A stretch of 64,000 nucleotides of DNA, taken from assembly GCA_017506895.1 (NCBI GenBank), contig JAFWBV010000005.1, positions 67,983 through 131,982 on the forward strand. The letters are read 5' to 3'. Position 1 is the stretch's first letter. Each line of letters begins with the position of its first letter. A model generated the notes under the pieces. The model was not told where the DNA came from. It saw only the letters and a program-made list of their open reading frames with translations, and ran no database searches. The position numbers and the translations under genes were made by a program. Origin of the DNA: Candidatus Saccharimonadota bacterium. GTDB lineage: Bacteria > Patescibacteriota > Saccharimonadia > Saccharimonadales > Saccharimonadaceae. This document shows, piece after piece, positions 1 to 64,000 of the stretch.

Positions 1-1
1 T

Positions 2-1177
2 AAAATATCAGAAAATGAAAATGGTGAAATCGTCTTTACTCTGCCAACTCCATATACCGATTTTATTTCCGCCTTAATTATCCCAATCATTCCAAAACAT
101 CTTTTGGCTGATGTGAATCCCAAAACCCTGATTGAAGATAATTTCTCTAATGCGCCAATTGGATCTGGGGCATTTAGTTTCAATGCAGCTCAGTCAATTT
201 CTACAAGTGGTGAAAAGACAATTTATCTTTCGTCGAATCCATATTATTACAAAGGGCAAACTCTTTTGAATAGCTTTGCGGTACATATTTTTATGAATAA
301 AGATAATATTATTAACGCTCTTAATGCTGGTACCATCACAGCAACAGCTGAGCTCACCGAAGCAGAAATCGACAAGATTACTTCAGCATCAATTTACCAA
401 AAGAATTCAAGCTTAAATTCGGGGGCTTTTATATTCTTTAATACTGCTAGCCAAAAGTTGAAGGATGCGAATGTGCGAAGTGCGATTAGAAGTGGGATTA
501 ATTTAGCAGAAATTAGAGAAGCGGCGCCAAACACAATAGCATTGAGATTTCCTATTATTGATTCTCAGCTCAAACTAACTAATTATCCGGATTTCCCCGG
601 ACAGGATTTTGAAGCGTCAAAGGCAAAGTTGGCAGAATTGAACGGAGGGGAAACCGTTTCTCTGGAAGTTGCTACCGTCAATTCTGGTTTTTTGCCAAAG
701 GTTACCGAGGCGGTTAGTAATTCATTAACCGAACTAGGATACGAAGTCCATGTTTCGACCTATGAAGAAAACCAGGATTTTATTTCGAATGTGTTGTCTA
801 AAAGGGCCTATGACATACTTGTTTATGAAATCGAGCTGGGTGCCGATCCTGATCCGTTACCATATTATCATTCTTCACAGGCGTCCAAATCTGGTCTTAA
901 TTTGTCAAACTATCGTAATGCTTTAGTAGACGACTTGCTTTTAGCTGGCCGGGAAACACTGGACGACTCTCTGCGAATCAAAAAGTATGAAAGTTTTTTG
1001 GAACATTGGGTCAACAGCGTGCCAGCAATTGGGCTTTACCAGCCAAACTTGACCTATTATTATAACCGTAATGCGCGACCGTTTAGTAATGATTTAAAGC
1101 TAGTTACCGCTCTAGATAGGTTTACTGATGTAAACTCTTGGGCGGTTAATACTACTACTAAAAATAAGACTCCATAG
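2..1177 (+). CDS. ABC transporter peptide-binding protein (OppA/family 5), 5'-truncated by window edge
   Basis: Frame is open from position 2. Family-5 SBP C-terminal motifs present (YDILVY...DPDPLPYYHSSQ...LNLSNY, R...Y..F...W...PAIGLY). Confidence 0.8.
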   Translation, partial: KISENENGEIVFTLPTPYTDFISALIIPIIPKHLLADVNPKTLIEDNFSNAPIGSGAFSFNAAQSISTSGEKTIYLSSNPYYYKGQTLLNSFAVHIFMNKDNIINALNAGTITATAELTEAEIDKITSASIYQKNSSLNSGAFIFFNTASQKLKDANVRSAIRSGINLAEIREAAPNTIALRFPIIDSQLKLTNYPDFPGQDFEASKAKLAELNGGETVSLEVATVNSGFLPKVTEAVSNSLTELGYEVHVSTYEENQDFISNVLSKRAYDILVYEIELGADPDPLPYYHSSQASKSGLNLSNYRNALVDDLLLAGRETLDDSLRIKKYESFLEHWVNSVPAIGLYQPNLTYYYNRNARPFSNDLKLVTALDRFTDVNSWAVNTTTKNKTP

Positions 1178-1205
1178 TTTCAATAATATGATATAATTGT
1201 GGTAT

Positions 1206-1296
1206 GCGCCTGTGGTGGAATTGGTAGACACGCTACCTTGAGGTGGTAGTGGCCATATTCACGGCTGTGCTAGTTCGAGTCTAGTCAGGCGCACCA
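1206..1296 (+). tRNA. tRNA-Leu(GAG)
   Basis: Acceptor stem GCGCCTG/CAGGCGC + ACCA; anticodon stem CTACC/GGTAG with loop TTGAGGT; long variable arm; T-loop TTCGAGT; TGATATAAT promoter just upstream. Confidence 0.95.
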
Positions 1297-1417
1297 TTAA
1301 AATAATGTGAGTCCGAGCGACTCGAATCTGAAGATGCGAGTCTAGTCAGGCGCACCGTTAAAATAATGTGGGTCCAAGCGACTCGAATCTGAAGATACAA
1401 GCCTAGTTAGGTGTAAC
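1276..1417 (+). repeat. 61-bp tandem repeat containing the tRNA-Leu 3' end (about 2.3 copies)
   Basis: CGAGTCTAGTCAGGCGCACC at 1276 and 1337, degenerate CAAGCCTAGTTAGGTGTAAC at 1398; the intervening ~41 nt are also near-identical. Confidence 0.9.
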
Positions 1418-1435
1418 ATTGCAAAAAGGAGGTAA

Positions 1436-2458
1436 ATGAATAAAAGAATCGCGTTTAGTTTGTCGGTTATTGTAGCCTTGCTGCTAACTCCGGCTTTTTT
1501 TGTAATTTCTAATGTTCATGCAGAGGACGATGCTTCGCAAGAACAAAATTCAGAAGAAGCTGCTAATCCGGATGGTACAAATATCAGCTTAACCCCAGTT
1601 AGCAAAGTCTATCAATTATCTGCTGCTTCAACCTATGATGATTCTTTTACCGTTAATAATACTGGCGGGAGAGAACTAGCTATAGAAGTTTTTGCCGCTC
1701 CTTATTCGTATGTTTATTCTGAGCAAAATGATACTTACCAACTTGGCTTTAGTAATGAAAACCATTACACCCAACTTTCACGTTGGATTACCTTCAAAGA
1801 TGCTGATGGCAGCTACAAGAAAAGCATTAGCGCCACAATTGCACCAAATGAATCGTACACTGCGGAATACAGAATCGAGACGCCAGGTAGTATTCCAGAT
1901 GGTGGACAATATGCTGTGATATTTGCTCGTACCACAAATGGCGTCGCGTCATCAAATGGTATAAAAACTGAGGCTAGCCCCGGAATGGTCGTATACGGTC
2001 GTTCGATTGATAGTGAGTCTCTCGTTTCGGCCGAAATCAATAATCTGACCATCAGACAATCTGTCACCGAGAACGAAAAGACCCGTAACACCATTAGCGG
2101 AATGGCAAAAGTTAAAAATACCGGCAACGTAGATTTTACCGCTAGAGGCAAATTAGTAGCTGATGGTTTTATATTTGGTGGACATTACGAGACTCCAGAA
2201 AATGGTGGCAGACTCTCTATTATTCCAGAGACTGAATTAGTGGTTTCTGATGAATGGAAGGAAACTCCTGGATTTGGTATTTTCAAGGTTACCTGGACTG
2301 TAGAAGCGGCAGGCCAGACTGAAACGATTGAACAAATTGTAGTGATAAATGTAATTCCCGTGATAATAGTAAGCATAATCCTATTGACAATTATAATTGT
2401 ATGGTGTATAATTAGGTCTAAGAAGCGTAAAGAGCGCCGTTCTAGGTTGGCAGTCTAG
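1436..2458 (+). CDS. Secreted, C-terminally membrane-anchored surface protein (DUF916/WxL-associated-like)
   Basis: Signal peptide, beta-rich body (PGGQYAVIFA, NTGNVDF), C-terminal TM and basic tail; SD AAAGGAGG. Confidence 0.6.
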   Translation: MNKRIAFSLSVIVALLLTPAFFVISNVHAEDDASQEQNSEEAANPDGTNISLTPVSKVYQLSAASTYDDSFTVNNTGGRELAIEVFAAPYSYVYSEQNDTYQLGFSNENHYTQLSRWITFKDADGSYKKSISATIAPNESYTAEYRIETPGSIPDGGQYAVIFARTTNGVASSNGIKTEASPGMVVYGRSIDSESLVSAEINNLTIRQSVTENEKTRNTISGMAKVKNTGNVDFTARGKLVADGFIFGGHYETPENGGRLSIIPETELVVSDEWKETPGFGIFKVTWTVEAAGQTETIEQIVVINVIPVIIVSIILLTIIIVWCIIRSKKRKERRSRLAV

Positions 2459-2528
2459 TTCGGTAGCCAGGCGAGTGGCTATCTTTACAAATCAAAATAA
2501 ATATTAAATATAAACAAGAGTGTAGAGT

Positions 2529-3455
2529 ATGAAAAAGACACAAAAAAGAATTCTGGGCTTTTTCGGATTGATGACGGTTGCCGTAATGACCGTTGTTGCG
2601 GTTGCAATCCCAAATCCGGGAGTCTCAGCTGTATCTGGTGTAACTGATACAGTGGTAATACGGGTGGTTGGAGATAGCCCGAATGTCAACATTGGTGGCA
2701 TTGAACCTGGTACGGTCACAATTAACCCGCAAAAAGATTTAACAATTGCGTATGAAAATGTTGGCAAGGTTAGGATTAGGCTAGTATATAAAGACACGGC
2801 TGGTGTTGAACATGAATTTAATTTCCCAGAACAGGTAGTTGATTACGGTGCTGGTTCTTTGCCGTTTAATATTAATCTAAGTGATCCACAGTACGGTTAC
2901 GGTGAATATACTTTAACGGTAATTGGTGAAGGGGCAGCAGGTACGGATGAAGACATCATCCAATTCACATATACGCCGTTTATCGCTGAACTCGATGAAG
3001 AACAAGAACAAGGGCAAGAACAAGAAAAAACGTATGTAGATTTGGATTATATTAATGACACTGGCGCTATCGAAGAAGATCAGATTGGTGAGTTCAAAAT
3101 TGAGGTGTTTGACAAGAATGGAAACCTGGTAACCCCGCTTTCGCCGATTAAGGCTTTGCCACCAGAAAAAAAGGTAAACCTTCCGTTTGAAAAATACGAC
3201 TTAGAACCTGGGATATACTCAATTAAAATCACGGCTTATAATATTGAAGGGAACGAACTGGCGGTCAGATATCTCAAAAAGGAAATTAAAGCGAGCGATA
3301 TACCTCCGGTACCTGATACTGGTAGATTGTTTGGTGGATTAAATGTTTCGAATGAAGATTTCTTAATTACGGGATTAATAGCGTTTTTGACGATTGGTGC
3401 TGGCGGGATAGTAATCATTAATAAGCGAAGTAAAAAGAACTCAAGAAGAAGATAG
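2529..3455 (+). CDS. Surface protein with VPDTG sorting-like motif, TM and basic tail
   Basis: N-terminal signal peptide, Ig-like beta domains, VPDTG + hydrophobic helix + KRSKKNSRRR. Confidence 0.6.
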   Translation: MKKTQKRILGFFGLMTVAVMTVVAVAIPNPGVSAVSGVTDTVVIRVVGDSPNVNIGGIEPGTVTINPQKDLTIAYENVGKVRIRLVYKDTAGVEHEFNFPEQVVDYGAGSLPFNINLSDPQYGYGEYTLTVIGEGAAGTDEDIIQFTYTPFIAELDEEQEQGQEQEKTYVDLDYINDTGAIEEDQIGEFKIEVFDKNGNLVTPLSPIKALPPEKKVNLPFEKYDLEPGIYSIKITAYNIEGNELAVRYLKKEIKASDIPPVPDTGRLFGGLNVSNEDFLITGLIAFLTIGAGGIVIINKRSKKNSRRR

Positions 3456-3533
3456 TATTATAACTCTACACTTTGGTTCGGGCGCACTACTGCGAGGGCG
3501 CCCGAGCTACTTTGCTCTAAAGCTTGGTCTAAC

Positions 3534-3567
3534 AAAAATGAGCTGGTTTTAAATCCAACTCATTTTT
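3534..3567. terminator. Bidirectional intrinsic terminator
   Basis: AAAAATGAG...CTCATTTTT inverted repeat between convergent genes. Confidence 0.65.
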
Positions 3568-3578
3568 TAGTTACGTTA

Positions 3579-4175
3579 TTATTCTGTTACGCCAAGTTCG
3601 ATACGCTTGAATTGACGAATTGTGATATTTTCACCAGTTTTTGCGATAGCTTCTTTAATGAATTGTTCTACAGTCTTAGTGTCGTCAAGAATGTATGGTT
3701 GATTCATTAAAACTTTATCGGAGAAAGCTTTTTTGACTTGACCATCAAGAATCTTTTCCTTCATATTTTCTGGGCCTTTGAAATTAGCTTCCAACTCTTT
3801 GATTTTGGCTTTGCGTACATCTTCAGGGATATCATCTTCGGAAACGTAAAGTGGGTTCATTGATGCGATTTGCATTGCAATCTGATGGGCCAAAGTCTTA
3901 AATTCGTCGGTTTTGGCTACAAAAGATGTTTCACAGTTTACTTCAACGATAGCACCTAGACGTCCATCGTGAATATAAGCTTCGACGAGCCCCTCGCGCG
4001 TTTCGCGGTCACCGCGCTTTTCAGCTTTGGTGAGGCCTTTTTTACGCATCGCTTCGAGAGCTTTGTCAAAGTCGCCATCAGCTTCTACCAATGCCTTCTT
4101 AGCGTCGGTAAGTCCTGCACCGGATAATTCTTTGAGTTTTTTGATTTGTTCAATTGATATTTCTGCTTTTGCCAT
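3579..4175 (-). CDS. tsf: Elongation factor Ts (short form)
   Basis: IKKLKELSGAGLTDAKKAL, EVNCETSFVAK motifs; follows rpsB. Confidence 0.97.
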   Translation of the reverse strand: MAKAEISIEQIKKLKELSGAGLTDAKKALVEADGDFDKALEAMRKKGLTKAEKRGDRETREGLVEAYIHDGRLGAIVEVNCETSFVAKTDEFKTLAHQIAMQIASMNPLYVSEDDIPEDVRKAKIKELEANFKGPENMKEKILDGQVKKAFSDKVLMNQPYILDDTKTVEQFIKEAIAKTGENITIRQFKRIELGVTE

Positions 4176-4193
4176 TTTTTTGCCTCCTAAATA

Positions 4194-4880
4194 TTATTTT
4201 TTGCCTTCATTAATAGCTTCTTTAAAGTAATCAAGAATGAGCTTGGTAGCCTTAATTGAATCATCGTTGGCTGGGATTACGTAATCGATTGGAGTCGGGT
4301 CAACATTGCTGTCGGTAATCGCAAATACTGGAATATGTAAACCATTTGCTTCTTTGACAGCATTTTTATCTTCCATTGCATCAACTACAATGATAGCCGC
4401 TGGCTGCTCGGTCATTTCCTTGATGCCACCATAGCGTTCATTCAAAAGATCAATTTCTTCCTGAAAACGCTGGACTTCAAGCTTAGAATAACGATTCTCG
4501 AGCTCACCAGATGCCATGCGACGTTCTAGGTCTTTTAGCTTCTTAATTTGGCGATTGACGGTTTCGACATTAGTAAGAGTACCACCAACCCATCTAACCG
4601 TTACATAAGGCATGCCAGTAGATTCAGCAGCTTCTTTCACGACGTCTTTCATTTGTTTCTTGGTGCCGACGAAGAGAACCTTTTTGCCGTTTTTGACGAT
4701 TTCTGTAATCTTTGGCAAAGCTGCTTCAAGACCATCAACGGTTTTTTCTAGATTGATAATATGGGTTTCACCGCGTTTGCTGTGAATGTATGGCGCCATC
4801 TTTGGGTGCCAACGGCTAGTTTTATGCCCAAAGTGAGCACCAGCTTCTAGCAGAGCTTTCATATCGACATTTACTGTCAT
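4194..4880 (-). CDS. rpsB: 30S ribosomal protein S2
   Basis: LLEAGAHFGHKTSRWHPKM, RWVGGTLTN, IPANDDS motifs. Confidence 0.98.
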   Translation of the reverse strand: MTVNVDMKALLEAGAHFGHKTSRWHPKMAPYIHSKRGETHIINLEKTVDGLEAALPKITEIVKNGKKVLFVGTKKQMKDVVKEAAESTGMPYVTVRWVGGTLTNVETVNRQIKKLKDLERRMASGELENRYSKLEVQRFQEEIDLLNERYGGIKEMTEQPAAIIVVDAMEDKNAVKEANGLHIPVFAITDSNVDPTPIDYVIPANDDSIKATKLILDYFKEAINEGKK

Positions 4881-5068
4881 ATATGATTTCCTTTCTCTTT
4901 GTTTCTGGGCACACTCGGGCGTAAATCACGCTCAGGAAATCTCCCAAAAACTGTTTCATTAATTAATATATGTTTTTATTATAGCACATATGCTTGAGAA
5001 AAGCAAGAACTAATAGTAAAATGTTTCTATATGACTTAGGTCAAGTACATTAAAATGGAGGTGAGAAA

Positions 5069-5710
5069 ATGGTCTCGATTTCAGACAATCAGCTGCGTAC
5101 GAATTGCTCGCTATGGGAACTATCCAACCTAGAGGACGAAAAGAACCGTAGATTTTATCTTTGCGGCGAAATTGCATCCGTTGACGAGTGTAGCGATGAG
5201 TTTAACCCGACACTGTCCCCAACATCAGAATTGGTGAGACAAATCTTTACTATTAACAGGGCAGATATGTCTATCCCAGTCAAGTCAAGAAAGCCCATCA
5301 TCATCAATATCAATTCTCCTGGTGGAGAATTGGCTGAAGGATTTTCGTTGGTCTCTGCGATGGCGCTGAGCAAAACCCCAATCTATACCGTGAATATCGG
5401 CATGTGGTGTTCGATGGCGTTTCTGATTGGGATTACTGGCAAAAAGCGTTTTTCGTTGCCTTATATGACATTCTTAATGCATGAGGCATCCGGCTTATCT
5501 ATTGGTAAGATTAGTAGCATGGAAGAAAAAATCGATTTTGACCGTAAATTCAGCGATAAAGTAGTAAAACAACACATCTTGAGCCATAGCAACATGACCG
5601 AAAGAGACTACGATTTAGTAGTTAAAAAAGAGTTGTATATGTTGCCGGAAGAGGCTAAAATGTATGGATTCATCGATGAGATCGTGACAGATCTTGACAC
5701 CATTTTATGA
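5069..5710 (+). CDS. clpP: Divergent ClpP-family protease
   Basis: ININSPGG, CSMA (catalytic Ser), LMHE (His), EEAKMYGFIDEI; SD GGAGGTGA. Confidence 0.8.
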   Translation: MVSISDNQLRTNCSLWELSNLEDEKNRRFYLCGEIASVDECSDEFNPTLSPTSELVRQIFTINRADMSIPVKSRKPIIININSPGGELAEGFSLVSAMALSKTPIYTVNIGMWCSMAFLIGITGKKRFSLPYMTFLMHEASGLSIGKISSMEEKIDFDRKFSDKVVKQHILSHSNMTERDYDLVVKKELYMLPEEAKMYGFIDEIVTDLDTIL

Positions 5711-5720
5711 AAACAGATAG

Positions 5721-5744
5721 GGCGAACTTCGGTTCGCCTTTTTT
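5721..5744 (+). terminator. Intrinsic terminator
   Basis: GGCGAAC-TTCG-GTTCGCC-TTTTTT. Confidence 0.9.
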
Positions 5745-5786
5745 ACTTTACAATTTTAAAGAACTCTGATATAATTGACGACAATT

Positions 5787-6140
5787 ATGAGTAAAAAAGA
5801 GTTACATCCTAAAGATTATCGCGACGTCGTTTTTTCTGATGAAGCGGCTGGCTTTTCGTTTTTAAGTAAATCTACTGCGAAAAGCGAAGAAACCATCAAA
5901 TGGACTGATGGTAAAGAATATCCATTGGTAAAGATTCAGATTTCTTCAGCTTCCCATCCGTTCTTTACGGGAGAAGAGAAGATTATCGATACCGAAGGAC
6001 GCGTTGACCGCTTTAAGGCACGTGCTGAGAAGGCAAAGAAACTTCGTACCGCATTAGAAAATAAAGCCAAAAAAGCTATCAAACAAGCTGAAAAGAAGGC
6101 AAAATCTAACGACACAATCGAAGCGAAAGTCGAAGAATAA
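5787..6140 (+). CDS. rpmE2: 50S ribosomal protein L31 type B with Lys-rich C-terminal extension
   Basis: MSKKELHPKDYRDVVF, SSASHPFFTG, GRVDRF; no Cys zinc motif. Confidence 0.93.
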   Translation: MSKKELHPKDYRDVVFSDEAAGFSFLSKSTAKSEETIKWTDGKEYPLVKIQISSASHPFFTGEEKIIDTEGRVDRFKARAEKAKKLRTALENKAKKAIKQAEKKAKSNDTIEAKVEE

Positions 6141-6146
6141 TCAACT

Positions 6147-6176
6147 AAAACTCTCCCTAAAAAGGAGAGTTTTTTT
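6147..6176 (+). terminator. Intrinsic terminator
   Basis: AAAACTCTCC...GGAGAGTTTTTTT. Confidence 0.85.
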
Positions 6177-6210
6177 ATGCTATAATAAATATATTAATAA
6201 AGGAGTTTTT

Positions 6211-6756
6211 ATGTTTGACACCAAAGAAGATCGTAAAAAGATGGAATCCATCATTGAGCGATTTAAAGATGAAATGAAGAAAGTGCGAACGGGAAGAGCC
6301 CATCCTGATATGGTTTCTAGCGTAAAAGTCGAGGTTTATGGTCAATTCATGCCATTAAATCAAGTTGCTAATATTACCGCCGCTGATGCTACTTTACTCG
6401 TAATTACACCATTTGACCCTTCTAATATTCAGGCTATTGCATCAGCAATCCGGGCCGATCAGTCTTTGGGTCTAAATCCAGCTGATGATGGGCGTGTTAT
6501 CAGAGTACCAATTCCAGCTCTCACTGAAGAGCGTCGCAAAGAAATTGTCAAAACCGCTTCGTCAAAAGTCGAAGAAACTAAAGTTGCAATTCGCAATGTG
6601 CGCGAAGATGCACGTAAGGCCGTAAAAATCGCTACCGAAATGAGCGAAGATGTTAAAAAACGCGCCGAGAAAGAAATTGATGAGTTGACTAAAGAATTCA
6701 ACGACAAGGTCGAAGCCGAATTTAAGAATAAATCCGAAGAGATAATGAAAATATGA
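6211..6756 (+). CDS. frr: Ribosome recycling factor
   Basis: VRTGRAHP, PALTEERRKEIVK, IRNVREDA. Confidence 0.97.
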   Translation: MFDTKEDRKKMESIIERFKDEMKKVRTGRAHPDMVSSVKVEVYGQFMPLNQVANITAADATLLVITPFDPSNIQAIASAIRADQSLGLNPADDGRVIRVPIPALTEERRKEIVKTASSKVEETKVAIRNVREDARKAVKIATEMSEDVKKRAEKEIDELTKEFNDKVEAEFKNKSEEIMKI

Positions 6757-7424
6757 GTTTAACGCATTTAGGTATTATTGCTGATGGGAATCGTCGTTGG
6801 GCAAGGGAACGTTCTCTCCCAACCATTGAAGGCCACAAACAGGGTCTAAAATCAATTGAACAATTGGTAGATGGAGCAAGCGAAGCTGGCATCAAATATA
6901 TTACTTTTTATGTTTTTAGTACTGAAAACTGGGGCAGAAGCGAAGCAGAAGTTTCTTATATTATGAAGCTTGCAGAAACTAAGATATTAAAATATGCCGA
7001 AAAAATGAAAGCTAAAAATGGCAGACTATTAGTCCTTGGCTCAAAGAAAAGAATCTCCCCAAAGCTGATGAGTATTATTGAAAAGGCAGAAAAACTGACC
7101 GAAGATTGCGATGGCATCACTGTGAGCTTCTGCTTTAATTATGGCGGTGAACAGGAAATTGCTGATGCGGCAAGTATCGCAAAAGATGTTGAAAAAGAAA
7201 TTACACCTGAAACAATTAGAAAACATCTTTACCATCCCGAAGTGCCAGACATTGATATGGTAGTTAGAACATCTGGCGAAGAAAGAATATCTGGTTTTAT
7301 GCTTTGGCGTGCATCTTATGCGGAATTTATGTTTATCAAAAAATACTTCCCTGAAATGGGCGCCCAGGATATTGATGAAATAGTGAAAGAATACGAAAAA
7401 CGTAATCGTAGATTTGGTAAATAG
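6753..7424 (+). CDS. uppS: Undecaprenyl diphosphate synthase
   Basis: HLGIIADGNRRWA, FSTENWGR, RTSGEERISGFMLW; ATGA overlap with frr. Confidence 0.96.
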   Translation: MSLTHLGIIADGNRRWARERSLPTIEGHKQGLKSIEQLVDGASEAGIKYITFYVFSTENWGRSEAEVSYIMKLAETKILKYAEKMKAKNGRLLVLGSKKRISPKLMSIIEKAEKLTEDCDGITVSFCFNYGGEQEIADAASIAKDVEKEITPETIRKHLYHPEVPDIDMVVRTSGEERISGFMLWRASYAEFMFIKKYFPEMGAQDIDEIVKEYEKRNRRFGK

Positions 7425-7452
7425 CACCGTTTAATATGCTATAATAGTTTTT

Positions 7453-8766
7453 ATGGATATCTTTTTAGGTGTAATTGTTGGTTTACTAGTATTAATGATA
7501 CTAGTAACAGTGCATGAGTTCGGACATTTTTTGGCGGCTCGCAAAAATGGCGTCAATGTATTAGAGTTTGGGATCGGTTTCCCGCCACGGGCTATTGCTT
7601 GGCGTAAAGACCCCAAGACTGGCAAGTGGCGTAGATTACCACGAAGCGAATGGAAAAAAGAAAAGGTTTCAAAAGTTGTTTATTCTGACGAAAAAGACAA
7701 AAGTCTAGCTCAGAACGGCATGATTTTTAGCTTGAATTGGCTGCCAATTGGTGGTTTTTGCCAAATGGACGGCGAATCAGCAGCCGACAAAAGACCTGGG
7801 ACTTTTGGTAAAAGCAGTTTCCTAGCAAAAACTAAGATACTTTTCGCTGGTGTAGCCATGAACTGGTTAGTAGCATTCGTGATTTTTACTATACTAGCTT
7901 GGGTGGGCATGCCGGAGTTTCTCGAGGGACAGTTTACAATTCCTAGTGACACCAGAAGTGATTCTACACCAGTACAAATCACCAGCGTGGCAGAAGATTC
8001 GCCAGCGATGCGCTATGGTCTAAAAAAGGATGATTATATTTTGGAAGTCGATGGGCATGAGTTCAAATATGCAAGCGAAATAATTGATTACAACAAACAA
8101 CATGCCGGAGAAAGCGTGAGATACAAAGTCAGGCGTTGGGAAAATGCTTGCGATACACTAGTATGTGTTCAGGCACCTTGCGAGTGTGAATCAGACGAAG
8201 TGCAAGAAACAACTACGCATGTTATGGTAACTTTGAATGACGCGGATTCGGAATATTTACTAGGGGTGACGATGGCAAGCACTCAAACGGTGTCTTATTC
8301 AACTTGGTCGGCACCGATTGTGGGCGCGGGTTTAACATTGCAATTAACTGGTGAAACGTTTAAGGGGGTCGGGATGATGATTGGAAACTTAGTTTCTGGT
8401 ACAGCGCGATTGTTTAGTCCGAATTCAGAGATAAGGGAAGAAGGGCAAGAAGCTTTGTCGCAAGTTAAGGATTCTGTCTCGGGACCGGTTGGTATTATAG
8501 GAGTATTATTCCCAACCTTCACCGCGGCAGGGCCGACCAATCTTGCGTTTTTGGCCGCTTTAATATCAGTCTCATTGGCCTGCATGAATGTATTGCCGAT
8601 CCCGGCTTTAGATGGTGGACGATGGCTGCTCATCGCAATATATAAACTACGTAAAAAAGAATTAAGTAAAGAAACGGAAGAAAAAATTGTTTCAAGAGCA
8701 TTTATTATATTACTAGCTTTAATCTTTATCGTGACGATACTTGATATCATTAGGATTGCAAATTAA
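7453..8766 (+). CDS. rseP: RseP-like M50 intramembrane metalloprotease with PDZ domain
   Basis: HEFGH, FGIGFPP, NWLPIGGF, NVLPIPALDGG. Confidence 0.93.
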   Translation: MDIFLGVIVGLLVLMILVTVHEFGHFLAARKNGVNVLEFGIGFPPRAIAWRKDPKTGKWRRLPRSEWKKEKVSKVVYSDEKDKSLAQNGMIFSLNWLPIGGFCQMDGESAADKRPGTFGKSSFLAKTKILFAGVAMNWLVAFVIFTILAWVGMPEFLEGQFTIPSDTRSDSTPVQITSVAEDSPAMRYGLKKDDYILEVDGHEFKYASEIIDYNKQHAGESVRYKVRRWENACDTLVCVQAPCECESDEVQETTTHVMVTLNDADSEYLLGVTMASTQTVSYSTWSAPIVGAGLTLQLTGETFKGVGMMIGNLVSGTARLFSPNSEIREEGQEALSQVKDSVSGPVGIIGVLFPTFTAAGPTNLAFLAALISVSLACMNVLPIPALDGGRWLLIAIYKLRKKELSKETEEKIVSRAFIILLALIFIVTILDIIRIAN

Positions 8767-9527
8767 TGATTGTCGTGACCGCTTTAATGATGATTGTTTG
8801 GGTGGGGGCTTCGGTTATAGTGTCGCAATTAGCAGTGGGGTACTTAATGCTATGGATGCTCGGTCCAGACACTTTCAGGGAACCAGTCCCGACGGCTATC
8901 TATTCAGCGCTTTCATACGTTCTCGCTATGATGATGATTATCATGATACCGAAACTTATCAAAGCGAAACGTAATAAAAACAAAAAATTGTCTGACGGCA
9001 AAAAAACTAGTTTGAAGGCCTTTTTGGAGGAATTAGGCATCAAGGGTTGGCCAACTTGGGCAGATATTGGCTTAGCACCACTTGGCATGTTGGCCTATAT
9101 GCTTCTTGCGACTGGGCTCGTGGCGGTTTTTAGCATATTCCCGTGGTTTAATGCACAAGAAGTGCAAGATGTTGGTTTTAGTACTTTTATAACTGGCTTT
9201 GACCGCTTGATTGCTTTCTTTACAATCGTGATCATCGCGCCAATAGCAGAAGAAATCATTTTCCGTGGTTGGCTTTATGGGAATCTTAAAAGCTCTTTTC
9301 TTAAAAAATGTTCAAAACCACTTTCTATTATACTGGCAAATTTCTTAGTTTCACTTGCTTTTGGTATCATACATCTACAATGGAATGTGGGTGTAAATGT
9401 TTTTGCGATGTCAATTGTGCTTTGTGGACTTAGAGAGATTACTGGTACTGTGTATTCTGGAATTATCCTGCATATGCTTAAAAATGGTATTGCATTTTAT
9501 CTTGTATATGTTCTCGGCATCCAATAG
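8766..9527 (+). CDS. CPBP (CAAX/Abi) family intramembrane metalloprotease
   Basis: PIAEEIIFRG, FGIIH, HMLKN motifs; multiple TMs. Confidence 0.9.
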   Translation: MIVVTALMMIVWVGASVIVSQLAVGYLMLWMLGPDTFREPVPTAIYSALSYVLAMMMIIMIPKLIKAKRNKNKKLSDGKKTSLKAFLEELGIKGWPTWADIGLAPLGMLAYMLLATGLVAVFSIFPWFNAQEVQDVGFSTFITGFDRLIAFFTIVIIAPIAEEIIFRGWLYGNLKSSFLKKCSKPLSIILANFLVSLAFGIIHLQWNVGVNVFAMSIVLCGLREITGTVYSGIILHMLKNGIAFYLVYVLGIQ

Positions 9528-9548
9528 ATATGATATAATTGGATTATT

Positions 9549-10778
9549 ATGAGATTGTCAAAAACTTTTGTAAAAACCTTGAGGGATGCTCCTAAGGACG
9601 AGACGGCAAAAAACGGTTCGCTCTTGATTAGGGCTGGCTTCATCCATAAAGAGATGGCTGGCATTTACGATTATCTACCTTTAGGTTTAAGAGTAATAGA
9701 AAACATCAAAAGCGTTATTCGAGAAGAATTAAACAAAATTGGCTGTGAAGAAATCTTAATGACAGCCCTGCAAAACCCTGAACCATGGGAAAAAACTGGA
9801 CGTTTCTCAAATCAAGAAGTAGATATATGGTTTAAGACCGAGCTCTCTTCCGGTGGCATACTCGGATTAGCCCCCACACACGAAGAGCCAATTACAAGTT
9901 TAATGAAAAGCTATATTTCAAGCTACAAAGATTTGCCATTATATGTTTATCAATTCCAAAATAAATTCCGCAATGAGCTTAGAGCAAAGTCAGGAATTCT
10001 ACGTGGACGCGAATTTTTAATGAAAGATTTGTATAGTTTTCATACTTCCAAGGAAGATTTAGACGAGTTTTATCATCAGGTGGAGTTGGCCTACAACCGA
10101 ATATTCGAAAGAATGGGGCTAGGCGATTCGACATTCGAAACTTTTGCGAGTGGCGGTATCTTTTCTAAGTATTCGCATGAGTTCCAGACATTCTTGCCGG
10201 TTGGCGAGGATACAGTTTATTATAATAACGATAAATCAGTCGTTTTGAATAAAGAAGTGTTTAATGAGGACGTCCTAAAAGATTTAGGGGTAGAAAATGA
10301 AAAGTTTGAAGAAGCCACTGCCGCAGAAGTAGGAAATATCTTTAAATTACAATTTAAATATTCTGAGCCGCTAGGATTAAAATATATCGATGAAGAAAAC
10401 CAGCAACAAATAGTTTACATGGGCTGCTATGGTATTGGCGTATCAAGACTGATGGGAGTTATTGCCGAGAAGTTTGCTGATGAAAAGGGCCTAGTTTGGC
10501 CAGAAACCGTAGCACCGTTTAAATACTATTTAATTGGAATTGGAGAAAACGGCATAAAGGAAGCTGAGAAGTTTTATCAAGGCAGAGAAGACATTACTTT
10601 ATTGGACGATCGCGACAAGAGACCGGGTGAAAAATTTGCCGATAGTGAGTTACTTGGTATACCATTTAGGGTGGTGATTTCTGATAAAACTTTAGCTAAT
10701 AATGAGGTGGAAATTACTGAACGAAAGACTGGCCAAAGTTGGCGAGTGAAACTAGCAGAATTATTTGAAAAATTCTAA
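9549..10778 (+). CDS. proS: Prolyl-tRNA synthetase (short form without editing domain)
   Basis: LAPTHEE, FRNELRAKSGILRGREFLMKDLYSF, MGCYGIGVSR. Confidence 0.96.
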   Translation: MRLSKTFVKTLRDAPKDETAKNGSLLIRAGFIHKEMAGIYDYLPLGLRVIENIKSVIREELNKIGCEEILMTALQNPEPWEKTGRFSNQEVDIWFKTELSSGGILGLAPTHEEPITSLMKSYISSYKDLPLYVYQFQNKFRNELRAKSGILRGREFLMKDLYSFHTSKEDLDEFYHQVELAYNRIFERMGLGDSTFETFASGGIFSKYSHEFQTFLPVGEDTVYYNNDKSVVLNKEVFNEDVLKDLGVENEKFEEATAAEVGNIFKLQFKYSEPLGLKYIDEENQQQIVYMGCYGIGVSRLMGVIAEKFADEKGLVWPETVAPFKYYLIGIGENGIKEAEKFYQGREDITLLDDRDKRPGEKFADSELLGIPFRVVISDKTLANNEVEITERKTGQSWRVKLAELFEKF

Positions 10779-10787
10779 AAATAAGGG

Positions 10788-10816
10788 TTGACACAATGGT
10801 AGTTTTCATATAAACT
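10788..10816 (+). promoter_or_regulatory. Sigma70-type promoter of greA
   Basis: TTGACA - 17 nt - TAAACT. Confidence 0.75.
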
Positions 10817-10846
10817 ATACCTTGTTTTTAAGTAAATGGAGAAAAA

Positions 10847-11293
10847 ATGATTAATAGAACAATAAGCCTGACCGCTGAAGGCAAAAAAGAACTCGAAAAA
10901 GAGTTGGACGAACTTATAAAAGGGCGCCCAGCAATTGCGGAACGTATTGCTACGGCCCGTGCTTTTGGTGATTTGTCAGAAAATGAGGAATATAGTTCGG
11001 CTCGCAATGAGCAAAAAATGGCCGAGGGCCGCATCTTGGAAATTCAAGAGATACTTAAAAATTCCAAGATTATTCGTGGTGGCAAAAGGAGTAAAGTTGA
11101 TTTAGGTGCTGTGGTATCGATTGATTTGGGTGGACGCAAACTGACTTATACTTTAGTCGGTGCTACTGAAGCTAACCCACTTGATGGTAAGATATCTAAC
11201 GAATCGCCGATTGGTAAAGCCTTGCTCGGTCATAAGGCTGGAGAATCATTTGATTTTAATGGAAAAAAGGTTAAGATTGTTGAAATCCAGTAA
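10847..11293 (+). CDS. greA: Transcription elongation factor GreA
   Basis: ARAFGDLSENEEY, ISNESPIGKALLG. Confidence 0.97.
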   Translation: MINRTISLTAEGKKELEKELDELIKGRPAIAERIATARAFGDLSENEEYSSARNEQKMAEGRILEIQEILKNSKIIRGGKRSKVDLGAVVSIDLGGRKLTYTLVGATEANPLDGKISNESPIGKALLGHKAGESFDFNGKKVKIVEIQ

Positions 11294-11311
11294 CATGATA
11301 TAATATATAGT

Positions 11312-12763
11312 ATGTTACTTGAAGATTATCGAAACGAAAGACTCCGAAAGCTGGAGGAGATTAGGGAGCGTGGTATTGAGCCTTATCCATCTAAGGCACA
11401 CCGCACGGCCAAAATAGCTGAGATTATTAATCATTTTGATGAAAAAAAGGGTCAGGAAGTCACTGTGGTGGGGAGGATTGTGGCAATTCGTTCGTTTGGG
11501 AAATTAGTTTTCTTGAAGGTACGTGATTATACGGCTGAGATACAGATTTTTATGAAGGCTACCGATGAGCCCACTCCGGAAGGATTGCTTGGTGCCAAGG
11601 ATACTAAACTGCTTGATATTGGTGATTTTATCGAAATCAAAGGAACCGTAGACAAATCGCAGACTGGCGAAATATCAGTGTTTTCTAACTATGTGAGGCT
11701 GCTTACAAAATCTCTTAGACCGTTGCCAGAAAAATTCACTAACAAGGAAGAACGTTACCGTCGTCGTTATGTAGATATGAATGTTAACCCAGAGGTGCGA
11801 GAAAGATTGGTACGACGCTCTAAGTTTTGGCAGGCAACTAGGGATTTCATGAACAATCATGGCTTTATCGAAATAAACATTCCAGTACTAGAGCATACAA
11901 CTGGTGGGGCAGATGCGCAACCTTTCGTAACACATATGAATGCTCTGGACGAAGATTTTTATTTACGTATTTCGCATGAGCTACCATTAAAGCGCTTACT
12001 TGGCGGTGGTTTCGAAAAAGTCTATGACATCGGACCAAGGTTTCGTAATGAAGGCGTGGACGATGAACATTTGCCGGAGCACATTGCTTTTGAAGCCTAT
12101 GCGGCGTATGAGAATTATGAAGACGGCATGAAGCTATATGAAGAAATGATCAAATATGTCGCCAAAGAAACCTGGGGGACACTGAAGTTTAATGTGGGAG
12201 GATTTGAAATCGATTTAGACCAAGAATGGCCACGTTATAAGTATGCTGATTTGCTACGCGAAAAATTTGGTGTGGACGTATTTAATCCAGACAGGGAACA
12301 ACTGGTACAGATATTGAGGGATAATGGCGTAGAATCTGATTTTGAGATGACAACACCGCATTTGATTGATCATGTTTGGAAACTAATCCGTAAGACTTCA
12401 GCAGGACCGTATTGGGTGATTGAAGAGCCCTTGAGCTTGTCGCCACTGGCTAAGAAATCGGCTGATAATCCACTAGTGACCGAGAGATTTCATCCGGTGA
12501 TTGCCGGGACAGAAATGGGTAATGGCTTTTCTGAGTTAAATGACCCGCTGGATCAATTGGAGCGATTTAAAGAGCAGCAAGCCGCACGCGATGCAGGTGA
12601 TGAAGAGGCACAAATGCTCGACATGGATTTCGTTGAGATGCTAGAATATGGCATGCCGCCAGCTTGTGGCTGGGGGAATTCTGAACGCAACTTCTGGTTG
12701 CTTGAAGGAGTACCAGGGCGTGAAGCAGTGCCATTTCCTACTATGAAAAGTAAAGAAGACTAA
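11312..12763 (+). CDS. lysS: Lysyl-tRNA synthetase (class II)
   Basis: RYRRRYVD, GGADAQPF, FRNEG, EYGMPP. Confidence 0.97.
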   Translation: MLLEDYRNERLRKLEEIRERGIEPYPSKAHRTAKIAEIINHFDEKKGQEVTVVGRIVAIRSFGKLVFLKVRDYTAEIQIFMKATDEPTPEGLLGAKDTKLLDIGDFIEIKGTVDKSQTGEISVFSNYVRLLTKSLRPLPEKFTNKEERYRRRYVDMNVNPEVRERLVRRSKFWQATRDFMNNHGFIEINIPVLEHTTGGADAQPFVTHMNALDEDFYLRISHELPLKRLLGGGFEKVYDIGPRFRNEGVDDEHLPEHIAFEAYAAYENYEDGMKLYEEMIKYVAKETWGTLKFNVGGFEIDLDQEWPRYKYADLLREKFGVDVFNPDREQLVQILRDNGVESDFEMTTPHLIDHVWKLIRKTSAGPYWVIEEPLSLSPLAKKSADNPLVTERFHPVIAGTEMGNGFSELNDPLDQLERFKEQQAARDAGDEEAQMLDMDFVEMLEYGMPPACGWGNSERNFWLLEGVPGREAVPFPTMKSKED

Positions 12764-12777
12764 TTATAAATGATGTC

Positions 12778-13005
12778 TTAATTGCCATCAAAAATGTCAA
12801 TGGTTTTGATGCGGGATTTGTGGCCGCGGATGATGGAGATAGATGTCTTTGGCACGTCGAAATGTTTAGATAGGATTTTGATTAAAGCATCGTTAGCCGT
12901 GCCGTCTACGGGTTTGGCATGAAGATAAACGGTGAGTTCGTGGTCACCAGTGGTGACGATTTTTTCTTGAGAACTGCCGGGTTTTACGGTGACGGTGTAT
13001 CTCAT
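12778..13005 (-). CDS. DUF167 (YggU/UPF0235) family protein
   Basis: VTVKPGS, AKPVDGTANDALIKILSKHF, GHKSRIK. Confidence 0.9.
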   Translation of the reverse strand: MRYTVTVKPGSSQEKIVTTGDHELTVYLHAKPVDGTANDALIKILSKHFDVPKTSISIIRGHKSRIKTIDIFDGN

Positions 13006-13047
13006 ACAGTATATTATATAATAATTCTGCGTGATATAATAATAGAT

Positions 13048-15120
13048 ATGGCTAAATTTAAATTAGTATCAAAGTTTCAGCCGACCGGCGATCAGCCGTC
13101 AGCAATTCGTACGCTTGTAGACGGGCTTAATTCTGGTGTTCACGAACAAACGTTGCTGGGTGTAACTGGTTCAGGTAAAACTTTTACAATGGCAAACATT
13201 ATTGAACAGACCCAAAGACCGACTTTGATTCTGGCGCACAATAAGACTTTGGCAGCGCAGCTTTATTCCGAGTTTCGGGAATTTTTCCCGGAAAACGAAG
13301 TGCACTATTTTGTATCATATTTTGATTATTATCAACCGGAAGCATATATTGCATCGACCGATACATATATTGAAAAAGACTCAGCAATTAACGATGAGAT
13401 TGATAGATTAAGGCATGGTGCGACGGAAGCCTTGCTGACGCGACGTGACGTAATTGTAGTGGCGTCGGTATCGTGTATTTATGGTATCGGTTCACCAGCA
13501 AATTATACCGAAATGTCACTGCCGATGTGGCGAGTAAACGGTGAGTGGAAGGTGGCGCACGAAGGTTCTTTCTCGAGAGCTCTCAATGGCGCTAGCCCAA
13601 GCTTTACTCTATCGAAAGAATCCTTCGATGCACCACTTTCGCAGCTCGATTTCATTCGCCGATTGGTAGCGATGCAGTATCATCGAAATGATCTCGCATT
13701 CGAGCGAGGAAATTTCCGCGTGATGGGTGACACGATTGATTTATTCCCAGCAAACGGCGAATTTGCTTATCGATTCGAGTTTGGTTTTGATACACTAGAA
13801 GATGTCAAAATCGTGGAGCCATTGACAATGGCGGTGCGGGAAAAACCTGATTATGTGCATATTTTCCCAAATACACATTATGCGACGCCAATGGACCAAC
13901 TAGAAAAGGCTCTAGTGACGATTCGTGCTGAATATGAAGACAGAATGAAGTACTTTGAAAAACACCAAAAATATCTGGAAGCGCAAAGATTGTCACAGCG
14001 CACTAAGTATGATTTGGAGATGCTCAAAGAAACTGGTTTCGTAAAGGGAATTGAAAATTATTCTAGGCATCTAGATGGACGAAAACCCGGAGAGCCACCT
14101 TCGACACTGCTCGATTTCTTCCCGAAAGATTTTTTGCTCATTGTAGATGAATCCCATATGACTTTACCGCAAGTGCGCGGAATGTATAACGGTGACCACG
14201 CACGTAAAGTAACTTTGGTTGATTATGGTTTTCGTTTGCCGTCTGCGCTCGACAATCGCCCTTTGACTTACGGCGAATTTCAAAAACATATTAACCAAGC
14301 TATCTATGTATCTGCGACACCGGGAGAATACGAACTAGAGGTTTCACCTGCTCCGGCCGAACAAGTGATTCGCCCTACTGGGCTACTTGATCCTGAAATT
14401 GAAGTCCGAAGTTCAGATGGACAAATTGATGATTTAATGGAAGAGATAGACAAAAGAATCGCTAAGGGCCAAAGGACGCTGATTACGACTTTGACAAAAC
14501 GGATGGCCGAAGATTTGACTGACCATCTGAAAGAACGCGGCGTAAAGACAGCTTATATTCATTCGGATATTGATACTTTGGAGCGGGGAGATATTTTGCG
14601 AGATTTACGAGAAGGCGTTTATGATGTTTTGGTGGGGATTAACTTACTACGCGAGGGATTAGATTTACCAGAAGTATCGCTTGTAGCGATTTTAGATGCC
14701 GACAAGGAAGGATTCTTGCGTTCTGAATCGGCCTTAATTCAAACGATCGGGCGAGCGGCGCGTCACGAAGAAGGCAAAGTAATCATGTACGCCAATTTCA
14801 TTACAGAAAGCATGGAGAAAGCGATTTCAGAGACGAATCGCCGACGTGAGATTCAAAAAGAATATAATGAAAAACATCATATTACGCCGCATTCCGTCCA
14901 GAAAGAAATATCGATGGGACTGCGTGCTATCATACCAGAGAAGGAGAAGGAGAATAAACTCGATGTCCGTAAAATACCAAAAGATGAATTGCCGGCTTTA
15001 ATCAAACAACTATCTTCCGAGATGCAACTAGCTGCGGCAAACCTAGAATTTGAGCGTGCTGCCGCACTACGTGATGAAATTGAAAGAATTAAAGAATTCA
15101 TGGAAGGAAAGAAAAAATAA
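13048..15120 (+). CDS. uvrB: Excinuclease ABC subunit B, carrying an in-frame palindromic insertion
   Basis: PTGDQP, GVTGSGKT, YFDYYQPEAY, DESH, C-terminal UVR domain; ATG at 13048 follows TGATATAAT. Confidence 0.98.
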   Translation: MAKFKLVSKFQPTGDQPSAIRTLVDGLNSGVHEQTLLGVTGSGKTFTMANIIEQTQRPTLILAHNKTLAAQLYSEFREFFPENEVHYFVSYFDYYQPEAYIASTDTYIEKDSAINDEIDRLRHGATEALLTRRDVIVVASVSCIYGIGSPANYTEMSLPMWRVNGEWKVAHEGSFSRALNGASPSFTLSKESFDAPLSQLDFIRRLVAMQYHRNDLAFERGNFRVMGDTIDLFPANGEFAYRFEFGFDTLEDVKIVEPLTMAVREKPDYVHIFPNTHYATPMDQLEKALVTIRAEYEDRMKYFEKHQKYLEAQRLSQRTKYDLEMLKETGFVKGIENYSRHLDGRKPGEPPSTLLDFFPKDFLLIVDESHMTLPQVRGMYNGDHARKVTLVDYGFRLPSALDNRPLTYGEFQKHINQAIYVSATPGEYELEVSPAPAEQVIRPTGLLDPEIEVRSSDGQIDDLMEEIDKRIAKGQRTLITTLTKRMAEDLTDHLKERGVKTAYIHSDIDTLERGDILRDLREGVYDVLVGINLLREGLDLPEVSLVAILDADKEGFLRSESALIQTIGRAARHEEGKVIMYANFITESMEKAISETNRRREIQKEYNEKHHITPHSVQKEISMGLRAIIPEKEKENKLDVRKIPKDELPALIKQLSSEMQLAAANLEFERAAALRDEIERIKEFMEGKKK
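13548..13640 (+). repeat. 93-bp palindromic element inserted in frame in uvrB
   Basis: Nested stems GAAGGTGG/CCACTTTC and GAAGGTTCTTTC/GAAAGAATCCTTC; 38-nt core shared with the gatB element. Confidence 0.85.
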
Positions 15121-15203
15121 AACATTCCAATGTAAAGCTTTTGATGCTATCTACTGCCTGGACAGGGATTTATTTTTGATATTACTTGTGGTATATTATA
15201 GTT

Positions 15204-16145
15204 ATGAGTGCGGTGGGCATTGCTGAGATTGAAAAGATTAAAAAAAGGATTCGGTTTTGTGATTATTTGTGTGTAGCACAATTATTTTTGCAGGATAACT
15301 TTTTGTTAAAAAGAGAACTAGCTTTTGACGACATTAAGCCGCGGCTGCTCGGGCATTGGGGAACTTGTCATGGGATTAACGTGGCCTATGCAAATTTTAA
15401 GTCTAAATTTCGCGATGATTCAAATTACAGTTTTATACTAGGACCTGGACATGGTTTTCCAGCGCTTAATGCTAATTTATGGTTAGATAAAGAACTTGAG
15501 AAAGTTGACAGACGTGCGACGGTTGACGAAGAAGGATTGGCATATCTTTGTCGCAATTTCTCTTGGCCAGATGGATTTCCTAGTCATGCTAGTCCAATGA
15601 CGCCTGGCGTGATTACGGAAGGCGGCGAACTTGGCTACGCATTAGCTAACGCTTATGGAGTCGCCCTTGGTCATCCAGAAAAAACCATTGCAGTTCTAAT
15701 TGGCGACGGTGAGCTAGAGACGGCAACTGGACTTGATTCGTTAAATTTGCGTAATATTCTCACTGGTTCAAACAATGGCAAGATATTACCAATTTTACAC
15801 TTAAATGGTTATAAGATTTCTGCACCATCGATTTATGCACGAAAATCTGAAAGAGAGTTAAATGAGTTAATTCGTGGTTTTGGCTTTACGCCACGCTTTG
15901 TTGGAGAAAATGTGGAAGATTTTCAAGATGCTCTAAACGAAGATGTCGATTCACCATTCTTTATATTAAAAACTGAAAAAGGCGAAGGCGGGCCGAACCG
16001 TTATCATCATGCTCATCAGATACCATTGAAAAATCCAAAGACAGATTCTAAAGAATTAAAAGAATTAAATGAATGGCTTTTGAGTTATCGACCAGCTGAA
16101 TTATTTGATGAACTTGTCAATAATGGGGGTGATAATGATAGATAG
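15204..16145 (+). CDS. Phosphoketolase, N-terminal (ThDP-binding) subunit
   Basis: LLGHWGT, GPGHG, EGGELGY, GDGELET, ILHLNGYKI. Confidence 0.9.
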   Translation: MSAVGIAEIEKIKKRIRFCDYLCVAQLFLQDNFLLKRELAFDDIKPRLLGHWGTCHGINVAYANFKSKFRDDSNYSFILGPGHGFPALNANLWLDKELEKVDRRATVDEEGLAYLCRNFSWPDGFPSHASPMTPGVITEGGELGYALANAYGVALGHPEKTIAVLIGDGELETATGLDSLNLRNILTGSNNGKILPILHLNGYKISAPSIYARKSERELNELIRGFGFTPRFVGENVEDFQDALNEDVDSPFFILKTEKGEGGPNRYHHAHQIPLKNPKTDSKELKELNEWLLSYRPAELFDELVNNGGDNDR

Positions 16146-17304
16146 AGTTGATAAACCTGGTTCAGAACTATTTTCTCCAGCTAAACAAATCGGCGAATTA
16201 TTGTTTGAAGAATTCAAGAAGGACCCACATTTTTATTTCTTTTCACCAGATGAAACTACTTCAAATAAGTTTGATAAAATATTTGAAATCGAAAAAAGAG
16301 CTTGGGGAGATTTACCGATTAAAGAATGGGACTTGCCGGAGTCAGCCAATGGTAGAATCATTGAGATGCTATCGGAAAATGTATTGTTTTCAGTGATGAC
16401 TGGGCATTTATCTAACGGCGAGAAAGCTATAATGGGGAGTTACGAAGCGTTTTTGCCGATTATCACTTCGCAGCTTTTGCAACAAATGAAATTTATCAAG
16501 CAATCAAAAAGCGTGAAATGGCGAAAGCCAATGCCAGCCGTGAATATCTTGTCCACTTCGACCTGTTGGCGTCAGGATCATAATGGATTTACCCACCAAT
16601 CGCCAGCATTAATTTCGCAATTGCTTGCTGTACCTTCAAATCTCGCAAATTGTATTTTCCCAGTTGATGATGTCGCCGCAGCAGAATCATATAGATTTAT
16701 GATGGAATCTACTGATGTTGTAAATCTTACAACATTTGACAAGAATGAGCGACCACGCTATATCGACTCACACCATGCTAATTATGAATTTGTGAATGGT
16801 GGCGCGAGCATCTATCAGTTCATTTCAGACGATGAGCCAGATTTGGTTTTCGTGGGTTGTGGCGATATTGTGGCGCACGAAATGATTGAAGCGATTAGAA
16901 TTTTGAAGGCTGATTTACCAGAGCTAAAAATCAGGTTTGTTTATATTAATGCTTTGTCTTATCGCGGAATCGGTACGACTGAGAATAAATTAAGCAAAGA
17001 AAAGTTTGTGGAATTATTCACTCCCGATAAGCCAATTATTGCAAATTTCCACGGATATCCAGAAACTTTAGAAAATATTCTCGAAAACTATACCGCACGC
17101 GGAAGACTCCGAGTACATGGCTTTAATGAAGAAGGTTCTACAACCACTCCGTTTGAAATGTTACGTAAGAATAAAGCATCGCGCTACGATATTGCAGTAG
17201 ATGTGGCGGAACTAAAAAAACGAGACGATTTAGTCTCAAAATATGAAATGATTCTCACACAAAATCACTTTAAAGCAACTCAATATGATAAAGATTTAGT
17301 GTAG
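16135..17304 (+). CDS. Phosphoketolase, C-terminal subunit
   Basis: FSPDETTSN, EMLSE, SYEAF, WRQDHNGFTHQ; ATG at 16135 preceded by GGGGGTGA and overlapping the upstream stop by 11 nt. Confidence 0.88.
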   Translation: MIDRVDKPGSELFSPAKQIGELLFEEFKKDPHFYFFSPDETTSNKFDKIFEIEKRAWGDLPIKEWDLPESANGRIIEMLSENVLFSVMTGHLSNGEKAIMGSYEAFLPIITSQLLQQMKFIKQSKSVKWRKPMPAVNILSTSTCWRQDHNGFTHQSPALISQLLAVPSNLANCIFPVDDVAAAESYRFMMESTDVVNLTTFDKNERPRYIDSHHANYEFVNGGASIYQFISDDEPDLVFVGCGDIVAHEMIEAIRILKADLPELKIRFVYINALSYRGIGTTENKLSKEKFVELFTPDKPIIANFHGYPETLENILENYTARGRLRVHGFNEEGSTTTPFEMLRKNKASRYDIAVDVAELKKRDDLVSKYEMILTQNHFKATQYDKDLV

Positions 17305-17323
17305 TTACTTGCGTTTTACGCTT

Positions 17324-17409
17324 AGCGGGTGACGGACCTGGAAGGGGACCCCAAAATGTTTTGCTTCAGCAAAAATTTTGGGGAGGGAGAAGGTCCGGCA
17401 GGACCCGCT
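17324..17409. repeat. 86-bp GC-rich intergenic palindrome
   Basis: Nested pairs AGCGGGT/ACCCGCT, GGACCT/AGGTCC, CCCCAAAA/TTTTGGGG, TTTTGC/GCAAAA. Confidence 0.8.
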
Positions 17410-17433
17410 TTGGATATATGCTATAATTATCAT

Positions 17434-18120
17434 ATGGATTGGTTTATATTGATAATCGTTTTAATAATTTTGGCGGAAACATCTTATCTTACGATAAAGC
17501 ACTTTAGGCCGACAAGAAATGGTGCCAGAAAAATTTATGTTGATACTTCGGTATTGATTGACGGACGAATTTTAAACATCGCAAGAACAGGTTTTATAGA
17601 TGGCGATTTAATTATATTAAAGAGTGTACTTAGAGAATTACAGCTTTTAGCTGACGGAAAAGATAACGAAAAAAGAAATCGGGCAAGGGCAGGGCTTGAT
17701 AATGTGTCTGAACTAGAACGTGTAATCGAAGTTAATACCGAAATAGTAGATGATGGCGAGAGGATGAAAAAAGTTGATGAGCAACTGCTCAAATATGCCA
17801 AAGAGAATAAAGGCGCGATCATGACAATTGACTATAATTTAATAAAAGTTGCTGAAGCTGAAAGAATTATGGCGCTTAATGTCAATGATTTGGCCTTATC
17901 GGTGCGTACAGAGTTTTTACCAGGAGAAAAGATTAAACTAAAAATTACAGAAAGAGGTTCTGGCAAGGGTCAAGGAATCGGGCATTTGTCCAATGGCACC
18001 ATGGTGGTAGTAGATGGCGCTTCTAACCGTATCGGTAAAGAAATAACGGTAGAGTTTATGCGATTTCACGAAACTTCTTCTGGTAAGATGATTTTTGCGA
18101 GAATATCTAGAAAAAAATAA
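17434..18120 (+). CDS. PIN/TRAM domain protein (YacL-like) with N-terminal TM
   Basis: YVDTSVLIDGR PIN motif; GQGIGHLSNGTMVVV TRAM; start set by TGCTATAAT 6 nt upstream. Confidence 0.9.
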   Translation: MDWFILIIVLIILAETSYLTIKHFRPTRNGARKIYVDTSVLIDGRILNIARTGFIDGDLIILKSVLRELQLLADGKDNEKRNRARAGLDNVSELERVIEVNTEIVDDGERMKKVDEQLLKYAKENKGAIMTIDYNLIKVAEAERIMALNVNDLALSVRTEFLPGEKIKLKITERGSGKGQGIGHLSNGTMVVVDGASNRIGKEITVEFMRFHETSSGKMIFARISRKK

Positions 18121-18146
18121 GGCCTTTTAAAGGCCTTATCTAAAAC

Positions 18147-20858
18147 CTAGTGATTTTGATTAGTATTGTCATCCACTGCTGGTTTTGGCGTTAAAGTGAT
18201 ATCAGCCGTAGCGATATAACCAGCCGCATCAGAAACCATTAATTTAACTGCCGATTCAGTGCCAGTGAGGGTGTAACCGTTAATAGTGCCATCCCCGGCA
18301 ATTGAAATGTTATTGTAATCTTTGGTTTCACCTTTAGCAGTCACCTGAAGTGTATATCCGGCTAAATCATAAGTACCTTTACTAATGGTGGCGACTAGTT
18401 TTTTGCCGCTAACTGAAAGAGCAACCCTTGGTGGTTGATAATTACATGGATCGTTCTCATCTTTGTTGTATGGTTCTGGAACATTGTATACATCATCTCC
18501 AGTCATCGGATCAGTAACTTTAGTGACTTCGACTGCGATTTTATAGTTTTCCGGAGTACATGTGGTGGCCAGTAAATGGTTGTAACGGTTAAAAGTTAGA
18601 GTTTCTTTGGCAATACCTGAGTTTTTGGAAGCATTAAACCAACTCGGCCAAATATCGGTTTTGCCATTAACGGTGAGAGTTTGCATGCCGGCAGGACGAG
18701 CTGGTTGGTCGCCTGAGTGCCATTTGCCATCTGGTTCATAGACTTCGTGGTGGACTCTTTCCATGAAATTGCCCACAACGTATCTAACTGGGTCGCCAGA
18801 ACCAACCGCGAACCCAGAACCATCATGGTTGCCGTTCCAGACAAAGGTAGATAATGCAGTAGAATAGCTTTCAATCAAAGAATCTTTGACCTCGGTAGAA
18901 CGAGCGGTGGTAGTAGTACCAGTCTTGGTGGCCGTCCAAACGCCTGGGATATTAAAACCAATGGTACTATTGGCCCAGCGAGCAGAACGATCGCTCAAGA
19001 TATCGGAAATCATATAGGCTACCTGTTCATCTACGACGCGCGTAGCTTCGGAATCGGTCCAGGATTCAATTACTTCGCCAGATGAATTCTTGATTTCAAG
19101 AACGTAGGCTAAATCTTTGTATGCGCCGCCGCGAGCCAAAGATGCATATGCGTTAGCGTGCTCAACCATTTTAACGCCACAACCAGAACCAATGGCGATA
19201 GAGAGACCGTAGCCCTCGCGACCATCACAATATGTTTTATCACCTAAGGCATGGGCGACTTCTAGGGAATTGTCAATTCCGTTAATATAGAGCGCCTTAA
19301 CGGCCGCAATATTTAGCGAGTGACCGAGAGAGAAGCGAATTGTGACATTACCATAGAATGTATTGGTCGCATTAGTAAGAGCACAGCTCCCGGAATAACC
19401 AGCACAGTAGATTCTATTAATGTTTTCATCTTTTAATACAGAACCTGGGCCATAGTTGATACCATCACGTTGCATAAATAATGGAGCATAATCGAGAATT
19501 GGCTTAATAGATGAACCAGGCTCAATAATTGAATCAGTCGTGACGTTAAGTTCACCGTAGGTAGGATTAAAGAAATCGGCGGAACCTACCATAGCGATAA
19601 CCTGAGACGTTTCTACATCTACGGAGACCATGGCTAGATTGTCGGTGCGGTTGCGATATAGTTGCGCAACGCCAACAGCAATTGAGTCTTCTGCAATTTT
19701 TTGTGCACGTAAGTCTAGAGTGGTTTTGATGGTCCAACCACCGGCGCGCATTGTCGAAATACCGTATTTGTCTTCGAGCTGTTTTTTAACTTCGAGAACG
19801 AAATGTGGCGCCAACATGTCTGCATATTGATTAGCTTCTGGTTTTATGGTATCGAGAATTGCAACTTCTTTAGCAGCCTCGGCTTCTTCTCTAGTAATAT
19901 AACCCTTGATAACCATATCATCGAGCACCTTATGCTGACGTTCAATGAGCATTTCATTACCGTATGGATTATAAGGATTTAAAACGGCTGGGTTGTTTGG
20001 AATAGCAGCAAGCAGAGCAGCTTCTGGCAATGTTAGCTCTTTGGCAGATTTGCCAAAGTAAGTTTGGGAGGCAGACTCAACACCATTACGGCGCCCACCA
20101 TAAGGGGACTGATTAAGATACATGGTTAGAATCTCTTCCTTTGAATACATCTTTTCGAGCTCAATCGCGAGAATTAGCTCTTTGATTTTACGCTGAAGAC
20201 CACCACGGTTGGCACTGGCTGCTTCATCTGAGAAATACACTTGCTTAATTAACTGCTGAGTAAGAGTAGAACCACCTTGGACATCTTGACCAGTAACTGT
20301 ATACAATATGGCGCGTCCGAGTGCAATAAAATCTACGCCATGATGACCATAAAAATTCTTATCCTCGATAGCGACTGTGGCTTGATACATATATTCAGAA
20401 ATATCATCGCCGCTTACAACTAAACGATAATCTTCATTGCCGGTATCTTTCCAAAGCAATTCGCCGTTGCGATCAAGATATGTGTTGACGGTTTCTGAAA
20501 TAGACATTTCATCGAGACGAATTTCTTCAAGATCTTTTTTGTAATAGAGAAATAGCCCGCCAATAAAGATAATTCCTATCAAAATACAAGCGGCAAAAAA
20601 TTTTAGAATAGCTTTTTGACCGCGCCAAGAGAACCACCATTTAAAAACTCGTTTGGGATGAAGCCTGGCAAAGAACCGCTTGACCGGCTCCTTGGGGAGC
20701 TTGGCGAGTTCTTCGGCACGACGCCTTGCATTGGCTTCTTTTTTGGCTCGATGCTTATAGCTCAAGCTTGAATAAAGATTCATTTTTTTCGCAGTTTTGG
20801 ATGATTTAGCCTTTTTGGATTTCTTCGGCAAAATCACCTCCGATTTCTTTTTAGTCAT
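18147..20858 (-). CDS. Class A penicillin-binding protein (transglycosylase-transpeptidase)
   Basis: EDKNFYGHHG, GGSTLTQQLIK, RKIKE, EPGSSIKP (SxxK), SLN, KTGT. Confidence 0.95.
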   Translation of the reverse strand: MTKKKSEVILPKKSKKAKSSKTAKKMNLYSSLSYKHRAKKEANARRRAEELAKLPKEPVKRFFARLHPKRVFKWWFSWRGQKAILKFFAACILIGIIFIGGLFLYYKKDLEEIRLDEMSISETVNTYLDRNGELLWKDTGNEDYRLVVSGDDISEYMYQATVAIEDKNFYGHHGVDFIALGRAILYTVTGQDVQGGSTLTQQLIKQVYFSDEAASANRGGLQRKIKELILAIELEKMYSKEEILTMYLNQSPYGGRRNGVESASQTYFGKSAKELTLPEAALLAAIPNNPAVLNPYNPYGNEMLIERQHKVLDDMVIKGYITREEAEAAKEVAILDTIKPEANQYADMLAPHFVLEVKKQLEDKYGISTMRAGGWTIKTTLDLRAQKIAEDSIAVGVAQLYRNRTDNLAMVSVDVETSQVIAMVGSADFFNPTYGELNVTTDSIIEPGSSIKPILDYAPLFMQRDGINYGPGSVLKDENINRIYCAGYSGSCALTNATNTFYGNVTIRFSLGHSLNIAAVKALYINGIDNSLEVAHALGDKTYCDGREGYGLSIAIGSGCGVKMVEHANAYASLARGGAYKDLAYVLEIKNSSGEVIESWTDSEATRVVDEQVAYMISDILSDRSARWANSTIGFNIPGVWTATKTGTTTTARSTEVKDSLIESYSTALSTFVWNGNHDGSGFAVGSGDPVRYVVGNFMERVHHEVYEPDGKWHSGDQPARPAGMQTLTVNGKTDIWPSWFNASKNSGIAKETLTFNRYNHLLATTCTPENYKIAVEVTKVTDPMTGDDVYNVPEPYNKDENDPCNYQPPRVALSVSGKKLVATISKGTYDLAGYTLQVTAKGETKDYNNISIAGDGTINGYTLTGTESAVKLMVSDAAGYIATADITLTPKPAVDDNTNQNH

Positions 20859-20920
20859 ATAAGTATTATACACTAAAATTTAGAAAAACATAAATATTTA
20901 TTATGTGATATTATGGTATT

Positions 20921-22561
20921 ATGCGAAAGTTTAAGTTCCGGTCGGTTGTGGCGCTTGCAAATATTCGTTTGTCGGTAAAATCGGCAGCGATTGTGCTAGC
21001 TTCTTCAACTTTAATTTCAGCGCTACTTGGTTTGTTCCGAGATCGGCTACTTAATTCTTACTATTTAGGCACTTATCCGACGGGGATTGACGCTTACACG
21101 GCGGCTTTCACTATTCCAGATTTTATGTTTTTTATTCTGACGTCAGGAGCCCTTGCCGTATCTTTTATTCCGGTGTTTAACCAAAGACTTGCAACTGGCA
21201 ATAAAAAATCCGCCTGGGAAATGTCATCAAGCCTGATTAATTTATTGGCGCTTTTAACTTTCACGGCCAGTATACTCATAATGATATTTGCCGACCCATT
21301 GATTCGCTACGTCGTGTCACCAGGTCTAGATGAATCCGGCATGGTACTTGCTATTAATATGACAAGAGTAATAGCAATTAATCCGTTTCTTTTTTCAATT
21401 GCAACAGTTTTGACATCAATGCAACAAGCGGTAGGGCGGTTTATCTTTTATGCTTTTGCGCCCGCCATATATAATATAGGAATTATTATAGGTATTACTT
21501 GTTTCACTAATGGCATAAATATATTTGGTATTCAAATATTTGAAGGCGGCATCATGGGAGTAGCGCTTGGCGTTATTTTGGGTGCTATCATGCAGCTGAT
21601 TGTGTCGCTCATCGGACTATTTGGGCTAGGATTTGATTATGATTTTAAAATTTACTGGCGAAACCAAGGATTTAGGACGATTCTTAAACTATTGCCGCCA
21701 CGTTCTTTGGACCAGGGAATTGATTATGTAAATGCATTAGTTTCAACAAACTTATCGTCTCGTATGGGTGCGGGCGCCGTTAGATCTTTTGACCAGGCAA
21801 CTACGCTGCATACGGTGCCGGTGAGTTTGGTTGGCGTGGCGATTTCTACAGCTTTTTTCCCAAAACTAACCGAAGAGCTAGGCAATGGTGATCGGAAAAA
21901 ATTTAATGATACTTTCAGGCAGGCACTCAGAATGATTATCTGGATTGCTTTGCCAATATCAGTAATTGCGTTCTTTGGCCGTGGTTATGTTACTAGTTTT
22001 ATTTCTAATATTGGTAATAATGATAGTAACGGCACAATTTCGTCGATTCTAGGAACCTTATGCGTGGCGATTTTTGCAAAATCGGTTTTTCATATTGCAT
22101 CACGTGGTTTTTATGCTTACCAAGATACTAAGACACCGTTTATCGTTTCAATTATTGCAATTGGTTCGACGATTGGACTTATGATTATGTTTTCACTGCT
22201 TGGTTGGGGAGTAGATGGATTAGGTATTGCTCAATCTATTGGTGCAGTTTTTGAAATCTGTCTATTATTGTTTATTTTAAATCAGCGGTCACGCCATGAA
22301 TTACTGGATAAGGCATTCTTTAAAGCATTTATCCGAATGCTTGTAGCAACAGCGATCACGGGCTGCGTGGCGTTCTCGATGACAAAGTTTATTCCATTAA
22401 TGGCAACTGATAATTCATTAGTGATTACAATACCTAAATTCTTGTTTATTTCGTTCACGTCGCTTGTTGCCTATTTAATTGCGAGCTATTTCCTAGATTT
22501 AAAAGAGTCAAAGCCGGTGTTTGAATATATCAAAAAGAAATTGTTTAAGAACGTAAAATAG
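20921..22561 (+). CDS. murJ: Lipid II flippase MurJ
   Basis: LGLFRDRLL, AFTIPD, SFIPVF, many TMs. Confidence 0.92.
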   Translation: MRKFKFRSVVALANIRLSVKSAAIVLASSTLISALLGLFRDRLLNSYYLGTYPTGIDAYTAAFTIPDFMFFILTSGALAVSFIPVFNQRLATGNKKSAWEMSSSLINLLALLTFTASILIMIFADPLIRYVVSPGLDESGMVLAINMTRVIAINPFLFSIATVLTSMQQAVGRFIFYAFAPAIYNIGIIIGITCFTNGINIFGIQIFEGGIMGVALGVILGAIMQLIVSLIGLFGLGFDYDFKIYWRNQGFRTILKLLPPRSLDQGIDYVNALVSTNLSSRMGAGAVRSFDQATTLHTVPVSLVGVAISTAFFPKLTEELGNGDRKKFNDTFRQALRMIIWIALPISVIAFFGRGYVTSFISNIGNNDSNGTISSILGTLCVAIFAKSVFHIASRGFYAYQDTKTPFIVSIIAIGSTIGLMIMFSLLGWGVDGLGIAQSIGAVFEICLLLFILNQRSRHELLDKAFFKAFIRMLVATAITGCVAFSMTKFIPLMATDNSLVITIPKFLFISFTSLVAYLIASYFLDLKESKPVFEYIKKKLFKNVK

Positions 22562-22577
22562 TGATATAATTATAGAT

Positions 22578-22865
22578 ATGGATATTAAACGCGAGGATAT
22601 TTTGCATTTGGCTAATTTGTCAGAGTTTACTTTGAGTGATGCCGAGACCGATTCATTAGGAAAGGATTTGCAAGATATCATTAAATATATTTCACAATTA
22701 GACGAGCTTGATACTTCCACGGTTGAGCCAACTTATCAAGTTTTTGAAATGGAAAATGTTTGGAGAGATGACGTAATTTTAGAACAAGATGCTACGCGCG
22801 AAGAATTATTGGCTCTTACTAAGAATGAAATTGATAATCAAATAAAGGTGCCAAAAGTATTATGA
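22578..22865 (+). CDS. gatC: Asp/Glu-tRNA amidotransferase subunit C
   Basis: ILHLANLSEF, QLDELDTSTVEPT, WRDD; precedes gatA. Confidence 0.93.
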   Translation: MDIKREDILHLANLSEFTLSDAETDSLGKDLQDIIKYISQLDELDTSTVEPTYQVFEMENVWRDDVILEQDATREELLALTKNEIDNQIKVPKVL

Positions 22866-24244
22866 AAATCGCAAACAAAAAAGTTACAGCTGAGAGACTA
22901 GTAAAGGATGCACTGGCAAAAGCCAAGCATTTTGCTGAATATAACATTTTTACTTATCTAAACGAAGAAGAGGCTCTGAAAAAAGCTCGCAAAATCGATG
23001 CTCGAATCGCACGAGGAGAAGACGTAGGAAAACTAGCCGGTGTACCATATGCACTAAAGGATAACTTCTTGTCGCCAGAAGGCGAGACTACGGCTTCAGC
23101 GCATATTTTGCAAGGTTTCGTCTCACCGGTCACCGCAACATCAGTAGCAAAACTAGAGGCGGAAGGGGCAATCATGATTGGACGGACAAACATGGATGCA
23201 TTTGCTCATGGGTCATCGACTGAAAACTCATATTTTGGTCCTACACTTAATGCACACGATAAAGAACGTGTCGCCGGAGGTTCGTCTGGCGGTTCAGCAG
23301 TAGCTGTTGCGCTCGATATTGTAGAATTTGCGACCGGTACAGATACTGGTGGCTCAATTAGACAACCGGCATCTTTTAACGGAGTTTATGGATTTAAACC
23401 GACCTATGGCTGCATTTCGCGCTATGGTGTAGTCGCGATGGCTTCGTCGACGGATTGTATTGGCTTCTTTGCGAAAACACCAGAAGATATGGATTTACTA
23501 ATGTCGATTGCTTCGGGCCAAGATTCGAAAGATATGACAACGTTACCAGATTATTATAACGACGAAGTGAGCACGGAATTGAATAGTTCCCGTGCTCGCG
23601 TTGGCATAATTAAAGATTTTGACAATGAATCGGTTGACCCAGAAATTCGCGAGGCATTGAAAACTAAGTGCGACGCCCTAAAATCAAAGGGCCATGAAAT
23701 CGTTGAGCTTGAAATGCCAGCATTAAAATATGCGCTTGCAGCATATTATATTATCGTTCCAGCCGAAGTCGCCTCAAACTTATCACGCTATGATGGCGTA
23801 CGCTATGGATTTCGTTCAGAAAAGTCGGATGATTTAGATGCTTTGTATTTTAATACTCGCTCGGAAGGATTTATGCCTGAGAACAAACGCCGAATTATGA
23901 TTGGAAATTTTGTGTTGTCATCTGGTTTTTACGATGCGTATTTTCTAAAAGCCGCAAAGGCTAGAACACTAATTGTAAAAGAATATGAAAAAGCCTTTAA
24001 AAAATGTGATTATTTATTGACGCCGGTGTCCCCAAACCCAGCCTTTAAGCTCGGTGAAAAAGTAAATGATCCGGTAGCGATGTATCTAGAGGATGTGATG
24101 AGCGTTTCGCTTAATTTGGCTGGAGTGCCTGGTTTAGCTATTCCAGCAGGAAAAACTAAGAAGGGCCTACCAATTGGCTTGCAACTCGTAGGGCCTAGAA
24201 GAAGCGATAAGAATTTAATTATATTTAGTAAGGAGCTAATCTAA
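22862..24244 (+). CDS. gatA: Asp/Glu-tRNA amidotransferase subunit A
   Basis: Amidase signature GGSSGGSA, GTDTGGSIRQPA, SRYDGVRYG. Confidence 0.97.
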   Translation: MKIANKKVTAERLVKDALAKAKHFAEYNIFTYLNEEEALKKARKIDARIARGEDVGKLAGVPYALKDNFLSPEGETTASAHILQGFVSPVTATSVAKLEAEGAIMIGRTNMDAFAHGSSTENSYFGPTLNAHDKERVAGGSSGGSAVAVALDIVEFATGTDTGGSIRQPASFNGVYGFKPTYGCISRYGVVAMASSTDCIGFFAKTPEDMDLLMSIASGQDSKDMTTLPDYYNDEVSTELNSSRARVGIIKDFDNESVDPEIREALKTKCDALKSKGHEIVELEMPALKYALAAYYIIVPAEVASNLSRYDGVRYGFRSEKSDDLDALYFNTRSEGFMPENKRRIMIGNFVLSSGFYDAYFLKAAKARTLIVKEYEKAFKKCDYLLTPVSPNPAFKLGEKVNDPVAMYLEDVMSVSLNLAGVPGLAIPAGKTKKGLPIGLQLVGPRRSDKNLIIFSKELI

Positions 24245-24663
24245 TGGATGGTGGTGTAGTAACATTTATTATAGCAATTCTAATTGTAGCCGTACTGGTT
24301 TTTGTTGCTATTCTACTCACTGGTAAACGCGGTTATCATTTTAATGTAGAACAATATCAGGCGAAATTTTTAGAAATCGAAAACGGCTTGAAACAAGAAA
24401 ATCCAGCAAGTTTTATGACCACTATTATTAATTGTGATAAATTGCTAGACAAAGCTATGGTAGAAATGGGTATCCCTGGTAAAACGATGGGGGATAGGTT
24501 AAAAAAGGCAGGTGGTAGATTCTCTAATCTGAATGCCGTCTGGAGAGCTCACAAACTTCGCAACGTAATTGCGCATGAATCAGACATCGAGATTAGTTAC
24601 AAACAAGCAATGAATGCCGTTTCTGTATATAAACAAGCCCTAAAAGATTTAGGAGCAGTATGA
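24244..24663 (+). CDS. Membrane-anchored HEPN/DUF4145-like protein
   Basis: N-terminal TM; helical domain with TMGDRLK and RNVIAH (RxxxxH). Confidence 0.6.
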   Translation: MDGGVVTFIIAILIVAVLVFVAILLTGKRGYHFNVEQYQAKFLEIENGLKQENPASFMTTIINCDKLLDKAMVEMGIPGKTMGDRLKKAGGRFSNLNAVWRAHKLRNVIAHESDIEISYKQAMNAVSVYKQALKDLGAV

Positions 24664-24731
24664 ATCAAATAAGAATCAAAAATAAGGCAATGCGACTTTA
24701 TCTAACAATAAAGAATACGAGGTTGAAATAA
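24660..24731 (+). CDS. Candidate 23-aa micro-ORF coupling the HEPN-like gene to gatB
   Basis: AGGAG SD; ATG overlaps upstream TGA (ATGA); its TAA overlaps the gatB ATG (TAATG). Confidence 0.45.
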   Translation: MNQIRIKNKAMRLYLTIKNTRLK

Positions 24732-26209
24732 TGAAATATATACCGACAATTGGAATCGAATGCCACGTACAACTTTGTACAAAAACTAAATTGTTTTCCG
24801 AAGTGGATAACGATGCACGGGGGAAAGAACCAAATTCTTGCGTTTCACCAGTGGATTACGCTTTGCCCGGAATGTTGCCAAGATTAAATGGCGAAGCAAT
24901 TAGATTGGCAATCCTAGCCGGGCGAGCCATGAATTGCGAAATTAACACTTGGTCACGTTTTGATCGAAAACACTATTTTTATCCTGATTCACCTAAAGGA
25001 TATCAAATTACTCAATTTTATGAACCGATTATTGGTGCAGGATATGTTGAGCTACCGTCTGGAACCAAAATTCGAATTGAACACGCACATCTCGAGGGCG
25101 ATGCTGGAAAATTAACACATTTTAATAGTTACTCCTTAGTAGATTTAAACCGTGTAGATACTCCTTTAATTGAAATTGTTTCGATGCCCGACATTCATTC
25201 GGCGAGTGACGCCCATGATTATGCGAAGGAACTTTGGAGATTGATGTGCTTTGCTGGCGTGACATACGGTGATTTATACAACGGGAATATGCGATTTGAT
25301 GTAAATATATCATTGGCGCCAGAAGGAGCAGAGAAATTAGGCACACGCGCAGAAGTTAAAAATCTTAATTCATTTAGAAGCGTAGAAAGAGCAGTAGAAT
25401 ACGAAATAAAACGCCAGAGTAAAATCTTAGATGCTGGACAAAAGGTAGTGCAAGAAACTAGGGGCTGGAATGACGCTAAGGGTGAAACAACGGGGCAGCG
25501 ATCAAAGGAAGAAGCAAAAGATTATCGTTATATGCCGGAGCCAGATTTGCCACCGATTAATCTTTCGGCTGAATTTATCGAAAATGAGTCGGCTAAATTA
25601 CCTTTGATGCCATCGGATTACCGCGAAATATTTAATGGCATTATTAAATCAGACATCTTGGAAGTGTTGCTAGATTATCCGAAGCTTATGGAGAAATTAA
25701 GAGAACTCGGAAAGGTCCCCGGTCGAGAGCGCTCAAGGCCGCTAGGCCAAGCTTCACTCTCTCCCGTGAACCTTCCAAGTTCTCAAATTGCAACAATCTC
25801 TAATTTATTTACATCAGTGTTACTGGCGGAGGAAAAGTCGGCGGAATATTTGAACGATTTGCCATCGACAGCCGATTTGGCAGAACTAGCTGAAATGAAT
25901 GAGAAAAAAGAATTGTCATCAACAGCAACCAAGGAAGTATTTTTGAAATTATTTGATCCGCAGATGAAGAATCATGGAGCAAAACAAATCGCAAAGGAGC
26001 TGGGACTTATTCAAGAAAATGACCTTGGTGCTCTCGAAAAAATAGTAGACGTGGTACTATCTAAGCCGGAAACGCAAAAAGCACAGGAAGATTTCCGAGC
26101 AGGTTCAGAAAAAGTACTCGGATTCTTGGTGGGGCAGGTAATGAAAGAATCGCGTGGTAAAGCTAACCCGGGCGCAGTACAAGAGATTCTCCGCAAAAAA
26201 CTACAATGA
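24731..26209 (+). CDS. gatB: Asp/Glu-tRNA amidotransferase subunit B, carrying an in-frame palindromic insertion
   Basis: IGIECHVQL, RKHYFYPDSPKGYQITQ, DYRYMPEPDLPP, GQVMKESRGKANP. Confidence 0.97.
   Translation: MKYIPTIGIECHVQLCTKTKLFSEVDNDARGKEPNSCVSPVDYALPGMLPRLNGEAIRLAILAGRAMNCEINTWSRFDRKHYFYPDSPKGYQITQFYEPIIGAGYVELPSGTKIRIEHAHLEGDAGKLTHFNSYSLVDLNRVDTPLIEIVSMPDIHSASDAHDYAKELWRLMCFAGVTYGDLYNGNMRFDVNISLAPEGAEKLGTRAEVKNLNSFRSVERAVEYEIKRQSKILDAGQKVVQETRGWNDAKGETTGQRSKEEAKDYRYMPEPDLPPINLSAEFIENESAKLPLMPSDYREIFNGIIKSDILEVLLDYPKLMEKLRELGKVPGRERSRPLGQASLSPVNLPSSQIATISNLFTSVLLAEEKSAEYLNDLPSTADLAELAEMNEKKELSSTATKEVFLKLFDPQMKNHGAKQIAKELGLIQENDLGALEKIVDVVLSKPETQKAQEDFRAGSEKVLGFLVGQVMKESRGKANPGAVQEILRKKLQ
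25701..25784 (+). repeat. 84-bp palindromic element inserted in frame in gatB
   Basis: Stems GAGAACT/AGTTCTC and GGAAAGGT/ACCTTCC; core 25723-25760 matches uvrB 13573-13610 at 33/38. Confidence 0.85.
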
Positions 26210-26232
26210 TATAGTTGCAGGAATAATAAAGA

Positions 26233-27066
26233 ATGGATGAATCATTTAACAAAAAGACGACTAGACCTGAGAATGGGACTTTTGATGGAATTAAAGAAGA
26301 AATAGAATTTGACGCAGAAAAAAACTTTATTAATGCCTGGGGTGACAGCATTAAAAATAAGTTAACGGAAACTAACGAGGCCCCAATAGATGTTAATAAA
26401 CTTATGGCAGTCAAAATCGAAGATGGGCTTTCGAACAGTGAATGGGAAAAACAATTTATAAATCCATATATTTACGGTATCAGAGCGTCGGCGGCAGAAA
26501 TCGGAGATTTAGCTAGGGAGCTGGTTGAAGATAAGGATGGTTTGGGGGTTGATAAGAGTATTAAGGGAATTGTAGGGCTTTTTTCGGATATTTATGGGCT
26601 TAAAAACACGATTGATATCGAACCGATCCAAGGAGATGAACGGGCTATGAATTCGGTTTTAGGTTTTTATATACCTGGCACAAATACGCTTCATGTCAAT
26701 TTTCAGAAAATGAGTGAAAAAAATGAGCAAATGGCTAGTCAGATGTTTGCCACAATTGCACACGAAATGTGGCACGCGCATCAAGATGAAATTTCGAACG
26801 GAAACCCTACGCTACGACAAGTTGTTTATCATGAAAATATTAGTAATTACACGAACCCAGAAGATAACTACCATGGATACCAAAGCCAGTTAATTGAAGA
26901 CGAAGCCAGAAGCATGGGATATGCCACGCGGGAAGTGATTGATAAAATCTATAATAATAACAAAGACGCATTTAATAATAACATGGAAGAATGTGTTGCA
27001 CTGAAAACTTATGCCCTGCAAGCACTTAGGACTAAAGAACAGAAATTTAATGAATTAAATATTTAA
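26233..27066 (+). CDS. Hypothetical protein with HExxH zinc-peptidase-like motif
   Basis: TIAHEMWHAHQ and downstream QLIEDEAR. Confidence 0.55.
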   Translation: MDESFNKKTTRPENGTFDGIKEEIEFDAEKNFINAWGDSIKNKLTETNEAPIDVNKLMAVKIEDGLSNSEWEKQFINPYIYGIRASAAEIGDLARELVEDKDGLGVDKSIKGIVGLFSDIYGLKNTIDIEPIQGDERAMNSVLGFYIPGTNTLHVNFQKMSEKNEQMASQMFATIAHEMWHAHQDEISNGNPTLRQVVYHENISNYTNPEDNYHGYQSQLIEDEARSMGYATREVIDKIYNNNKDAFNNNMEECVALKTYALQALRTKEQKFNELNI

Positions 27067-27172
27067 AAAATCTTTCGTTTTTTGAATTATTATGGTAAAA
27101 TGATGGAAAATATGTCTTGTTTTTGAGCGTGGAGCTTTGAAACAGTAAAGTAATAATAATTTAAAGGAGTAT

Positions 27173-29272
27173 ATGGCTACTGGAATTAAGAGCTTGGCCG
27201 ATTTGCGTAATATTGGTATTATTGCTCACATCGATGCCGGCAAAACTACAACTTCGGAAGCGATTTTGTATCGTACCGGGCTTAAACATAAAATTGATTT
27301 AGTTAAAGGTGGCACTGGGGGAGCTGAAACTGACTGGATGGAGCAGGAAAAGGAACGCGGTATCACGATTACTTCTGCTGCCGTAACGGTTTATTGGAAA
27401 AATCATCAAATTAATATTATTGATACTCCGGGGCACATTGACTTTACCGCAGAAGTAGAGCGTTCACTACGCGTGCTCGATGGTGCCGTAGTGGTGTTTG
27501 ATGGAAAAATGGGCGTCGAGGCTCAATCTGAGACGGTTTGGCGCCAAGCAACTAAATATGGTATCCCGCGTATTTGTTTCGTAAATAAGATCAATCAAAT
27601 TGGTGGTGATTTTTATAAATCGCTTGACTCAATTCACAAGCGTTTGTCTAAAAATGCTGTAGCAATTCATTTGCCAATTGGTTTTGAAAAAGATATCTGT
27701 GGCGTAGTTGATCTTGTCGATATGAAAGCCTACACCTACAAAGATTATGCAGATCACGAATTGACCGTAGGTGAAATCCCTGCTGATATGCTTGAAAAAG
27801 CTAAAAATGCCCGCTCTATGCTAGTGGAAGAGGCTGTTCAGGCCGATGAAGCTTTGATGGATAAATACTTCAGTGAGGGCGAAGATTCGATTACGATAGA
27901 TGAATTAAAGGCCGCTTTGCGCAAACGTGTGCTTGATGGTGATTTCTTCTTGGTAACTGGTGGTGATGGACGTGGTGTGATTGTCGAAAAGGTACTTGAC
28001 CTTATGACCGACTATTTGCCTTCACCGCTAGATCGTGACCAAGGCCAAACCGTTGGAACCGACCCAAAAACTGGTGACCAAATTGTCCGTAAGGCAGATG
28101 ATTCGGAACCTTTAACCGCGCTTGCATTCAAGATTGCTACTGATCCGTTTGTAGGTAAGTTAATCTTTATCCGTGTTTATGCTGGTGTTTTGAAATCTGG
28201 TGATACGGTTCTTAATGCATCAACTGGTGACAAAGAAAGAATCGGACGCTTGGTTAGAATGTATGCAAACGAAAGAAATGATATTACCGAAATTAAGGCT
28301 GGTGATATTGCTGCAATCGTTGGCATGAAAAACTGTACTACTGGTACAACCATTTGTAGTCCAGCACATCCAATCCTACTCGAGTCGATTGAATTCCCAG
28401 ATCCACCAGTATCGATTGCTGTAGAGCCAAAGACAAAGGCTGACCAGGAAAAAATGGGGCTTGGGCTTTCGAAACTTGCTGAAGAAGACCCAACTTTCCG
28501 CGTCCATACCGACGAAGAAACTGGTCAAACGATTATTTCGGGTATGGGCGAGTTACACCTAGAAATTATTATCGATCGTTTGAAGAGAGAGCATGGCGTC
28601 GAGGCTAATACTGGCGCACCACAAGTAGCTTACCGAGAAACCATTCGTGGAACTGCCGAGGCTCAAGGTAAACACATTAAACAGTCTGGTGGTCGTGGTC
28701 AGTATGGTGACGTTTGGATTAAGTTTGAGCCAAATGAGCCAGGGAAGGGCTTTGAATTTATCGATCAAATTAAAGGTGGTGTGGTTCCTCAGGAATATCG
28801 CAAGCCGGTACAAAAAGGCGTCGAAGACACTTTGGCTGGTGGCGTAATTGCAGGCTACCCAGTAGTAGACGTTAAAGCTACTCTTTATGATGGTTCTTAC
28901 CATGATGTAGACTCATCCGAGCTCGCCTTTACACTTGCAGGTGCTTTGGCAACTCGTGAAGGTATCAAGAAAGCTAATCCGGTGTTACTCGAACCTGTCA
29001 TGAAGATGGAAATAACTACTCCTGAAGATTTCATGGGCGACGTAATCGGCGATATCAACTCAAGACGTGGTCGTATCGACGAAATGGAAGATTTGAATGG
29101 TGGTGCTAAACTTATCAAAGCGTTTTGTCCTCTCGCCAATCTCTTTGGTTATACGAGCGATTTACGTGGTATGACCCAAGGTCGCGCTGCTTCTTCTATG
29201 GAACTTTATGCTTACGAAGAAGTACCACCTAACGTGGCTGCAGAAATTATTGAGAAGAGAAATTCGAAATAA
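27173..29272 (+). CDS. fusA: Elongation factor G with atypical G4/G5 motifs
   Basis: [43 protein letters not shown]; full five-domain length. Confidence 0.97.
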
Positions 29273-29282
29273 TTGATAAAAA

Positions 29283-29316
29283 AATAACCGGGCCGATAGC
29301 AGCTCGGTTATTTTTT
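29283..29316 (+). terminator. Intrinsic terminator (likely bidirectional)
   Basis: AATAACCG...CGGTTATTTTTT. Confidence 0.8.
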
Positions 29317-29326
29317 GTTCATACTT

Positions 29327-31624
29327 TTAACGAAGAATGCTTCGTTTTCTCGTGATTCTAATTCCAACAAATCCTAGCACTACGACAGCTGATACTATGG
29401 CTGGGATAATAATTGGATTATCCTGCTCGCCGCCTTGAGCTCTGCCGGTGATAAAACCGGTGTCTGGTGTCTCTGGGGTGAAGATTGACACGGTTTGATC
29501 TTCGTTATCAACGTCGTCGTGTGTCAAGATATACTCGTCATTGTATAGTACCGCCGCCATCATGACAATATCGTGTCCAGAAAGATTGGTTGCGTCAAAT
29601 TTGTATTCAACATCAATCTCGCCGCAATTTTCTTCAGGTTCTATCTCAGTAGTTACCAGGAGTGGCTCGCCATCATATCCTCTAACAACGAAGTCTTCTG
29701 TTACCTTGTCATATAGTGTACTGACGATGGTATACTTGTAGCCGGCACGGAGACAGTATTTAATATTATCCGTAACGGTTGCATCTTTATTGGCGATAAC
29801 ATTTTTGTCGCCATCAGCTTTATCCGTAGCATAAGTTTCAAAGCTGACTATGTTAACGAATTGATTATCGTCATCGATATCTGCATGTTCTACTAGCAAC
29901 ACGTCACCGTCGTAGAGGCTCTCAAACACTACGATTTCTTTACCAGCTAAATCAGTAGCGTCGAATTCGAAAATCATTTCGACCTGTCCACATTCGGTTT
30001 CTGAATTAATGGTCATAGTTTTTTCTACGGTTTCACCATCGATTTCTAGTGGTTCACCTGTTTCTTTATCCATTAAGATGCCCTTCAAGGTGAAGTCTTT
30101 GTCCCTTTGTACGCAGTAATCTATTGTATCTTTGATTTTGGCTTCTTTTAAGTTTTCGACAAATTTGTCATCGTCCACGTCGTCGGTTGCCGTAGTGTCA
30201 AGGCTAAATTCGGCACAATCATTGGTCCAATCACCTAGATTTACTACCTGCTGGTCTTCTTTGATCTCGAAGGTCTTTTTGTGGGAAGGGACATCGTAAC
30301 AATATTGGTTGGCTTCGCAGGCTAATTCAACAATGTCATAGGTGTCGTAAGGTAAAGCACCGAGATTATCGTTAACTGTAGTCATACTGCCATTATATTT
30401 ACCAAACCAGGTACCAAAACCTTGATAAGTAATCGCCTCGACTTCCATTGGGTCATACTCATTAGTATGGTTGCTGTGTCGAATGAAGCTATTTTGAGTG
30501 TTTACTACACCATTATTGTTTGTGACGACAAGGTGGTTTTCGCCAGTTTTCTTAGATGTAATTCTAAAGACGATATTTGCCATAGGTTCGCCGGAGTCTT
30601 CCTCTCTCTTTGTAAATTTCACGTCACCACGTTTGATTTGATCACAAAACTTAACTGTAGCTGGGACAGTGCTGTTGGGTGGAATTGTGACGGTCTTTTC
30701 GGTTTCATTAATTAAATATCCATTTCCAACTGTAGTTTGCTTAACTATGTAAGTTCCAACTGGAAGCTTATCGAAGACAAGTTCACAACTTTCATTCATT
30801 GGCCCACTAGTGACTTTGGCGCCTGGAGCAATATGATTGCCTCCGTAAACAACATCAGTGGTGTCTGCATTATAAACTGTAAACGTAGTATTTGCAAAGT
30901 CACCGTTGCCAAGCGTAGTACAACCATCTATTTCGGTATCACAACCTGTTATTTTAATTTGGCCAATTGGATTATATTCTAGCCAGATAACGTTTTGAAC
31001 ATCGTCTGGTACTGAAGCAGGATTTAACATATATAATTGATAATCTTGAGCTCTTTGCCACACAATATTATTACTGGCAATAAACTCTTGCGCAACATTT
31101 CTAATATTCTGTACACGCTGAATATTGTTCTCGTATAAACCATGGAGATCGTTTGCGTAAATATAACCAAGCGTGGCATGTATCAGGGCATATCTCGTGT
31201 TATCATCAGCAATATCGGAGAAGAAACTATTCATGACTGCTTGCGTTTCGGCAGTGTTTGCTATATAAAAGTAGGCTACGAGTTTAAGTTGATTATACAT
31301 ATCAGTGGTTTGCGTTATTTTATCTGCTATATAATTAGTGCCCTCTACGTCTCCTGGGCGCTCTTTAAATGGATTGGCGCAAAAGGCCTGATAGGTTTTT
31401 CCATCAGATTCGACTTTATAATCACGTGTACCATGATTATCGTATTGAATTATTTCATCATCATCCGTCTTCACTTTAACTGTGGCTCCATCATCGGTGG
31501 CAGCATTTACACTAAATTTGATTGATTTCTGGATGAAGAAAACTGACGCTGACAAAATTGCTAAAAAGCAAACGCCAAAAAAGAGTCTCTTCATGATAAC
31601 TTTTTTGTTTATTAACGCAAACAT
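29327..31624 (-). CDS. Surface adhesin: thioester-like domain, SpaA/Cna-B-like domains, two VaFE-like repeats, TPDTG anchor
   Basis: Signal peptide; FCANP...VQNVIW; GTYIVKQTTVGNGYLIN; LAGKEIVVFESLY...EHADIDD; TPDTG + TM + basic tail. Confidence 0.75.
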   Translation of the reverse strand: MFALINKKVIMKRLFFGVCFLAILSASVFFIQKSIKFSVNAATDDGATVKVKTDDDEIIQYDNHGTRDYKVESDGKTYQAFCANPFKERPGDVEGTNYIADKITQTTDMYNQLKLVAYFYIANTAETQAVMNSFFSDIADDNTRYALIHATLGYIYANDLHGLYENNIQRVQNIRNVAQEFIASNNIVWQRAQDYQLYMLNPASVPDDVQNVIWLEYNPIGQIKITGCDTEIDGCTTLGNGDFANTTFTVYNADTTDVVYGGNHIAPGAKVTSGPMNESCELVFDKLPVGTYIVKQTTVGNGYLINETEKTVTIPPNSTVPATVKFCDQIKRGDVKFTKREEDSGEPMANIVFRITSKKTGENHLVVTNNNGVVNTQNSFIRHSNHTNEYDPMEVEAITYQGFGTWFGKYNGSMTTVNDNLGALPYDTYDIVELACEANQYCYDVPSHKKTFEIKEDQQVVNLGDWTNDCAEFSLDTTATDDVDDDKFVENLKEAKIKDTIDYCVQRDKDFTLKGILMDKETGEPLEIDGETVEKTMTINSETECGQVEMIFEFDATDLAGKEIVVFESLYDGDVLLVEHADIDDDNQFVNIVSFETYATDKADGDKNVIANKDATVTDNIKYCLRAGYKYTIVSTLYDKVTEDFVVRGYDGEPLLVTTEIEPEENCGEIDVEYKFDATNLSGHDIVMMAAVLYNDEYILTHDDVDNEDQTVSIFTPETPDTGFITGRAQGGEQDNPIIIPAIVSAVVVLGFVGIRITRKRSILR

Positions 31625-31817
31625 GGTTTATCCTTTTTTATTTTATTTTTTGTATGAACCTTTTATGCTTAAGATAATATACCATTTAAAAAAATTTGTC
31701 AAGGATTTTTTTAAAATCTCTTTACAAGTCGGGCAAAATAGTCTAAAATAGTAGGGTAGAGATTTGGAGCTGGTTTTTATTAGCGCTCCAAACGTAATAA
31801 ATATAAAAGGAGATTGA

Positions 31818-33002
31818 ATGGCAAATTTTGACCGTTCCAAGCCGCACATTAACGTCGGCACCATGGGTCACGTCGACCATGGTAAAACCACTTTAACAGC
31901 TGCGATTACGAGCGTTCTTGCGAAGAGACTTCCATCGGACGTAAATAAACCAGTTGCTTATGATCAAATCGATAATGCACCTGAAGAAAAGGCTCGCGGT
32001 ATTACTATCGCAACTTCTCACCAGGAGTATGAATCAGAAAAGCGTCACTATGCACACGTAGATATGCCAGGCCACGCTGATTACATTAAAAATATGATTA
32101 CCGGTGCTGCACAGGTAGATGGTGCAATTCTAGTTGTTGCTGCCAATGATGGCCCACTGCCACAGACTCGTGAGCACGTACTTCTTGCTCACCAGGTGAA
32201 CGTACCAAAGATTATCGTCTTCCTAAACAAGATGGATCTTGCTGATCCTGAACTCGTTGAGCTCGTTGAAATGGACGTACGTGAGCTATTGAACAAATAT
32301 GGTTTCGATGGCGACAACGCTCCTATCATCAAGGGTTCTGCTACTAAGGCGCTCGAAGGTGACAAGGAAGCCGAAGACGCTATCATGGAACTCGTCCACG
32401 CTATGGATGAATACTTTGATATTCCTGAGCACGATCTTGACAAACCATTCCTAATGCCGATCGAAGACGTCTTCTCAATCAAAGGTCGTGGTACTGTTGC
32501 CACCGGTCGTATTGAGCAAGGTGTTGTCAAATTGAATGACGAAGTTGAAATCGTAGGTCTTCGTGACACTCAAAAGTCAGTTGTGACTGGTATCGAAGCC
32601 TTCCACAAGACTTTGGATCAAGGCCAAGCTGGCGATAACGCTGGTCTTCTACTTCGTGGTATTGAGCGTGATCAAATTGAACGTGGCCAAGTTATTGCAA
32701 AGCCAGGCTCAATCACTCCACATACTGAATTTGAAGCACAGGTTTACATCTTGAAGAAAGAAGAAGGTGGCCGCCATACCCCATTCTCAAAGGGTTACAA
32801 ACCACAGTTCTACTTCCGTACCACGGATGTAACCGGTGAAGTTGAGCTTCCTGCCGACAAGGAAATCGTCATGCCAGGTGATCAGGTAACCTTCAACGTA
32901 AAGTTGCTCGCTCCTGTCGCTATGAACGAACAAGACCGTTTCGCTATCCGTGAAGGTGGCAAGACTGTCGGTTCTGGTGTGATTACCAAGGTCATCAAAT
33001 AA
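31818..33002 (+). CDS. tuf: Elongation factor Tu
   Basis: [26 protein letters not shown]. Confidence 0.99.
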
Positions 33003-33023
33003 TAAAAGTAATTGATACTTTTA

Positions 33024-33052
33024 AAAAATCTCCCTTTAATAGGGAGATTTTT
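33024..33052 (+). terminator. Intrinsic terminator after tuf
   Basis: AAAAATCTCCCT...AGGGAGATTTTT. Confidence 0.85.
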
Positions 33053-33230
33053 GATGGGGAAACAGTTATTATAATATAAGTAATTGACTTTTATACTATT
33101 TATGTTATAGTATATATAACTATTCATTATTAGAATACGCGAACCTTAAAAAAGAAAGGACGAGTTTTTTCCTAGGGGTCGTGTTTTTAAACATTCATAC
33201 AATTTAGGAATTCAGAATGGAGATGATTAA

Positions 33231-33977
33231 ATGGAGAAGATACTGTATTGTAGACCAGCGAGTGAATTTACGATTAGAGAACTCGAAGCCAGGATTGGCC
33301 CACTTCAAGGAAAGTATGAAAAACCTTTTTTTGACGTGATAAGAAGAAAAATCAAAAAAGATCCTGCTTTTTATATGACGAACGAAATCAGATATCATTC
33401 CATATTTAGCAGAGAAAATGAATTCGAAACCGGAAAATGGCTGCCATATTCGGAATATTTCGAAGAGTTGGAAATGGACTTTTTTTCATTTGATGGCATT
33501 AGCGATCAGGACATGATTAGTCTTATCAATGATAAAAACCGTGTTAAAAAGCATCCCCAAAAGGCTCAAACCGTGCTAAAAGAACTGGATGATTTCGGAA
33601 GGAGATTTACGACTGCGATAATTGATTTAGGCTATATTAGACAGGACCTGATATCAATAGGCTATAATTTCGACAAAAGGTTGAGTTTCTTATCTGATAG
33701 TGATTTTTTTGAAAGCATGGTGTGGGTTGATCGGTATGAAACCTACGAATATGACTGTGATGCCAGACTGAAAGAAGCGTTGGATTTTCTTGAATACAAA
33801 TTGTCACCTGTGCAGTTTAGCCTCCTTCGGTATCATATTCTTAGCGGAGCACTGGAGAAAGAACTTAGCGAGTCCAATCATGCTCCTTATTCTGATGTTG
33901 AATGGGAGTTTTTGTGTACTGCCCAAGAAAATATAGAGCAGTACCGAGAAGAGTTACGGAAAATTATTTTTTCCTGA
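33231..33977 (+). CDS. Hypothetical protein
   Basis: 248-aa ORF with own promoter region and terminator; no recognisable motif. Confidence 0.6.
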   Translation: MEKILYCRPASEFTIRELEARIGPLQGKYEKPFFDVIRRKIKKDPAFYMTNEIRYHSIFSRENEFETGKWLPYSEYFEELEMDFFSFDGISDQDMISLINDKNRVKKHPQKAQTVLKELDDFGRRFTTAIIDLGYIRQDLISIGYNFDKRLSFLSDSDFFESMVWVDRYETYEYDCDARLKEALDFLEYKLSPVQFSLLRYHILSGALEKELSESNHAPYSDVEWEFLCTAQENIEQYREELRKIIFS

Positions 33978-33981
33978 CTTT

Positions 33982-34009
33982 AAACCCGTGCCTAAAGGCA
34001 CGGGTTTTT
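33982..34009. terminator. Bidirectional terminator
   Basis: AAACCCGTGCC-TAAA-GGCACGGGTTT between convergent genes. Confidence 0.85.
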
Positions 34010-34029
34010 CTTCGTCTCGAATCTAGATA

Positions 34030-34896
34030 CTAGCGGATTTCGGCGAGATTGAGCTTCTCGCCGACGGGTTTTTCAAGTTCATTTGGGTTTTCGAGATAAT
34101 ATTGGAGTAAATCGGCAGATTTAGCAAAATAGTAGCCATCAGCAATGCGTTCGTCGAAATTCATCCCCCATTCGCACATTTTGCGAATCTCTTTCTTACC
34201 ATCAATAATAACTTCTTCATCTTTGATTTCACCCATAGTGAGGAGTGAAGAAGAATTGCCGAAGTCGGTAATATTATGATGGATAGCACCACAGCCAATA
34301 GAGCCGAGATTCGAGACAATCATGGTACTATAGTAGAGATTGTCTTCAGCGAGCGATGCAGGAAGAATGCCTTTTTTATCGGTCCATTTAAGCACACCAA
34401 CCAGTGGAACGCGAATGAAATTTGGCAATTTGCCAAAGAAATCAATTGCGGAATTTGCGCCTTTTTTGTCAACCTGACCAGTTTTTTTCCTACGAAAGCC
34501 GTCAACCTTTTGACGGATTTTATCACCAATGGTAAAGATAGTGTCATTTTTTTCAATTGGAATCATTACCATCATTTCTTCAGAACGGTCATCAAAGCTC
34601 ACTTTGGCTACAAAGGACAGGACGACTTTATCGTGCTCATAGATATGACGATTAGCAATAAAATAGTTTAATTTAGGACGATTATACACCGTCTTGGCAA
34701 TAGCAGTAAGAAAAGCATGAAAATAGGTTACTTTGTCATCTTCTTTTTTCTTTTTCTCGATATACTTTGATAACTCAGTTAAGTCCATTTTTTGATTAAT
34801 AAAAACATCACTGACGCTCCGATTGGGTTTTAGGTCAATACTAATTTGGCTAAGACCAGAAACGCCTTTGACACGGTGGGCTCCTCCGTATTTCAT
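34030..34896 (-). CDS. Stand-alone 2-oxoacid dehydrogenase E2-type acyltransferase catalytic domain
   Basis: RPKLN, SNLGSIG, and DERIADG at the DHRxxDG position; no lipoyl domain. Confidence 0.75.
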   Translation of the reverse strand: MKYGGAHRVKGVSGLSQISIDLKPNRSVSDVFINQKMDLTELSKYIEKKKKEDDKVTYFHAFLTAIAKTVYNRPKLNYFIANRHIYEHDKVVLSFVAKVSFDDRSEEMMVMIPIEKNDTIFTIGDKIRQKVDGFRRKKTGQVDKKGANSAIDFFGKLPNFIRVPLVGVLKWTDKKGILPASLAEDNLYYSTMIVSNLGSIGCGAIHHNITDFGNSSSLLTMGEIKDEEVIIDGKKEIRKMCEWGMNFDERIADGYYFAKSADLLQYYLENPNELEKPVGEKLNLAEIR

Positions 34897-35044
34897 TCTC
34901 CTCCTTTTTTATAATTATAACATAGTTAAATAGAGCTGTTTTTGCTTTTATAACAAAAGTGTGTTATAATGTGGTCACATTAATAATAATTATCAAGCCT
35001 GAAAAACTCATGTCTTGGAGGTTATCGGGTACGAAAGGAAAGAT

Positions 35045-35371
35045 ATGGTAGAAGCCAAAAAACAAGAAGGTCTAAAGATTCGAATTAGACTAAAAGCTTA
35101 CGATCACCGCGTGATTGACCAAAGCGCTAAGCAAATCGTAGACACTGCAATCAGGACTGGAGCCACCATTAGTGGTCCTATTCCTTTACCAACTAAGCGT
35201 TCAACTTATACTGTAGTGAAATCGCCACATGTTTATAAAACTGGCGGTGAAGCTTTCGAGATGAAAGTACACAAGCGTCTAATCGATATCTCGAATGCTA
35301 CGCCAAAAACAATTGAAAGTTTGCAAAATCTTTCTTTGCCTGCTGGTGTAGATGCCGAAATTAAAATGTAA
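35045..35371 (+). CDS. rpsJ: 30S ribosomal protein S10
   Basis: [33 protein letters not shown]. Confidence 0.98.
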
Positions 35372-35377
35372 AACATG

Positions 35378-35413
35378 AAAAATCCCTGGGCCAAATGGCT
35401 CAGGGATTTTTTT
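35378..35413. terminator. Terminator directly after rpsJ
   Basis: AAAAATCCCTGGG...CTCAGGGATTTTTTT. Confidence 0.85.
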
Positions 35414-36597
35414 TATTTGTTGTGGGCTAATTGTTGAGAAACAGCAGCTTCCAGCATGCCGTCTGCTCTCTTGTGAACATATACTGCGTAGTTTCTTACT
35501 CCTACGAAACCGACAATTAGGTCATCTGACACATTCGAACTCAGAACAATGTTGTTTCTGGCGCCGAATGAGAAGTCGTCGATTAGGAAATTTTCGTGTT
35601 TTTTATAGTCCTCTGCCAATTCTTTGATACGCTGGCTCTCGTCGAGCTTTGCGACCACGATAATCGGTCGCTCGTTGATTGTAGTGAAGATTACTGCATC
35701 ACCATCGGCACCCGCGACGCGAAGTTCCATGCCGTCACCAGCATAGAGTAAACTACGACGACATTCGATGCGCTCAAACTTACCCGGCCCCAAACTAGCA
35801 TTTTTGTGGTTTGGAGTCTTTTTGCTGATTGCGTAAAGAGACTTCAAAGTACCACAATCGTGCCATTCAAAACTACCTACGGCAATTTTGAGTTCACCAA
35901 GCTGATGCATCATTTCATCTGTCGCCATACCCTTGATATGGTTTCTGTAGATTGAAGTAAGCAGCGTGCTGGCTTTCCAGACGTTGATTCCGGTGTTACA
36001 GGCAGAGTTACCCTGACGCATAATACGGTCGGCTTCTTCACGTTTCGGTTTTTCAATAAAACCTGTGACTGTAAAACAGCTACTATCGTCTACTTCATAG
36101 AGAGCGTGGCCACAGCCGGTAGCTGTGACTAAGTCATTGACTTTAACCCCTACAATGACTGCGCTATCTTTTTCCGCTTCATTGATCGCATTTTCGATGG
36201 TTTGGCGAAAATCATCGCTCGTCGCATCAATAAACTGATCAGACGGGGTATTAATAATCACTGCATTTTTATCGTGCGATGAAACAAATTCTGCAGCCAT
36301 GTACATAGCGGCAGAATACCCCAGGGTCGGATCAATCTGATAGATGTTTTGCGATAATACTCCGCGCGGTAATGCCTGTTCCTTTGCCAGTTCGGTCTGA
36401 TTATCATTAGTAGTAATAATCACGAACTGACTAGGCTTAAAACCTAATCCGGTGAAGTTTTTGATCACAGCCTGAATGAATGTATTATTTGCATCAAGCT
36501 GACAAAACTGTTTCGGCCTATTAGCGTGACTAATAGGGAATAAACGTGTTCCTTGTCCGCCGGCGATTATCGCCACCCAGATATGTTTGTTGTCCAT
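35413..36597 (-). CDS. Mannose-1-phosphate guanylyltransferase-like nucleotidyltransferase
   Basis: IIAGGQGTRLFPIS..RPKQF, PSDQ, FIEKP, NTGINVW, WHDCGT; SD GGAGGTGG before ATG at 36597. Confidence 0.85.
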   Translation of the reverse strand: MDNKHIWVAIIAGGQGTRLFPISHANRPKQFCQLDANNTFIQAVIKNFTGLGFKPSQFVIITTNDNQTELAKEQALPRGVLSQNIYQIDPTLGYSAAMYMAAEFVSSHDKNAVIINTPSDQFIDATSDDFRQTIENAINEAEKDSAVIVGVKVNDLVTATGCGHALYEVDDSSCFTVTGFIEKPKREEADRIMRQGNSACNTGINVWKASTLLTSIYRNHIKGMATDEMMHQLGELKIAVGSFEWHDCGTLKSLYAISKKTPNHKNASLGPGKFERIECRRSLLYAGDGMELRVAGADGDAVIFTTINERPIIVVAKLDESQRIKELAEDYKKHENFLIDDFSFGARNNIVLSSNVSDDLIVGFVGVRNYAVYVHKRADGMLEAAVSQQLAHNK

Positions 36598-36720
36598 TTT
36601 AACCACCTCCTAATTAGACAACTCGCCCTTTTTAAGGTACATAAAATAGCTCAAATACAGAGCCATATTTATATTATAGCATATTATTTTATTTTATGCA
36701 AGGTGTGATATAATAATGAC

Positions 36721-37992
36721 ATGAGTATAGCTAAAATAAAAAAGCGACTCTATTTCTCTGTGGCTAGATATTTCAGACATTATGCAAATCTGGCTTTTAG
36801 GCGATGGAATCCACGCGTAATAGCAGTGACTGGATCGGCTGGCAAAACTACCATGATGACGATGCTAGAACATGAAATAGGGAACAAGGCTCATTATTCG
36901 CATGATGCGAATTCAGCATTCGGCATTCCATTTGATATGCTAGGGCTTTCTGGCGTAAGAGGTTCAAAACTCAAATGGATTTATCTGATTTTAGCTGCGC
37001 CGTTTAAGGGATTGTTTTATCGACGTAAACAAGAATTCTACGTCGTTGAGATTGACGGAGAGCGTCCACATGAGACTGAGTTTTTGGCGGAATGGCTAAA
37101 ACCGGAAGTGACTATTTGGGTTTCGATTGGGCTTTCACACGCAGTACAGTTTGAGAAGGAAGTCGAAAACGGAAACTACGACAACGTTAGCGACGCAATT
37201 GTGGCGGAATTCGCAAATTTGCCAGTAAACACTACAAAAAGAGTATATATTGACGCCGATTCCAAATTGATGGTAGAAGCAACCAGCGAAATTAAAGCAA
37301 AAGTGATCCCGATAAAAAAGACTTTACTCAAAAAATATGTGGTCTATCCCGATTCAACCGATTTTACTTATGGAGATACGACTTTTCACTTTGACCATCC
37401 AGAACCAAAAGATATTGCTTTCAATTTATTCGTAATCCAAGATCTGATGAAATATTTAAAACTTAAGTTCAATGCAGATTTTACTGGCCTTAAAATTGCT
37501 CCAGGAAGAAGTTCGTATTTTAAGGGCATAAAAGGAATTGATATCGTGGATAGCAGTTATAATGCGCACATGATTTCGATGACTTCGGTGCTCGATATGG
37601 CAAAAAGGATGCACGCAGAGAAAAAATGGCTAGTAATTGGTGACATTGTTGACCAGGGTTCTTTGGAAAAAGAAGAGCATACTAGATTAGCGAAATTAAT
37701 TGCCGACGTAAAACCAGATAAGGTGATATTGGTTGGGCGTCGTACTAAACAATGGACTGCTCCGGAGCTAAAACGACTTGGTATATCGGCGGTTGCTACT
37801 ACCGATCCGAAAAAAGCCCTAGAATATATTAAACGTAGAATCCATGGCAACGAAACTTTGATTTTTAAGGGTAGTCAATACCTTGAGTGGGTTATTGAAA
37901 AACTATTGGCTAATCCGAAAGATGCCAAAAAACTTTGTAGGCGCGAAAAAGCTGCCGTGGCTAGGCGTAAAAGTTGGGGGCTAGATTCGTAA
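36721..37992 (+). CDS. MurF-like Mur ligase (central and C-terminal domains)
   Basis: VTGSAGKTT P-loop, APGR, DSSYNA, VIGDIVDQG, FKGS. Confidence 0.85.
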   Translation: MSIAKIKKRLYFSVARYFRHYANLAFRRWNPRVIAVTGSAGKTTMMTMLEHEIGNKAHYSHDANSAFGIPFDMLGLSGVRGSKLKWIYLILAAPFKGLFYRRKQEFYVVEIDGERPHETEFLAEWLKPEVTIWVSIGLSHAVQFEKEVENGNYDNVSDAIVAEFANLPVNTTKRVYIDADSKLMVEATSEIKAKVIPIKKTLLKKYVVYPDSTDFTYGDTTFHFDHPEPKDIAFNLFVIQDLMKYLKLKFNADFTGLKIAPGRSSYFKGIKGIDIVDSSYNAHMISMTSVLDMAKRMHAEKKWLVIGDIVDQGSLEKEEHTRLAKLIADVKPDKVILVGRRTKQWTAPELKRLGISAVATTDPKKALEYIKRRIHGNETLIFKGSQYLEWVIEKLLANPKDAKKLCRREKAAVARRKSWGLDS

Positions 37993-38047
37993 TGCTAAGT
38001 TTTAGGTGCAGTGCTAACTTAATAAAAGATATGGAAGGAGACTATTT

Positions 38048-38728
38048 GTGGCGGATTTATATATAATTCATGGGTGGACGTACACGGTAGAACCCTGGAA
38101 AAATACTTTGGAGATTTTACGAGAGAACGGCATCACGGTAAAGATGTTGAATGTGCCTGGTCTAACTGAACCGTCGAAAAAAGTATATACGATAGATGAT
38201 TATGTAAAATGGGCTAATCAAGAAATCCCGGATGGTGCAATTGCGCTTGGGCACTCCAATGGTGGAAGAATACTCTTAAATCTGTGTGCCAAAAAACCCA
38301 AAAAACTGAAACACTTGATTTTGCTTGATGCGGCTGGTATTTATGAGCCATCCAGAAGAAAACGTTTAGTAGAGCGAATGGCAAAAATTGGAAAACCATT
38401 AAAAAAGATACCGATTATCGACAAGGCATTTCACAAATTGACTGGCTCAACAGACTATTCAAAAGCGCCAGAAAATATGAAAAAAACTTTGGCTAATATG
38501 CTTTCATCGGATAAAGATTTGGATTTAAGCAAAGTAGATACTCCAACGTTTATTCTATGGGGCAAGAAGGATACGACCACCCCGCCAAGACAAGCTACGG
38601 AAATGTACGAAAAATTGCCACAAGCAGAATTAAAGTTTTACGCAAATTGGACGCATGCGCCATATATTTCAGATCCAGAAGGATTGGCGCGAGCGATAAT
38701 AACGTTAGTAAAAAGGATTAAGAAGTGA
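38048..38728 (+). CDS. Alpha/beta hydrolase
   Basis: IHGW, GHSNGG nucleophile elbow, LWGKKD, C-terminal H. Confidence 0.88.
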   Translation: MADLYIIHGWTYTVEPWKNTLEILRENGITVKMLNVPGLTEPSKKVYTIDDYVKWANQEIPDGAIALGHSNGGRILLNLCAKKPKKLKHLILLDAAGIYEPSRRKRLVERMAKIGKPLKKIPIIDKAFHKLTGSTDYSKAPENMKKTLANMLSSDKDLDLSKVDTPTFILWGKKDTTTPPRQATEMYEKLPQAELKFYANWTHAPYISDPEGLARAIITLVKRIKK

Positions 38729-39837
38729 AGCATTATTTTATTGGCATGGCGGCAGAATATTCAAGTGGCGAATGGTTACGCCATCTGTTCACCTTCGGTA
38801 GAAAAAAAGATTGTGACACACTGACAAGAACGTTAAATAGAAGATACGGCGGAGAGACTTTTTTGTGTAAAAACGGTCGTTCGGCTTTGACGCTGGCTTT
38901 AAAGGCTTATTTCGAACCGGAAGATGAAATCTTGGTTAATGGATTTACTTGTTATGCGGTATACGAGGCGGTTAAAGCGGCTGGGCTTAAGCCTGTATTT
39001 GTGGATATTGACAAGAAAAACTTGAACTTCACTTCTGATACGATTGAAGATGCGATAGTTAGTCGGTCTAAAAGAGCGAAAGGGATTATTGTCCAAAATA
39101 CTTTAGGCATACCTGTTGATATTAAGTCCATTGAAAAAATTGCAAAGGAGCATGATTTATTTATAATTGAAGATTTAGCACATTGTGCTGGCGTAAAATA
39201 TAAAGATGGTAGGGAAGCTGGTACAGTTGGAATAGCGACGGCGCTTTCCTTTGGTAAAGACAAGTCTATCGATACCGTGTCAGGTGGTGCAGTGATATTC
39301 AGGCAAGAGCAAAAACACGGAATCAAAGCGCCTAGCAAAGCTCCGAAACCATCTGATTATTTGCGGGCAAAGTTTTATCCAATGTTTGGGGCGTTATGCA
39401 GAACCCTAACCTACGTAGGATTAGGTGGTGCAATGATGAGATTATTGGTTGCGATACATTTTGTTGAGAAGTCGGCCGACAATAGATTGGATATTACTAG
39501 AAGGCTAAATAAGTTTGAAGCAAAAAGAGCTTTAAAACAAATTAATGAACTAAGACGCAGTGGCGAATCCGCCATCAGAGATTATTGTTTTGTGAGAGAC
39601 AGGCAAGAAGTATTAAAAAAGCTCCAGAGAAAAGGATACTATTTCGGAGGTCTTTGGTACGAAAAACCGGTGTCACCTGAAAGATATTACAATAAAGTAC
39701 ATTTTCCTGAACAAGATTGTCCAAATGCGGTATATGTATCTGAACATATCATCAATTTACCACTCTATTATACAAAACGAGACTTAGACCCGGCATTAAA
39801 AATCATTAAACCATATTTAGAGAAAGGAGAAGAATAA
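38725..39837 (+). CDS. DegT/DnrJ/EryC1/StrS-family PLP aminotransferase
   Basis: NGRSAL, IIEDLAH, SFGKDKSI..VSGG (PLP Lys), CPNA...INLP. Confidence 0.85.
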   Translation: MKHYFIGMAAEYSSGEWLRHLFTFGRKKDCDTLTRTLNRRYGGETFLCKNGRSALTLALKAYFEPEDEILVNGFTCYAVYEAVKAAGLKPVFVDIDKKNLNFTSDTIEDAIVSRSKRAKGIIVQNTLGIPVDIKSIEKIAKEHDLFIIEDLAHCAGVKYKDGREAGTVGIATALSFGKDKSIDTVSGGAVIFRQEQKHGIKAPSKAPKPSDYLRAKFYPMFGALCRTLTYVGLGGAMMRLLVAIHFVEKSADNRLDITRRLNKFEAKRALKQINELRRSGESAIRDYCFVRDRQEVLKKLQRKGYYFGGLWYEKPVSPERYYNKVHFPEQDCPNAVYVSEHIINLPLYYTKRDLDPALKIIKPYLEKGEE

Positions 39838-39839
39838 AT

Positions 39840-40847
39840 ATGGATGAGCAGCCAAAAGCTGATTATTCCCAAGATACTTGGAAAAAAATAGTAGAATTAT
39901 ATCCAGAAGCGAATTTTTTGCAATCTCCGGCTTATGGCCAAATGAATGAACTGCTCGGTGATAAAGCTCTATTTTTGGATTTCGATGGAAAAGGTTACGC
40001 TCTCGCAATTGTCAGAAATGCTAAACGTGGGAGATATTTAGAGATTCCATGCGGACCATTGATTGACTGGAACGATAAAAAGAAAGTAAAAGTTGTGTTT
40101 GAGACAATAAAAACCGTCGCAAAAAAAGAAAAGTGCGTATTTGTGCGAATAAGACCACAACTAAACAAAACTGATAAGAATATGAAACTTTTGGCTGAGT
40201 TGGGTTTGGTCGAATCGCCAATGCATCTTGCAGCCGAGCACACAGTAATGATTGATTTAACAAAAACCGAAGATGAATTACTTGCAGATATGAGACGCCA
40301 GACTCGGTACGAAGTCAGGCAAGCGGAAAAACAGGGTATAGACGTCACTCGTGATAATTCAGAAGAAATCTTTGAAGAGTTTCACCAGGTGCAGGCAGAG
40401 ACCGCAAAAAGACAGGGTTTTGTGCCACCGTCTTTAAAGGTTTTGATGGCCGAAAGAGCAGCTTTTTCTAACAATGCGACAATATATGTAGCCAAAACCG
40501 CCGATGGAGAAGTGATTGCTTATGGGCTCATTATAAAAGCCGGACGTGAAGGAGATTATTACGAAGCCGCTTCTACGCTCCTAAATCGCAAACTACCTGG
40601 AGCATATGCTTTGTTGTGGCAAGCTATGAAAGATTTAAAGAAAGAAGGATTCGAGAGATTTAATCTATGGGGAATTGCACCGGCTGGACAGCCGAATCAT
40701 CGCTATGCTGGGGTGACTACTTTTAAGACTGGGTTTGGGGGCGAAGTAGTAGAATATGTGCCGGCACACGATATAGTAATTTCACGGATGGGCTATTTAA
40801 AGGATCTCGTCGTCGAAAAAGCACGCAAGAAAAGGAGACGTTTATGA
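39840..40847 (+). CDS. FemABX-family peptidoglycan bridge aminoacyl ligase
   Basis: NFLQS, LEIPCGP, MRRQTRYEVRQAEKQG, FNLWG, FKTGFGG. Confidence 0.92.
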   Translation: MDEQPKADYSQDTWKKIVELYPEANFLQSPAYGQMNELLGDKALFLDFDGKGYALAIVRNAKRGRYLEIPCGPLIDWNDKKKVKVVFETIKTVAKKEKCVFVRIRPQLNKTDKNMKLLAELGLVESPMHLAAEHTVMIDLTKTEDELLADMRRQTRYEVRQAEKQGIDVTRDNSEEIFEEFHQVQAETAKRQGFVPPSLKVLMAERAAFSNNATIYVAKTADGEVIAYGLIIKAGREGDYYEAASTLLNRKLPGAYALLWQAMKDLKKEGFERFNLWGIAPAGQPNHRYAGVTTFKTGFGGEVVEYVPAHDIVISRMGYLKDLVVEKARKKRRRL

Positions 40848-41980
40848 TAGTAAAAACTAAAACAGCGCATTCTCGACACGCTTCGTCACGCCCGTCGTTA
40901 CGAGGTTCCTTACTCAATCCGCTCCCGTCGTCGCGGACGGTTTCGAATTGCACTATTTCTGGTTTTTCTATCATAGATGCGACTTCTCGTGAGATTTGGG
41001 ACGAATTTATTAAATCTCATCCGGAATCTAACTTTTTGCAGTCGTGGGATTTTTATGAGTTTCATGCTTCGCGCGGTAAAAAGGTTGTACGAAGGCTGGC
41101 CTACAATGATGATAAGATTGTGGGGGCATATGCAGGAGTAGTTGAAACGGCAAAACGAGGACGCTATATGGCAATTGCAGGTGGGCCGATACTAGACTGG
41201 GCAGATAAAAAGTTAATTAGGGCTTTATTTGAAGATATTAAGGCTGAAGGGAAAAAGGCCGGATGCGTATTTGTAAGAGTGAGACCACAGTTAGAATTGT
41301 CTGATAAATCTTTGAAGCTTATGAACGATTTGGGTTTGAAACGTGCACCGATGTATTTGTCGGTGGAATTTGCAGGAATTTTGAATCTAGAAAAAACCGA
41401 AGAAGAGATACTGGCTGGGGCTTCACAGGGTTTTCGCAGAAAACTACGTAAAGCGATGAAAAATGGAATTGAAATATTGGCGGAGACTAGTGATGAAGCG
41501 ATTAAAGAGTTTTGCCGACTAGAAAAACTACACGCTGAGAGACAAAAGTATGTGGCGTTTTCTGGAGAGTTTTTGAAAAAACAATTTGAAGCTTTCCGCA
41601 GTGGCGAAGAGGTTATTATCTATACAGCCCGCAAAGATGGCGAGACGCTGGCGCAGAATTTTATGATTTTTTATGGTCCAGAAGCGAGCTATCATTACGG
41701 AGTATCATCAGAGCTGGGAACGAAGTATTCGGCGGCACCGCTTCTCCATATGGAAGCGATGAAAGAAGCACGAAAACGTGGTTGTATTCGTTATAATTTA
41801 TGGGGGATTGTTGAACCAGATGAGACTTCACACCGGTTTTATGGAGTTTCAGAGTTTAAGCGATCATTCGGTTGCGAAGAATTGCGCTATACGCCGGCCC
41901 ACGATATGGTTTTGAAGCCTTTGGCCTACCAAAAAACAAAGATAGTGGAAACTGCTCGCAAGAAAATCCGACATGTATAG
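40844..41980 (+). CDS. Second FemABX-family ligase with GC-rich N-terminal extension
   Basis: NFLQSW, IAGGP, FRRKLRKA, YNLWG, FKRSFG; ATGA overlap with the first. Confidence 0.92.
   Translation: MIVKTKTAHSRHASSRPSLRGSLLNPLPSSRTVSNCTISGFSIIDATSREIWDEFIKSHPESNFLQSWDFYEFHASRGKKVVRRLAYNDDKIVGAYAGVVETAKRGRYMAIAGGPILDWADKKLIRALFEDIKAEGKKAGCVFVRVRPQLELSDKSLKLMNDLGLKRAPMYLSVEFAGILNLEKTEEEILAGASQGFRRKLRKAMKNGIEILAETSDEAIKEFCRLEKLHAERQKYVAFSGEFLKKQFEAFRSGEEVIIYTARKDGETLAQNFMIFYGPEASYHYGVSSELGTKYSAAPLLHMEAMKEARKRGCIRYNLWGIVEPDETSHRFYGVSEFKRSFGCEELRYTPAHDMVLKPLAYQKTKIVETARKKIRHV
40864..40954 (+). repeat. GC-rich structured segment in the 5' coding region of the second Fem ligase
   Basis: About 60% GC by manual count; hairpins TCGTCACG/CGTTACGA and CCGTC/GACGG; imperfect terminal pairing. 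Confidence 0.5.
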
Positions 41981-41988
41981 GAGTGGCC

Positions 41989-42558
41989 GTGCCGTCTAGA
42001 AACCATTTATTGTCACAACATTTCTTAAGAAACCCGAGATTGGCGCTAGTTTTGATTGGGCATTCAAATTTAAAAAAACGCGATACCGTGGTGGAAATTG
42101 GGGCAGGTTCGGGTGTGATTACTTCGGCTTTGGCTCGAAGGGTTTCTCAAGTAATTGCGATTGAACCCGACAGGGAAGCAGTGACAAAATTACGCAGACA
42201 CTTGGCTAAACAGGGATATGAAAACGTGGAAGTGATTGAAAAGGATTTCATGGACTATGAATTACCTAGTGGGCCTTATAAAGTCTTTGCCAACCCACCG
42301 TTTCACTTATCATCGGCAATTATGCATAAATTGATTGAGAGCCTAAATCCGCCGGAAGCGATTTATTTGATTCTACAGAAACAGTTTGCTCTGAAGTTAC
42401 TAAATAATGACCGGCATTATACTTCGCAACTTGGTTTGACTTTGACACGAGACTATACAACTCGAATTAGACTACCACTAAAGCCTACTGATTTTACGCC
42501 ACCACCAGCAGTACCCACGGTGCTGTTTGAAGCCAAACGAATTCCGAAAAATAATTAA
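41989..42558 (+). CDS. Erm/KsgA-family rRNA adenine N6-methyltransferase, lacking the C-terminal domain
   Basis: SQHFL, VVEIGAGSG, ANPPF, F.PPP.V; AGGAG SD before GTG at 41989. Confidence 0.8.
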   Translation: MPSRNHLLSQHFLRNPRLALVLIGHSNLKKRDTVVEIGAGSGVITSALARRVSQVIAIEPDREAVTKLRRHLAKQGYENVEVIEKDFMDYELPSGPYKVFANPPFHLSSAIMHKLIESLNPPEAIYLILQKQFALKLLNNDRHYTSQLGLTLTRDYTTRIRLPLKPTDFTPPPAVPTVLFEAKRIPKNN

Positions 42559-42570
42559 TTCGGACATAAC

Positions 42571-42595
42571 AAAAATCACCCATCCGGGTGATTTT
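42571..42595 (+). terminator. Intrinsic terminator
   Basis: AAAAATCACC-ATCCG-GGTGATTTTT. Confidence 0.8.
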
Positions 42596-42690
42596 TGCAG
42601 GAAAAACAATTATGAATACTTTTATTATAGCACGCTTTGCTTTTTTTGTCAACAGGTGATACAATAAGCATAAGTAATAAAGGAATTTTT

Positions 42691-43290
42691 ATGGCAAAAA
42701 TTAATCGAAGATTCATTGACAAACATTGGTTAGTGTTCCTAGTTCGTGGTGCGCTTGCGATAGCATTTGGCTGTTTTGCTTTATTTGGCGGAATGGCAAA
42801 TATTGAAAACGCTGTTGCAATGATTAGCATCTTTCTATTATTTGTCGGTATCGTTGATGCAGTTGGCGCGTTATATTGTTCAACTAAAAAGCATGGCTGG
42901 ATCAATGCAATTATTGACGCCCTGGTCGACGTCATAGCGGCATTGGCAATGTTATTCTTTGCAAAAAATGACTTAGCTAATACCGTAATAATTCTATCAG
43001 TTTATACAATCGTTTCTGGTATCATTGATATCTTCCATGGATTTTTGTCAACAGTGGACCCAACCGATCGCTTTATACGAATCCTGGCTGGAGCCTGTGG
43101 TTGTATTATTGGCGTAGTAATCCTAAATGCGGGTGGATTCGAAATCACAACATTTATTAGATTCTTTGGCGCATATATGATGATTGTTGGTATTACGAGT
43201 TTGATTTATGGTGTACATAATCGCTCACAGAATATTGAAGATAAGGTTGCGAGAAAGCAAGCCTACAAGAATCGTAAAAAACGCAAATAA
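42691..43290 (+). CDS. HdeD/DUF308 family membrane protein
   Basis: WLVFLVRGALAIAFG, six TM helices in repeated pairs. Confidence 0.85.
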   Translation: MAKINRRFIDKHWLVFLVRGALAIAFGCFALFGGMANIENAVAMISIFLLFVGIVDAVGALYCSTKKHGWINAIIDALVDVIAALAMLFFAKNDLANTVIILSVYTIVSGIIDIFHGFLSTVDPTDRFIRILAGACGCIIGVVILNAGGFEITTFIRFFGAYMMIVGITSLIYGVHNRSQNIEDKVARKQAYKNRKKRK

Positions 43291-43329
43291 CCTGGCGTTT
43301 ATGATATAATTTTTCTTAAAGGAGGCTTT

Positions 43330-44205
43330 ATGAAAGCAATTATTACTGATGCTGGATTTGCAAGTCGTTACTTGCCAATCACAAAAACTATCCCTAAAGC
43401 AATGATTCCGATAGGCGCTAAGCCAGTTATGCAACTTTGTGTAGAAGAATGTGCTGAAGCGGGAATTGACGAAATCATAATCGTAGCAACACCCAATACT
43501 AAATCTAAAGAGATTTATGAGGATTATTTCCATGGGCAAGCAGAGAATGTTAGGGCTTTACTAGAAAAACAAGGTAAGCTTGAAAGGTTCGAGCCAGTAG
43601 AAAAGGTTTTAAGTTTTCCAAAAATTACCGTAATCGAACAGGATCCTAATTTACCTTATGGCAATGGTTCGCCAATCGTATCAGCAAAGGGTTTCGTAGA
43701 AAATGACGAAGCGTTCGTAGTGCTTTATAGCGATGATTTAGTTCTCGGCCAGGGTGATGTGAAAACCCTGATTGAGACTTATCGCGAGAATCCCACTGCT
43801 AAGGCAGTGATTGCTGCGCAGGAGATGCCAGAAAGTGTTTGGAACAAATACGGTATGATTGCACTAAAAGAAAATGGAACACTTTCACACATCGTTGAAA
43901 AACCAAAAACGCCCGACTTAAGTCCGAGTAATTTGACAAGTTATGGTCGCTATTTGTTAACACCTGAAGTTTTTGATTATTTGATTCCGACTAACACCGG
44001 ACTCGATGGAGAGTTGTGGACAGTAGACGCCATAACAAAGTTGGCTGAACACGGTGATGTAGTAGTCGCTAAAAGTCGTGGTAAATGGATTACAACAGGT
44101 GATCCAAAAAACTATTTTCTTGCACATTTAGAATATGTACTTTCGGAAACCGATTATGGTGAAGACGTCAAAGAAATAGTGTATAATTATGGAAAAGGAG
44201 ATTAA
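43330..44205 (+). CDS. galU: UTP-glucose-1-phosphate uridylyltransferase-like
   Basis: AGFASRYLPITKTIPKAMIP, PYGNG, IVEKP, GRYLL, GELW..DAI. Confidence 0.85.
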   Translation: MKAIITDAGFASRYLPITKTIPKAMIPIGAKPVMQLCVEECAEAGIDEIIIVATPNTKSKEIYEDYFHGQAENVRALLEKQGKLERFEPVEKVLSFPKITVIEQDPNLPYGNGSPIVSAKGFVENDEAFVVLYSDDLVLGQGDVKTLIETYRENPTAKAVIAAQEMPESVWNKYGMIALKENGTLSHIVEKPKTPDLSPSNLTSYGRYLLTPEVFDYLIPTNTGLDGELWTVDAITKLAEHGDVVVAKSRGKWITTGDPKNYFLAHLEYVLSETDYGEDVKEIVYNYGKGD

Positions 44206-44211
44206 TAATAA

Positions 44212-44499
44212 ATGAATGTAGCAGAATGGATAATTGTAGCAATTTTAAGCACTACTTTATTGTTGCTATTAATACTAACTATTGTTTTAATAGTAAAACT
44301 CATCAACCTAAGCAAGGAAGTTGAGAAAATAGTAGTGGAAGGTCAAGATATTGCAAAAAACGCCAATGGTATAGTTTCTAATGTAAAAGGAATGACGTCA
44401 ATCGGTGGGTCAATGGAAATGTTTGTAAATAAATACGTTAACCCAAAACTAAAAAGTCTAATGAAAGAAAAGGAGAAAAAGAATGAGCGAAAAGACTAA
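44212..44499 (+). CDS. Small membrane protein (DUF948-like)
   Basis: N-terminal TM followed by coiled region; precedes a YtxH-like gene. Confidence 0.55.
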   Translation: MNVAEWIIVAILSTTLLLLLILTIVLIVKLINLSKEVEKIVVEGQDIAKNANGIVSNVKGMTSIGGSMEMFVNKYVNPKLKSLMKEKEKKNERKD

Positions 44500-44803
44500 A
44501 GGTGGAGCAGGCAAGTTTTTCTTAGGAGCGATACTTGGAGCAGTTGCGGGAGCAGTGGCAGGAAAGTTTATTTCAAAAAAATGCGAAGAGAATGAGGACG
44601 AAATTGAAGATAAATTAGACGAAATTGACGAAAAATTTGATGATATTAAAGAAGATCTCGAAGATAAGTACGACGATGTAAAGGAAGATTTGGTAGAAAA
44701 AGTCGACGATGGCGCCGAAAAGATTGAAAAAGCCGCCAAAAAGGTTGAAAAAACTGCTAAAAAGGGTGCCGAGAAAGTAAAAAAGACCATCAAAAATGCC
44801 TGA
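44483..44803 (+). CDS. YtxH-like protein
   Basis: FFLGAILGAVAGAVAG followed by acidic/basic helical repeats. Confidence 0.65.
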   Translation: MSEKTKGGAGKFFLGAILGAVAGAVAGKFISKKCEENEDEIEDKLDEIDEKFDDIKEDLEDKYDDVKEDLVEKVDDGAEKIEKAAKKVEKTAKKGAEKVKKTIKNA

Positions 44804-47800
44804 AACGCGGTTGAAACCGAGTGATTATGTCCATCTTCATAACCATACCCATTATTCGTTATTGGATGGTTTGACTAAAATACCAGAGTTAGTTAAATTC
44901 GTCAAAGACGAGGGAATGGAAGCTGTTGCCGTAACTGACCACGGCACAATGTCTGGGCTAGTTGAGCTATACAAAGAGTGCAATGATGCTGGAATCAAGC
45001 CAATTTTGGGACTTGAAGCTTATGTTGCGGCTCGCAAAATGACAGACCGTGATCCAGCACATGATAAACAGAGATTCCATATAACTCTTTTAGCAATGAA
45101 CAATAAGGGTTTTGAAAATCTCTGCCGAATTATGAGCAACGCCGAAATAAACGGCAAGTATTATAAACCACGTACCGACCATGATGAACTAGAAAAATAT
45201 AATGAAGGAATTATATGTTTGTCTGGTTGTATGGGTTCAGAAATCTCTGAAGCAATTAGAGCCGGTGACGATGAACGGGCTTTAAAACTAATTGATTGGT
45301 ACAGAAATGTATTTAAGGATCGTTTTTATCTAGAAATGCAGGACCATGGTCACCCGAAGTCATCAACTCATTCACTAGAGCAAAAAAAGGTTAATGATTG
45401 GTTGATGGCACATGCAGATGAGTTGAAATTACCGCTTGTGGTAACGTGCGACGCACACTACCTTAGGCATGAAGATCAGGATGCGCACGAAGTTTTACTT
45501 TGTATCGGCACGGCGGCTAATCTATCTGATACGAATAGAATGACATTAAAGGACTATGATTTACATGTTATCTCTCCTAAAGAAATAATCGAGCACTGGG
45601 AAGATACTTGTCCGGAAGCTGTACGAAACACTAGGCGAATAGCAGATCGATGTAACGTTGATTTGCAACTGGGCAGAATACTGATTCCAAAATTTCCAGT
45701 ACCAGACGGTGAAGATGAGAAAACTTTCTTAGATAAATTGGTGTTTCAAGGATTAGTCTATCGCTATGGTGGGAAGAAGCTTGAAGATACTGTGGATATG
45801 AGCGTAGAAGTATGCCGGAAAATACTCGAAAAGGTAGATAAAGACCGCGACGAATTACACAAAATACTGCCCCGTATTGATTACGAATTGTCTGTAGTAG
45901 ACAAAATGGGGTATAATGGTTACTTTCTAATCGTCCAAGATTTTATTAACTGGGGTAAGTCCCAGCGTATCGTCTATGGACCTGGGCGTGGTTCGGCGGC
46001 AGGTTCAATTTTGGCTTATGCGCTGCGTATTACCGAGCTAGACCCCTTAAAATACGATTTACTCTTTGAAAGATTCTTGAATCCGGATAGAATTAGCATG
46101 CCAGATATCGATACGGATATACAAGACACGAGACGTGATGAGGTAATTCAATACTGTTCCGATAAATATGGTTTTAATCGCGTGTCAAACATTGCGACTT
46201 TTGGCAAAATGATGGCCAAAAACGCCGTACGAGACGTGGCTAGAGTACTCGAGGTGCCTTATGCGGAGGCGGATAGGCTAGCCAAAATGGTGCCAGATCC
46301 GATACAAGGTCACCACGTTCATCTAGCTGACGCGATTCGCGATGTGCCTGATTTAAAACAAGAGTACGAAACAAACCCGACGTCAAAGGAAGTGATTGAT
46401 TTTGCATCTAGGTTAGAAGGAACCATCAGAAACCATGGTGTACACGCATGTGGCGTAATTATTGCGCCCGACGATCTAGTAAAGTTTTTACCGCTTGAAG
46501 TTTCGGCGAAAGGCCCGATTGCAGCACAGTTCCCAATGGGGCAAGTCGAAGAGCTGGGACTACTCAAAATGGACTTTTTGGGGCTTTCTAACCTTTCTGT
46601 TATTAATAATGCGTTAAGAATGGTAAGAAAAGTTTATCATGAAGATGTAGACATGTATTCATTACCATTGGACGATCCACAAACGTATGCTCTTCTGCAA
46701 CGAGCGGAAACTACCGGCGTATTTCAGCTTGAATCAGCTGGGATGAAGAGATATTTGCGCGATTTGAAAGCTTCTTCATTTGAAGATATTATCGCTATGG
46801 TGGCATTATATCGTCCGGGGCCAATGCAATTTATTGATTCATTTATTCGAAGAAAACACGGGCAAGAGCCGATTACATATTTGCATCCAGGACTAGAGAA
46901 CTCACTGAAGAGTACTTACGGAATTATGATTTACCAAGAGCAGTTCATGCAGATTTCGAAGGAATGGTGCGGTTTTACGGGCGGTCAAGCTGACACGCTA
47001 CGTAAAGCCGTAGGTAAGAAAAAAATTGATTTAATGAAAAAGGTGAAACCGGAGTTTATTAAGGGTGCGGTAGAAATTGGTGGTGCTACAGAAGAAATTG
47101 CGGAGACCTTTTGGTCACAGCTGCTCGAATTTGCTAATTATTGTTTCAATAAATCACATGCCGCATGCTATGCCTTAATTGCTTATTGGACGGCGTATCT
47201 TAAGGCGCACTATCCAGACGCCTTTATGGCGGCGCTAATGACCGCTGATATGCGTTGGACTGATAGATTGGCAATAGAAATGGCTGAATGTAAGAAAATG
47301 GGTCTTAAAGTATTGGGTCCCGATATCAATCAATCTTATGGAGATTTTGGTATTGTGGGCGGAGAAAACACAATTAGGTTTGGCCTATCCGGAATTAAAG
47401 GTATGGGGAAAGCATTGGTAGAAGAAATCGTGATTCCAGAACGAGATAAAAATGGTCCCTTTAAGTCAATTTGTGATTTTGCAAAACGCGTCGATTCGAC
47501 TAAGTTCAACAAAAAATCCTGGGAAGGAGCTATCAAAACTGGCGCCTTTGACAGATTTGGCTACTCGCGTTCGGATTTACTATTCAATCTCGAAGCCGTG
47601 CAAGCATATGGTGCTAAAATCCAAAAGGATGTCGGTTCAGGACAAACTGATTTATTCGGAATGATGGGTGAAGCAGGAGCAGTGCCGGAAGTGGAGATTA
47701 AGCCCGCACCGGTACAGCATCCAGAAAAAGAACAGCTATTATGGGAACGAGATTTGATGGGTCTTTATTTGTCGGCGCATCCGTTAGATAAATATGATAC

Positions 47801-48533
47801 GTATTTTGAGGAGCAAACTCACCCAATATCTCTCATAACTGCCGAAAACAACGACAAAATGGTAACGGTTGGAGGTATCATCACGTCAGTGAGAACAATT
47901 TTGACGAAAAAAGGCGATAAAATGGCCTTCGTAAAATTGGAGAACAAAACTGGTGAAACGGAATTTATTGTTTTTCCGTCAGTCTTTGCAGAATGTGGCG
48001 GCAAACTCGAAGTTGATAATGTAGTAAAAGTTAAGGGCAAAGTAAATGCAACTGACCGTGATGGCAATATGACATCAGATGTTAAATTGTTGGCCGAAGC
48101 GGTAGAGACAATTTCAGATGATACTTTGGCGTCTTATACATCCACTGGGACTAAGTTAGCTGCACCTGTTTCGGCTCCTGCTAACGGAAAAGGGCGAAGA
48201 CGAGTTTCCGCTGAACGTGTATATGGCGGTAACAAAAATAAGGAAAATAGTGGCTCAACAATAGATGATGCGCCCAGAGTGCTAAAAGAACCGCCGAAAG
48301 ACCCACGTAAAGAAAGACTATATGTGTTGATTGAAAACCCTTCAGATACTGAAATGTTAACCGCTATCAGGAGACTAGCTGATTTGTATATGGGAATGCA
48401 AGAAGTGGTACTTGTAATTAAAGACGGTGAGTCTAAACGTCCATTAAAAATGCCTTTTAAAGTCGATGCTTCGGAAGAATTACTGGTAAAGCTCCGGGAT
48501 TTAGTAGGTTCAGAGCAGGTAAAAGTATGTTAA
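44796..48533 (+). CDS. dnaE: DNA polymerase III alpha subunit
   Basis: HLHNHTHYSLLDG PHP, GRGSAAGS, MPDIDTD, FNKSHA, OB fold; no intein signature seen. Confidence 0.98.
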   Translation: MPETRLKPSDYVHLHNHTHYSLLDGLTKIPELVKFVKDEGMEAVAVTDHGTMSGLVELYKECNDAGIKPILGLEAYVAARKMTDRDPAHDKQRFHITLLAMNNKGFENLCRIMSNAEINGKYYKPRTDHDELEKYNEGIICLSGCMGSEISEAIRAGDDERALKLIDWYRNVFKDRFYLEMQDHGHPKSSTHSLEQKKVNDWLMAHADELKLPLVVTCDAHYLRHEDQDAHEVLLCIGTAANLSDTNRMTLKDYDLHVISPKEIIEHWEDTCPEAVRNTRRIADRCNVDLQLGRILIPKFPVPDGEDEKTFLDKLVFQGLVYRYGGKKLEDTVDMSVEVCRKILEKVDKDRDELHKILPRIDYELSVVDKMGYNGYFLIVQDFINWGKSQRIVYGPGRGSAAGSILAYALRITELDPLKYDLLFERFLNPDRISMPDIDTDIQDTRRDEVIQYCSDKYGFNRVSNIATFGKMMAKNAVRDVARVLEVPYAEADRLAKMVPDPIQGHHVHLADAIRDVPDLKQEYETNPTSKEVIDFASRLEGTIRNHGVHACGVIIAPDDLVKFLPLEVSAKGPIAAQFPMGQVEELGLLKMDFLGLSNLSVINNALRMVRKVYHEDVDMYSLPLDDPQTYALLQRAETTGVFQLESAGMKRYLRDLKASSFEDIIAMVALYRPGPMQFIDSFIRRKHGQEPITYLHPGLENSLKSTYGIMIYQEQFMQISKEWCGFTGGQADTLRKAVGKKKIDLMKKVKPEFIKGAVEIGGATEEIAETFWSQLLEFANYCFNKSHAACYALIAYWTAYLKAHYPDAFMAALMTADMRWTDRLAIEMAECKKMGLKVLGPDINQSYGDFGIVGGENTIRFGLSGIKGMGKALVEEIVIPERDKNGPFKSICDFAKRVDSTKFNKKSWEGAIKTGAFDRFGYSRSDLLFNLEAVQAYGAKIQKDVGSGQTDLFGMMGEAGAVPEVEIKPAPVQHPEKEQLLWERDLMGLYLSAHPLDKYDTYFEEQTHPISLITAENNDKMVTVGGIITSVRTILTKKGDKMAFVKLENKTGETEFIVFPSVFAECGGKLEVDNVVKVKGKVNATDRDGNMTSDVKLLAEAVETISDDTLASYTSTGTKLAAPVSAPANGKGRRRVSAERVYGGNKNKENSGSTIDDAPRVLKEPPKDPRKERLYVLIENPSDTEMLTAIRRLADLYMGMQEVVLVIKDGESKRPLKMPFKVDASEELLVKLRDLVGSEQVKVC

Positions 48534-48561
48534 AAAGCCTTGGCAAATGCCAAGGCTTTTT
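48532..48561. terminator. Bidirectional terminator
   Basis: AAAAAGCCTTGGC-AAAT-GCCAAGGCTTTTT. Confidence 0.9.
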
Positions 48562-48972
48562 TTAAAGGAGTATTGAGTCCCAATATTTGGGTCTCAAATA
48601 ATAGTTTCGCTGGTCATATAAATCGCCATGATTAATCATATCTGCAATCATGATTCCCATATACGAGTTATACTCGCCAGCATCGAAGTAGTACTTAGTG
48701 CCAGATTCGGTTTCGGCACACATCAGGTCGCATTCATCTTCGCCTTCAACTCGTTTGATACTCTTAATATACGAAGTAAAGACTTCGGCGCCATCTTTAA
48801 ATCCTTCACGACCAAAGACATTACCGCCAAGAACGCATTTACCATTTATTACTAACTCTCCCTGGAAGGTTTCCCAGTACTTAACGAACGCTTCTACAAT
48901 ACTACGACGGTTTTCTTTACCGAATTCACGCTCAAAGTACAACTCCCAGTTTTCGATTCTCGGATAAAGCAT
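48562..48972 (-). CDS. Hypothetical protein (phage-like)
   Basis: G.VFGREGFKDG..VFTS.I...TESGTKY pattern; SD GGAGGTGA; own TTGACA/TGATATAAT promoter. Confidence 0.55.
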   Translation of the reverse strand: MLYPRIENWELYFEREFGKENRRSIVEAFVKYWETFQGELVINGKCVLGGNVFGREGFKDGAEVFTSYIKSIKRVEGEDECDLMCAETESGTKYYFDAGEYNSYMGIMIADMINHGDLYDQRNYYLRPKYWDSILL

Positions 48973-49078
48973 TTATTCACCTCCCTTGCTATCCCGATAA
49001 CCCCTTCATTATTAATGTGCTATTTTGTTATTATATCATTAATGGTTAATTATGTCAATTTATGTTATAATCTAGGGC

Positions 49079-49495
49079 ATGAAAAAGAAGAAAACGCCAG
49101 ATTCAGTTACGGTTAATCGAAAAGCAAAGTTCGATTATATTTTGGGCGATGAATTAACTGTCGGAATGGTGCTTTCTGGTCCAGAAGTGCGTTCAATTCG
49201 GGATCATCATGTTCAATTAAAAGGCTCGTTTGTCACGATTCGTAATTCTGAACTATGGCTAAATAATCTCACTTTGGGCGCGGAAACAGCACGTAATATC
49301 AAGCTTCTAGCTACCCGTAAACAAATTGTGGCATTAGAACGCGAAAAAGTAGCTGGGTCGACCATTGTACCACTACGACTACTGGGCGGTTCGAGACATA
49401 TCAAACTAGTAATCGCGGTTGGAAAAGGCAAGAAGAAATACGATAAACGCGAAACCATCAAAAAACGGGATATCGATAGAGAAAGAATGGTATAA
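49079..49495 (+). CDS. smpB: SsrA-binding protein
   Basis: NRKAKFDY, GMVLSGPEVRSIR, GKGKKKYDKRETIK. Confidence 0.95.
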   Translation: MKKKKTPDSVTVNRKAKFDYILGDELTVGMVLSGPEVRSIRDHHVQLKGSFVTIRNSELWLNNLTLGAETARNIKLLATRKQIVALEREKVAGSTIVPLRLLGGSRHIKLVIAVGKGKKKYDKRETIKKRDIDRERMV

Positions 49496-49502
49496 TGACA
49501 CT

Positions 49503-50285
49503 ATGAAGATTTACTCTTGGAATGTAAATGGATTCAGAGCGGTTTTGAGGAAGGGGGCTTTGAAAAGTTTTATTGATAAGTATCAGCCAGATATTTTGTG
49601 TTTACAAGAAACTAAAGCCAAACAAGGTCAGGCCGAAATCGATTTACCGGAATACGAAGAGCTATGGAATTCAGCCGAGAGGCCTGGATACGCAGGGACG
49701 GCAATTTTTACTAGAATTAAGCCAATCTCTATTAAAAATGACTTACCAACAACACAACTATTTGCAGACGAATTTGGAGACCCTTTGGCAGAAGGTAGAG
49801 TTCTGACAGCAGAGTTTGAAAAGTTTTATCTTGTCGATGTGTATACACCAAATTCAAAAAATGCGCTTGAGAGACTTAAGCTACGTGAAAAAAAGTGGGA
49901 TCCGGAATTTTTAGAGTATTTGAAGAAGCTTGAAAAAGAGAAGCCTGTAGTGGTGTGTGGAGATTTTAATGCAGCACACGAAGAAATTGATATAGCACGG
50001 CCAAAAACTAATCATCATTCGGCAGGATTCACTGATGAAGAACGGCAGGGAATTACAAACATAGTTCAGGCAGGTTTTATCGACACGTTTAGATTTTTGA
50101 ACCCAGATGCGGTACGATATACCTGGTGGTCACATTGGGGCCACGCAAGGGAAAACAATGTCGGTTGGCGGATTGATTATTTCTTTATTTCTAAAAGTTT
50201 ATCGGGCAATCTTAAATCGGCAGAAATATATGAAGACGTTCTCGGCTCAGATCACTGCCCGATATCAATAGAATTGGATTTTTAA
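49503..50285 (+). CDS. xth: Exodeoxyribonuclease III / AP endonuclease
   Basis: SWNVNG, LQETK, GDFNAAH, GWRIDYF, GSDHCP. Confidence 0.96.
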   Translation: MKIYSWNVNGFRAVLRKGALKSFIDKYQPDILCLQETKAKQGQAEIDLPEYEELWNSAERPGYAGTAIFTRIKPISIKNDLPTTQLFADEFGDPLAEGRVLTAEFEKFYLVDVYTPNSKNALERLKLREKKWDPEFLEYLKKLEKEKPVVVCGDFNAAHEEIDIARPKTNHHSAGFTDEERQGITNIVQAGFIDTFRFLNPDAVRYTWWSHWGHARENNVGWRIDYFFISKSLSGNLKSAEIYEDVLGSDHCPISIELDF

Positions 50286-50286
50286 A

Positions 50287-51066
50287 ATGAACTATTTTGA
50301 AAAACTTAGTGAAAACCCTTATAAAGATATGGAATGGAATATTCCAGAAAAAAAACAGGGTAATATAAATATAATAGGTGGTAATTCGGGTAGTTTTAAA
50401 ACCGAAATCAGGGCAGCAGAGTTTATTGATGCTACATTCCCAGTGCAAGAAATTAGATTGATTTTGCCTGATGCCCTAAAAAGCAAATTGCCGAATTTGC
50501 CAAATTTTTTATTTGTGCCGTCTACCGACGTGGGGACTTTTGCAGAAAGTCAGATACTCTTAGATTCGTTTAACGCAACCGATTATAATGTAGTGCTTGG
50601 AGATTTGTCTCATAACACGGAGACTGCGCGAGTAATTGCGAACGCAATTAAAAATTCGGAAAAAATGACGTTAGTAACCCGTGATACGGTAGATGTGATA
50701 GCCGATAATCTACCGGAAAGGATACTAATGAATGAAAATGTGGTGTTTTTGGCATCTATTGCACAGCTACAAAAGCTACTGCGCTCGGTTTATTATCCCA
50801 AAATGCTTTTAATATCTTCGTCGCTAGTGCAGGTGGCGGAGATTCTTCATAAGTTCACCCTAAGTTATCCGGTTGGAATAATAACTTTACACAATGGACA
50901 AATACTGGTTTCAAGTAGCGGCAACGTCAAGGCAATTGCTCTAGAAAAAACTGAGTATTCGCCGATTAGTTTTTGGAATGGAGAAGTGGCTGGAAAAATC
51001 GCTGGGATGAATCTATATAATCCGAATAGATTCGTCGAAGCAACAATTGCTGGAATCGTACGATAA
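50287..51066 (+). CDS. Degenerate YjeF/NnrD carbohydrate-kinase-like protein
   Basis: KKQGNINIIGGN N-terminus as in NnrD; later kinase motifs weak. Confidence 0.55.
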   Translation: MNYFEKLSENPYKDMEWNIPEKKQGNINIIGGNSGSFKTEIRAAEFIDATFPVQEIRLILPDALKSKLPNLPNFLFVPSTDVGTFAESQILLDSFNATDYNVVLGDLSHNTETARVIANAIKNSEKMTLVTRDTVDVIADNLPERILMNENVVFLASIAQLQKLLRSVYYPKMLLISSSLVQVAEILHKFTLSYPVGIITLHNGQILVSSSGNVKAIALEKTEYSPISFWNGEVAGKIAGMNLYNPNRFVEATIAGIVR

Positions 51067-51106
51067 AGGTTTAAATTGTGCGGCTTAGTTCGGCTTTTGT
51101 TCGGGT

Positions 51107-51193
51107 ACGCTAGATATAGCGTGGTTTTGGATGATTTTTAGCAATTTTGACGCTAGATATAGCGTAGGTGCTCACTATATATTATATGTAGTG
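51107..51193. repeat. Two identical 16-bp palindromes plus a third related one
   Basis: ACGCTAGATATAGCGT at 51107 and 51150; CACTATAT...ATGTAGTG at 51173-51193. Confidence 0.8.
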
Positions 51194-51216
51194 CTGGAAA
51201 TAGGTAAATTATATGA

Positions 51217-52971
51217 CTAAGCTGACGGAACGTAGGTACCGGAACTATTCCAAGAACCAGCACGCAGGGTGAAGGGTTCGGGCGTGGCGGCAGATCCATT
51301 AAACATTGTATAAAAATTATTTGTACTAGACGAACCACTCCCTGCTGTTGCCGTTACGCCAGTCACATCCCAGTTTTTTATGCCGGAAACATCTCTAAGA
51401 TTAGTAGTTTGTATGAACATTTGTCTCATATTACTTACATTCGAGACATCCCAACGAGACAATGAATCTAGGTTTGTAATAATAGAATAACCAAACATAC
51501 CTGACATATTTGTAACACTTCCAGTATTCCAGTTTGCTAAACCGGAAATATCTTCAAGTTGCGAATTGAAACCGTAGTCATCATGTAGCCATGCATCAAT
51601 ATGAAACATCGCCTGCATGCTTTCAACATTAGAAACATCCCAATTAGATAAGGCGTCTACGTTCGTGATTGGTAAATCTGCAAACATCCAGGCCATATTC
51701 GTCACATTGGATGTATCCCAAAAAGATAATGTAGAAATATCTGTTAGTGATGTATCGAGAGAAAACATTTGTTGCATATTAGTAACATTTGAGGTATCCC
51801 AGTTAGCTAAGGCAGTAATATCTGACAACGATGATATATAGCCAGCCTGGAAAGATGAAGGGTTGGTGGAGAATGTGCTTTGCATATTTTCTACATTGGA
51901 CGTATCCCATTTAGCTAGGGGATCGAGGTTGGTTAAGGATATTGTGCTATCAATAAATAATGCATGCATATTAGCCACATTAGAACTATCCCAATTTTCT
52001 AAACCAGAGATATCAGCCAATGCTAGGTTACCCCTAAATAAGCTGGCTGAATCAGAGTTCATTACGACCTGGTATCCACCAGTATAGAAATACATAATAC
52101 CAGCATCATTAGTATTGTCATAGAAGATGTAAATTGGATGCTTAGAAGTGGATGTGGAAACAGTGTTGGCCTCAGATGGGGTGAAACCACTTGGAAGGGA
52201 ATCGGCCATACGGATAGCTTTAATGTCGCTAGTTTTAGCGTTATAGGCCGTGGTAGTACCGCCAGCAGCTAGAGTCTTCATTTTAGCGGCCACTACTTGG
52301 CCTGTGTCTAGCATCGTACTATTGGGAATAGGAGTAGTGTTCGGATGGACTAAAGTATATTTCACTTGGCCGACATAAGTGCCGGCGAGTTGGCTACTTG
52401 AGACATAAACTTGGTAAGTGGTTTTGAAATTAGAACCAGTGGCATTTGTACCTACATCAGTACCAGTAGTACGTTTAGCTACTAAAGTATATTCACTTGG
52501 TACTGCATGGAAAGAGTCAAATGAATTTTGGATAGTGACTGGATAGGCTGGAGTTGGGCTAGTTTGGGTAGATAGTTTCATGGCCCATTGAGAGTTACCA
52601 CCTGATGTAAGAGTGCCAGTGGCTATATCAGAGCCAGAGCCTAAAGAAGAACTAGTTAGAACAGTTTTACCATCAGTATCGTCAGTGTAGCCAATAGCAT
52701 AGATAGCATAGCCTGCATCATCATTACAAAAGATATTAACGTTGGTTTCACCGATGGCAGAGTTAATAGTACCATTAGGAATCTCAGCATTATGAGAGTT
52801 CATACCAGAACCACGCATAGTACAAGATGGGGGGACGCCAATCATGGCACGATCTACGACATCGGTAGTGGCGGATGCGGAGTGGTTAACTAGCGCGGTA
52901 ATAATAATTAGCAAAAAACACAATACAAAAGATTTTTGAATCCGAAATTTTTTGTATATGACCTTACTCAC
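51217..52971 (-). CDS. BspA/DUF285-type leucine-rich-repeat surface protein
   Basis: Signal peptide, beta N-domain, eight W(D/N)xSNVxNM-type repeats. Confidence 0.85.
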   Translation of the reverse strand: MSKVIYKKFRIQKSFVLCFLLIIITALVNHSASATTDVVDRAMIGVPPSCTMRGSGMNSHNAEIPNGTINSAIGETNVNIFCNDDAGYAIYAIGYTDDTDGKTVLTSSSLGSGSDIATGTLTSGGNSQWAMKLSTQTSPTPAYPVTIQNSFDSFHAVPSEYTLVAKRTTGTDVGTNATGSNFKTTYQVYVSSSQLAGTYVGQVKYTLVHPNTTPIPNSTMLDTGQVVAAKMKTLAAGGTTTAYNAKTSDIKAIRMADSLPSGFTPSEANTVSTSTSKHPIYIFYDNTNDAGIMYFYTGGYQVVMNSDSASLFRGNLALADISGLENWDSSNVANMHALFIDSTISLTNLDPLAKWDTSNVENMQSTFSTNPSSFQAGYISSLSDITALANWDTSNVTNMQQMFSLDTSLTDISTLSFWDTSNVTNMAWMFADLPITNVDALSNWDVSNVESMQAMFHIDAWLHDDYGFNSQLEDISGLANWNTGSVTNMSGMFGYSIITNLDSLSRWDVSNVSNMRQMFIQTTNLRDVSGIKNWDVTGVTATAGSGSSSTNNFYTMFNGSAATPEPFTLRAGSWNSSGTYVPSA

Positions 52972-53005
52972 GAAATAATTATAGCATAGTTTTTATGTTT
53001 AAAAA

Positions 53006-53659
53006 CTATTTTGTTTTTTTGTGACTCTTGGCAGAAGATGCGAGCTGTTTTTCAATTTCTACTGCGTCTCGAGAGACATGTTTGCGACGTTGACGTAAAA
53101 AGAACCAGATAAAAACAAAGATTGAGCAGCCAAAAATGAATAGTCCAATCTTGACTGGCATTGGCCAACTAGTAGCGAAAAGAATAAAGGCGTTCACGAC
53201 GCCAAGACAAATTGTATATAAGTAGCGACGTGTAAGTACGATTTTTTTGGCGAGTGGAAAATTACGATTGGTGAGTGAATTCTTGGTGCAATTGTCTGGA
53301 TGGCCAAATAGTTTTCCATACAAAATAATCTCTAGTATCCCACAAATAACCGTGTAGTAGATAATTACAATTAGGCCCACAATCCAATTGACTTGAAGGG
53401 TACAGAAAAGCACTTGACCTGCCGCGAGTAACACGTCAGAAACAATATCGAATTGAGCTGCATACTTGCGATACTTTGGCGTCTTGTTTTTGGGAAAAGG
53501 CCACTTGCGTGCACAGGTGCCATCAAAAGTGTCTGTTAGTTCGGCGGTAAGGAAAATGATAAATGCGTTTTCGGCCGGGCTGCCAGTAAACGATATAATA
53601 ATTAGAATTATACTGAGTATAAATCTTGATAATGTAAGTAAGTCTGCTAAATATCTCAT
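53006..53659 (-). CDS. CDP-alcohol phosphatidyltransferase
   Basis: ADLLTLSR, TDTFDGTCAR, FDIVSD. Confidence 0.85.
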   Translation of the reverse strand: MRYLADLLTLSRFILSIILIIISFTGSPAENAFIIFLTAELTDTFDGTCARKWPFPKNKTPKYRKYAAQFDIVSDVLLAAGQVLFCTLQVNWIVGLIVIIYYTVICGILEIILYGKLFGHPDNCTKNSLTNRNFPLAKKIVLTRRYLYTICLGVVNAFILFATSWPMPVKIGLFIFGCSIFVFIWFFLRQRRKHVSRDAVEIEKQLASSAKSHKKTK

Positions 53660-53698
53660 ATTAGAATTATATCATTCTTGACTATTAGTATTCTAATT

Positions 53699-54931
53699 TT
53701 AAGGCTGTTGCATGCTCAAAAATAGTTGTTCGAGTCTTTTGATTCTTTTTGAAATTAGAATTTCATCACGATGGGCTAGCATTACTTCGCTCATCTTAGC
53801 AATGATTTCTGGACGAGAAAAAATGGCATTTAAGGCTTCTGCCATAGAATCGGGCGTTTCGTTTTTGGACATTATGAAACTACCTTTTGGTACAATTTCT
53901 TGCATATCTGGATCGCAGAAAAACACTGGTACACCATATGCTTCAGCTTCGATTAAAGTCATGCCGAATGTATCGTAATTGTATGACACTAGGACATCGA
54001 GATGGGAATTTGAAATAGCATCACTAAGTTTAGCAAATGGGACATTACCATGAAATCTAACATTAAGATGGTGGGTCGCCGCAAAGCGTCGAGCTCTAGG
54101 TAAATCGTTGCCATCGCCAAAAACGTCAAGCCGATATTTGCAATCGACGCTAGTTAAGGCGTTTAAAAACGGTATGATACGTTTTTCGCCCGAGACGCGC
54201 GAATGCCAAATCATTTTAAGCTCTTCGCCGGACTTTAAAGTTTTGGCCGATGCGTGCATTGGAAATTTTAAGTCGGGAAAACCATTCGGAAAAACTTGAC
54301 TAGGTTTTTTAATACCATAATGTATCAGCTTCTTACGAAAGTGCTCGGATGGGGTAAGCACTAAATCGGCTGCGTTAGCGTGATTTACCATCAAGGTCCA
54401 CATTTTGGCATTAGCGACAGTCTTTGCTAGATAATCATCTCGCTTTATTCTAACATGGTGCGGTAAATACCAAGAATGAAACCAGTTAAGAAATGTTGCC
54501 ACTATTGTACGAAATCCAAAGGGGATTAAATTAGCTTCACCAACATCTTCGCGGCCGTGCATAACTTGAACTGTTGGAATATGCAAACGATGACCAAGAC
54601 GCAGGCCGGCGATCGAACAACCAGATTCATAGTGAATGTAAAAAATATCAAAATGCGTGATTTCGGGATGGCTTTTTAAGAGCCATTTTTCGATAATACT
54701 TGGCCGACGCGAGACTGGTGTAAGCCCCCGAAATAAAAACCTACAGGACGGAACCGGGAAAATATTTTGCTGGGCGAGTTTTTTGATTTCGGTTTGAGAT
54801 TTAGGATAGCTAGAACTAAAAACATAGACAGTGTGACCATTGTTTTCGAGAGCTTGTTTTTGAGCATTAATCGAACTCACAATGCCACCAGTTAAGTCTA
54901 AATAACAGTCGGAAAAGAATGCAATTTTCAT
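53699..54931 (-). CDS. GT4-family glycosyltransferase
   Basis: MKIAFFSDCY...GGIVSS, TPSEH, DTFGMTLIEAEAYGVPV. Confidence 0.9.
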   Translation of the reverse strand: MKIAFFSDCYLDLTGGIVSSINAQKQALENNGHTVYVFSSSYPKSQTEIKKLAQQNIFPVPSCRFLFRGLTPVSRRPSIIEKWLLKSHPEITHFDIFYIHYESGCSIAGLRLGHRLHIPTVQVMHGREDVGEANLIPFGFRTIVATFLNWFHSWYLPHHVRIKRDDYLAKTVANAKMWTLMVNHANAADLVLTPSEHFRKKLIHYGIKKPSQVFPNGFPDLKFPMHASAKTLKSGEELKMIWHSRVSGEKRIIPFLNALTSVDCKYRLDVFGDGNDLPRARRFAATHHLNVRFHGNVPFAKLSDAISNSHLDVLVSYNYDTFGMTLIEAEAYGVPVFFCDPDMQEIVPKGSFIMSKNETPDSMAEALNAIFSRPEIIAKMSEVMLAHRDEILISKRIKRLEQLFLSMQQP

Positions 54932-54980
54932 AGTTTTATTTTATCACGTGACATGATATAATCGAAACATTATCAATTTA

Positions 54981-55073
54981 ATATCAAGAAGGGGCAAAGG
55001 GAACGGCCCGACGACCCCCTGCCAACCTAGTTTAATAACCAAGGTGGTAAATCCGACCAGAAAGGAAAGATAT
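54981..55073 (+). ncRNA. SAM-I/IV-type riboswitch
   Basis: ATATCAAGAA...GGGAACGGCCCGACGA...GCCAACC...GGTGGTAAATCC...GATAT upstream of metK; P1 ATATC/GATAT. Confidence 0.85.
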
Positions 55074-56037
55074 GTTCTATCGAACTGCGGAGAGCGTTTC
55101 TCCAAAACACCCAGACAAACTATGTGACCAAATTAGCGATGCGATTTTGGACGCCTATTTAAAGGCAGATAAAGATGCGCGCGTGGCGGCAGAAACTTGT
55201 GGCGGACACGGCGTAGTATTTGTGACTGGCGAAATCACTTCAAAAGCATCCGACATTGATATTCCGACCATTGTCAAACGCATTGCTGGCGAAGACATGG
55301 AAATACACACCAAAATTGTAAAGCAATCGCCTGAAATTGCAGCCGGTGTGGATACTGGTGGAGCGGGCGATCAGGGAATTATGATTGGCTATGCCTGTGA
55401 TGAGACGCCCGAAATGCTACCACGCGAAGTAATATTGTCGCGACGATTAAACCAGTTTATTTTTGATAAATATCCTTATGATGGCAAAACTCAAGTGACG
55501 ATTGCGCCGGATGGTTCAATTGATTCCATGGTGGCAAGTTTTCAAAATGTGCCAAAAGACGTGCTAGAAGAATTGGTGCATGAATTTATCGCCAATGAAA
55601 AGCTAGAAGGCAAATTAGAACTACATATTAACCCAGCCGGAGATTGGAACCAGGGAGGGTTTGACGCTGATACTGGATTAACTGGACGCAAATTAATCGT
55701 GGACAACTATGGGCCTCGAGTTGCGATTGGTGGCGGTTGTTATTCTGGTAAAGACCCAAGTAAAGTGGACCGTTCGGCCGCTTATATGGCTCGTAAAATT
55801 GCTGTAGATTATTTACGTAAACGTAAGGCGCATGAAGTTTTGGTACGTTTGGCTTACGCGATTGGGCATGATCAGCCGCTCGAAAAAACTGTGATAATCG
55901 ATGGCGAACCAGAAGAAATTGATGGCTACGATTTGTCACCACGTGGTATTATTAAATTCTTAAATCTAAAGCGCCCGATTTATGAAGCTACGGCTAAATG
56001 GGGGCATTATGGAGAAGGTTTTGACTGGGACAAATAA
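55072..56037 (+). CDS. metK: S-adenosylmethionine synthetase
   Basis: ESVSPKHPDKLCDQISD, GAGDQG, DTGLTGRKLIVD, GKDPSKVDRS. Confidence 0.97.
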   Translation: MFYRTAESVSPKHPDKLCDQISDAILDAYLKADKDARVAAETCGGHGVVFVTGEITSKASDIDIPTIVKRIAGEDMEIHTKIVKQSPEIAAGVDTGGAGDQGIMIGYACDETPEMLPREVILSRRLNQFIFDKYPYDGKTQVTIAPDGSIDSMVASFQNVPKDVLEELVHEFIANEKLEGKLELHINPAGDWNQGGFDADTGLTGRKLIVDNYGPRVAIGGGCYSGKDPSKVDRSAAYMARKIAVDYLRKRKAHEVLVRLAYAIGHDQPLEKTVIIDGEPEEIDGYDLSPRGIIKFLNLKRPIYEATAKWGHYGEGFDWDK

Positions 56038-56161
56038 AAAAAGCGCTATACGCGCTTGGTGGAGCTTAATTAATCAGGTTTTAATAGCTTACAGGAAAGA
56101 CTTATCAAAAAGCTACGAAACGATAATGTCTAATTAGTCCTTATTATAGTATAATCATTAT

Positions 56162-56668
56162 ATGAATCCTACAGGAGTATTAAACAACGCACCAAAAAGA
56201 GTGGTTAGTAAACCGAAAATTATTAGTTTAATATTCTTCATAATAATTGTAGTAATTTGGGTTCCTCACACGTTGCCGTTCTTTAAGAATATGGCAAGCA
56301 TGCAGATTATTGCCGCAATTTTTCTAGCGCCTTTAGCAATTGTAGGTCTATTTCTGTCATACAACTCTGGTATATCTTTGGCAAAATTTGATTATAAACG
56401 AGTTACAAAAGGTAAACTATTTGTGCCATATGGCATATTATTGATAATTCATGTTCTATGCATAGGAGCATGTATACTACATGAACTAATTCTTACCGGG
56501 TATCCATTTAAGATGTGCTTTGATTATTGTCAACAAATAGAGATGCCGACTGCGATTATGGCATACTTTATAGTTTCATTCGTCTTGTTTTTGCCCGCAT
56601 ACTGTGCGATTTATCGTTATAGAAAATGGATATTAAAATACGATCTTATGAATCCTATAGAAAAATGA
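56162..56668 (+). CDS. Hypothetical four-TM membrane protein
   Basis: Four hydrophobic segments; TATAAT 6 nt before ATG. Confidence 0.6.
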   Translation: MNPTGVLNNAPKRVVSKPKIISLIFFIIIVVIWVPHTLPFFKNMASMQIIAAIFLAPLAIVGLFLSYNSGISLAKFDYKRVTKGKLFVPYGILLIIHVLCIGACILHELILTGYPFKMCFDYCQQIEMPTAIMAYFIVSFVLFLPAYCAIYRYRKWILKYDLMNPIEK

Positions 56669-56834
56669 TTGTAATTATATAAGGGATTTAACAGCCGATA
56701 TTATAGAGGTTAATTACGATTCTCGACGTATTTTTTGTCGTAAAAATGGCATAAAAATAACCCTCTATTTTTATGAGGGATTTAACAGACACTTACAGAT
56801 TACTAAATAGTTAAAAATTATTATATAACCTGAA

Positions 56835-56890
56835 TGGTGGGCGAGAAGGGACTTGAACCCTTACTGTATTGCTACAACCAGATTTTGAGT
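56835..56890 (-). repeat. attR-like copy of the 3' 56 nt of tRNA-Leu(CAA)
   Basis: Identical to 60374-60429; identity ends in the anticodon loop. Confidence 0.92.
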
Positions 56891-57084
56891 TTAGTAAACG
56901 GAAGCGTTTAAGCCCCAAATCTCGCCCTGTTTTCTAATGTTAATTGGGGTTATTGTTTAACCCTAATGACATCATAACGCACATATTGGCACATAAAGAG
57001 AAGTGTAAAAGTAGTGTAAATGGAGAAAGTTTGATGAGGATTTGTCAACGAATGTAAAAAACTGTAACTTTATATAATTAAAAT

Positions 57085-57234
57085 ATGAGCATGAGCAGAA
57101 CAGAAGTTGCTATGGCTATACCTGAATGGGTAGCTCAAATTAAGGACAGAAAAGTGTTAATCTCGGTTTTTGCTTTAATAATCTTTCATATTATTGGAAG
57201 ATTGCCGTTTAATGAAAATGGCTTGAAACAGTAG
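57085..57234 (+). CDS. Candidate 49-aa single-TM small protein
   Basis: TATAAT 6 nt before ATG; hydrophobic VLISVFALIIFHIIG segment. Confidence 0.35.
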   Translation: MSMSRTEVAMAIPEWVAQIKDRKVLISVFALIIFHIIGRLPFNENGLKQ

Positions 57235-57390
57235 ATTGATGAGTTTGATGATTTGAGCAAAAAAACAGAAGAAAGAAGTTTTTGATTTGATAGTATCCCA
57301 CAAGGATTAATAGCCAACCAAAAATCGCTTGTATTTCGCATTTTAAGGCGTGTATGAGCGGTTTTTTGTGCGAAGTAGTATCTTTTAGTG

Positions 57391-58185
57391 TTATGCTTTT
57401 GTCACTCTACCACCAGTAACATCTTCCCAGTATTTAGTTGGGAGATTGGCGACACCCATACCTCTCTGGAACATATCTGTTATTTCCGTAAATCTTAATA
57501 AGTCTTCAATAAATGCAATGACTGCCATATGGGTTAAGAGTGTGTTTCTGCGACCAGTATCGGTCTTCCAGGTTTCTCCCTTATCGTAAACAGCTCGGTA
57601 ATAATACTTGCAGTCTTCATTTTGAGCTAGATAATCGTTGTATGCCAGATAAACAGGGACTGAACAACCACGGAGTGCTTCGGTGGAGATTTGAAAGCCA
57701 CTCAAAACTTCTTCGCTTGGGTTATATTCAAACCAGCTTAATTCCATTTCGCCAGTATTAATGATTTTACCGGTCGTAATTTCTATATCTTCATATTTAA
57801 GTGTCTTTGTGACTTTTGTAGTGTCCATCATATAAGCGATACGGAAGAATAGTGTCGCTAGATAGCCCATATCCATAGCAAAGTCTTTTAACATATATAG
57901 GTCATCCCAGACATTTTTGAAACTTAAGTCTTTTAACCATTCACCATTGGGTAGTTGAAGCTTTGGTCTAAAATCCCAAGGTCTAGGATTGTTTTCTCTC
58001 ACCGTTTCTTTACCTGGATATTGAATGTATAATTTTTCTCCAGTTGGAAATTCTTTCATCAAAATACGGCGTTCTACTTTACCAAATGATAGTCCAGTTT
58101 TATCAAGTTTACTAAATGATTTGATATTAAAAATTTTTTTCTCGTCACTTTCGTTTTTTAATGCTGATGAGTATTCAATCTCCAT
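57391..58185 (-). CDS. Putative type II restriction endonuclease
   Basis: Divergent from the C5 methylase inside the islet; no confident family motif, call is contextual. Confidence 0.55.
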   Translation of the reverse strand: MEIEYSSALKNESDEKKIFNIKSFSKLDKTGLSFGKVERRILMKEFPTGEKLYIQYPGKETVRENNPRPWDFRPKLQLPNGEWLKDLSFKNVWDDLYMLKDFAMDMGYLATLFFRIAYMMDTTKVTKTLKYEDIEITTGKIINTGEMELSWFEYNPSEEVLSGFQISTEALRGCSVPVYLAYNDYLAQNEDCKYYYRAVYDKGETWKTDTGRRNTLLTHMAVIAFIEDLLRFTEITDMFQRGMGVANLPTKYWEDVTGGRVTKA

Positions 58186-58327
58186 TCTTTTTCCTTATCT
58201 CCCCCAGTTAAAGTTACTCTTGTGATACTACTTACTACTAGTTTACACTCTCTTTGCAAGTTTTGAAAGCAAAAAGGCTTTAGGTGTTTTTTGTGTTATA
58301 ATGGAATGCATAGAAAAAGGAGGAAGA

Positions 58328-59548
58328 GTGGCGGAGAAGAAAATTCGTGTGGTTGAATTGTTTGCCGGTGTTGGTGGATTTCGTGTTGGTCTAGAGAGAA
58401 GTTCTTCGATATTTGATACTGTTTGGGCTAATCAATGGGAGCCAGGGCAGAAGGGTCAATGGGCTTATAGGTGTTATGTAAAAAATTTTGGGAGTCCGGA
58501 AAAATGTTCAAATGAAGATATCGCAACTGTAATTGAGGAAACCCCAGAACACGATTTACTTTGTGGTGGTTTTCCGTGCCAGGATTATTCTGTAGCAAGA
58601 ACTGGAGCACGAGGAATAGAGGGTAAAAAAGGAGTGCTATGGTGGTCTATTAATAACATCATTAAACTCCGACATCCAAACTATGTTTTATTAGAAAATG
58701 TAGATAGATTACTGAAATCTCCAGCCAAACAAAGAGGAAGGGATTTTGGCGTCATACTGCGTTGCTTAATGGACGAGGGGTATTTTGTTGAATGGAGAGT
58801 GATAAACGCTGCAGAATATGGATATACTCAAAGACGCAGAAGAACTTTTATTCTTGCTTATAGGGACGGAACAAAACTACATAAGGCACTAGAAAAACAA
58901 GCTAAAAAAGATGATGGAATGAAAAATTGGATTCTATCAGATGGAGTATTTGGAACTGCTTTTCCGGTTGAGAAAGAACCAATTAAAAGAATGAAAGAAG
59001 CTGATGTTTCTTGCTATAAAGATTTGGTAGATTTAACAAAGAATTTTTCCGCACAATTAAATAATGCTGGAGTAATGGTAGATGGCAAAGTGTTGACTAT
59101 TGAAACTACTCCTATTTATGAAGCACCTACAACCCTGTCAAAAATAGTGGAGAAAAAAGGTGTTGATGATCACTACTTTATTTCTGATGACAAGATGAGT
59201 AAATGGACTTATCTAAAAGGCTCAAAGAAGATTGAAAGAAAATCCACTAGTGGCTATACTTATACTTTTTCAGAAGGTGCGATTGCTTTTCCTGACCCAT
59301 TGGATAGACCAGCAAGAACAATGCTAACAAGTGAAAGTTCACTTAATCGAAGCACTCACGTAATTGAGGACCCGAAGACAAAAAAGCTTCGCATATTAAC
59401 ACCGGTAGAATGCGAAAGAATTAATGGATTTCCGGACAACTGGACAAAAACTGATATGCCAGAACGCCAGAGATACTTCATTATGGGAAATGCTTTGGTG
59501 GTTCCAATTATTGAGAGAATCGCAAACGAATTAAAAAATCGTTTTTGA
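58328..59548 (+). CDS. dcm: DNA (cytosine-5) methyltransferase, M.Sau3AI-like
   Basis: ELFAGVGG, ANQWEP, GGFPCQDYSVA, LENVDRLLKSP..QRGRDF, QRRRR, ARTMLTSE, MGNALVV. Confidence 0.93.
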   Translation: MAEKKIRVVELFAGVGGFRVGLERSSSIFDTVWANQWEPGQKGQWAYRCYVKNFGSPEKCSNEDIATVIEETPEHDLLCGGFPCQDYSVARTGARGIEGKKGVLWWSINNIIKLRHPNYVLLENVDRLLKSPAKQRGRDFGVILRCLMDEGYFVEWRVINAAEYGYTQRRRRTFILAYRDGTKLHKALEKQAKKDDGMKNWILSDGVFGTAFPVEKEPIKRMKEADVSCYKDLVDLTKNFSAQLNNAGVMVDGKVLTIETTPIYEAPTTLSKIVEKKGVDDHYFISDDKMSKWTYLKGSKKIERKSTSGYTYTFSEGAIAFPDPLDRPARTMLTSESSLNRSTHVIEDPKTKKLRILTPVECERINGFPDNWTKTDMPERQRYFIMGNALVVPIIERIANELKNRF

Positions 59549-59635
59549 GGGATTCTTATGCTAAATAGCGAATCATAATAGGGGTATTTGTCCGGATGCT
59601 AAAAAATGTTATAATGATATGAAAGAAAGGATTGT

Positions 59636-60322
59636 ATGGCTGGTAAAAAACTTAAAGAGGTTGATGGAACCAATATACCTATAAGCTTTTCCCAAAAAAG
59701 TGGGAATATAGAAAAAACTTCCAGACCGAAAATAACAGTTTTAGAGAAGGAGCTTGGGAAAACACATTTGACCTATGATGATAGAATAGCTTTAACTGAT
59801 AACTATATTATTTCTATGAATGCCTTCAAATCCTCCATAAAGATTATTGATAGCATCAAGTATGATGATATGGTTTGGATTTATACTGGTATGACGGGCG
59901 GAGTTGAAACAACGAATGTGATGAGAGTGTTATCGTTTGTCAAAAGTGGAGATGAAAAAAGTGCAAAGAAAGCTGCATTAATGGCTATGAGCACAGATTT
60001 AGCATTAGGTGTAGTTAATGCGTTGATGATTGGCATACCCGCTGTTAATAATAAAAACATAATGATTATTTTTTCAAAAGATAGAGAAGCTATAGCTATT
60101 GAAGATGCAAATCCACGAACTTTTGGTTCAAAAAGTAGTAAAGAATTCCAAGAATTGCTCGATACCATAGTAAGTAGAGGGCCGAGCAATTTGATGGTAG
60201 GTAGAGAATATGAAGATGATTTTTGCGATATGATGGGTATAGACACCTATAAAACGCCAAGTGATTCCAGCGAATCCACCGACGAATATAGTGAAGGTGA
60301 CGGTGGCGACGATTTATTATAA
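59636..60322 (+). CDS. Hypothetical protein (islet cargo)
   Basis: 228-aa ORF with SD AAGGA and acidic tail. Confidence 0.6.
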   Translation: MAGKKLKEVDGTNIPISFSQKSGNIEKTSRPKITVLEKELGKTHLTYDDRIALTDNYIISMNAFKSSIKIIDSIKYDDMVWIYTGMTGGVETTNVMRVLSFVKSGDEKSAKKAALMAMSTDLALGVVNALMIGIPAVNNKNIMIIFSKDREAIAIEDANPRTFGSKSSKEFQELLDTIVSRGPSNLMVGREYEDDFCDMMGIDTYKTPSDSSESTDEYSEGDGGDDLL

Positions 60323-60373
60323 GGTAATACGGTAGTTTTTTGCAAACAAAAAAAGGGTATTATCCCTTGTAGA

Positions 60374-60460
60374 TGGTGGGCGAGAAGGGACTTGAACCCT
60401 TACTGTATTGCTACAACCAGATTTTGAGTCTAGCGCGTCTACCAGTTCCGCCACTCGCCC
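60374..60460 (-). tRNA. tRNA-Leu(CAA)
   Basis: GGGCGAG/CTCGCCC + ACCA; anticodon stem CTAGA/TCTGG, loop CTCAAAA; long variable arm. Confidence 0.95.
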
Positions 60461-60508
60461 AGTGCTGTAATTATATCATAAACGAGCATAATATGCTATA
60501 ATCAAACC

Positions 60509-61723
60509 ATGGATTCTGAAAACGGTGGGCAATCGTCAAGCGAATTACAGAGACAAACCGCAGCCGCAATCGCCAGAAGGAAAGTTCTGGCGGCTTATGC
60601 TGAGTCGGCCAAAAAATCTTTAAAAGACGCCAATACGAAAGAAGCTCATCTTAAGAATGAACCAATCACTCCGAAAATTAACTCCGAATCATGGAAAAAA
60701 TATCATTCTGCCTGGCAAGATTACTACCAAAAGTATTACAGTGATTATTATTCAAAGGCTGCGCAAGATTATATTGCCAAAGAGCGACTGAAAGATGCGC
60801 GTGAAAAAGCTGAAGAAGAAGAGATTTTAAACTCCTTGAGTTTACTAAGCAAGAAAGATGGGAAAAAACCTGGGCTTAGTCTCCATCCTGAAAAAGAAGG
60901 CAAAGATTCTAGCGGGTCTAGCTCTGAAGAATCAAAGGGAATTGCGGATGAGTTAAAGTTAAAGATTAGGAAAAAGGCCACTGAAAGTGCGAAAAAAACC
61001 CGTAGGCGAAGACATTTGATACCTATAGTCGCTGGTGTTGCAGTGGTGCTTTTGATTATGTTTTTACAATACAACCGTTTAATCTTTGCGCCGATTATGG
61101 CATACGTATCGCCCGGAAATGCCCCGGCTTCACAAATTGATGCAGTTGACCCGACTATTACACAGGAAGTCTCTCCCGACCCAAGGCTAATTATTCCAAA
61201 ATTGAATATAGATGTGCCAATTAGGTTTGGCGTGCCACTGGATCAAGTAATGAGTGCAATGAATAACGGTGTTGCGCACTATCGGATTGCCGGAGCGAGT
61301 GCTTATCCGGGCGAGATAGGGACTTTTGTAATAACAGGACATTCAGCAGGGGATGTTTATAGTTCGAACCCCTACAAATTCATTTTTTCCGGGCTCGAAC
61401 GGCTAGAAGATGGTGATTTAATTTACGTAAACTATAATTCGGTTCGATATACTTACAGAGTGATAAAAAAAGAAGTTGTGGAGCCATCGAACGTGGCAGC
61501 ATTAGTTTCGGATACCAATAAACCCTTAATTACTTTAGTGACCTGCACTCCGCTTGGGACATCGCGCTATCGTTTACTTATCACTGGGGAACAAATATCG
61601 CCAAGTTACGATAATGCTTCAGAAGCAGACAAAATCACCCCAACCACGCAAGAAGCTGAAGTATTACCATCAAACGAACCGTCTTTCTTTGAAAACGTTT
61701 GGAACTTCTTAACCGGCCAATAA
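60509..61723 (+). CDS. Sortase with long cytoplasmic N-terminal region
   Basis: TM then LIIPKL, ITGHS, TLVTCTPLGTSRYRL (His/Cys/Arg triad). Confidence 0.92.
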   Translation: MDSENGGQSSSELQRQTAAAIARRKVLAAYAESAKKSLKDANTKEAHLKNEPITPKINSESWKKYHSAWQDYYQKYYSDYYSKAAQDYIAKERLKDAREKAEEEEILNSLSLLSKKDGKKPGLSLHPEKEGKDSSGSSSEESKGIADELKLKIRKKATESAKKTRRRRHLIPIVAGVAVVLLIMFLQYNRLIFAPIMAYVSPGNAPASQIDAVDPTITQEVSPDPRLIIPKLNIDVPIRFGVPLDQVMSAMNNGVAHYRIAGASAYPGEIGTFVITGHSAGDVYSSNPYKFIFSGLERLEDGDLIYVNYNSVRYTYRVIKKEVVEPSNVAALVSDTNKPLITLVTCTPLGTSRYRLLITGEQISPSYDNASEADKITPTTQEAEVLPSNEPSFFENVWNFLTGQ

Positions 61724-61726
61724 TCT

Positions 61727-63139
61727 TTATCGGCTAATTAGCCATTCACGCATTATGTAATCGTCACTAAAATAATACAGCCACTTGTTTTCGGTGATAG
61801 TAACTGGAAAATGGTTAGATACATTTTTGGCTAATTCTCTGCGGTTGAGACCATCATAATCGTAAACGATGAGATTTCCATCAGTTACCGTATAAAGCAT
61901 GTCGTTATCTAGCCACCCATACTGTTCACCTTCAATTGCCCATTCTACTACATCGTTTGCTTCCATATCAACAACCGCCATCTGGTTGCCGTTTGCCATT
62001 ATAATAAACTCACCATTATGACCAATTTTTAAACTGTTAGGAACAAAACTCAAAACAAAATCTTTACGATCGTCAAGATTATTTTTGTCATATAAAGATA
62101 GGGTGTTTTCTTTGAGAATCGAAATGTATTTTTTGTCATAAAACTTGCTAAGTGCAACTTTAGCAGGCTGAACAGTATTTAGAATAGATGTTCTATTGTT
62201 ATCTCCTAATTTCATGAGACCAACTTCGTATGCTGGCGTTGAAGGTTCTTCGGATTTATTTGCAAGATAGATTAATTCGTTTTCGTAATGGTCAAATTCT
62301 ACAATGTTGTCGACCAAAACAGCGGAAATAGACTTGCCAGACACATCGATTTTGTGAAGATTGCCGTTTTGGATTGCTAATAAATTGTTGGCTGAATTAT
62401 CTAAAATTTCTATGTCGGAAAAGAGACCGCCAAATTCGCGTGATAAGTTGATGCTGTTTTGTGGGTTTCGAACATCGAGTAGTACCCATTCTGTTAAAGT
62501 GTCGTTTTGCGCTTCAAATAATATGTGCGTTTCATCGTGATCCCAATCTGCATCTACAATATTAGCCGTGAATAATCCGATTTTGGATTCTGGAGCCATG
62601 TCAACGCTTTGGAAAAAGCTGGATATATCAATCTCTCGTGGTTTCGGACTTTCTTCCGCTAGGTTTATTAGAAGCCAGTTGGTGGTTTTATTCGTAACTA
62701 ACAACAGGTCGTGGTCTGGTGAAATGATGGCCTGAGTGGCGTCTGGTAGATAATGGTATTTTTCGACCGTTCTGTCGATTAAAAATAGCCTTGGGTAATG
62801 CAGTCGGTAAAGCAGCCCTTCGGCAACGTTGATAGTTTTTGACCAAGAATCATAACCTTCTTTGGTTAGAGTGACATTATGCTCGCCACTCGCTAAGACT
62901 TTGGATGTATTGGTGCGCTGAAGCCAAGATGATTCACCATCAATGACCACACTTGCTCCGGTAGGGGTTGATGAAACCTGAAGCATACCTTGTCTTTCGA
63001 CTTGGAAATCAGAATTTACCCAGTATCCAGAAACGATTAATGCTAAAATTACAACGGTAATAATTACTATAAAAACCATTAAGGCTTCTGAGACAAGTAT
63101 TTTGATGCTCTTTAGTCTCTTTGTTTTTTCAGGATCCAT
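61727..63139 (-). CDS. PEGA-domain membrane-anchored beta-propeller-like protein
   Basis: TM, GMLQVSSTPTGASVVIDG...GEHNVTLTKEGYDSW. Confidence 0.8.
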   Translation of the reverse strand: MDPEKTKRLKSIKILVSEALMVFIVIITVVILALIVSGYWVNSDFQVERQGMLQVSSTPTGASVVIDGESSWLQRTNTSKVLASGEHNVTLTKEGYDSWSKTINVAEGLLYRLHYPRLFLIDRTVEKYHYLPDATQAIISPDHDLLLVTNKTTNWLLINLAEESPKPREIDISSFFQSVDMAPESKIGLFTANIVDADWDHDETHILFEAQNDTLTEWVLLDVRNPQNSINLSREFGGLFSDIEILDNSANNLLAIQNGNLHKIDVSGKSISAVLVDNIVEFDHYENELIYLANKSEEPSTPAYEVGLMKLGDNNRTSILNTVQPAKVALSKFYDKKYISILKENTLSLYDKNNLDDRKDFVLSFVPNSLKIGHNGEFIIMANGNQMAVVDMEANDVVEWAIEGEQYGWLDNDMLYTVTDGNLIVYDYDGLNRRELAKNVSNHFPVTITENKWLYYFSDDYIMREWLISR

Positions 63140-63234
63140 ATGATTAATATTATAACATAATTATTATAAAAATTAATACTTGCGCTTTTTTTAAAAGACG
63201 TGTATTATAAATATAAGAATAAGCGAGGTGCATA

Positions 63235-63999
63235 ATGCAAAGGACCGATATAGATAATACAGCTAGGGTGGCGCATAGGCAAGTGAGGTCTTCGACGACC
63301 TTGAATCGGCGCTATGTTAGACGTCCGGGTCAAAGTACGGATGTTGCTGTTTCGATAAAGAAAAGTCCAGCTGTTTCGCATTTTCGTTCTGAGATAATTA
63401 GTAGTGGTACTACTAATGTCAAAACCGCCCAAAAGATTGCCCCAGCTCAGTCTCATCCACTGCAAACTTTAGCTAATCAACGCGTGAAGATGATGCGGGA
63501 TAGTAGCGTCCAAAAGACTGGCTTAGTTTCTGGAGTAACTGCAAAACAAATGAAAGATGACGCTATCCAAAAAGCTCTAACGTCAACTATGAAGCAGGAC
63601 AAGAAAAAAACTTCTAGCAAAAAGAGCAACAAAATGCATTTTGGATTTGGAAGAGTCGTTTTGGCGCTTTCTTGTGCAGCTGTAGCTTTGCTAGCGATTG
63701 TTTATTTTGTAAATCTCAACATGCCTGACATTTCTCTTAGAGTTGCCGCAATGCAGACTGGGATAGAAGCGTCTTACCCTTCATATGTGCCGCGTGATTA
63801 CTCTCTGGCGGACATCACGTCTCAAGATGGCAAAATAACCTTAAATTTCAAAAACAGCCAGACCGACAGTAGCATTGTTTTAGTGGAAGAAAAATCATCT
63901 TGGGATTCAAATGCACTTTTGGCAAATTTCGTAAAGAATGAATTTTCTGAAAATTATACAACAATTCGCGAACAAGGTTTGACTATTTATGTTGATGGT
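63235..63999 (+). CDS. Hypothetical membrane-anchored protein, 3'-truncated by window edge
   Basis: SD GAGG, ATG at 63235, frame open to window end; TM near residue 150 then YPSYVPRDYS. Not in the supplied ORF track. Confidence 0.75.
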   Translation, partial: MQRTDIDNTARVAHRQVRSSTTLNRRYVRRPGQSTDVAVSIKKSPAVSHFRSEIISSGTTNVKTAQKIAPAQSHPLQTLANQRVKMMRDSSVQKTGLVSGVTAKQMKDDAIQKALTSTMKQDKKKTSSKKSNKMHFGFGRVVLALSCAAVALLAIVYFVNLNMPDISLRVAAMQTGIEASYPSYVPRDYSLADITSQDGKITLNFKNSQTDSSIVLVEEKSSWDSNALLANFVKNEFSENYTTIREQGLTIYVDG

Positions 64000-64000
64000 A

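Follow-up and report, generated by a model that had tools for sequence, protein, structure and literature searches.

An in-frame hairpin in the uvrB gene of a Saccharimonadaceae bacterium is one copy of a small, probably selfish DNA repeat

The palindromic elements known from Rickettsia (RPE-1 to RPE-10; work of Ogata et al., summarised in PMC10969869) are about 150 bp long, are conserved over their whole length, and encode one conserved peptide per family. In REP superfamilies the stem is described as conserved, with GTAG or CGTC as a tag on one of its ends (PMC3733652); MITEs are described with terminal inverted repeats common to the whole family, direct repeats of the target site, and a parent insertion sequence (PMC10969869). 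REP and REPIN sequences are extragenic, their stem is conserved and tagged, and a RAYT gene (Y1 HUH) co-occurs with them. Elements of the IS200/IS605 family have an orientation tied to the replication strand. Quasipalindrome mutagenesis by template switching, reportedly set out in the Ripley model and in work on E. coli from the Lovett laboratory, is to our knowledge known for point or cluster mutations and not as the basis of the life cycle of dispersed repeats that share a constant tip. In the published account of long inverted repeats within translated genes, both arms are coding, as in the insert described here; those repeats are given no common mobile core and their arms encode conserved regions, whereas the arms described below form a non-conserved extra loop that surrounds a dispersed core.

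The locus reported here is a 93-nt hairpin within uvrB, located in a 64,000-nt stretch of genomic DNA (the window) from a bacterium of the family Saccharimonadaceae. The hairpin is one copy of a small, probably selfish DNA repeat, termed family A, which is best read as RPE-like yet architecturally distinct. Like the RPEs, family A consists of small palindromes in a reduced-genome bacterium, with many in-frame copies in unrelated, intact housekeeping genes to which peptide is added; no transposase is known for RPEs, and none was found linked to family A. In-frame selfish palindromes have so far been a Rickettsia curiosity, and the same outcome is now met in an unrelated phylum of reduced genomes. 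The element there is built differently, from a tip that is constant and a stem apparently made by the host, and it follows a replication-strand rule and has no transposase. With REP and REPIN sequences family A shares the form of short, structured, high-copy hairpin repeats that lack a gene of their own and are thought to act as single-stranded DNA (ssDNA), and with IS200/IS605 elements the dependence on a hairpin and the replication-strand orientation (GC skew serving as proxy). As described for MITEs (PMC10969869), it is small, non-autonomous, hairpin-forming, and sometimes in frame in genes.

The uvrB hairpin and the loop it adds

The host gene uvrB lies on the forward strand at 13048..15120 and encodes 690 aa from the ATG at 13048, its likely start, to the stop at 15120, the reading frame being open from 12919; its product matches solved UvrB structures with an E value of 2e-256 (HMMER). 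The whole hairpin occupies 13548..13640 (+), in frame, and scores 73.8 bits with covariance model R1. The folding energy is -41.4 kcal/mol, compared with -22.0 ± 3.3 kcal/mol for 200 dinucleotide shuffles (z -5.88), none of which was equally good (0/200). A sequence-only reading had proposed a nested hairpin of 93 nt at this position; it was located there with a significant fold, and its two stems, outer (GAAGGTGG/CCACTTTC) and inner (GAAGGTTCTTTC/GAAAGAATCCTTC), match the earlier description. The 93 nt are open in the uvrB frame and encode WKVAHEGSFSRALNGASPSFTLSKESFDAPLS. No T-run follows the hairpin. An intein or an intron is unlikely, given the open frame, the lack of splicing motifs in the insert, and the occurrence of the element in genes in both orientations; programmed bypass is conceivable.

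On the forward strand, the hairpin begins with a left arm (13548..13572), which is ancestral gene sequence with the codons W-K-V-A-H-E-G. The 5' half of a closing helix follows (13573..13579; TC plus GAGAG), a helix that covaries between copies, and then a conserved tip of 27 nt (13580..13606) with a 4-bp helix and a tetraloop inside. The 3' half of the closing helix (13607..13613; CTCTA plus TC) leads into a right arm (13614..13640), an inverted copy of the left arm that is complementary to it at 22 of 25 positions; its final bases overlap ancestral P-L-S codons. Sites for XhoI, SacI, NheI, and HindIII all lie within the tip; a cloning-vector remnant is ruled out by the variation of the tip and by its spread across hundreds of natural loci.

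Between a conserved Y and the IRRL motif, UvrB has 49 residues here and 18 in insert-free orthologs, which were drawn from the same genus (L018-L022) and from seven other families of the order (L027-L033). Orthologs without the palindrome are thus not equally long, and the excess of 31 aa noted earlier stands. Its equality with the length of the hairpin is partly coincidental: L017, the nearest relative without an insert, is exceeded by 28 aa (84 nt), atop an older 3-aa expansion. HMMER alignments to solved UvrB structures are likewise interrupted at this point, query residues 203-243 standing in place of chain residues 161-170 of 9gy7_E. An AlphaFold2 model built from 51 close homologs was too poor for loop placement (mean pLDDT 41.3, pTM 0.38), and the position of the loop therefore rests on the alignment to solved structures. 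The insert would be translated into a loop of 28-31 aa early in UvrB domain 2. Identical UvrB and GatB proteins, inserts included, are found on 19 contigs each; because many independent assemblies carry the same proteins, and because the element is also present in isolate genomes, an assembly artefact is ruled out for both inserts. A strain-level polymorphism of filled and empty sites was sought in the species cluster and none was seen, all members being equal in length.

Copies, conserved core, and distribution of family A

A second family-A element (25701..25784, +; tip at 25730-25756; 81.3 bits) lies in frame in gatB (24731..26209, +) and is read in another frame than the uvrB element; the net insert is about 62 nt relative to the insert-free ortholog L054. 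The recurrence of the core in gatB, suspected earlier, is real: positions 25723-25760 match the uvrB core at 33 of 38 nt (blastn E value 1e-4 for the window and 1e-3 for the whole genome), and the covariance-model E values of the two copies are 1e-17 to 1e-19. The chance expectation of the core pattern in the window is 0.00. The third coding palindrome of the window, at the 5' end of a Fem-type ligase gene (40839..40979, +; z -4.64), is a degenerate copy of family B, a second core family with a GC-rich core.

Further copies beyond gatB were found with the covariance model, family A being represented by 7 copies in this 715-kb genome (G000) and by about 430 matches in the genus, where 68 of 101 genomes carry 1-22 copies each. 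These copies and their in-frame positions support the earlier proposal of a palindrome family with many copies, placed in frame within essential genes, to which the copies would, if translated, add peptide. As to the shared unit, a dispersed core was confirmed and conservation of the whole element was not, since only the 27-nt tip and the short helix are common to the copies. The analogy with RPEs was upheld in the same partial manner, for multi-copy in-frame hairpins, and failed for a single conserved peptide and for conservation over the whole length (~100-150 bp). Conservation limited to tip and short helix, with private arms that appear host-derived, sets family A apart from the RPEs as described (PMC10969869).

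The consensus of the tip is CGCTC-MR-GGSC-GCTM-GSCC-RAG-YYTWY (27 nt), and its inner helix swaps between GGCC/GGCC and GGGC/GCCC in a ratio of 21:16. A UC/UC internal loop, corresponding to the TC of the closing helix, is unpaired in 25 of 37 copies. In the stem columns of the alignment, 85.7% of cells are paired, compared with 63.2% in shuffles, and the covariation score of the stems is 0.57, compared with 0.17 (0/500 shuffles); when the stem partners are slid by 1-3 columns, at most 53% are paired. The long arms are different at every locus and retain their pairing. The unpaired bases of the tip are near-invariant across phyla, beyond the needs of a stable hairpin, which suggests specific recognition by a protein. 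In alignments of 37 and of 47 copies, the base of the stem bears neither a GTAG nor a CGTC tag; family A is also unlike REP and REPIN sequences in its variable stem, in the intragenic position of about two thirds of its copies, and in that most carrier genomes are without RAYT. No relevant Rfam match was obtained near 24 copies at E values up to 10, 5, or 1, and no published description of the family was found in the literature, which agrees with the earlier supposition that it is undescribed.

The distribution of family A is wider than the small-genome lineage to which it had been ascribed, since the element, arms included, occurs in other Patescibacteria and in Bifidobacterium and Peptoniphilus. 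Two Bifidobacterium genomes contain 33 and 58 copies and a Peptoniphilus MAG contains 18, and one Bifidobacterium isolate shares an identical stretch of 37 nt with a member of the genus. The intergenic copies of Parcubacteria-type genomes and of Peptoniphilus lie within A-tract/T-tract hairpins that resemble terminators. The core has no match in collections of plasmids, phages, and viral contigs.

Orientation, reading frames, and turnover at the sites

Within open reading frames of more than 200 aa lie 24 of 37 copies, 17 in sense and 7 in antisense direction. The reading phase was assigned for 23 copies: every one of the three sense phases occurs among the 17 sense copies, the 6 antisense copies use one phase, and four unrelated peptides result. 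The spread of family A is not peptide-driven. Orientation tracks GC skew, used here as a proxy for replication direction on draft contigs, in 7/7 family-A and 18/18 clear family-B copies of G000, with host genes on either strand, and in 31/32 copies genus-wide (p 1.5e-8). It is thus the GC-skew (replication) strand rather than the gene strand that sets the orientation. The use of at least four frames, the replication-strand orientation, and the crossing of phyla are further features in which family A is unlike the RPEs.

The ancestry of the arms was traced at three loci, all fast-evolving sites at which placing a few codons in the alignment calls for judgement. In L266, a uvrB ortholog of 93% identity, the left-arm sequence is present as an unpaired flank, and the right arm is missing both there and from the insert-free orthologs. 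The left arm of the gatB element matches the empty site of L054, its right arm being the inverted copy; in a dus-like gene, it is the right arm that corresponds to empty-site sequence, namely the S-K-H-S codons. On the G-rich strand, the new arm follows the core on its 3' side at all three loci. The uvrB arms are only 56-76% alike between species, yet 19-24 of 25 positions are complementary within each hairpin; the remainder of the gene is 76-81% identical between the same species. A compensatory change from CCG/CGG to TTC/GAA is seen in the inner arm of the uvrB hairpin. No direct target-site repeat is present at filled compared with empty gatB sites or at the uvrB junctions, the flank copy being inverted. 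Family A is unlike MITEs, with locus-specific arms, no direct target-site duplication, and no parent insertion sequence with the same ends, and unlike IS200/IS605 elements, with no linked TnpA or TnpB, no conserved left and right ends, and an inverted duplication of the flank.

Among 121 UvrB proteins that are 84-98% identical, about 100 different inserts occur at one uvrB site; about 13 of the proteins carry the family-A peptide and others contain family-B cores or nested elements. The gatB site shows the same re-occupation by different cores across species. An insertion into uvrB, as first proposed, is confirmed; in place of a single clean event, the site is a recurrent hot spot with a nested history. 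Some empty sites already resemble weak quasipalindromes.

Proposed mode of spread and its alternatives

The uvrB hairpin is, with fair probability, a non-autonomous selfish hairpin that spreads strand-specifically through ssDNA, has its stem built by the host, and has no linked transposase. The travelling unit would be a module of ~40-45 nt, composed of the 27-nt tip (helix and tetraloop) and the short closing helix above the UC/UC internal loop. The long stem would not be transported: one arm would be the host sequence beside the insertion point, and the other an inverted copy of that host arm, made in a template-switch or fold-back step. Complementarity of the arms would later be kept by hairpin-templated copying, that is, by template switching in the manner of quasipalindrome correction. 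The process would take place on ssDNA of one replication strand, without an element-encoded or linked transposase, and the use of that strand would give all copies the same orientation relative to GC skew. Copies would persist where the frame stays open in tolerant surface loops, presumably translated there, and existing hairpins would attract new cores, so that a few loops become hot spots of fast turnover. The likeness to quasipalindromes is met at uvrB, gatB, and the dus-like gene, where one arm would template the other and the arms are private, self-correcting, and outward-growing. Template switching is a good account of the arms; alone, it leaves the copying of the core to a distant locus unexplained. 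SbcD, a subunit of a hairpin nuclease, was not found in G000, in keeping with this reading. If the mechanism holds, DNA may spread without an enzyme of its own, and essential proteins may receive a steady supply of new surface loops. Such inserts inflate and scramble the marker-gene alignments behind CPR phylogeny and annotation.

A more far-reaching version, which we put forward tentatively and think rather doubtful, is a transposase-free element of a new type. Its ssDNA tip of ~40 nt would be recognised by a universal host factor of replication or repair, copied to new sites as one replication strand is made, provided with a stem by fold-back on the host flank, and inserted by preference at existing hairpins, with evolution of loops across phyla. 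Candidate host factors, as we assume, are primase, a type IA topoisomerase, or a stalling polymerase; the tip has two CGCT motifs. If true, this would mean rapid loop evolution of essential proteins across CPR, Actinobacteria, and Firmicutes.

It is unlikely, though clearly conceivable, that a trans-acting ssDNA enzyme (Y1/HUH, of the RAYT type, or an unrecognised analogue) moves the tip by cutting and pasting on the lagging-strand template, as in REP-like or IS200/IS605-like systems, the arms being lengthened afterwards by template switching. The strict replication-strand orientation is that of IS200/IS605-family elements, the unpaired tip bases and the UC/UC internal loop are kept across phyla as a protein recognition site would be, and 7 of the 101 genus genomes do encode Y1 transposases. 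The core never adjoins these genes, however, and the genomes that bear them do not coincide with the copy-rich ones. The Y1 transposase (PF01797) is absent from G000, from the two copy-rich Bifidobacterium genomes, and from the Peptoniphilus MAG; neighbour-gene clustering across 119 loci gave no recurrent neighbour gene, and the stem base is without the tags of the REP superfamilies. A Y1/HUH transposase, which the earlier reading had suggested seeking in trans, was found neither in the genome nor linked to copies elsewhere, and was rejected as mobiliser.

That the hairpin is instead maintained for a function to the host, either as mRNA structure (stability, pausing, processing, or termination) or as a useful peptide loop of UvrB and GatB, is improbable. 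The strong structural conservation and covariation, the terminator-like intergenic copies of Parcubacteria-type genomes and Peptoniphilus, and the fixation of the insert within the species cluster would fit such a function. They are opposed by the replication-strand orientation with 7 of 24 genic copies antisense, by the reading of the same DNA in four frames as unrelated peptides, by close relatives that differ in presence and core type at the same site, and by the lack of a T-run behind the uvrB copy and of an Rfam family match. Local growth without mobility, in which a palindrome arose in a permissive loop and the likeness of tips is convergent or due to chance, is effectively refuted by tip copy number and sequence identity, for although growth and correction of the arms on the spot is clear and weak quasipalindromes pre-exist at some empty sites, the 27-nt tip is common to hundreds of loci, 37 nt are identical between the Bifidobacterium isolate and the genus member, and the pattern expectation in the window is nil (0.00). 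The stretch shared by gut Saccharibacteria and Bifidobacterium is also a hint that DNA may pass between epibionts and lineages that are possibly their hosts.

The uvrB hairpin and its family

The hairpin at window positions 13548-13640 is nested, 93 nt long and built of the stems described in the sequence-only reading. Its RNA fold reaches -41.4 kcal/mol, against -22.0 ± 3.3 in 200 dinucleotide shuffles (z -5.88, 0/200 as good). The host reading frame is open from 12919, with the ATG at 13048 as probable start, and its product matches solved UvrB structures (HMMER, E 2e-256). The HMMER alignment breaks precisely at the hairpin, where query residues 203-243 stand in place of residues 161-170 of 9gy7_E, a region which, from the Bacillus caldotenax structures, is presumably where domain 2, which binds UvrA, begins. 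The AlphaFold2 model of UvrB, built from 51 close homologs, is too poor for use (pLDDT 41). The peptide predicted for the insert, SRALNGASPSFT, belongs to the SGALxGASPSLTPS type. In an alignment with 29 relatives, the conserved Y and IRRL are 18 residues apart in L018-L022, five congeneric species, and in L027-L033, which represent seven further families of the order, versus 49 in the present genome (G000), so the 31-residue excess proposed earlier is correct. G000 measures 715 kb in 12 contigs and is 92% complete; among named records it is closest to gut MAGs of animals assigned to Candidatus Saccharibacteria and Candidatus Nanosyncoccus.

The core of the hairpin (family A) was found again at five further places in G000: in gatB at window 25723-25760 (33/38 identical, in another frame than in uvrB), which bears out the recurrence noted previously, at C5:158088, at C2:17989, and as two copies near C3:2200. 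Each core is the tip of a long hairpin, and the arm sequences are unrelated between copies. A covariance model (R1), built from a hand-made alignment of seven copies (A1), returns 7 copies in G000; of 101 sampled genus genomes 68 have matches, about 430 altogether and 1-22 in each. The conserved 27-nt tip reads CGCTC-MR-GGSC-GCTM-GSCC-RAG-YYTWY. Its inner 4-bp helix alternates GGCC/GGCC with GGGC/GCCC (21:16), and beneath a short, covarying closing helix lies a UC/UC internal loop, unpaired in 25 of 37 copies. In an alignment of these 37 copies (A2), which was fitted to R1 and is hence biased towards structure, standard pairs fill 85.7% of pair cells (shuffles, 63.2%), covariation scores 0.57 (shuffles, 0.17; 0/500 as high), and sliding the partners by 1-3 columns leaves at most 53% paired; the hand-built A1 agrees. 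No Rfam family matches the copies.

Among the 37 copies, taken with 1.5-kb flanks, 24 lie within ORFs >200 aa (17 sense, 7 antisense). The 23 phaseable genic copies (the core pattern used for phasing misses the uvrB copy) occupy every one of the three sense phases and a single antisense phase. Four unrelated peptides are predicted, such as SGALxGASPSLTPS, GHAQGRSAxP, RERSRPLGQAS and the antisense SExxKLGxAxLS. A GCTCG loop sub-variant occurs in the phase in which the GCTAG variant would introduce a stop codon; this replacement and the use of several phases indicate that conservation acts on DNA, not on peptide. Rickettsia palindromic elements (RPEs) encode one conserved peptide per family (PMC10969869), whereas family A is read in several frames into unrelated peptides. 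The earlier likening to RPEs holds for multi-copy, in-frame palindromes and fails for a single conserved peptide per family. In-frame RPE-like palindromes are a known kind; the build and likely mechanism of family A are new. Literature searches turned up no account of elements like these from Saccharibacteria or Patescibacteria, in keeping with the suggestion that the family is probably undescribed.

Turnover of sites and origin of the arms

The history of the uvrB site is, judging from the aligned sequences, more layered than a single insertion. A few residues ending in G-x-W were gained earlier by a subclade, and the surplus over the closest insert-free relative (L017) is 28 aa (84 nt). Within the genus the insert is absent, about 10 aa, 31 aa or as much as about 110 aa long; among the larger inserts are nested hairpins and cores of a second, GC-rich family (family B). 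In a set of 121 UvrB proteins with 84-98% identity, about 100 different sequences occupy the site, and about 13 of the 121 have the family-A peptide. The gatB site has the same turnover pattern, with a family-A core in two other species. At such hot spots new cores may be drawn to existing hairpins, or inserts may be tolerated only in these loops, or both may hold. Nested or tandem elements occur in gatB (L056) and a dus-like gene (L097) of G044 and in uvrB of G016 and G010 (L024/L025), as a partial family-A core enclosing a family-B-type hairpin or as several-hairpin inserts of about 80-110 aa.

The core, site and frame of the G000 uvrB copy recur in the uvrB genes of four relatives (L266-L269; UvrB 87-93% identical). 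These have in common the inner arm ATTCTCCG/CGGAGAA, which in G000 is TTCTTTC/GAAAGAA, altered on both sides. The outer arms differ in all five copies, with 19-24 of 25 positions complementary within each hairpin, and between species the arms are only 56-76% alike versus 76-81% identity in the remaining gene. Codons for E-W-K-V-A-H-E-G are ordinary unpaired flank in L266; the left arm in G000 consists of the bases matching this flank, the right arm of their inverted copy. The left arm in gatB matches the empty site of L054, an insert-free ortholog (86% identical), relative to which about 62 nt are new, namely the core and an inverted copy of the flank; no direct target duplication was found in this comparison. 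The insert in the dus-like gene belongs to the other core family and is common to three species, in which the arms differ yet are complementary; its right arm corresponds to the S-K-H-S codons of the empty site, and its left arm is new. Arm ancestry as proposed here rests on these three loci. In each, read along the G-rich strand, the new arm appears to follow the core on its 3' side, a provisional rule given the small number of loci and the fast evolution of these sites.

Orientation, spread and likely mechanism

With replication direction inferred from GC skew, the written strand lies on the skew-positive strand in 7/7 family-A copies of G000 and has the opposite sense in 18/18 family-B copies in clear-skew regions. 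Host genes lie on either strand; eight family-B copies on C5 have the same orientation, four in plus-strand and four in minus-strand genes. Agreement with local skew extends to 31 of 32 family-A copies in the genus as a whole (p 1.5e-8); in other phyla, where skews are weak, the count is 21 to 11. This strand rule argues for a replication-linked, DNA-level process and against an RNA-level role.

The family had been placed in a small-genome lineage, to which it is not confined. When each prokaryote species, represented by one genome, was scanned for the exact pattern, >119 stretches matched, and R1 confirms full hairpins with private arms in Paceibacterota, Kaiserbacteria, Minisyncoccia and other Patescibacteria, in primate-gut Bifidobacterium isolates and in one Peptoniphilus MAG. 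Counted over whole genomes, two Bifidobacterium (G117, G121) have 33 and 58 copies, the Peptoniphilus MAG has 18, and two Patescibacteria have 13 and 28. The distribution among Patescibacteria is patchy: with stricter filters, 3 of 151 sampled genomes contain the family. All genomes searched were samples. Some matches labelled Bulleidia or Clostridiales lie on short MAG contigs and may be mis-binned. A 37-nt stretch (closing helix and tip) is identical in Bifidobacterium callitrichos and a genus member, which hints at possible transfer between epibiont and Actinobacteria lineages. Bifidobacterium hairpins (L146:3065-3337, L170:17-207) have private 25-30-bp arms and sometimes form inverted pairs 60-140 nt apart. 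The Peptoniphilus MAG holds a tandem array of five terminator-like family-A hairpins (L160:2560-3650; units 260-620 nt), with other GC-rich palindromic repeats of the GTCATCCCGAGCGAGC... type.

The uvrB hairpin is probably a selfish, non-autonomous DNA hairpin. The tip would be the copied unit, the stem would be made and maintained through hairpin-templated copying on one replication strand, and only frame-preserving copies in tolerant loops would survive. We infer the template-switch step. A search of G000 (92% complete) did not find SbcD, a subunit of the hairpin nuclease, which fits tolerance of long palindromes and proves nothing; XseA is present. Enzyme-driven spread of the tip is a less likely alternative, kept plausible by unpaired tip bases that are constant across phyla. 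As suggested earlier, a transposase in trans (HUH/RAYT/IS200-type) was looked for, here as the Y1 family PF01797, which is absent from G000, from two Bifidobacterium genomes and from one Peptoniphilus genome, all three of the latter copy-rich. It occurs in 7 of 101 genus genomes, not the copy-rich ones, and in these no such gene adjoins a core. Their IS200-type genes of about 155 aa (e.g. L260, L261 and L262 in G023, G067 and G094) have no association with family-A cores. Neighbour-gene clustering over 119 loci gave no recurrent gene, and the core has no match in plasmid, phage and viral-contig collections. Retention by host selection, for an RNA or a peptide function, is unlikely, given the strand rule and the several reading frames. 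A purely local origin of each hairpin is excluded by the copy number.

Other palindromes and repeats in G000

Family B, with a core of about 85 nt, is more abundant than family A. Of its roughly 21 copies (e.g. C8:5967-6078, C4:16709-16825, C12:32318-32426, C11:41757-41870, C5:32809-32922), 16 lie within ORFs >200 aa; the arms are AT-rich and private to each copy, and orientation to GC skew is opposite to family A in all. Related species have family-B-type cores at the hot spots in uvrB and gatB. The 141-nt palindrome at window 40839-40979 (fold z -4.64) has a degenerate family-B core and makes up the first ~35 codons of a Fem-type ligase gene. Members of a third hairpin family (C10:1731-1835, C5:25645-25731) have a common core (...CTCGCGGCTGTCTTCACAGCTCGC...) within private arms. 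Two long hairpins, at C11:6850-6965 and C6:254-440, have a common inner motif (AAAAATnTCCCCAGC ... AATAAGGAnATTTTTTCTTGCC) and may represent a small RNA or an element resembling a riboswitch. Window 1276-1397 holds a 61-nt unit in two tandem copies with 93% identity.

Follow-up and report, generated by a model that had tools for sequence, protein, structure and literature searches.

Selfish palindromes within essential protein-coding genes are best known from Rickettsia. GC-rich palindromes of another kind, the GC clusters and double-hairpin elements of fungal mitochondria, invade compact, AT-rich genomes, coding regions included. REP elements are extragenic, and a role as DNA sites that serve the host has been proposed for REP/BIME elements. 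Transposition of IS200/IS605 elements proceeds through single-stranded DNA and is coupled to the lagging-strand template. The Rickettsia palindromic elements RPE-1 to RPE-10 were described by Ogata et al. (2000 Science 290:347) and are summarised in PMC10969869, and PMC6649704 proposes that template switching or arm-to-arm conversion maintains the palindromes in coding genes of nematomorph mitochondria. Here we describe a hairpin inside the gatB gene of a Candidatus Nanosyncoccus metagenome-assembled genome (MAG), which most probably belongs to a selfish palindromic family of this genus. Our literature search found no description of such elements in Saccharibacteria, Nanosyncoccus, other candidate-phyla-radiation bacteria or Bifidobacterium.

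Results

A palindromic element within gatB

The source genome comprises 715 kb in 12 contigs, with 39% GC, about 90% coding sequence and an estimated completeness of 92%, and the window is the whole 64,000-nucleotide stretch that was analysed (C5:67983-131982). The open reading frame at 24731..26209 (+ strand) encodes GatB, a protein of 492 aa, as identified by Pfam (GatB_N at residues 6-284 and GatB_Yqey at residues 355-491), by orthologue alignments and by alignment with Thermotoga maritima GatB (PDB 3AL0_B). The closest GatB loci come from Candidatus Nanosyncoccus and Candidatus Saccharibacteria MAGs, mostly of ruminant gut origin. The palindromic element occupies positions 25701..25784 (+ strand), between the two domains, and is identical in sequence to the 84-nt hairpin of the earlier note, with the stem pairs GAGAACT/AGTTCTC and GGAAAGGT/ACCTTCC around a GC-rich tip. 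An outer stem (25701-25716 paired with 25770-25784) encloses an inner stem and the conserved tip (25723..25760), in which the mini-hairpin GGCC-GCTA-GGCC is positioned between CTCAA and AAGCTT. The element thus has the tip, a GGCC-N4-GGCC mini-hairpin, and the stem of at least 17 bp that define family A. The + strand RNA has a computed fold of -39.9 kcal/mol (z -5.75), a value equalled by 0 of 200 dinucleotide shuffles, and the - strand RNA one of -53.2 kcal/mol (z -6.7). The GC content is 0.55 across the element compared with about 0.38 in its flanks. The R1 covariance model matches positions 25697-25787 with 78.4 bits (E 7e-20), a match by construction as this copy is a seed member; independent support for the model comes from its more than 500 matches in other genomes.

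The hairpin is 28 codons long, as had been noted before, but its first base lies at codon position 2, and the gene is longer than that for the 469-aa GatB found in relatives by a net 23 codons (69 nt), not by the roughly 28 residues that had been anticipated. Comparison of the 84 nt of the hairpin with the 69 nt of net gain indicates that about 15 nt of the stem stand at positions equivalent to native codons. Lengths of 469 and 492 aa confirm that GatB orthologues do differ at this site. The additional residues lie between the catalytic/helical part and the YqeY-like tail domain, and the alignment with T. maritima GatB shows a gap across the insert, in the linker preceding the tail domain.

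A second family-A copy in the window is located at 13547..13637 (+ strand) within uvrB (12919..15120, + strand; 733 aa; Pfam UvrB_inter, Helicase_C, UvrB and UVR), where it coincides with a variable insert in the UvrB alignment (R1 69.5 bits, fold z -4.1). The gatB core at 25723-25760, which corresponds to conserved alignment columns, is identical to uvrB positions 13573-13610 at 33 of 38 nucleotides, reproducing the value first reported. A degenerate pattern of this core matches the window twice and 100 shuffled sequences not at all, the chance expectation being 0. The two copies have the tip in common and differ in stem and reading frame, and the peptides they encode, GRERSRPLGQASLS in gatB and SRALNGASPSFTLS in uvrB, are unlike one another because the frames differ, as had been proposed.

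The GatB linker and the UvrB loop as insertion hot spots

To place the insert among its relatives, GatB was aligned with 29 related sequences and then with those of 80 species-level genomes of the genus, giving 81 sequences including the source genome. An insert-free GatB of 469 aa with a short linker (…EID-K-YVK..SNLF) is found in 45 of the 81 species, and the seven genomes from other families of the order that were aligned are all insert-free too. The remaining 36 species carry 18-168 extra nucleotides at the identical site. None of the 36 inserts breaks the frame or contains a stop, GC content is high in nearly all of them, and their computed folds range from -40 to -115 kcal/mol. Family A is read at this site in three frames, namely that of the source genome, that of the uvrB copy (in L062) and LGHTQGRSAKLTVLD in seven others. 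A second family, B, occurs in both orientations, and composites of A with B and of B with B are present, as is a nested form in which a 30-nt piece lies within the tip of A (L066 compared with L063).

The inserts change between close relatives. In a GatB tree computed without the insert columns, in which 32 of 78 branches are open, several well-supported sister pairs are unlike at the site: L101 carries family B and L118 no insert, and the content differs between L100 and L121 and between L131 and L096. The sisters L061 and L067, which are separated by about 3% protein divergence, carry family B in opposite orientations (inverted in L067), and L066 and L090 carry family A and another family, respectively, between identical outer arms. 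Presence or absence of an insert changes 21 times on the best tree, and at least seven gains or losses are forced by well-supported branches. The nearest GatB relatives of the source genome are all insert-free. Part of this reuse could reflect recombination between species rather than new insertions, given the poor resolution of many nodes in the GatB tree. No direct repeat indicative of a target-site duplication was seen between filled and empty sister alleles, the flanks of which are strongly diverged or overwritten, and an exact search of metagenome contigs with the 29-nt left flank for empty-site alleles within species gave 0 matches. The UvrB site shows a comparable pattern, with residues of about 207-242 forming a short loop in some species and containing family A, family B or other hairpins in others.

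A conserved tip on a private, covarying stem

Family A consists of a conserved tip on a long stem, the sequence of which differs at every site. The tip consensus is CTCAA, the mini-hairpin GGCC-N4-GGCC and then AAGCTT. These private stems throughout the family fit the "modular element" that had been suggested from the differing outer stems of the gatB and uvrB copies better than the alternative given with it, old insertions. Family-A copies from many genomes were aligned, 13 in a first alignment and 48 in a second, with 17 modelled stem pairs. Among the 48 copies, which are related to one another and were aligned by fitting to the model, 92.4% of stem cells are paired compared with 62% after shuffling. 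The covariation score is 0.765, compared with 0.20 for shuffled stems and 0.09-0.16 for slid partners, and 16 of the 17 pairs change on both sides. The relatedness of the copies and the fitting to the model make these figures overstate independence, but the effect is still very large. Stem mismatches show no wobble preference (G.T 23 and A.C 36 of 958 cells), as would fit a double-stranded DNA palindrome, or function of both strands equally, rather than an RNA formed from one strand.

The arms of several copies resemble host codons. In the source genome the left arm of the gatB element encodes R-E-L-G-K where insert-free relatives have N-E-I-D-K, whereas the right arm is new; comparison with L087 likewise shows a native left arm and a new right arm. 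For L101 it is the right arm that agrees with native codons, those of its sister L118, and the left flank was overwritten to complement it. The uvrB stem of L036 and L037 reaches the codons for a conserved GW and SQ, and its pairing is lengthened by a Leu-to-Pro substitution. These comparisons show that the stems are partly host sequence, derived or copied from flanking codons, which is what we would expect if they were generated by fold-back template switching.

Copies in the source genome and their reading frames

Searches with nhmmer, BLAST and the covariance model identified seven family-A and 18 family-B copies in the source genome. The family-A copies are those in gatB and uvrB, two at C3:2 kb, and one each at C5:158 kb, C7:4 kb and C2:18 kb. 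Sixteen of the 25 copies lie within long open frames and affect at least 15 housekeeping genes. The hosts identified by Pfam are YchF, UvrD/PcrA, LigA, Dus, IleRS (two copies), QueA, TatD, a class-V aminotransferase, MnmA, Obg (two copies), TrmD, GyrA, UvrB and GatB. Copies occur in both orientations relative to the gene and also in intergenic positions, including between convergent genes. The six antisense copies of family B all use one frame (…SRPSPRG.RANSRAAALRN…). Four frames of the family-A tip are in use, three sense and one antisense, which, together with the intergenic copies and the stem covariation, agrees well with the earlier view that conservation is at the level of nucleic acid. 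A fold scan also returned further GC-rich hairpins in open reading frames, outside the assigned families.

Every intragenic copy examined is frame-preserving and stop-free, which covers 16 in the source genome, the 36 inserts in gatB, about 15 in uvrB and about 23 of the 31 copies elsewhere, and the frames used are those that are open in the units examined. These statistics suggest that the inserts are translated. They also bear on the idea that the element is excised from the mRNA or bypassed by the ribosome, in the manner described in PMC6649704 for the byp elements of Magnusiomyces mitochondria. Such an element would look like the stable, GC-rich hairpin seen here amid AT-rich coding sequence, but removal or bypass would impose no limits on frame or stop codons, whereas all examined intragenic copies keep the frame and contain no stop, and the frames observed coincide with the open ones. 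An untranslated element is therefore highly improbable.

Orientation follows the GC-skew strand

On every contig of the source genome, the copies of a given family all lie on one strand. By local GC skew, 21 of 24 copies follow one rule, in which the model strand coincides with the G-rich strand for family A and with the C-rich strand for family B; the relative polarity of the two families was itself derived from these data. The rule holds for six of six family-A copies and 15 of 18 family-B copies, and the three exceptions are located where local |skew| is ≤0.02. The family-A copies of 29 other genomes agree, with 29 of 31 having the model strand on the strand that is locally richer in G. As copies antisense to the host gene also obey the rule (7 of 9 in other genomes), orientation is tied to the strand of the chromosome, which presumably means that of replication, rather than to transcription. 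This lock could alternatively reflect selection on the strand that carries the tip rather than the mechanism of insertion. Family B folds better on its model strand, by 5-12 kcal/mol, in 17 of 18 copies, an asymmetry that might indicate an RNA or a single-stranded DNA form specific to one strand.

The orientation data are also informative about a possible function of the hairpin as a cis-acting mRNA structure, such as an RNase III site, a translational pause that assists domain folding, or a stability element. The strong covariation, the location between two GatB domains and the intrinsically better-folding strand of family B would all be expected of such a structure. However, copies are present in both orientations relative to the gene and between convergent genes, G.T pairs are not favored over A.C pairs in family A, and the structure is missing from most orthologues. 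In addition, the antisense strand folds better in 39 of 48 gatB and uvrB inserts, whereas control coding windows favor the sense strand. A fixed orientation in the transcript and tolerance of G.U over A.C, both traits of structured cis-regulatory RNAs, are not observed, and a search of Rfam with the hairpin returned no family, with only sub-threshold miRNA-like matches. Taken together, we consider a cis-acting RNA very unlikely. Selection against mRNA structure was considered as a source of the fold asymmetry and rejected, since the asymmetry tracks the orientation of the element, and hence GC skew, and not that of the gene.

Distribution of the tip

The R1 model detects family A in 71 of 101 genomes of the genus, with 1-23 copies each and more than 500 matches, and gave 0 family-A copies in 120 other genomes of the order (98 genera including this genus). 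These numbers have consequences for the possibility that the hairpins are DNA sites that serve the host, for instance in nucleoid organization or replication, or as gyrase-like or recombination-protein sites, selected for strand and tolerated in coding DNA. Orientation tied to GC skew, a tip highly conserved over hundreds of copies and even in Bifidobacterium-like contigs, and stems that are actively kept paired would be consistent with such a role. A needed site should be less dispensable, however, than an element that varies from 0 to 23 copies per genome, is absent from 30 of 101 genomes of the genus and from 120 of 120 others of the order, and differs between close sisters in presence, family and orientation at a single site. 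We therefore regard host-serving sites as an unlikely explanation and favor a selfish element.

An exact search of metagenome contigs with the tip gave at least 120 matches. Among the matches listed, most are human-gut contigs with 56-62% GC, in which the tip stands on long, perfect, site-specific stems. Copies in Bifidobacterium-like sequence represent at least 24 distinct loci, and those tested score 38-56 bits with R1. The LepA encoded by one carrier of the tip, LT671998.1, is identical to the LepA of ABXX02 (Bifidobacterium pseudocatenulatum DSM 20438). Orientation by GC skew at the Bifidobacterium-like loci is 8 versus 11, where skew is weak. The same data bear on an origin of the hairpin as an assembly or binning artefact, that is, a fold-back chimera. 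The source is a MAG and library artefacts can yield palindromes, but the tip occurs in frame at identical sites in dozens of independent MAGs from different studies and in an isolate-type Bifidobacterium record, with lengths that preserve the reading frame, leaving this explanation with next to no probability. A viral origin was also considered and discarded: the single exact tip match in IMG/VR is on a high-GC contig and has no hairpin, and about one match was estimated to occur by chance.

Searches for Y1_Tnp, the TnpB nuclease domain, IS110, rve, DDE_Tnp_1 and mutator transposases gave 0 matches in the source MAG, from which a transposase gene may be absent through incompleteness (92%). Y1 transposases are present in seven of the 101 genomes of the genus, compared with 71 for family A, and a Y1 transposase was rejected as a partner, as the Y1 loci of these seven genomes are unlike the repeat cores.

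Discussion

Proposed explanation and significance

We assign a probability of about 0.78 to the reading that the gatB hairpin is a copy of a small, non-autonomous, selfish palindromic DNA family of Candidatus Nanosyncoccus. This reading is carried by the family itself, by its polymorphism in presence, absence and replacement, and by the covariation, the lack of wobble preference, the strand lock and the 0 matches to six transposase families in this genome. The shared and probably mobile part is the tip of about 35-38 nt, with its 4-bp mini-hairpin between CTCAA and AAGCTT, borne on a long, almost purely Watson-Crick stem that is private to each site and consists in part of flanking host codons or copies of them. 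Copies would insert throughout a genome that is about 90% coding, and those that survive would have a length that is a multiple of three, no stop codon in the frame used, and a position in a tolerant surface linker. Such tolerated copies are predicted to be read through as an extra loop of 20-50 residues. With survival limited in this way, a few permissive sites, such as the GatB linker and the UvrB loop, are filled, emptied and refilled time after time across species. Spread is most likely to occur through single-stranded DNA at the replication fork, because orientation follows the GC-skew strand and not the gene, and the stem may grow and be perfected by fold-back (intra-strand) template switching. 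The patterns in these genomes indicate that the element acts at the level of DNA and not of protein or sense RNA.

A more far-reaching version, which we put forward tentatively and consider doubtful as a whole, is that the tip of about 35 nt is itself the mobile unit, moving independently of a transposase or by means of an unknown enzyme through replication-coupled single-stranded DNA, entering DNA at a hairpin or in hairpin form, acquiring its stem by inverted copying of the flanks, and crossing phyla. The tip stands on private stems both in Bifidobacterium and in Nanosyncoccus, whereas the 120 other genomes of the order gave 0 copies. To our knowledge, all known hosts of Saccharibacteria belong to the Actinomycetota, the phylum that includes Bifidobacterium. 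If this version is correct, the tip would record, at the molecular level, that a gut epibiont and its host have exchanged DNA, and it may serve as a marker of gene flow between them.

The size of the family, the reuse of the gatB and uvrB sites, analyzed here over 81 species, the wobble test, the rule that ties orientation to the replication strand and the link to Bifidobacterium go beyond the earlier note. The inserts amount to a natural screen for loops that tolerate insertions in GatB, UvrB, LigA, GyrA and other proteins, and they call for caution in annotation, since extra segments of 20-50 residues in proteins of this phylum can be repeat DNA.

Comparison with known systems

Several described systems share part of these properties. 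Bacterial MITEs found in genes (ERIC, BOX and the Coxiella QMITE; PMC10969869, PMC5896051) are likewise small and non-autonomous and fuse with open reading frames in frame. MITEs have conserved terminal inverted repeats, target-site duplications and a related IS, whereas the termini are the variable part of the element described here; as its ends are variable and no partner IS was found, it is not a classical MITE. REP/REPIN elements with their RAYT and the palindromes derived from IS200/IS605 are, like family A, based on hairpins, and the bias in orientation by replication strand that characterizes them is also present in Nanosyncoccus. The coupling of IS200/IS605 transposition to the lagging-strand template would give a strand lock like that seen here, but these systems need a Y1 (HUH) transposase, of which the source genome has 0.

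The mitochondrial palindromes of nematomorphs (PMC6649704) resemble the gatB element in being long, near-perfect inverted repeats within functional protein-coding genes, with arms that encode native positions of the protein and with dynamic gain and loss. They have no shared mobile tip and form no dispersed family, whereas a conserved tip is present in every copy here. The GC clusters and double-hairpin elements of fungal mitochondria are similar as GC-rich palindromic mini-elements in compact, AT-rich genomes, coding regions included; they are organellar, some of them are bypassed rather than translated, and they have no sequence relation to family A.

The closest likeness is to the RPEs, which, in the account summarised in PMC10969869, are short palindromic repeats without a known transposase in a small, host-dependent genome, with many in-frame and apparently read-through insertions in unrelated housekeeping genes as well as intergenic copies. 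The RPE trait of a dispersed palindromic repeat, about 100-150 bp long in RPEs, with many in-frame insertions in unrelated genes is shared by Nanosyncoccus, with 16 of the 25 copies of the source genome in long open frames. Copies of an RPE, as described there, share their sequence over the full length and encode a conserved peptide, whereas only the tip of about 35 nt is common to the copies studied here and the stem is private. Unlike in the RPEs, several frames and both strands of the Nanosyncoccus tip are read, members of different families refill its gene sites among close relatives, copies are oriented in accordance with GC skew, and the phylum is another one. Because whole-length conservation and a conserved peptide are not observed, the best reading of the gatB element, set against these RPE descriptions, is that it represents the RPE phenomenon in a genus of the candidate phyla radiation and not a member of the RPE family. 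New relative to the RPEs are the shared tip on a private covarying stem, the refilling of loops, the orientation by replication strand and the presence of the tip in Bifidobacterium, four features that make the mechanism testable in a cultivable organism.

Arrangement and folding of the hairpin families

Two family-A copies that stand between genes, both outside the window, lie at C5:158061-158151 and C7:4148-4236 of the genome, a Candidatus Nanosyncoccus MAG, and each is flanked by the ends of convergent ORFs, a setting in which one would look for a bidirectional terminator. At two further sites, C3:2160-2301 and C2:17958-18075, a family-A copy, with its conserved tip on a long site-private stem, is followed after about 70-80 nt by a partial second tip with a related arm, and these pairs are tandem or half copies.

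The second hairpin family, family B, is asymmetric with respect to strand. In 17 of its 18 copies in the genome, one strand folds better than the other by 5-12 kcal/mol, independent of the direction of the gene, as exemplified by the copies at C11:41760-41862 and C5:26006-26099. Its tip resembles a three-way junction carrying two small GC hairpins, and the elements may take on a form specific to one strand, as RNA or as single-stranded DNA.

Other structured features of the window

The window also contains two tRNA genes (1206-1293 and 60377-60460) and a SAM riboswitch (54978-55076) that precedes the ORF at 55072-56037. Five moderately stable hairpins lie within long ORFs, at 20651-20747, 21734-21840, 23273-23370, 45950-46041, and 46235-46332. 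Their folding energies, computed over 110 nt, range from -36 to -39 kcal/mol. They are assigned to neither family A nor family B, and may be decayed elements, elements of other families, or chance occurrences.

At 40864-40954, at the start of the FemAB gene (40844-41980), a structured segment rich in GC and containing CCCGTCGT motifs has been reported. The Pfam FemAB domain begins only at residue 48 of the encoded protein, and the segment is reported as a predicted translated N-terminal extension. The motif is the same as that in the family-B variants of gatB and uvrB of relatives; the segment itself gave no score with the family-B profile built here.

Comparison with known elements

Full-length IS200/IS605-type Y1 transposase genes, with frames of 156-162 amino acids, occur in a few Nanosyncoccus genomes. 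The loci compared (L204-L207, in genomes G023, G067, G094, and G053) are mutually dissimilar in DNA sequence, and no relation was found between them and the hairpin cores. The family-A tip, about 35 nt long and borne on extended, perfectly paired stems private to each site, is also found at positions 2176-2260 of LT671998.1, a Bifidobacterium pseudocatenulatum-like contig where it lies between ORFs, and at a minimum of about 24 other high-GC loci.
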